The notes beneath the pieces are model-generated. The model saw only the letters and a list, made by a program, of their open reading frames with translations, was not told the DNA's origin and made no database searches. This document shows, piece after piece, positions 1-20,000 of a stretch of 20,000 nucleotides of DNA. Positions within the stretch are counted from its first letter, which is position 1. Each line of letters begins with the position of its first letter. The translations under genes were made by a program, and so were the position numbers. This DNA is from Vermamoeba vermiformis (lineage: Eukaryota): positions 170,776-190,775 of the forward strand of contig JBEWZL010000162.1 of assembly GCA_045837725.1 (NCBI GenBank), given 5' to 3'.

Positions 1-1
1 C

Positions 2-97
2 TTGAATATCAAAGAACAAACCAATTCCATGATCCAGTTTTGTGCTCGGCAGATCCTGCGCAAAAATTATTATGGGGCAATTTATGTTTCAGTTTGA
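2..97 (+). CDS. Possible 3' end of an upstream gene (LNIKEQTNSMIQFCARQILRKNYYGAIYVSV*), partial
   Basis: Open frame from the window edge to TGA at 95-97, converging on the 3' end of the next gene. No diagnostic motif. Confidence 0.3.
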   Translation: MNIKEQTNSMIQFCARQILRKNYYGAIYVSV

Positions 98-194
98 GTG
101 TCGTTCTAAAGCGTTTATTTAGCTTTCATCAACGAAGCATTTATACAAAAAAGACAATACAAGAAAGTTCATTCGAATGACGAACTTTCCAACT

Positions 195-3100
195 TTACAT
201 CCACTGGCTCTTCATCACATCCAGCAATTCTGTCACGCAACCCTTGATAGTTTCATTCTCCGTGTGATTTGTCCAAGGCTGGAGGGCGGGTCGAAGCTCA
301 CTAACCACTTGATGAGTTACTTGTGTATCGCGTAACAACAGCGTGCCCAGTGTGACAAGTGTCTTGTGCACCGTGTCGTGATCTGCCTGGTTCTTCAACA
401 ACTACAACACCGCATTAGATACGGCCACACCAACAATGAGTTCCTTACCTTAACAGCAAGATTCGCTGCTTTGATCTTCGCTTCTGTATTTTCTCGTGAA
501 GTTGGCGAGTTGAAGAAAATGACCGAGTAGCTAATAGCTAACGTTAGTAAAACGGCGCTAATACATTTGCCAAAAGATACGTACTTCAGCAGGACACTAG
601 CAATAATACTCGCGAGATTCTTGTCGGCAACGAAGGCCATAGCACCACCAACAATCTTGTCCAGAATAACATCTTGGTACTGCAACAAAACTGTGTTAGA
701 TATCTTATAAAAATGACGACTATTGACGTACCAGTCGCAAGCTAGGCACGAAGTCCGTGTGCGCGAACAAATTGGAGACGAACTTCAAGCCCAGCATGAA
801 GTTGATCTTGGAGATATTTTGCTCTACAAGACAGGTTAGTATTACTAATTCTCTAACTACGATATGTATAGACGTACCAGGGACATTGGTGAAATTCAAT
901 AATATCTTCAACAGGTCACGTTCTTGGTTCAAATCAAAATCTTTGGTCATTTCAACGAAGCGCGTGCTCTTCGACTTGAAATAAGCGTCTGTGTACTTCA
1001 TCAGCTGCATAGCTGCATGTTGGTGCAACACTAAGATACGCAAAATATCCAATGCTACATATAAATCGTTAATGGGAGTGCACCTTCGAAAGTGAGAATG
1101 AGATCCACGTACCAGGGAAGACTTTATCAGCGGGCCATTGAAGCAGCTTCCAAATGACGTTCAACTCTTCAGTCATAAAAGTTGATGCCTGCGTGTTCTC
1201 AGCGTACTGTTGCAACGAGGCCACTGTTCGTTCCAAGAATTTAATTTCCGTGGCGTCCAAGGCCATTGCAGGGTTCAATTTGCCAACAGGATCGTTGAAC
1301 GATAATAACTTGGCCAGAATTGCCTCGTACTTTCCTTGACTGTACGTCAGCGGCTTAGCCTACGATTATCAAATGGTTACTCTCGTGCAACTAGATCTGA
1401 AATATTTTTAGCCTTACTTGGAATGGGAAGTGATTGTATTTCTTGTTCATTTCGAGGACGCGGAGCAAAGGATCGCCGGGCTTCAACAAATCTCTAATCT
1501 TTTTCTTGACGATGGCCTCAGGGTGCTCGATGAAGTACTTTTGATTGTTTCGCACGAACAACGCGACTTTAGAGTGCTGTTGAACGAGGTTCTCGCGGAT
1601 GCAAAAGTCCATTGCCACTTGTTCGGGGTTGTCTGTGACGTTAAATCCGAGAGGTCGTTTCAAGCGATTTGAAACTGCAACACTTCTGATCACGTCATAC
1701 TCCCGCTCATCGAGAACGTCTTCTTCTGTTATAGACATGCCCTCGGTCATGTCGGATTGATCTTTTTCTTGTTTTTGTTGGATTTTCGAGAGATCATCTT
1801 TCTGGCGCAAGAGTTTTTCTCGCTTCATTTTGATTTTTTCTAATTGTTTCAAGTCTTGCCTGATTCGTTTCATCTCTTCGGACTCGTTTTCAATGTCCAT
1901 CGGATCATCGTCGCTCGAGTCTGGATCGACGCCCGCTTCAGGATCTTCGTCCTCAACGCCACTCGTGTTAATTCTGAAGAAGCCTTTGCCCGGGATAAAC
2001 ACCATCTTATCGCCCTTTTTAGGACTCTTTTGTGCGGATTCATCTTGTGATTGCAATTGTTGAATGAGTGCCATTAATTTCAATTGATTCTCCATTTCTC
2101 GTTGTCTTCGTTCTGCAAAGGCCACGCGTTAGTTTACGCACCGCTGGTAACAATAGTAATATTTAAATATAAGATACTAACCTAGTAACATCCTCACGCT
2201 GGCTTCTAGTTTCTCTTGTAAGCTTCTCGAGGCCTCGCGATCTTTTGCAATCTCGTCCGAGTCACGCAAATTGTCGTCGTTTGACATCAAACTTTCAATT
2301 TCAGGCATGACCTCTTCCAAATCTGGACGCAAATAATCTTCTATTTTTTCATTCTCGTGTAATGTGTTTTTAAATGCCATATCTAATAGCGGCCAGTCTA
2401 CTTGCTCGCCTGCAGAAAATATTATGAGCATTGATAAACAAATCAAAGTATCTTTTGAATATTACCTTCAAGCATCACTAGTGGCACGTAATGATTTTTA
2501 TAATGCGAGCTCCAAGCTAATGCCAACGGTCTGGCTTTACACTCCTAAAATAGATTACGTTTTCAGTGAATAACGTCAATATTGATGATGAGACATAAGT
2601 ATCCCAAAATGAAAGCCATTAATTACCTGTGCTCCGTGGCGTGTTGGCAAAAATAAGGCGGCTACACCAAGCTGAATTAAAAACGATTAGAACGAGTTTC
2701 TGAAACGGATCTGCAACGAAACAACAAGAATTTTTTCAGAATAAAGAGGCGTTGTTATTTCTGTTATGCACGATCATGATGACCTGTTATTATGCATAAA
2801 AATACGGTGACGCCTCTTAAATATTTAAGAAAATCGAGATCGCAAATTCCTGGTTTTGTGCGGTCCCAAAATTTACGGCAGAACTACAAATATTATATGT
2901 CATAAATAATTTTACATACCTCGCCCATGCCGTAGCGCTCAATATCTTCATCTGAACCGTAAATAATAATTGGTCGTTTCAACACGTTGGCCATCGCAAA
3001 AACGTGAATAAATTGTAAATGTTGACCTTTTTCCGATGCTTGATGTAATATTTGCTCGAATTCTTTTTCTTCATATTTTTCTGCGCTTATTTTCTTATAC

Positions 3101-3414
3101 CACTCAAGATTCGTTGAGAGCTCTTCGTGCAGAGACTTCCTTAATAATTCCCAGAATATCTCTACTCCCCACATGGCACGAGAGAGTGCGTGAAGTAAGC
3201 AGTTACCATCTCCTGTCGTTTGTAGAGGTACCAGCTTAACAGGCATGAACTCTCGGACTTGCTTCGATATAAAATCGATAGTCTCCCATTGCACTATTTC
3301 GAAGAATTTCTCTTGATTATTTTTGACTGATTTTGGCAGCTTGAAGGTTGTATTGGTGGATGGCAGCTCTTTGTGAAGGAGTTTTTGACCGTATTGTAAG
3401 CAGAAAATACACAT
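195..3414 (-). CDS. VCPIP1-like OTU deubiquitinase fused to PFU and PUL domains (PLAA/Doa1/Ufd3-like C-terminus), about 813 aa, 11 exons
   Basis: Exons 3414-2920, 2671-2627, 2544-2466, 2409-2182, 2112-1418, 1359-1113, 1054-878, 823-732, 679-585, 530-449 and 401-195 join in frame through GT..AG introns (2442 nt). OTU Cys box TTGDGNCLLHALSRAMWG and His box LAWSSHYKNHYVPLV. PFU-like YDVIRSVAV..LGFNVTDNPEQVAMDFCIRENL. PUL-like HFPF..AILAKLLSFN, WPADKVFPALDILR, ASVLLNYS and KTLVTLGTLL. Confidence 0.85.
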
Positions 3415-3710
3415 TGGTTTGCTTGTGAATACAAATATATACTAATAAATACAGCACACCTTCTATTTACAATGCGTGTTCTTCTGGCATAAAAAATTCG
3501 CGAACAAGTCTTTGGCAGAAATTGGAATTTCTATCGTGGCTTAACTGCAAAACTTGGCTTAAACTATCTAGCTGCGCTTCGTTGCGGCATTGCTTCCTAC
3601 TTCTCCAAGCAACTACCACGCATGAGAAACGAACAAGGCGTCTGAGGTCCCAGCATTATGGATTAGGTGCGTAGCAATATCTCTTGCTTTGTTTGAGTAT
3701 TAGTGCAGCT

Positions 3711-3787
3711 TTCTTCTATGATGATACAAATTTTACACAGACCTGTTCTGAAAAATAATGAACGATACTGTAAACCTGACGCAAGAA
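3711..3787 (+). ncRNA. SNORD25: Box C/D snoRNA, SNORD25/snR56-like; predicted guide for 2'-O-methylation of SSU rRNA G (yeast Gm1428 equivalent)
   Basis: Box C ATGATGA 3718-3724. Guide CACAGACCTGTT 3736-3747 is complementary to conserved 18S AACAGGUCUGUG. D' CTGA 3748-3751, D CTGA 3776-3779, terminal stem TTCTT/AAGAA. The D'+5 rule points to the first G of AACAGG. Confidence 0.85.
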
Positions 3788-3945
3788 ATAACCCCTCTTA
3801 TTTTTTTGGTTGATGCGATCGTGAATATATTTTCTAATATTTTTTTTCTCAAGTGCAGAGTCCAATCTCGTCGTTTCTTTGCAATGTCATGGCTTTGGTA
3901 AGCTATTTTATTCAAAATTAATTTTTTCAACAACAAATCCGCGAC

Positions 3946-4019
3946 ATAACCTGATGAACTTTTGTACTGTCCGTGTTTCACCTGATTTGAAATGATTACA
4001 ACCCTCAGTACCTGATTAT
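3946..4019 (+). ncRNA. Box C/D snoRNA targeting LSU rRNA UGAAACACGGAC (the U18/snR18 target region, in a shifted register)
   Basis: Box C CTGATGA 3951-3957. Guide GTCCGTGTTTCA 3969-3980 is complementary to conserved 25S/28S UGAAACACGGAC. D' CTGA 3982-3985, C' ATGATTA 3992-3998, D CTGA 4012-4015, terminal stem ATAA/TTAT. Confidence 0.85.
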
Positions 4020-4153
4020 ATTTCATTTATAATTTTTAATCAATTTTTCACGTTGATTTTGATATTAATGTCATCTGTTCAGATCGCCATCGACTTGTCC
4101 TACCAAACCTTGTCGTGCGCCATTCAGACTTGCACAATGTAAGTTATCTACTC

Positions 4154-4222
4154 ATCACAAACACCCGTCAAGATACTTGCGCTCTTCCCTATAGGGCGTA
4201 AGGATAATAGGGTGTGATAGCT
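4154..4222 (+). ncRNA. Candidate single-hairpin H/ACA-like RNA in intron 3 of the host gene
   Basis: Lower stem ACACCC 4161-4166 / GGGTGT 4210-4215. Internal loop GTCAAGATA / GATAATA. Upper stem CTTGCGCTCT 4176-4185 / AGGGCGTAAG 4193-4202. ATA triplet at 4217, 14 nt after the base of the upper stem. Confidence 0.4.
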
Positions 4223-4551
4223 CATCTTGCTCCATCCGTTCCTCTAACTCATGTTTGTTATTACAGGTGCACCTGGCTACAAGGATAAATTCGCTGTTTG
4301 CAGGCTACCATAAGAGAAGCTTTTTGCGGTGATAGCGAACTATGGGCGTACGCGGCACGTTTCCCAAGTCAGCTGACCGTTACCGAGTACTAGTACTACG
4401 TAATAAATCGTACCAATTTAAATTAAAATATCGACTATTTGCCCTACGTTTTGCATTCATCATTATTTTAAATTAATAAATAAAGAAACGAGACTTTTTG
4501 GCTCAGAAACGTCAATCAGGCCAAAATTGCTTATAATTACCTTTAGCCGTA

Positions 4552-5068
4552 ATGGCACCTCCTAGCATCGAGATAGTCAGAAGTTGACTTCAAAATCTTC
4601 GCTTACGACGTATCCGCGCTTAGCTAAGCGGTCTTGATCACTTGCTCGGTCTTGGTGCACCGTAAGAAATTTTGGCAACAATATATTAAAATTAGTGCCC
4701 TCACTGCCGCCGGTGCTAGCTCAATAGTAGCCTATATGTTTTTAGTCAAAGGTCACAAAAACGCTTGGGATTCGCTCGACACCGATCAGATCCACGCAAT
4801 GGTTGCTTATGGCCTAATGATCTTCGGATTATTGGGACACTATAGAACAATGCTGAAATGGTTCCCTTGGACTCGTGTAGCGTTTTATTTCTACAAGCTG
4901 GTCCGATTTTTTCACATCATGTTCTTCATAGTGCAAGAATCAGTTGGCGAGACATTTGACAACATTGCTTTCGTGGCATTTTTTTCAGCGACATTAGAGC
5001 TGCTGCATGAAATGATGTTCGAAGCGGATGCGGTCGAAAAAGAAGTTAAAGTACATCTGCGTCACTAG
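4552..5068 (+). CDS. Small multi-pass membrane protein of unknown function
   Basis: Probable exons 4552-4575, 4624-4661 and 4696-5068 give MAPPSIEILSGLDHLLGLGAPALTAAGASSIVAYMFL... About four hydrophobic segments. AATAAA downstream near 5118. The 5' exons are less certain. Confidence 0.6.
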
Positions 5069-5711
5069 AAGCACTCGCAAGCACACGATATTCAATACCA
5101 CGCGTTGAATAATAATGAATAAATGTCATCTATATATTTGACCAAAATTTGGCACGTTCTGCGCATGTTGGGCTGGATCCACCTTAAGACTTGAAGACTG
5201 TACGTTACGTTTCCGTATCCTTACCAAGTTATCTATATGCGATTAGCTTATCTTACTTAAACTTTGTTAAATGTGGTTATGTTCAAGAAGCCAAGTTGAT
5301 AGAACTGCCATGAAGACGAAGGGACTTGACACGTGTCAAGAACAGATCTTAGATCCCTTAACGCAGCTCTTGAACGATTTTGCAAAGTAATGGTATGAAA
5401 TGAATATATAATTCTTACTAGGATATCGATGCGAAGATAATGCTTCTCAGTTGGATGGAGATCTGGATCGGATTGCACATGAAAAAATCGTTCTTTTTAA
5501 GGAGGTCGGTACATGGGACCAACACGTAATAACATTAATTTGACCATTGTCCACATATTCCTATTGATGATTTTCTTAAGAGAAAAGGGAGACTTCGTGT
5601 TATTTCCCGATTGTTCGCGAACGTCACGGTTGACACTTCGACATAAATATCTTTGGCGCTCATTCTTGCTTCAGTTCGTCTATCATATTGCTTTGATAAG
5701 CAACAAGCAAC

Positions 5712-6736
5712 ATGTATAAGCATATTATTTTTGTTGCTTTAATCGTCGCTTTGGCGGCTGCCCAAACTACGTTGACTCCTGGTTATACTTACCGCTCTTC
5801 AACTTCTTTCAGATCCTGGAGTTATTTCACCCTCCAGTTGTCTGAATCGACAATTAATTATGTTCAGCTCGTCACTAGCGTTGACTCCGTAAGTGATTTA
5901 TTTTTTTATTTCATAATTCCTAAAAATTGAAAATAATTATTTAGGGCACTCCTTTCTATTATGCTAATATTGGATCGTTCCCTACTTTCCAAAGCAACAT
6001 TTGGAAATATGAGAACGTGACCGGAGGTGCCGTTTCGAAGTACTTGTACAATCCGAACATCGATCTGAACACCGGAAACTATTCCAACAGCATCCTTTAC
6101 ATTGGAGTATACGGATATACTAATACCAAGTATGGTTTAACCGTATACACTCAAGGTGAGTGAGAACCAAAGAAATGTCAACGGGTCAAATCTGCAGATT
6201 CATGATCCGTTCTTCGTTAACACTGACTTAACCATTCAATTATAGGCCCTATTACCTTATATGATAGACAAGTCTCGTCTCCTACTTTTCCCATCCCCAA
6301 CACGTACATCTTCTACAAGTTTGTTATTGACTCCGGATTGAGAGCTTTCCAAGCAGTCGTTCTACCTACGCCCTATCAAAACAACTACTACTTCTATATG
6401 AGCAATTCTACTTCTTTATACCCGGTCTATCGTGGCAAATATCAATACAGCGGTAGTTCTTACAACTTCCAAACTTTTTGCCTGTCCATCAATTATCCTT
6501 ACCCTGGTAATTAATCAATATAATAACGCCCTTAAATATATTAACACTTCAAATAACAATCGCTAATTATTGCTCAATTTAGGCACTTATCGCTTGGGCC
6601 TCAGCACCAGCTACGGCAACTACTCGATCCAGTTTGTTGAGAACGGCTTGGGAACTTGCAGTACGTACTAGACACAATAGTTCACTAACGAGGGTTAACT
6701 AATCGCTGTTTTCAACTTACAGAGATCGAAAATTAG
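5712..6736 (+). CDS. Secreted protein with two tandem PPC-like (pre-peptidase C-terminal) beta-sandwich domains
   Basis: Signal peptide MYKHIIFVALIVALAAA. Five in-frame exons (5712-5888, 5945-6155, 6246-6506, 6583-6661, 6723-6736). Motifs WSYFTL, GTPFYYANIGSFPT, LYIGVYGYTNTKYGLTV and a second copy ending PGTYRLGLS..YSIQF. Confidence 0.7.
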
Positions 6737-6886
6737 ACCGAATTCTCATAATTTTTAGCCAGATCCTCTACGTTCTTTCAGCAAATCATAAATAGGCCTT
6801 TACCTTACTATTAGTGTGGCAGTGTAATTTGATGAAGCATAAATGCTTTCACAAAGCGCCAACGAGAACTGGTTTTAGGGTTATGT

Positions 6887-7489
6887 TCATACAGTACCAA
6901 GCCGTACCATATATCTACGCTTCTTTTTCATATTTCGTGATTCGGTTTGCAATTTCCGTTCTACGTACCTGCCCTCAGTCTTCGAGTCACGTGGTCTGTC
7001 ACTTCGTTCTCGCGATGATCTTCGCTCGCCAGATCGTTCAGCTGCAATGAAAATATGACGTTAGTAAGTGACCCGATCAAGCTCTATTAGGGCACTACTT
7101 ACGCGGTCTGTGGTCTCGTCTTTCACGTCTGTCATCTTCACGTTCTCTGAAAGGCTCGCCTCCAGCTAAGGACATTGCGGTTAGTGCATGTCATTCAAAA
7201 TCATGGCTTGGTACTTACGAGGGAAATGCATGCCAGGGGGTGGAGGGCCACGGAATGGCGGCATGCCAGGAGGTGGTCCGCGGCTGTCGCCGCGCATGAA
7301 AGGTGGTGGAGGTCCGCCTCGGAAGCCACGTGGTGGAATGCCCATTGGTCCTGGCATCATGCCTGGCGGGAACTGGCCTGGGAAGTGTGGCATGCCCGGG
7401 GCTAAAATGAAGATTTAGATTTAATACTTTATTGAACTAATCGTGCGGGTTAAACATCGCCATGTTTTCTGGCGCGATCTGTTCATCAT
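6887..7489 (-). CDS. Short low-complexity Pro/Gly/Met-rich then RD/RE/RS-rich protein, possibly an RNA-processing factor; ends uncertain
   Basis: Exon 7401-7219 (PGMPHFPGQFPPGMMPGPMGIPPRGFRGGPPPP...) splices in frame to PGGEPFREREDDRRERRDHRP and PERSGERRSSRERSDRPRDSK through canonical introns. Confidence 0.6.
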
Positions 7490-7595
7490 TTTGTTTTTCG
7501 TCGGTCTGTCAGATACGACAGCTTATTAACTTATAGTAACCTTGCGTTTACGATAGTGTATTGTATATAGTTATATTAATTGAATACGCACAAGC

Positions 7596-9240
7596 ATGTT
7601 ACAAACATTAAAACGATTGGTGAGCCAATCTGCAACGGTAAGTGACTGTTACAAGCCTTTTGCAATTTACTAATTAAAATAGTACAATAATTATACTACT
7701 TAATTTCACAATAGGCGTTTAATATTAGTATTTCTGGCATCTTTTTCAATTTGCGTTTATAATTAATTAAAATTGACACCAACCGGCTATCGCTGTACCT
7801 GGACGAATTATGCTAGATATGTAATATATATTTTATAGTAATTAAATCGAATTTTTAGGCGCGTTGCTTTGGTAGAACGACCAAATCTCCTTGCTCGCGA
7901 TCCCTTCTCTTCATCCACAGCAAAAGACGCTATACAACCGAAAAAACTGAAGCACAAAAAACACAGCTTGATGAAGTAGAAAAAGCTAGAGCCATATTAG
8001 AGTCCAGAAAGTCCGGCACATTTACCACAGTAGATCTGCGAGTAAGTTCATTCAACCCATTAGGCCAGGTCTAAAATCATTAAATAATATATATATTATA
8101 TACCTTCTATATGTTCTCCATACTGACGTGTGCTTTTAAGATTTCACGCACTCAGACGATAGATCCAGAGAGCACAGGACCACCATTGTTCGGCTCATTA
8201 ATGCCCTATGTGCTGATGGCACGTAAGCCTGGTGTGCCCGTAATCGCTCTGCGCAAGGACGAGAAACATTATAGCAACATTCAGACCGTGGCCAAGTCAT
8301 CTCTAACAGTACGGAAGCCACCTCATCGGCTCGCGAGTTTAGTACTCACTTTATTATTGACAGGTATTTCCTTTAACGCCACCGAACATCAATCCGTCGC
8401 TATTACCACTGCCAAAGGTCAATATCGTTGGGGATTTAAAGATTGTGTTGGATCGAGATGAGATTGAACCAATGATCGATCGGTACGACGAAGTGCACAA
8501 AGGCTCGAGAAAGTTTGTATCAGACTCAGAAGTGTTCGAGTTCTACGAGTTTGAGCCATCAGATGCGTACTACGTGCGAAGGTAATATCCCACAAATAAG
8601 ATAGTCGCGTGCTCCATTCATGAATCGTACTAACCACCTTGCAGTACTGGAGATAATGTGCAGTTCACGGGAAAACAATTTACTATGGTAAGTTGCGATA
8701 TTAATCGAAATAGTAAGGCGGTTGTTGAAGAGTTTAAAAAAACAGGCGCCATCTGATCCCATCGCGCGCCAATCAAGAGTTCTTATCGACAAGATCAACA
8801 ACAATTATGCCGAAGAGTTGAAGAAGATGTGCAAGGAATACGGAGATACCGACGTTGATGAAGTGTTTGTGTTCGGGCTCGATCGGTTGGGATTCGATTT
8901 GATGGGCCGGTACGTAATATCTTGATTTCATATTAGTGAATTGATCCATGTGCGCACGAACCTCTATTAATTAATTCAATCTGTGTGAGCTATTTTGCGC
9001 AATAGCAATGCAACGGATGGAGGTGAAACAATTCACTCAAAACTCCGCCACGTCATCGCCCACTTGAACCATGGTATTAATTCTTTCATAATTAGTGTTT
9101 CTGAGGGCAGTTGGTTGGAGTTTAGGTTCCCTCTCCCGTCTGAGATCACAAACATCGGAGATTACGAGGCATCGTTAGAACAGTCGTTACAGAAGATGCG
9201 ACCTTCTACCGGCACGCCTTTCACCAATAAAGCTAAGTAA
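7596..9240 (+). CDS. HugZ/HOZ-like PNPOx-family split-barrel protein with a C-terminal DUF2470/GluTR-binding-like domain; probable mitochondrial presequence
   Basis: Arg/Ser-rich, acid-free N-terminus (MLQTLKRLVSQSATARCFGRTT..RRY). Motifs EKARAILESRKSGTFTTV, FGSLMPYV, HYSNI..SSLTV, PKVNIVGDL, DPIARQSRVLIDKINNNYAEEL, GLDRLGFDL and EFRFP. Multi-exon. Confidence 0.75.
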
Positions 9241-9604
9241 TCATTACTGAATTAAATTAGATGGTTGCAATCCTTGGTTTTCCAAAATCGGACAGATTGG
9301 TCGGGCCATCAAAGCCTGCATTACTACCAACGCCACCCTACAAATCTTGATTCTTACAAAGTGCCGCGATTGCAGAAAAGTAATTTTTGTTCGATGACGT
9401 AAGCAATAGATTTTATCAAATCGTTGCACAAATTTAGTTTGATCAGATCGGGAAAATTTCGTTTTACCAATCTAAAAGCGCTCCAAACAACACTCCTCGC
9501 TTGTTTTTAACATGTTTACGCAGCAGATACTCCCCGATCATACATCATCTTTAAAAACGGTGATTTTTCTTGTCCGATCCTTTTGTGGGCTAGTGACGTG
9601 GCGA

Positions 9605-9618
9605 CTATGACGTCATAG
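9605..9618. promoter_or_regulatory. Perfect 14-bp palindrome CTATGACGTCATAG containing a CRE/ATF bZIP site
   Basis: Seen directly, with an adjacent GTGACGTGG half-site at about 9593. It lies in the roughly 1 kb region upstream of the GATA-PHD gene. Confidence 0.4.
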
Positions 9619-10253
9619 CGCAGTAAAAAGCCGCAAAAAGTTGTTTTACCATTTGTCATGTATTTGGAACGCGACACCACGATCATCTTGATAGTTTATA
9701 TCTTTAGATAAGCACCGACTAGCGTATCACACAACAATTAAATCTGGCCGAAAAAGTTACAGATTCGAACGGAGTCGGTGAGCATACCATTAATGATCGC
9801 CCTTTAACAACGTAGAACAGCGAGACGGGTTCAAATCGCCAGTAAAGGTTGATTTTGGGGGCTTTACGTGACTGGGAAACGCCGGACAAAGAGGGTCGCG
9901 TTCTTCTTGCATCTGTGGTGTCCGATTTGGGGTGATCATATTTAAAGACGATGTTAATCGCGCTATCATGCCTTTCTAAACTCTCCACGTGCATGACCAA
10001 ACCGAGGCAAAAATGTCCGAGAATCAAATCTGCCAGGGCGATTCAAGTCCGAAAAGGGAATTTTCAGTCCCGATAAGGCAAAATCACGTGAAAAAAGGGA
10101 AAAATCATAGAAAAACCGATTTAAATGTCCGAAAAACAAAAAATTTGATTTCGTCATTCCTGTTTTCAGTTGCAATCGCCAGCGCGAAATCAAAACCACA
10201 ACTCTCCCCCGTTCCAACCCCCGGTAAAGGCATAAGGATCGCAGGTAGTCACC

Positions 10254-11461
10254 ATGTTGGCTTCAGTCGTTTCTCCCGTTAGCACGTTTTTACAACCAAG
10301 CAACATCTTTACTTCCGTTGAGTTTACCAGAGACCACGAGTCTCCAAAGTTCAGGACGTTCAGCGCCAAGGAAGTCGATGCGGCCAAGTCTCTGCTCGTC
10401 ATGGAGATGCTTTCCAACACGTAAGTTTGATTTCTGCCAGCGAAGCAAATCCCAACCCAAATCTGTTACCTTAATTTGGAGCTTAGTCTTGAAACAAAGT
10501 TGAAATCGCCTTCAAAATTGTTTTATCCAAGTGTTTTACTAACGCACCATCCAAGTTTTAACTCGAGCAGTGCAACTTTGCTATCCAGCGCGGAAAAGAT
10601 ACAATCTGCTCCCGTGTCCGCATCCGAATCCTTGCCTGTTCGTCAACAAAGCATCCCGACCTCCCGCAGAAAGCGAAAGCTTGATTACTATGAGTCTGAC
10701 GAGGAGGCTGAATTGAAACCTAAGCGCGCCAGACGGTTCGATGACGATCCCAAAGTGACGGTAACTCCTTACTCGAATAAAAAGAGGGCTCCCAATGGCG
10801 AACCTTGTGCTAACTGCAAGGGTGCTGAGTCCACTCTTTGGAGACAATGCGAGGTAAGTTGTGGTAGCGTGACTGACGGTTATTATGATTTTCGTTCAGT
10901 GAAATTCAACAATGCGACACGTGCAACATGATTTGGTAGCGTTTAAACAGTGGTAGTGTTTGTTGTTTTATGATATCATTGTTCAGACTAATAGCGGTGA
11001 TATTTGATCGTATCATTCTTTGTTTTATAGAATCGGAACACAAAATCAGATTTGATTACCTTTCGAACAAGCTTACTAATGCTTTTGTTTCCAGTGGAAG
11101 AACGGTACTACTGCCTACCTCTGCAACGCTTGCGGCTTGAGATTTAAGAAAGGTCAATACTGCCCAGAGTGTTACGAAGTTTACTACATTGAAACTCCAA
11201 CCGTCGAACACTGGCAACAATGCACACGGTGCTTCAATTGGACACATAAGGTAAGTTAACTGGTCTTAGTGAAGAGATCGCGAGCCTCCCCTATAATTAG
11301 GAGGATTAATCTCCGAATATGTCCGAGGATTCCGTAAATTATATTTTAGGCTCTTGGTTAGCTAAGCTGATGATCTTGATTACTAACATACTATCCTTGT
11401 ATAGGGCTGCTTGAAGCACAATCACTCTAGCGATTATGTTTGCAAGAAGTGCCTCTCTTAG
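10254..11461 (+). CDS. GATA-type zinc finger plus PHD finger nuclear protein
   Basis: Exons 10254-10420, about 10556-10854, 11095-11250 and 11405-11461. NLS-like RRKRK and KPKRARR. CANC-KGAESTLWRQCEWKNGTTAYL-CNACGLRF, followed by a PHD pattern CPEC..WQQCTRCFNWTHKGC..YVCKKC. Confidence 0.85.
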
Positions 11462-11655
11462 AAAAATGCTGTCTCGTAAAATAATTATTTATTGTAATAA
11501 GATTTTGTAAAAATGATGTATAGTACTTTTGGAAGAATAAAAGTTAATTTCGTGTAAACACGTCCCTTCGTTGCTTGTTAACACCCCGCCAAAGTTTTCG
11601 AATCCGCTCGGAACTTTACCGCACGAATTTTCTTTCGATTATTTGGAAAGCAGTT

Positions 11656-11898
11656 TTATTCAACCAAGTCGCCAACCAAATATTTCTTCAACAGATCTTC
11701 GGCGTAATCAGAATGACCAATATCCAAGAACTCGCTTGTGGCGTCTTTGCCTTTGTGCTCTTCAATGATCTCGCCGCCTCCTGGGTGCTCGTTTAAGAAA
11801 CCATACACGTTGTACACTTTGCCTTTGATGGCAACGTAGCAAGTGTCCTTTTCTTTTGCGTGCTCTTTTAATTGTGCCTTGGTTATTTGTTTCGACAT
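11656..11898 (-). CDS. CYB5: Soluble cytochrome b5 (heme-binding domain only, no membrane anchor)
   Basis: Motifs IKGKVYNV, FLNEHPGG, GKDATSEFLDIGHS and YLVGDL, with both axial His residues present. Confidence 0.95.
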   Translation of the reverse strand: MSKQITKAQLKEHAKEKDTCYVAIKGKVYNVYGFLNEHPGGGEIIEEHKGKDATSEFLDIGHSDYAEDLLKKYLVGDLVE

Positions 11899-12330
11899 CT
11901 GTAAGTGATTTTATTTAGAATGGAGGCAGATTTAGTTCGCAAAATAAAATTATTTTTGATTAAATTAATTAAATATGATTCTAACTAGATATGTGCTGTC
12001 TTATGTTGGCTAATGTATTCGTGCATTTAGGAAAATTATTTTGCATATTGAATTACGAGGGTGGACAAGAAAATTATCGGTTTTCAATTTGGTTCCTTGA
12101 TTAACGTCACAACCACAAGACAAAAGCAGGTAATAATCTTAAATTTTCCAAAATAACTTCAAGATTGCAAAGTTACCTTGCCTGGTAGTCTATTCAAGTT
12201 GATATTTGAAATAACCGTTGAAAAAAGCAATTTAAATCGCAAAAAATTCGCCGATTTTTGAAATAAATAGCGATTTAATTGATCACGTATATAATCATAC
12301 CATTCTAATTTATATCTATTAATTAATAGA

Positions 12331-13595
12331 ATGGACAACCGATCCGAAAACGTGATCTTGGTCGTTCTCGATGGTGTTCGCACTCAAGAGATGTTCGGTG
12401 GCCTAGACAAGCATTTGGTCACTCAAATTGTGCAAAAGAATCATCCTAATCAAAAGGCTGAAGATCAGCCGTTTTTTAAAAAGTACTGGGCCGAGACAGC
12501 CGAAGAGAGACGACACAAGATGATGCCGTGGCTATGGGGCGAATTTTTAAAGAATCATGGATGCATCGTCGGAGATAGACACAACGGTACGTTACACATC
12601 TACATTTTCATGAATAGATCTAGCCAAGTAACTCACGCTAATGTGATGTGTAGGATCGGTAGCCCAAGTCGCAAACAAATATAGATTTTCGTATCCAGGC
12701 TATTCTGAATTACTCACGGGCACGCCACAAGACGCCATTAACACTAATGACTTTGGACAAAATGTCTTCCCGACCATTTGCGAGTTCATCAAAGAGAGAT
12801 TCCAATTGGATTATAATCAAGTAGCTGTGTTTGCTTCGTGGCGTAACTTGAAGGATGTAAGTTGTGAGCACATAAGTCACGTGTCACTCTCTGACAGATC
12901 CGCTCGTTCCTAGGTTGCAGAGCGCAAGAAAGGCACAATAATCACCAACGCAGGATATGATCACTATGAGCACCCTGATCCGCTCGTGCGATATCTGAGT
13001 GACATGCAGTTCAAAACATTGACACCATTCAAGGAAGTCAGACACGATAGTTTCACGCATCGGTTCGCACTTACGCACATGAACTCGCACAAGCCAAAGT
13101 TTATGTTCTTAGTAAGCCTCCACCTTCTAATGATTTATAGTGTACACGTTGTTAACAACTTATTACTAGGGATACGGCGAACCCGACGATTGGGCGCATC
13201 ACGACAGATACGATTTGTACTTGGAGTCGTTGAATCAAATCGACCATTATCTCAAAGAACTCTGGGAGTTTATTAACAGCGACCCTCACTACGCAGGCAA
13301 GACATCCTTGATTATCACCACTGATCACGGTCGAGGCGAGACTTTGGCTGACTGGCACAATCACGATTTCGATATTGAAGGCGCGCAATATGTTTGGATG
13401 GCTTTCGGATCACCAGCACTGTCACATCGTGGAAATATTTTGCCGTCAAGCAACACTGACAAGCACGAGTGGCGATCCAATCAAGTCGCAGCAACGCTTC
13501 TCGAGTTGTTAGGCGTGCCTCACACTGAGTTCAGCGATACGATGGGCAAGCCTATTGATCTGTTTTTCAACAAGAGTAGCGCTGGTACTCTTTAA
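12331..13595 (+). CDS. Alkaline phosphatase superfamily metalloenzyme of the bacterial 'phosphoglyceromutase/AP protein' type, 4 exons
   Basis: Motifs NVILVVLDGVR, FSYPGYSELLTG (Ser nucleophile), VAVFASW, RHDSFT, GEPDDWAH and IITTDHGRG. Three canonical introns restore the frame. Confidence 0.85.
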
Positions 13596-13720
13596 AGGAA
13601 AGTGACTAATAAATTTTCGTCGAAGGAACAATCGCTAGACTTGGTCTGCGAGTTTATTGCAACGAGTATTTACAGCAAAATTTACAACATAGAGTGTTGT
13701 ATTGTGGCTAGATACAGTTC

Positions 13721-14121
13721 TTAAATCTTTCCTTCGTTTCTGAAGACCATGAAGGCAGCCTTGACGTACTCAGGGCCAGATCCAGGAGCGCTGCTAAGAG
13801 AGCTCAAAGTAGAGCCGTTGGAGCCTTCAATGGCACCACGAGAGCGGTAGTAGCCAACAGTGCTGCTTCCCCACTCGATTCTCCAGTCGCTACCAGCTTT
13901 GCGAGCGTATCCGACGGTGCTGCTGCCCTTTTCAATTCGGTAATCAGAGCCTGTAGAAAATCATGATTAATTTAGTTAACGACGGTCATGTTAAGCGATT
14001 GCGTATTAATAATTAGGTGAAGAAAATGTCGGAGTTGAAGATCGGGACCGAAGAAAAACAACATAAACTTACCAGTGGAGACAAACTTCAAAGTAACGCC
14101 GTTGATAGTGTAGTCAGACAT
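13721..14121 (-). CDS. 92-aa small protein with a tandem 19-aa beta-hairpin-like repeat (not in the ORF track)
   Basis: Exons 14121-14073 and 13950-13721 give MSDYTINGVTLKFVSTGSDYRIEKGSSTVGYARKAGSDWRIEWGSSTVGYYRSRGAIEGSNGSTLSSLSSAPGSGPEYVKAAFMVFRNEGKI*. Canonical splice sites, biased codon use, and AATAAA downstream on the minus strand. Confidence 0.85.
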
Positions 14122-14498
14122 GTTGGTTTAGTTGTGTTTTGTTTCGTAATTGAATGAATAACCAAGATTTTCGTGGGCCTTTTATGTTTGCCAAAAATGT
14201 CATCTCGTGTCATTAACACGTGGAGGACCTTAATTTCACAGAAAACGCCACAAATGTGTACGTACGGTCCTGCCCTGATTTAACGGTCCCATACCTGTCA
14301 GTCAAGCTGCGTCAGATCCACATTCCTCTTGGAACCCGTGATTGTTACTAACAATTTTCCTTTGAATTTGAAAAAGCAGGTTAACAATATCTTTCCCTTC
14401 GTGAAGATATCAGTAACTTCTAAAAGCGAAAATGGACATTAATTCTCAGCGTTTATTTGGTGCAAGATGTTCGTAATTAATTATTATTTGTGACCAAA

Positions 14499-16480
14499 AT
14501 GAGAAGCAACATTCAGCGGCACTCCTTAGCACTCATTTTATTGTTTGCAGCCGTTATGGAAGCTGCTAATTCGTCACGCGTTTGTCCCTCGCAATTACAG
14601 AGCCTAATTGACAATCTTCTTGCAAACAGTCCCATTGTAACCCGTTCACGCTGGGGAATTTATGTAGAAGAGATTAATAATCAAACGTGGCAAGGAAAGC
14701 CTCTTTACTCACGTAGGTATTTTGATTAATTTAATGGAGATATTTTCAAATCCGGTTAGGATCAGTTAGATAATAATCAAATAATAAATTAATCGTAGGG
14801 GATGCTGTAAACTATTTTTTGCCTGCCTCTACGAATAAAGTGCTGACATCTGGATCTGCCTTGCTGTCTCTCGGCCCTGACTACGCTATTAAAACTGACG
14901 TAACAACCTACACGAGCAAGACTACAGCAGCTAATAGTAGAAGCACTGTAGATGTATTAATTGTGACAGGTAACTTTTCTAACTCGTTTTCTGAGCTGAT
15001 CAAATTTCTCAAGGACGCGGTGACCCCTCTTTGACCTTCCAGAAGCTTGATCAGCTCGCCAGTCAGCTGTCTCAAAGCGGAATAACCACTGTTAATTTTG
15101 TTGGCGTCGATCAATCGTATTTTAAGGCGTTACAACCACCAAGCACTTGGGATTGGGGCGATCTCACCGCCAATTACGTAAGTTACGGAAATATACGATG
15201 CATATTAATAACTGGAATATAGGGTGCTCTGCCGACACCTTTTGTATTGAATGAGAACGTTATTACCTTTACTGTTGTCCCGCCTTCAGATCCGAGTCAA
15301 AATGTCCAAGTCAAGTTCTACAATAGCGCCGATCAAGACTATTTGTTGAGCAAGTTAATCATTAACGTTGCTACGAGTAAGTTTGATTGCGCATTAGCTT
15401 ATATCTATCTTTTTATTTTTCGTTTATTTTCCTAAAAGCCAGCTGGATCTATTATTATTTGTACTAATAATTTTTTGCAGCCTCAACTCCGAATGTCAAT
15501 ACACTCGATGCTAATTATCAATGGGGCACCACTTATCTCAAGTTGACCGGTCAAGTTAGCGTTGGCGCGCAATCGTTCGATGTTAGTGTTGCTGTAGCCG
15601 ATACAGCGCTCTATTTCCAAAAACATTTCGTGGCTGCGTTGAAAAACAACAATATTCAAGTCACACACGAGGGCTTGCACACGATGGAAGCGATTAAACA
15701 ACAGATCGCGTTCGACGATAGCAACGAGTTCATCATTCAATCGGCGGCTTCGCTCACCTCGCCGCCTTTATATGTTATGATGAATAATACCTTGCAATGG
15801 AGCGTTAATTTGGAGGCTGAAATGTGGCTCAGACATTTAGGAACAAATTTCATCTCAGATCGTAAGTCCAAAAGGAAAGTACTAAAGAAATCATGTACTA
15901 ATATGACATCGTAGCTAATCTCGACGAGGTTGACAATGGCTTGGCTAAAGTCAGATCCGTTCTCACTAATTTGGGCGTGGACGGTGATCTGTTCATTCAA
16001 GCAGACGGCAGTGGATTGAGTCGCAAGAATTTAATCAGTCCCAAATCACTCGTACTGTTCTTAAGAGCTATATTACAGAAGGCACCTTCATTCGTGAACA
16101 TTCTTCCTGTTGCTGGTACGAAAAAGATGCGATCCGTTACCTTATCTTACCTGGCACTAATTTATCATATAATTTATATAGGCGAGTCTGGTACACTGAA
16201 GTATAGATTCGTTGGCACTCCTGCTCAAGGCGTTGTGTTTGCAAAGACTGGTAAGATTGGATCGAGATCTGTAAGAGGTTCTCGTGAGCCTAATTGAATA
16301 TCGATAACTATAGGATCGTTGTCTGATACATATACATTGGCTGGGTATGTCTTGCGTCCCGGCCAGTACAATCCTATCGTATTCTCAGTGATGGTAAATC
16401 AAAACGCCGCTGGATCTGGACCTGCTCGTCAGTTGATGGATCAAATTGTAGTTCTCTTAGCTCAATTGCAATACTGTTAG
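14499..16480 (+). CDS. dacB: Secreted D-alanyl-D-alanine carboxypeptidase/endopeptidase (PBP4/DacB, peptidase S13)
   Basis: Signal peptide. SxxK (PASTNK), GRGDPSL, W.WGDL, SxN (SVN), DGSGLSRKNLISP, PVAGESGTL and KTG (FAKTGSL) motifs. Multi-exon. Confidence 0.9.
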
Positions 16481-16634
16481 TAAAGTAACACAATTTTGTG
16501 CCCGTTTTGTTTGGTCAGACCTGCTGTTTTTTGTTTAATTGATTTATTTAACTGTCTAACGAACAAGACTGTCAACATAAAAGTCAATAACGTATTATTT
16601 TAGTACCAAATTGACTAGACTAAGTGCCCCTTAA

Positions 16635-18890
16635 ATGGCTGAATTGACCTCGTAAGAAACGATTTCACATTTAATCGTAAATCAAAATTAAGCTCAAATT
16701 TCGAAATAATCATCTAATTATAGTAGAGGCACTAGTAAACGCACATATAATATTTTAAATCAATTAGCGAGATATTTTTATAATAATTTAAATTTGTATT
16801 TTTTTGTAGGTTTTCGTTAACGGATCTGCCTAATGAATTATTGGCTATAATATCATCTGAATTATCAGCGCGAAGGGATTTTGGAGCACTTTTATTTACA
16901 AGCAAGGTCTTTGGAAAGATAGTCCGGTTCTCGTGGTCTAAATTATCCTTAAGAGCTGAGAATAAGATCACTTACCATCAATTCTTTTCTTTCAAACAAG
17001 AGCGTCTGACTTCCGTCGTAGAATTAGGTAAAATATTATTTTAAAATTAAATTAAATATTTTTTTCGACCTAGGTCTTATTTTTAAAACGGCCATAAAAG
17101 ATCACTATTTAGTTAGCGGAAATATAGGATATGCTGATATTTAACGGCTTATTATTAGATATTTCGTATTGCAATCAAATGTCGAACGGTCTCTTCAGAC
17201 AGATCGTGTCGCAGATTCCGAAACTTCGAGTACTCAAGATGCGAGGCTGCAAACGACTTAACAGACTCATAGCCGACGACTTAAGTAAGTAAATATCATC
17301 GTATTATTACTTAACCATACAAACCTATTGGTGTTTATTGTAAGAATGGATGTGGATCCTGACCCAATTTTTATTTTAGTTCAGTTGAAGTTGACATATA
17401 TAGACATTCGAGATTGCAGTTCCGATATATACAACTCTTATTATGGCCAGCACGCAGCGCTGAAATCTCTGACTGGTATCGCCATGGATCCGGGTTATTT
17501 TGGTCGATTTAAATTAGAGGCTGAAAATATTACGCGAATGAAGTTAAATGTTGATGTGGCCTGTCAATTCGATCACTTAACGAGTCAATCTAAGATATTT
17601 GAAACCTTGGAGCAGTAAGTCATTATCTAACCAAGATTCAATTAGCTCGTTGGCCGCATCTGGATCTACTTTGCCAACGAAAAATTCACTATCAATATTG
17701 GGCCTATTTTTCATTTGCAGTAGTATATTGAAATAATAATCACCGTTTGCGATGCAATTGAAGGTTGATGATAAGTAGATCTGGCTCCGTAACAATTTTT
17801 TTGTTGTAGGTACGTGAATTTAGAAGAGCTGCAAATAAACTGCGCGAGAATTATGCACTGGGATTTATCAAACCTCAAGAAATTAAAGACATTAGTCATT
17901 GGTAGTCCAATATTTTCGCTGAAATTAGCGGATCCGAAACAGTACGTAAAAATCAAAATCGACTTGTCTATTTTATCAAATTTATTAACCTGTCTATTTT
18001 TAGAATGAAAAAACTTCATTTACGATTCAAAACGGGTTTTCTGGACACAAATGCAAAAGACATCATTAAAGACAGTACCACTGAAGAAACAATAGGCAGG
18101 ACACATAATCAAGTTATCCTATACTCTAAGTACTTACATTCATATTATATTATAGATCAATTGGTTAATATCGAGTCCTTACAACTCCACGGATATTCGG
18201 GCTCATTCAATTTAGCGAAATATCCGAAACTGAGAAAATTTGGCGGCGACTACGTAATGTAAGAATAACGATTATGATACGTATATGATATTCTAATACT
18301 ACCACTAGAAACGGATTCGTTGAAGACGTTGTTAATCATAAAATTCTGGAGAAGATCTGGTTCAGTTGCAAGCAGCCAGATGCGCTCAAAATACTCGCTG
18401 CAAATGACAAATTGACATCAGTCCGATACGATAAAGAAATAACAGCGGAGTTATTGGAAGCACTAGCATTGCTGAGATTGGAAGAGTTGCATGTTGTACT
18501 GGATGCAAGCCTGTCATTTGATTGGTCAAAATTTAGATCCTTAAAATCACTCACAATACACGTACGTAAATACCAATACATTATATAATAGTATTAATAT
18601 ATGATTATTGTTAGATGGGTGCATCGGTCGATACCACAGCGACGTTCAAACAATTGAAAAATATTCCAAAGCTCGAAGAAATCAAAGTATTTTTCCATTT
18701 AACAAACCAAGACATTACGGCAAAGACAATATTGCCGTACTTTGAAGGATTTTCAGCACTTAAACGCGTCACTGTCAGAATGCAGTTGGTGACGGCAGTG
18801 TTGATCCGACTCGAAGCTGTTTTTTTCAACGAACTTTTTGCGCTGAAACACATCACTTACGCTGACGTCAAATTTCAACATTTTTTGTGA
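16635..18890 (+). CDS. F-box / leucine-rich repeat protein
   Basis: First exon 16635-16651 splices to FSLTDLPNELLAIISSEL (F-box). LRR units include LDISYCNQM, IPKLRVLKMRGCKRL, LTYIDIRDC, NLEELQINC, LKKLKTL and LEELHV. Confidence 0.8.
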
Positions 18891-19317
18891 ACAATAAATA
18901 CACATTAACATAGGTGACGAATGACCTTCATTCGATAGAGCATCGAACTATAGACTTGTCCTAGCTATTAGTTTTTTGGTCCTCTTCGTCGGACAGTACC
19001 TTAGTAATTTAGGTCCAATTTCGATAGTGAGTTCTATCCATTAACTGTTGTTATTAATAATACGGAGCTTGCCCTACTATCTGATTTGCGAGTTAGCTGA
19101 AACCTGCACCAAAGGCATGCTATGTCATTGTTCTGTACTGAGTCAATGTTGACCGCTCAGTCAACGAAAAGTCAAACGGATATAAAAATGAGAATGAGAG
19201 TAGGTGGCACACCATGGTTTATGGCCTGTCAAAGTCCGGACAATCTAGTACTAGCATTTGATCATCAAAGAGGGTTATCTACAAATGTACAAGGGTTTAT
19301 TGATTGATATAACTACA

Positions 19318-20000
19318 CTAGGTCCGCACCAATATGAACTGCATGCTGCTCGTGCAGGCCACTAAAATATCGCCGAAACAATAAATCAGCGAGAACGTGT
19401 TTGTTTTCTCGGCCGCCAAAACATTGCAATTCTTCAGCAAGATGATCGGAATGTTCCGCGGTGTTCTCGACACGTGATAATCAGTATTCATAGTCTTCGT
19501 ATGCGTGCCTATAATATTCAGCTGTTGGTTCGGTCTGAAACTTAGCGCCAAAATTAGTTTTTTGTCTTGATGACATTTGTAATCGGTGTTTGGCTTGGGT
19601 AATTCGCCCGTATAAAAATCAAAGCTCATCGAGTTGTTAATAAGGTATTTGTCTAATAAAAAGAAATTTCCTTCAAACGAAATCTGCAGCTCGTTCATGG
19701 GATAATGATAAACCTCGCGCTCCATCACATTTTCGTTTGTTTTGTAGACCAGCACGTTCTTATCGTCCAAAAATAATAGGCCCTTGCTTAAATCAGATGA
19801 AACGTATATTCCGTTGAATTTTAGCAATTGTCTTGGTTGATCGTTGGATTCGGATTCGTCAACTTCTATTTCTGGCAATCTAATGTTGTAATATTCTGCT
19901 TCGCGTAGTACTCTATTATGGGACATATCGTGTGGTATTTCCAGCTCGCCAGTTCTTAGAAAAGACAAGATCGGTTTAAAGTACTCGCCATCCCGATCAA
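19318..20000 (-). CDS. KCTD-type BTB/POZ (T1) domain protein, 5' partial
   Basis: DRDGEYFKPILSFLRTGEL..VLREAEYYNI is the C-terminal signature of the T1/BTB domain. The frame stays open to the window edge. Confidence 0.85.
   Translation of the reverse strand, partial: DRDGEYFKPILSFLRTGELEIPHDMSHNRVLREAEYYNIRLPEIEVDESESNDQPRQLLKFNGIYVSSDLSKGLLFLDDKNVLVYKTNENVMEREVYHYPMNELQISFEGNFFLLDKYLINNSMSFDFYTGELPKPNTDYKCHQDKKLILALSFRPNQQLNIIGTHTKTMNTDYHVSRTPRNIPIILLKNCNVLAAEKTNTFSLIYCFGDILVACTSSMQFILVRT

Follow-up and report, generated by a model that had tools for sequence, protein, structure and literature searches.

Ubiquitin on substrates of the unfoldase Cdc48/p97 is handled by cofactors docking at different places on the hexamer, and a gene of the amoeba Vermamoeba vermiformis raises the question of whether two such cofactors, a VCPIP1-like OTU deubiquitinase (DUB) and the PFU-PUL module of PLAA/Doa1/Ufd3, have been joined in one protein, and of what that protein would do. 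The gene lies within a 20,000-nucleotide stretch of contig JBEWZL010000162.1 (the window), to which all coordinates refer. Otu1 is described as trimming chains on Cdc48 substrates in a review that lists as open questions which DUBs besides Otu1 free substrates from Cdc48, and why the loss of tail-binding Ufd3/Doa1 depletes ubiquitin (PMC5543420). The PUL and PUB domains are described as the sole known domains that bind the extreme C-terminus of p97 (PMC5389986).

This article describes the structure and expression of the gene, the identity of its domains, the distribution of the architecture among Amoebozoa and the function that may be proposed for it. The protein most useful for comparison is VCPIP1 (VCIP135), which has about 1220 aa and comprises an OTU (approximately residues 200-390), a stalk (human residues 556-666) that contacts D2 near the C-terminal tail, and a C-terminal UBX-L that binds the p97 N domain. 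The supposition, made from sequence alone, that VCPIP1 contacts p97 by domains other than PFU and PUL agrees with the account of its UBX-L domain and stalk as the parts that reach p97 (bioRxiv 10.1101/2024.09.08.611915). In human VCP-VCPIP1 the OTU lies beneath the exit of the pore, with the stalk close to the C-terminal tail (10.1101/2024.09.08.611915). VCP stimulates human VCPIP1.

Gene Structure, Splicing and Expression

The coding region occupies positions 195..3414 of the minus strand and consists of 11 exons, which a scripted splice check joined in frame from 3414 to 195 into 813 codons and a TAA stop (2442 nt). All ten introns are of the GT..AG type, with lengths of 47-248 nt, and six of them carry a CTAAY motif 16-20 nt upstream of the acceptor. 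The start ATG at 3414 is the first ATG downstream of an in-frame stop. A candidate polyadenylation signal, AATAAA, can be read on the minus strand at 114-119, 76 nt past the stop, though reads give it no support.

All exons are on the minus strand. Exon 1 (2920..3414; aa 1-165) encodes an N-terminal helical arm and the OTU Cys box, and its joint to exon 2 (2671/2920) was found in a contig of RNA run X1 and in raw RNA reads. Exon 2 (2627..2671; aa 166-180) has this upstream joint, and across its downstream intron the orthologue P0001 is continuous. The OTU His box is encoded by exon 3 (2466..2544; aa 181-206; X1 spliced contig record 2, joint 2408/2465, cut +1), and the end of the OTU and the start of a long helix by exon 4 (2182..2409; aa 207-282), both end joints of which occur on a single X1 contig. 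Exon 5 (1418..2112; aa 283-514; joints 2112/2182 and 1358/1417) comprises a helix, a weak beta-hairpin, an acidic disordered stretch, a 45-residue helix, a PFUC unit and connecting helices. The remainder encodes the PUL domain: exon 6 (1113..1359; aa 515-596) with the first repeats and its joints seen, exon 7 (878..1054; aa 597-655; joints 1054/1113 and 823/878), exon 8 (732..823; aa 656-686) and exon 9 (585..679; aa 687-717), both with joints, exon 10 (449..530; aa 718-745; joints 530/585 and 401/449), and exon 11 (195..401; aa 746-813 and stop) with the last repeats, of which an X1 contig covers 206-401.

Spliced contigs and raw reads thus provide joints that agree with nine of the ten predicted introns. 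The most informative molecule is a 1311-nt spliced contig of run X1 carrying exons 3, 4, 5 and 6 with three precise in-frame GT-AG splices, in which the OTU His box is joined to the linker, the PFU and the start of the PUL. The contig runs on from the OTU exons into the PFU exon, between which two separate genes would have given transcript ends, and the two junctions that the sequence-only reading had singled out for RNA support (2466/2409 and 2182/2112) both lie on it. Intron 1 is additionally crossed by 4 and 1 raw RNA-seq reads from runs X21 and X23, which are very thin (14 and 3 reads) and, in supporting this intron, are silent on expression level and transcript ends. The spliced form of intron 2 (2545-2626) was not seen in RNA, where the X1 contig enters the intron for 61 nt and then stops. 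Because no RNA run covers 3251-3510, the 5' end of the coding sequence rests on the identical N-terminus of P0001. This orthologue has 806 aa and 89% identity end to end, and is continuous over all ten exon junctions; the contigs on which it was called do not exceed 2737 nt and are too short for introns of such size.

It could be argued that neighbouring OTU and PFU-PUL genes were misjoined here or that the assembly is chimeric, given the unseen splice of intron 2, the lack of any one contig spanning the whole coding sequence and the fact that contigs by themselves are no proof of a single transcript. Against this stand the three exact splices of the 1311-nt contig, the colinearity of P0001 over the ten junctions from such short contigs, and the recurrence of the architecture in proteins derived from the transcriptomes of six amoebozoan species, and an artefact of this kind is considered extremely improbable. 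Variation in the aligned reads and contigs bears on the frame itself: among 27 variant sites, 26 are coding, and these divide into 23 synonymous changes and 3 replacements, all 3 in the linker, with the OTU exons contributing 6 synonymous variants out of 6. The ratio of 23 to 3 therefore indicates purifying selection on this frame. The locus is confirmed as a single spliced, expressed and selectively constrained gene, and the eleven in-frame exons and protein of about 813 aa first proposed from the DNA letters were all recovered in place by the splice check, the identity to P0001 and the RNA joints.

The OTU Domain

In single-exon translations, exon 1 matched Pfam OTU (PF02338) over its cut-off (4.8e-15). 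The closest solved sequences in a PDB phmmer search were VCPIP1 (1.2e-22, 83 bits), OTUD7B (1.9e-17, 66 bits), A20 (2.5e-16, 62 bits) and TRABID (3.1e-9, 39 bits). At E <=0.01 the search gave 15 matches, to VCPIP1, OTUD7B, A20, PLAA, TRABID and OTUD5, with no Otu1/YOD1 chain among them, and the VCPIP1 matches stop at query residue 210. In Foldseek the predicted structure has E-values from 1e-9 to 1e-6 against VCPIP1, A20, TRABID and Cezanne, and VCPIP1 (8yka, 8.7e-10) was the closest among the OTU folds. On these comparisons the domain is classed as A20-type and is nearest to VCPIP1 among the OTU subfamilies.

The catalytic triad is intact. C72, N197 and H198 align residue for residue with C219/N353/H354, named as the catalytic triad of VCPIP1 (10.1101/2024.09.08.611915), and the whole triad is likewise present in P0001. 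Cys72, the predicted nucleophile, is encoded by TGC at 3199..3201 and Asn197-His198 by AAT CAT at 2491..2496, both on the minus strand. The sequence-only reading of a VCPIP1-like OTU whose Cys/His pair is intact is borne out by Pfam, PDB phmmer, the triad alignment and Foldseek. In the family alignment Cys and His are each found in 30 of 32 rows. The third triad residue is Asn in 19/32 rows, a count that weighs against the function proposed below, and a few paralogues have lost catalytic residues: P0016 (Cys->Ile, His->Ile), P0022 (Cys->Arg, His box gapped) and P0013 (His->Val).

VCPIP1 is thus the closest solved OTU by sequence and by fold, whereas the amoebozoan protein is 813 aa long, begins with the OTU and carries PFUC-PUL in place of UBX-L. 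No UBX or UBX-like Pfam family matched P0001 at E <=0.1 or the exons of the gene at E <=1.

The Linker and the PFUC Unit

The OTU and the PFUC-PUL region are separated by a helical, acidic linker of ~200 residues, in keeping with the acidic, coiled-coil linker noted from the sequence ahead of the PFU- and PUL-like domains; a helix is predicted at 256-303 of the P0001 model (P0001 numbering), and the exon-5 model has a mean pLDDT of 75.3. Pfam PFU matched exon 5 at 2.9e-6 with 27.8 bits (cut-off 26.2), over positions 46-110 of the 113-position profile, and matched P0001 with 25.3 bits. The matching part is a PFUC-like unit of two strands and two helices at about aa 413-481 (1517..1723, minus strand). 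In VIA-align its predicted structure ranked Doa1 3l3f (Z 7.7) and PLAA PFUC 2k89 (Z 6.3, 67/80 residues aligned) as the top 2 of 48,161 chains, and the top 4 Foldseek matches to the PFUC region are all PFU structures, both results being modest (E 0.02-0.1 in Foldseek).

Of the Pfam PFU profile the protein lacks the N-terminal half and has the C-terminal structured unit ("PFUC") alone, and throughout the family the PFU matches always start at profile position 40 or later. The PFU domain of the sequence-only reading therefore holds for its C-terminal unit, matched by Pfam, 3l3f and 2k89, but not for the missing half. A beta-hairpin in the linker (P0001 317-329; residues 35-47 of the exon-5 model) was considered as a displaced N-terminal PFU half and was not adopted. 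No PFU structure aligned over it, and it is modelled at low confidence, with a block-mean pLDDT of about 44-46 when the whole protein is modelled and of 58-67 in the model of exon 5.

The PUL Domain and the p97-Tail Pocket

An Armadillo-type PUL domain extends over about aa 514-802, from the end of exon 5 to exon 11 (231..1420, minus strand). In P0001 the Pfam PUL match (1.6e-40) covers profile positions 3-276 of 277, a complete domain, and the single exons of the gene match in profile order, with exon 6 at 4.6e-12 and weak matches in exon 8 (E 0.13) and exon 11 (E 0.0038, profile 215-277). The predicted fold matches PLAA 3ebb_A in Foldseek (E 1.8e-10, TM 0.84 normalised to the target, rmsd 3.1 A). 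The PUL-like domain seen in the sequence is thereby corroborated by profile and fold, and of the PFU and PUL profiles, whose failure to match would have spoken against the architecture, the PUL profile matches over its full length and the PFU profile over its C-terminal part.

Docking on the tail was approached through 12 PLAA residues described as lining the pocket for p97 Leu804/Tyr805 (PMC2804184), which were mapped by alignment to 3ebb. Seven are identical (I551, K554, F611, D615, R618, L658, N697). Two further positions show conservative substitutions (L657M, R661K), and the other three differ, as N547K, Q550A and A654I, where A654I is an extrapolation to one residue past the alignment. 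The corresponding residues are K524/A527/I528/K531 and F595 in exon 6, D599 (PLAA D615) and R602 (PLAA R618) in exon 7, M665, L666 and K669 in exon 8, and N707 (PLAA N697) in exon 9. Most of the affinity of PLAA for p97 is credited to F611, K554, D615 and a backbone contact (PMC2804184), and these three side chains are all retained here. Among the family rows D615 is kept in 24/27 and R618 in 26/27. The three differing pocket residues count against docking, as do the family values for K554 (12/27) and F611 (17/26). The conserved core of the pocket suggests that the protein may dock on the p97 tail.

Pfam, the PDB sequence search and two AlphaFold models, of P0001 and of exon 5, concur on OTU, PFUC and PUL as the three modules of the protein. 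It shares with PLAA/Doa1/Ufd3 the PFUC-PUL pair, in the same order and fold, and the core of the p97-tail pocket. It differs in the missing N-terminal PFU half and in having a catalytic-type OTU and the long linker where PLAA has a WD40 propeller, for which no Pfam match was found in any exon or in P0001.

Distribution Across Amoebozoa

OTU and PUL were found together in 20 of 38 scanned relatives. Those with an organism name are all amoebozoan and represent six species in three phyla. In Arcella intermedia a canonical WD40-PFU-PUL protein occurs alongside the fusion, and the canonical proteins P0056, P0075 and P0083 show strong WD40 matches in the same Pfam scan. Since a canonical PLAA-type protein coexists with it in Arcella, the fusion is to be regarded as an additional paralogous cofactor and not as a replacement; the idea that a DUB had replaced the WD40 propeller describes the architecture accurately, but not the proteins present in that species.

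Members of the family carry the automatic database names 'Deubiquitinating protein VCIP135', 'ubiquitin-conjugating enzyme E2 N', 'molybdopterin converting factor small subunit' and 'hypothetical', and the nearest protein-library matches outside the family are named VCIP135-like. ESM Atlas look-alikes of P0001 gave no usable match. The sequence-only reading did not recognise the architecture as described, and the literature search likewise found no description of OTU with PFU-PUL, but the proteins form a widespread amoebozoan family already present in public protein sets. Both parts, the VCPIP1-type OTU and the PFU-PUL of PLAA/Doa1, are known; it is for their combination that no description was found.

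A first PUL tree of 48 rows was poorly resolved, with 25 of 45 inner branches open and the OTU-linked PULs split 16 + 6. After removal of 12 fragments of unclear architecture and of 10 cluster members that were near-duplicates or redundant, a single clade of OTU-linked PULs was not rejected in an AU test (p-AU 0.56), the constrained tree being 2.73 lnL units better. A single origin of these PULs is compatible with this result, which does not amount to proof.

Proposed Function and Alternative Readings

The function considered probable is that of an active cysteine DUB of the A20/VCPIP1 branch, joined by a linker to PFUC-PUL and tethered through it to the Cdc48 tail at the pore exit. The very end of the Cdc48/p97 C-terminal tail (Leu-Tyr-Gly for p97; a Leu-Tyr motif is assumed in the amoebal Cdc48) would be captured in the Armadillo groove of the PUL, which would hold the OTU at the D2 face, the exit or trans side of the unfoldase. 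At this face the OTU may strip ubiquitin from substrates or rescue ubiquitin as chains leave the pore, perhaps assisted by a weak ubiquitin-binding PFUC unit; the PLAA PFU is cited as binding monoubiquitin weakly, with a Kd of about 1 mM (PMC4828692). Human VCPIP1 puts its OTU at the same position by another route, with UBX-L on the N domain and the stalk. In Otu1/YOD1, too, an OTU-family DUB is combined with a module that docks on Cdc48, but this module, UBX-L, sits on the N domain at the entry (cis) side, whereas the fusion protein would use PUL on the C-terminal tail (exit side).

A rather unlikely alternative is an active DUB whose PFUC-PUL does not dock on Cdc48 and whose Armadillo recruits other partners, for example in endosomal/MVB sorting, independently of the unfoldase. 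Doa1 is reported to have functions independent of Cdc48 binding, the PUL included, and a conserved PUL surface beyond the p97 pocket is reported as probably binding other ligands (PMC2804184); the three differing pocket residues and the moderate conservation of K554 and F611 fit such a protein. The near invariance in the family of D615 and R618, which form the floor and bridge of the pocket, argues for docking instead, as do the identity of F611, K554 and D615, to whose side chains the affinity is mainly ascribed, and the fact that the sole characterised member of this OTU type is itself a p97 cofactor. The losses in P0016, P0022 and P0013 raise another reading, a catalytically dead adaptor whose OTU fold binds ubiquitin and takes the role that the WD40 propeller, described as the main ubiquitin binder of Doa1 (PMC4828692), has in that protein. 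This is improbable for the gene studied here, since its triad, like that of P0001, is whole and aligned with VCPIP1, Cys and His are kept in nearly all family rows and the variants in its OTU exons are exclusively synonymous.

Possible Implications for Cdc48/p97-Coupled Deubiquitination

With the tethered DUB as the preferred reading, it may tentatively be suggested, at somewhat less than even confidence, that Amoebozoa possess a third, so far undescribed coupling of a DUB to Cdc48/p97, in which a VCPIP1-type OTU is tethered via PUL to the C-terminal tail and works at the pore exit. If this is true, the protein would be a natural 'Rosetta-stone' fusion that physically couples the long-unexplained role of Ufd3/Doa1/PLAA in ubiquitin homeostasis with ubiquitin removal at the trans face of Cdc48, and an exit-side VCPIP1-type OTU would be ancient and reached via different docking modules in animals and amoebae. 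A conserved natural fusion of such an OTU with PUL, the one tail-binding module known apart from PUB, would argue from evolution, and independently, that ubiquitin removal at the exit face has been selected. The protein would also offer a compact single-chain study system, with 813 aa and neither UBX-L nor propeller. The family is misnamed in databases and merits a name of its own.

Gene structure and transcript support

The minus-strand gene and its OTU-PFU-PUL architecture are almost certainly real. The eleven exons proposed by the sequence-only reading (3414-2920, 2671-2627, 2544-2466, 2409-2182, 2112-1418, 1359-1113, 1054-878, 823-732, 679-585, 530-449 and 401-195 for exons 1 to 11, minus strand) were joined by script and gave an open frame of 2442 nt, comprising 813 codons and a TAA stop, which begins at ATG 3414, the first ATG downstream of an in-frame stop. 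All ten introns are of the GT..AG type, with lengths of 47-248 nt and a G+C content of 25-47%, and six contain a CTAAY branch-point-like motif 16-20 nt upstream of the acceptor.

Mapping of contigs from two sets and raw reads from two RNA-seq runs to window positions 1-3900 gave joints that match nine of the ten predicted introns (401/449, 530/585, 679/732, 823/878, 1054/1113, 1358/1417, 2112/2182, 2408/2465 and 2671/2920, minus strand; cut +1 at 1358/1417 and 2408/2465). A single 1311-nt contig of set X1 has exons 3-4-5-6 spliced together and thus connects the OTU His box through the linker to the PFU-like unit and the beginning of the PUL domain; the junctions 2466/2409 and 2182/2112, on which the sequence-only reading had asked for transcript evidence, are both spliced on it. 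Raw-read depth was low (14 reads from run X21 and 3 from run X23), with intron 1 crossed by four and one of these reads, respectively, and none of the four sets covers 3251-3510. No spliced intron 2 was seen in the two contig sets and two runs; an X1 contig spliced at introns 3, 4 and 5 keeps at least 61 nt of intron 2 (2545-2605, minus strand) and then ends. Judging from the sequence, retention would stop the reading frame 16 codons further on; such a contig may derive from a not yet spliced intermediate or reflect regulated retention of the intron. The mapped reads and contigs display 27 variant sites, 26 of them coding (23 synonymous and three replacements, at residues 346, 378 and 388, all within the linker).

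Other features occur in the window. At 3609-3897 (plus strand), contigs of X1 and X14 contain a GT..AG joint (3664/3857) that marks an adjacent gene, transcribed divergently to the OTU-PUL gene. With only about 200 nt between ATG 3414 and the first exon seen of this neighbour, both genes may share a bidirectional promoter. Peptidase_S13, the D-Ala-D-Ala carboxypeptidase family, typically bacterial, was matched by two adjacent ORF pieces at 15471-16294 (plus strand; 6.4e-8, profile 201-301, and 2.8e-18, profile 308-397), and given the intron-bearing eukaryotic surroundings these may belong to a horizontally acquired gene. Further ORF pieces match the Metalloenzyme superfamily (PF01676, 1.7e-5; 13170-13592, plus strand) and BTB_2 (PF02214, 3.7e-7; 19321-19998, minus strand, extending beyond the window end).

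Orthologue and domain architecture

When longer proteins were searched by word index with exon 5, the sole match was the 806-aa protein P0001, for which OTU, PFU and PUL are the precomputed Pfam domains. By blastp the spliced window protein is identical to it at 721 of 813 positions (89%), colinear from Met1 to the final residue, and none of the seven gap positions falls at the ten exon junctions. The source contigs of P0001 and its cluster mate do not exceed 2737 nt, which leaves no room for a 2421-nt ORF plus such introns, and are therefore most simply transcript contigs. The Pfam matches of P0001 are PUL (1.6e-40, profile 3-276 of 277), OTU (3.2e-14) and PFU (1.8e-5; 25.3 bits, slightly below the cut-off).

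An AlphaFold2 model of P0001, built from a 33-row family alignment (mean pLDDT 81.2), shows an OTU domain, predicted with confidence, from residue 1 to about 235. A long helix follows at 256-303, then an acidic, disordered stretch at 305-356 that contains a weak hairpin (317-329), and a further helix at 359-389. Two strands, at 416-421 and 427-432, are accompanied by helices (438-471), and residues 518-805 form an all-helical repeat domain. When this model was compared with the PDB by Foldseek, the PUL domain of PLAA ranked first (3ebb_A; E 1.8e-10, TM 0.84 normalised to target, rmsd 3.1 A), followed by the OTU domains of VCPIP1 (8yka, 8.7e-10), A20, TRABID and Cezanne; the Doa1 PFU-PUL pair 3l3f/3pst/3psp was also matched (about 3e-6 to 2e-5).

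The OTU domain was detected in the translation of exon 1 alone (4.8e-15), and VCPIP1 is its best match among PDB sequences (1.2e-22; OTUD7B 1.9e-17, A20 2.5e-16, TRABID 3.1e-9). Cys72 aligns with VCPIP1 Cys219 and Asn197-His198 with Asn353-His354, the residues named as the catalytic triad (C219, H354, N353) in the accessible part of the VCP-VCPIP1 cryo-EM preprint (10.1101/2024.09.08.611915). The window encodes them at 3201-3199 (Cys) and 2496-2491 (Asn-His) on the minus strand, in agreement with the intact Cys/His pair claimed earlier, and a pseudo-enzyme is thus an unlikely reading of this gene; it suits three paralogues that are devoid of Cys or His. In these (P0016, P0022 and P0013) Cys is replaced by Ile or Arg and His by Ile, Val or a gap, with F, D, R and K of the PUL pocket all retained. 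Two of the three clusters have Arcellinida names (P0013, Pyxidicula; P0022 cluster, Arcella), and from their sequences they are likely pseudo-DUB adaptors inside the same family. The N-terminus Met-Cys-Ile-(Phe/Trp/Leu)-Cys (window 3400-3414, minus strand) occurs in six of the 13 rows of family alignment A2 that include an N-terminus (P0001, P0002, P0004, P0006, P0043 and P0154), and these paired cysteines right behind the start might, on sequence grounds, constitute a lipidation or metal site.

The PFU domain proposed by the sequence-only reading stands for its C-terminal unit, but its N-terminal half is absent. Exon 5 matches the Pfam profile only from position 46 to 110 of 113 (2.9e-6; 27.8 bits, cut-off 26.2), and all ten PFU matches in the family begin at position 40 or later (38 relatives scanned); of the five canonical WD40-PFU-PUL proteins in the same scan, P0088 starts at 41 and the other four at position 1 or 2. 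The family alignment contains no counterpart of the canonical N-terminal half. The window's own exon 5 was folded (231 aa, pLDDT 75.3), and its four top Foldseek matches are all PFU structures: 2k89 (E 0.02, 69 columns), the 80-residue human PLAA 'PFUC' titled a ubiquitin-binding domain in the PDB, 3psp and 3pst (rmsd 1.2-1.4 A over 54 columns), and 3l3f. VIA-align, which is independent of Foldseek, ranked 3l3f first (Z 7.7, rmsd 2.0 A over 59 residues, model 132-190 on Doa1 379-439) and 2k89 second (Z 6.3, 67 residues) among 48,161 representative chains. The models, with modest scores concordant with Pfam, indicate that the retained part is the unit solved as an independent domain. The hairpin at P0001 317-329 (window about 1972-2010, minus strand), flanked by the long helix and the acidic stretch, is of low confidence and conserved among closer relatives; the searches with the exon 5 and P0001 structures gave no match over it, and judging from the model it might be what is left, in a displaced position, of the PFU N-terminal half.

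Distribution of the family

An exhaustive phmmer search with P0001 against 1.84 billion representatives gave 1033 matches at E <=1e-3 and 37 at E <=1e-30. Among the 150 matches listed, 12 match both the OTU and PUL parts of P0001 (blastp, E <=1e-3), and 38 that were at least 445 aa long and either ranked high or had multiple matched stretches were scanned with Pfam. OTU and PUL are combined in 20 of these, eight with PFU as well; the others comprise a truncated OTU+PFU protein, a PFU+PUL protein with an OTU region lacking its Cys, two with PFU+PUL only, five WD40+PFU+PUL, seven with OTU only and two that join OTU to an E2 domain (UQ_con). In the P0086 cluster the 682-aa representative has PFU and PUL only, and the 961-aa P0173 of the same 90% cluster matches the OTU region, which indicates that the fusion, cut short in gene calling, accounts for some of the 'PFU-PUL only' entries. 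The VCPIP1-like OTU-UQ_con proteins of the streptophyte algae Chlorokybus atmophyticus and Spirogloea muscicola (P0032, P0036 and P0165) are another unusual OTU fusion.

Twenty clusters were looked up; 11 are environmental or Logan records and the nine with an organism name, from six species, all belong to Amoebozoa (Discosea, Tubulinea and Evosea): Balamuthia mandrillaris, Luapelamoeba (Luapeleamoeba) hula, Clydonella sp. and, with two paralogues each, Pyxidicula operculata, Arcella intermedia and Pelomyxa schiedti. In their source databases they are entered as 'Deubiquitinating protein VCIP135', 'ubiquitin-conjugating enzyme E2 N', 'molybdopterin converting factor small subunit' or 'hypothetical protein'. 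A. intermedia has, besides its fusion members, a canonical WD40-PFU-PUL protein (P0075). The PUL-domain tree was poorly resolved, and grouping 22 OTU-linked PULs against 14 WD40-linked ones was not rejected by an AU test (p 0.56), run after the removal of 12 fragments whose architecture is unknown and of 10 cluster members that were near-duplicates or redundant.

Proposed docking on the Cdc48/p97 tail

The PUL-like domain recognized earlier was borne out by the near full-length profile and fold matches of P0001, by sequence similarity to PLAA (3ebb, 2e-12) and, exon by exon, in exon 6 (4.6e-12, profile 5-80), exon 8 (0.13, 128-148) and exon 11 (0.0038, 215-277). According to the accessible part of PMC2804184, p97 Leu804 and Tyr805 occupy a PLAA pocket with Asp615 and Leu658 as floor and Asn547, Gln550, Ile551, Lys554, Phe611, Arg661, Leu657, Ala654 and Asn697 as walls; Arg618 is linked to Asp615 via water, and most affinity comes from Phe611, Lys554, Asp615 and a backbone contact. 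On the phmmer alignment of P0001 with 3ebb (chain index + 491 = PLAA number, checked at five residues), Ile551, Lys554, Phe611, Asp615, Arg618, Leu658 and Asn697 are identical, Leu657 to Met and Arg661 to Lys are conservative changes, and Asn547 to Lys, Gln550 to Ala and Ala654 to Ile are altered, the last extrapolated one residue past the alignment end. The window protein has the same residues as P0001 (K524, A527, I528, K531, F595, D599, R602, I662, M665, L666, K669 and N707), and across the family alignment, among the rows with a residue at the position, 24 of 27 retain Asp and 26 of 27 retain Arg; Phe is conserved in 17 of 26 and Lys in 12 of 27. The main rival explanation, that this Armadillo domain is used independently of Cdc48, is considered rather improbable.

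According to the accessible text of PMC5389986, binding to the extreme C-terminus of p97 is known for no domains other than PUL and PUB, and that of PMC5543420 reports that Doa1/Ufd3 binds the Cdc48 tail and that ubiquitin is depleted upon its loss for reasons still unclear. Human VCPIP1, as far as the preprint text covers, has its UBX-L on the N domain and its OTU beneath the pore exit beside the C-terminal tail, where it is stimulated by VCP (10.1101/2024.09.08.611915).

Every domain is already known, and so is, in general terms, the fusion of a DUB to a module that docks on Cdc48. The sequence-only reading did not recognize the architecture as described, and the searchable full-text literature, a scope outside which subscription journals and database architecture listings lie, likewise returned general p97/DUB papers and no description of OTU-PFU-PUL; the terms 'VCPIP1' and 'PUL' are both missing from a study of DUB evolution that mentions Amoebozoa (PMC5381560). 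This domain combination, and the docking of a DUB on the tail side, appear undescribed. In the window protein the PUL domain itself would be the Cdc48 tail anchor, the helical and acidic linker of roughly 200 residues would provide reach, and ubiquitin conjugates at the exit face would be the target of the OTU domain, to which PFUC would add a weak ubiquitin contact; we infer that this mechanism as a whole, a PUL-anchored OTU working at the exit face with PFUC assisting, is probable.

Follow-up and report, generated by a model that had tools for sequence, protein, structure and literature searches.

Non-coding snoRNA host genes are known from mammals, in which UHG (SNHG1) and GAS5 carry one snoRNA per intron between short, unconserved non-coding exons, and UHG is reported to host U22 and U25-U31. 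Outside metazoa, clusters I-V of Neurospora crassa are described as non-coding hosts in which all ORFs are short and each intron holds one box C/D snoRNA, and the Neurospora homologues of snR56/U25 and U18 are also reported to be intronic. In the amoebozoans studied, Dictyostelium and Entamoeba, almost all snoRNA genes are intergenic. Two Dictyostelium snoRNAs are of particular relevance: CD1 (DdR1) is reported to guide 17S-Gm1506, equivalent to the snR56/U25 site, and CD12 to guide 26S-Am841, 3 nt 5' of the U18 site (Am844); their genes are described as intergenic, mono- or polycistronic, rather than intronic. Single-hairpin H/ACA RNAs have been reported in Entamoeba and trypanosomes, and those of trypanosomes are described as not intronic. 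In the open-access literature searched we found no description of a non-coding snoRNA host in protists or Amoebozoa.

Here, we analyse a three-intron locus in a 20,000-nt stretch of DNA (the window) and conclude, with a probability of roughly three in four, that it is a UHG/GAS5-type gene dedicated to hosting snoRNAs and coding for no protein (Table 1). Direct support comes from the layout of the sequence, its complementarity to rRNA, the pattern of conservation and a single splice junction. The organism is probably amoebozoan, and the best named homologue of the neighbouring OTU-PFU-PUL protein is from the amoebozoan Pelomyxa. The original prediction had compared the layout with UHG and its U25 cargo, and the match is close, including one snoRNA per intron, short unconserved exons and a U25-family member. 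In contrast to UHG and GAS5, there are only three introns, these are tiny (128-192 nt), the cargo is mixed (two C/D RNAs and one H/ACA-like hairpin) and the organism is not an animal. The Neurospora hosts differ in lineage and in snoRNA combinations, the third intron here holds a hairpin RNA, and evidence of alternative splicing is absent at this locus. The locus thus joins an already known gene class, and its novelty is less than first implied because UHG-like hosts are known outside metazoa, in Neurospora.

Table 1 Features of the putative host gene and its surroundings, in window coordinates, with identity to the related metagenome contig L013.
Feature	Position	Strand	Identity to L013 (%)	Evidence or remark
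First exon, divergent OTU-PFU-PUL protein gene	2896-3414	-		Start codon 3414-3412; Pfam OTU E 4.8e-15
Shared promoter region (putative role)	3464-3562	.	47.8 overall	Blocks kept in L013
Exon 1	3594-3666	+	47.9	3' end set by 5' splice site; 5' end a guess
Intron 1	3667-3858 (192 nt)	+		GTGCGT...TTCTAAT (3832-3838, branch-like)...GTGCAG
Box C/D snoRNA 1, putative U25/snR56/snoR19/CD1 family	3710-3788	+	98.7	Boxes, guide, Rfam
Conserved 17-nt block TTGATGCGATCGTGAAT in intron 1	3810-3826	+		Kept in L013 except one deleted G
Exon 2	3859-3897 (39 nt)	+	39.5	L013 counterpart 43 nt
Intron 2	3898-4082 (185 nt)	+		GTAAGC...GTTCAG
Box C/D snoRNA 2	3946-4019	+	89.2	Boxes, LSU guide
Exon 3	4083-4138 (56 nt)	+	49.2	L013 counterpart 65 nt
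Intron 3	4139-4266 (128 nt)	+		GTAAGT...CTCTAAC (4242-4248)...TTACAG; one junction seen spliced
Intron-3 RNA, single hairpin with pocket	4149-4222	+	90.5	Fold
Exon 4 and likely 3' end region	4267-4500	+	38.9 (exon 4; no convincing alignment)	AATAAA at 4402, 4475, 4479

Three GT..AG introns separated by exons of 39 and 56 nt can be read from the sequence, as had been predicted, and the expectation that a relative would share the introns while its exons had diverged is borne out by L013, which aligns across the whole unit beside the same OTU start: identity is 89-99% over the three intronic RNAs and 39-49% over the exons, and reading frames are not kept, a pattern that favours the proposed non-coding host gene. 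Because L013 is the only relative compared, the conservation argument is a single pairwise comparison; among 64 metagenome loci with a U25-type snoRNA, it alone has the second guide downstream. By this comparison all three introns carry a conserved RNA, and one of the three junctions is found joined, in one contig. Exons 2 and 3 are 4 and 9 nt shorter than their counterparts, and L013 preserves every 5' and 3' splice site of the three introns along with the branch-like motifs; ACTAAC and the terminal AG of intron 3 are retained, and the exon 1 donor AG/GTGCGT at 3666/3667 corresponds to TG/GTGAGT. The CTAAY motifs of these introns are of the type found in the introns of the neighbouring protein gene. 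Spacing of the three intronic RNAs is regular, at approximately 230 nt, and snoRNAs 1 and 2 lie 43 and 48 nt from their 5' splice sites, inside the 41-60 nt reported for intronic snoRNAs of Neurospora and human; their distances to the 3' splice sites are 70 and 63 nt.

At the upstream end, the start of exon 1 is a guess because no reads cover this exon, and the pyrimidine tract CTTCCTACTTCTCC (3594-3607) could be a TOP-like start. At the other end, the polyadenylation signals claimed for the gene are present on the + strand, although AATAAA is weak evidence by itself because the window contains many copies of it (41 matches against 31 expected); L013 has ATTAAA approximately 150 nt into its own exon 4.

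The box C/D snoRNAs proposed for introns 1 and 2, each with a 12-nt rRNA complement, proved to have complete boxes and perfect complements. Both possess a C box, a D box, a short terminal stem and an antisense element of at least 10 nt at D' that sets a known rRNA site opposite the fifth nucleotide, and when both strands of the whole window were scanned for a C box, an rRNA complement of at least 11 nt and CUGA, the combination occurred only at these two places. No Rfam family reached its gathering threshold anywhere in the window. In snoRNA 1 (C box AUGAUGA at 3718-3724, D' CUGA at 3748-3751, D CUGA at 3776-3779, terminal pairing TTTCTT/AAGAAA) the D' guide CACAGACCUGUU (3736-3747) abuts D' and is a perfect 12-nt Watson-Crick complement of AACAGGTCTGTG in eukaryotic SSU rDNA, a match equalled by 4 of 1,000 shuffled guides. 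Its element ACACAGACCUGU followed by CUGA is the exact snR56/SNORD25 family consensus, and the Rfam snR56 model gives 43.1 bits (E 3e-4), below the gathering threshold of 54, alongside matches to DdR1 and snoR25. Judged by these sequence features, snoRNA 1 belongs to the U25/snR56 family; its predicted target is the SSU G that tables in PMC2780460 and PMC8817022, the sources of the target equivalences, allow to be equated with yeast Gm1428. For its D-box guide, no target was found in three foreign rDNA units with or without G-U pairs (489 of 1,000 shuffles were as good).

The boxes of snoRNA 2 are (C)UGAUGA (C, 3951-3957), CUGA (D', 3982-3985), UGAUUA (C', 3993-3998) and CUGA (D, 4012-4015), and its terminal stem ATAA/TTAT is rebuilt as GTTA/TAAC (4 bp) in L013 with the interior identical. 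One nucleotide from D', the guide GUCCGUGUUUCA (3969-3980) is a perfect 12-nt complement of LSU TGAAACACGGAC, equalled by 1 of 1,000 shuffled guides. The fifth-nucleotide rule points to the middle A of GAAAC in LSU UGAAACACGG as the predicted target, 3 nt 5' of the U18 site (the yeast 25S-A649 equivalent) and at the position of Dictyostelium CD12; orthology to CD12 would be a matter of target position, and the second guides of CD1 and CD12 differ from those of the locus or are without a target found here. Like U18 (SNORD18), for which an Entamoeba homologue served in the comparison, snoRNA 2 is predicted to bind the same rRNA helix via GUCCGUGUUU. Identification as U18 was nevertheless rejected: three extra nucleotides separate GUCCGUGUUU from CUGA, and with D' moved 3 nt away from the guide core that the two have in common, a different adenosine would be selected, so that snoRNA 2 would be no functional U18 equivalent. 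The Rfam snoU18 model gives 24.3 bits (E 0.46) against a gathering threshold of 47. The D-box guide had no target in the three foreign rDNA units, again with and without G-U pairs (1,000 of 1,000 shuffles as good). In viral contigs, the U18-type pattern gave three chance matches that are not snoRNAs, and a search for the LSU motif of snoRNA 2 found nothing.

Intron 3 had been said to contain an H/ACA-like hairpin; a stable hairpin with a pocket is indeed there, and its H/ACA label is a putative one. The RNA folds at -24.4 kcal/mol (z -3.44; none of 200 shuffles was as stable) into a lower stem (4161-4166/4210-4215) and an upper stem (4176-4185/4193-4202) enclosing pocket strands 4167-4175 and 4203-4209, and the lower stem is followed by G, AUA (4217-4219) and GCU. 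All 16 pairs are kept in the window and L013, 15 of them invariant and one changed from C-G to U-G, and strain variants at 4199 and 4201 also preserve pairing. The trypanosomatid H/AGA RNAs and the Entamoeba single hairpins are similar in having a pseudouridylation-type pocket and an ANA triplet near the presumed 3' end, and differ in the triplet, which is ACA or AGA there and AUA here (AAA in L013); the trypanosome RNAs differ also in genomic setting.

The chance that this element is not a guide RNA at all, and is instead a structural or regulatory part of the intron that aids, for example, splicing or host-RNA turnover, falls somewhat short of even. Canonical H/ACA architecture is missing: the sequence lacks both an ACA box and ANANNA, and the 3' splice site is reached without a second conserved hairpin; moreover, Rfam returned no match at E up to 10, the best match of the pocket in the three foreign rDNA units was equalled by 84 of 300 shuffled pockets, and no two-sided covariation was seen between the window and L013. 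Against this stand a geometry matching that of H/ACA guides (stems of 6 and 10 bp around a 9+7-nt pocket, and a distance of 14 nt between 4203 and the AUA at 4217, where 14-16 nt from the pocket top to the box is expected), conservation that stops 3 nt past the ANA triplet, pocket strands that are invariant in L013 while the apical loop and flanks vary, the guide RNAs in the other two introns, and the single-hairpin H/ACA RNAs reported in Entamoeba and trypanosomes.

Other alternatives concern the exons and the way in which the cargo is transcribed. The claim that the region has no credible ORF holds for the spliced RNA, in which ATG-started ORFs span only 2-44 codons. A small protein could still be encoded by a 28-codon ATG ORF that runs from exon 2 to exon 4 across two junctions, or from a non-AUG start by a 132-codon stop-free frame of a length that only 26 of 5,000 dinucleotide shuffles reach. 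We consider coding exons unlikely, and a protein from either of these frames very improbable: the 132-codon frame is devoid of ATG and has a codon-usage score of -0.06, less than either of the other two frames and any of the window's 11 control ORFs; it is absent from L013, in which the exons, besides differing in length, are interrupted by stops in every frame, with no open stretch longer than 59 codons. In addition, a natural +1 insertion in exon 3 of other strains (an extra C after 4096 in X6 and X8 contigs) alters both candidates and turns the 28-codon ORF into one of 43 codons. The short exons could also be 5' untranslated exons of the downstream gene on the + strand (ORF 4628-5068), which would make the host protein-coding. 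It is the next ORF, lies on the same strand approximately 250 nt beyond the AATAAA signals, and the 3' end assigned to the host transcript is putative; however, L013 lacks the window's downstream gene and has another gene, oppositely oriented, after the unit. Exon 4 is moreover followed by AATAAA hexamers and AT-rich sequence, and X8 contigs, at low depth, leave a gap from 4365 to 4702. We give this reading a very small chance, and, judged by the different downstream gene in L013, the putative host gene stands alone.

It is unlikely, too, that the snoRNAs are transcribed independently, or, on the Dictyostelium pattern, as an unspliced polycistronic cluster cut by an RNase III-type enzyme, with the GT..AG ends incidental. 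Precedent exists, given that all but one of the box C/D genes of D. discoideum are reported to be intergenic, with half grouped in clusters at equal spacing, and that those of Entamoeba are described as mostly intergenic; the regular spacing at this locus would fit, as would unspliced molecules. One X8 contig is unspliced across 3874-4096 (exon 2/intron 2/exon 3), and the sole X6 contig (depth 36) runs through intron 3 unspliced before passing into unrelated sequence. On the other side, a further X8 contig joins 4138 exactly to 4267; the 128 nt that it omits have GT..AG ends, and its shorter side spans 58 letters. This contig has a depth of 3.6 and comes from a single run, the RNA nature of which is a guess. 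Of the junctions that had been singled out for checking, only this one was found joined, whereas 3666/3859 and 3897/4083 had no directly joined contig. An X8 contig that starts at 4082 after four unaligned letters is consistent with the 3897/4083 junction but is no proof of it, and exon 4 is covered by an X8 contig over 4267-4365. In L013, moreover, all six splice sites survive amid random-like identity, as do the branch-like motifs, and the 5' flanks of snoRNA 2 and of the hairpin, at 50-61% identity to L013, contain no conserved promoter-like block. Two raw RNA-seq runs under the same species label, from a strain only 90-95% alike, placed 12 reads each on the stretch and none on exons, with three reads crossing the unspliced exon 3/intron 3 border and about one on each of the two C/D snoRNAs; almost empty and from a divergent strain, these runs speak neither for nor against exon expression. 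In none of the contigs or reads was a transcript start, a poly(A) site or the end of a mature small RNA seen.

Upstream of the unit, the divergent arrangement with the OTU-PUL gene that had been described is present and is also kept in L013. Residue 1 of a 96%-identical, 806-aa protein (P0001) maps to 3414, and related-strain reads that end approximately 16 nt beyond 3441, followed by adapter-like sequence, suggest an OTU mRNA 5' end near 3457. Within the putative shared promoter region, the blocks kept in L013 are TATTTACAAT (3464-3473), AACAAGTCTTTGGC (3503-3516), GAATTTCTA (3525-3533) and TGGCTTAA (at 3537 and 3555). The two promoter-region copies of TGGCTTAA are the only ones in the window, a count that alone is not significant because 37 of 200 shuffles yield two or more.

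If the locus is a snoRNA host gene, its + strand would be transcribed, presumably by Pol II, divergently from the OTU-PFU-PUL gene and from a short shared promoter region, to give a primary transcript of roughly 3590-4420/4500 with both the start and the poly(A) site approximate. Splicing would remove the three canonical introns, of which introns 1 and 2 are predicted ones, and each excised intron would be trimmed, probably exonucleolytically, to the RNP-protected small RNA within. Intron 1 would release the U25/snR56-type snoRNA for 2'-O-methylation of the SSU G, intron 2 the snoRNA predicted to direct methylation of the LSU A at the Dictyostelium Am841 position, and intron 3 a conserved RNA of one hairpin, whose pocket has H/ACA-like geometry and whose H/ACA nature is putative. 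The joined exons (approximately 320-390 nt) would be a by-product in which neither sequence nor reading frame is conserved.

The full picture, a dedicated snoRNA host gene in Amoebozoa that has been kept while its exons diverged beyond alignment and that combines a pair of C/D guides with an H/ACA-like RNA of one hairpin and no ACA, is possible, although we would not quite call it probable. If true, non-coding host genes either predate the opisthokont/amoebozoan split or arise repeatedly wherever splicing-coupled snoRNP assembly is available. An amoebozoan owner would extend the UHG/GAS5-type design past animals and fungi, contradict the picture of almost exclusively intergenic snoRNA genes drawn from Dictyostelium and Entamoeba, and bear on the timing of snoRNA 'intronization'. 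As for the third cargo, it may be a minimal type of pseudouridylation guide that has not been described before, or belong to another class of RNA born from introns. With three cargo RNAs, tiny introns and drifting exons, the locus would be a natural test case for what a host transcript needs in promoter, splice sites and spacing, and an example of a gene invisible to ORF-based annotation that is recognisable from sequence alone and then confirmed by a single cross-species comparison.

Some observations concern the surroundings. In the OTU gene, the long intron 1 was considered as a fourth cargo site, and neither a significant hairpin (z -1.45; 17 of 200 shuffles) nor a meaningful Rfam match was obtained there. 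A protein search with the BTB exon returned only two near-identical proteins, which gave no indication of lineage, and an ESM Atlas search with the PFU exon gave no usable match. Two further conserved elements are flagged, namely the ACA-less hairpin and the 17-nt block in intron 1; RNAalifold pairs the latter with GACGCA at the D box and 3' end of snoRNA 1, and all of these pairs are invariant.

Taken together, the evidence supports the original prediction that a non-coding snoRNA host gene lies at 3500-4480, with conserved cargo and drifting exons in a related locus and one of three splice junctions seen in a contig of one run; splicing of introns 1 and 2 and the mature RNAs are predicted. 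Neither strand of the interval holds a long ORF. Three intron-like intervals with GT..AG ends can be confirmed from the sequence, and they leave internal exons of 39 nt (exon 2) and 56 nt (exon 3). A branch-like CTAAY motif is found in every intron interval, 15-25 nt 5' of the AG, and the introns of the neighbouring protein gene carry like signals (GTATGT, GTACGT, TTCTAAT, ATCTAAC). AATAAA occurs 3' of the introns and is common in the AT-rich window (41 matches versus 31 expected).

Features of the putative host gene and its surroundings, with percentage identity to the related metagenome contig L013
Feature	Coordinates	Strand	Signals	Identity (%)
OTU-PFU-PUL gene	198-3414	-
OTU-PFU-PUL first intron	2675-2916	-
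Pyrimidine tract	3594-3607
Exon 1				47.9
Intron 1	3667-3858	+	GTGCGT...GTGCAG
snoRNA 1	3710-3788	+	AUGAUGA, D' CUGA, degenerate C', D CUGA, 6-bp terminal pairing	98.7
17-nt block, intron 1	3810-3826
Exon 2				39.5
Intron 2	3898-4082	+	GTAAGC...GTTCAG
snoRNA 2	3946-4019	+	UGAUGA, D' CUGA, C' UGAUUA, D CUGA, 4-bp terminal stem	89.2
AT-rich block, intron 2	4026-4052
Exon 3				49.2
Intron 3	4139-4266	+	GTAAGT...TTACAG
Intron-3 RNA	4149-4222	+		90.5
Hairpin of intron-3 RNA	4161-4215	+
Exon 4				38.9
Intron flanks				41-62
AATAAA	4402, 4475, 4479	+	3' of introns
Peptidase_S13 ORFs	15471-16294	+

The strongest line of evidence is comparative. A metagenome scan for U25-type snoRNAs gave 64 loci, only one of which, L013, has the guide of snoRNA 2 downstream as well. 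This contig aligns to 3344-4249 and also to 7596-8048, and starts with a matching OTU start codon and N-terminus (90.1% identity). The expectation that introns would be conserved while exons diverge is borne out for the cargo RNAs (89.2-98.7%) against the exons (38.9-49.2%). Exons 2 and 3 measure 43 and 65 nt in L013, where each of the three introns keeps its 5' splice site, its AG and its branch-like motif. snoRNA 2 has its terminal stem written in other letters (ATAA/TTAT in the window, GTTA/TAAC in L013), amounting to two double changes given a one-nucleotide register shift. Two intronic blocks outside the cargo are also shared. One is AT-rich, measures about 25 nt and sits 3' of snoRNA 2. 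The other, 17 nt long, stands in intron 1 between a T-run and the branch-like TTCTAAT; L013 lacks a single G of it, whereas the sequence around it has drifted. In RNAalifold this 17-nt block forms six invariant pairs with GACGCA at the D box/3' end of snoRNA 1; it may serve in processing or assembly, or take part in an alternative structure.

The same comparison bears on other readings of the exons. That they are the 5' UTR of the window's downstream gene is made unlikely by L013, where that gene is missing and the unit is followed by another gene, in opposite orientation. Coding exons were also considered. ATG-started ORFs of the spliced RNA span 2-44 codons, in line with the claim of no credible ORF, but a stop-free frame of 132 codons (spliced window 3429-4335) crosses all three junctions, a length reached by 26 of 5,000 dinucleotide shuffles. 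This frame has no ATG, its codon-usage score (-0.06) is lower than those of the other two frames and of every one of 11 control ORFs in the window (nine score at least +0.11), and its composition differs from that of the window's proteins. In L013 every frame is interrupted by stops, and the longest open stretch is 59 codons. The frame is therefore regarded as a chance occurrence, though an unexpected one. An extra C after 4096 in exon 3, present in contigs of sequencing runs X6 and X8, shifts all frames and likewise speaks against coding. This insertion and an extra A after 4156 in the X6 contig, just 5' of the hairpin within its flank, look like strain polymorphisms.

At Rfam gathering thresholds nothing in the window matches. 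In E-value mode, snoRNA 1 scores 43.1 bits against snR56 (gathering 54, E 3e-4) and also aligns to DdR1 and snoR25, with which it has the guide ACACAGACCUGU plus CUGA in common; snoRNA 2 scores 24.3 bits against snoU18 (gathering 47, E 0.46). Guides were compared with contaminating eukaryotic rDNA units from prokaryote genome records (Rfam-confirmed SSU, 5.8S and LSU). As originally proposed, each snoRNA has a 12-nt rRNA complement; in both the match is perfect and is made by the D' guide. That of snoRNA 1, to SSU AACAGGTCTGTG, directly adjoins D'; that of snoRNA 2, to LSU TGAAACACGGAC, lies 1 nt from D'. The LSU match is partly circular because the rDNA was retrieved by a motif containing it, although all LSU retrieved have that motif. 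Shuffled guides reached 12 nt in 4 of 1,000 (snoRNA 1) and 1 of 1,000 (snoRNA 2) cases, and across both strands of the window only these two sites combine a C box, an rRNA complement of at least 11 nt and CUGA. No convincing target was found for either D-box guide in three foreign rDNA units. Complete or partial eukaryotic rDNA was seen in bacterial- or archaeal-labelled records among loci L068-L114 (L074 is titled Nostoc sp.), presumably as assembly contaminants; two of these units carry group I introns.

By the established rule, methylation falls on the nucleotide that pairs with position five upstream of D or D', and snoRNA 1 is thus predicted to select the G of AACAG. Tables in two papers (PMC2780460, PMC8817022) assign this site to N. 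crassa CD19/CD41, yeast snR56, human U25, plant snoR19 and Dictyostelium CD1. In other organisms U25-type snoRNAs also occur in tandem, about 2.85 kb apart in metagenome loci L015/L016 and 211 nt apart in L056, so one guide has quite different genomic organisations. snoRNA 2 has the U18 core GUCCGUGUUU with three extra nucleotides before D', and so would select the central A of GAAAC, which lies 3 nt 5' of the adenosine chosen by U18, whereas the Entamoeba U18 homologue keeps the canonical register. In Dictyostelium precisely such a pair of sites is listed: 26S-Am841, guided by CD12 and listed with no yeast, human or Arabidopsis equivalent, and Am844, guided by CD24 (U18). Given the register shift and this pair, snoRNA 2 is better described as CD12-like than as U18, by predicted target position. 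An Am841-type site is otherwise listed for Dictyostelium only, which, like the Pelomyxa homolog of the neighbouring gene described below, hints at an amoebozoan lineage; neither hint is decisive.

Four runs were aligned to the window and yielded little, the RNA nature of X8 being a tool's guess. One 161-nt X8 contig (depth 3.6) joins 4138 to 4267 exactly at GT..AG, so that one of the three proposed junctions has been seen. It starts at 4082 after four letters unlike the intron, which fit the 3897/4083 junction without proving it; a second X8 contig is unspliced across 3874-4096. The single X6 contig (453 nt, depth 36) is unspliced over 3988-4310; beyond 3988, on the upstream side, its remaining 128 letters do not match the window, a break that falls in mid-snoRNA 2. 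A rearranged copy, a chimeric assembly or DNA in a run labelled 'RNA?' could each account for it. Two raw RNA-seq runs, from a strain 90-95% alike, placed 12 reads each on the window. These cover the OTU exon, each snoRNA (about one read apiece) and the hairpin, where three reads run unspliced into a diverged exon 3.

The intron-3 hairpin has a 6-bp lower stem, a 9+7-nt internal loop and a 10-bp upper stem, and folds at -24.4 kcal/mol (z -3.44; none of 200 shuffles as good). After it come G, AUA and GCU, and the top of the 3' pocket strand lies 14 nt from AUA, the canonical H/ACA spacing. Against this, the ACA triplet is replaced by AUA (AAA in L013), no H box or second hairpin accompanies it, Rfam has no match, and no rRNA target of the pocket beats shuffled pockets (84 of 300 equal it). 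We therefore keep the proposed label H/ACA-like, and true membership of the class is about an even bet. Between window and L013 no change falls in either pocket strand or in the upper stem; differences lie in the loop, in the flanks and at the central letter of the ANA triplet. Of 16 pairs, 15 are the same in both and the remaining C-G is replaced by U-G, which is not two-sided covariation. Two variants come from reads of a different strain: U>C at 4199 turns G-U into G-C, and A>G at 4201 turns U-A into U-G.

The locus matches the design of mammalian UHG and GAS5 and of the UHG-like cluster hosts of Neurospora, which have short ORFs only and one snoRNA per intron. The distances of snoRNAs 1 and 2 from the 5' splice site (43 and 48 nt) and the 3' splice site (70 and 63 nt) agree with the Neurospora and UHG reports. 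It differs from previously studied Amoebozoa: all Dictyostelium C/D genes but one are intergenic, as are most Entamoeba snoRNA genes (one is intronic), whereas the present C/D snoRNAs lie in putative introns. Within the open-access library searched, no account of a non-coding snoRNA host gene in Amoebozoa or other protists turned up. The locus is noteworthy for its lineage, clean conservation pattern, register-shifted U18-like guide and unexplained third cargo.

Directly upstream, Pfam places the first exon of the OTU-PFU-PUL gene, whose start codon was set at 3414 because a 96%-identical database protein of 806 residues maps there. Between this start and exon 1 lie the conserved blocks TATTTACAAT, AACARGTCTTTGGC, GAAATTTCTA and TGGCTTAA (twice), probably parts of a shared bidirectional promoter. 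The pyrimidine tract, whose L013 counterpart is also pyrimidine-rich, might speculatively be a TOP-like start, as reported for vertebrate snoRNA hosts. The neighbour joins an N-terminal OTU protease domain to PFU and PUL; the OTU and PUL pair recurs in its closest homologs, Pelomyxa included (best named homolog Pelomyxa schiedti, 40% identity, same domain pair). Doa1/PLAA-type proteins have a WD40 head, for which OTU would be an unusual replacement. The first intron of this gene is about 242 nt long, versus about 50-60 nt for its other introns seen here; examined as a cargo site, it gave a long hairpin that is not significant (z -1.45) and no meaningful Rfam match. Further downstream, in an otherwise eukaryotic-looking window, a pair of neighbouring ORFs has matches to Peptidase_S13 (D-Ala-D-Ala carboxypeptidase), a family typical of bacteria, and may be a horizontally acquired, intron-split gene.
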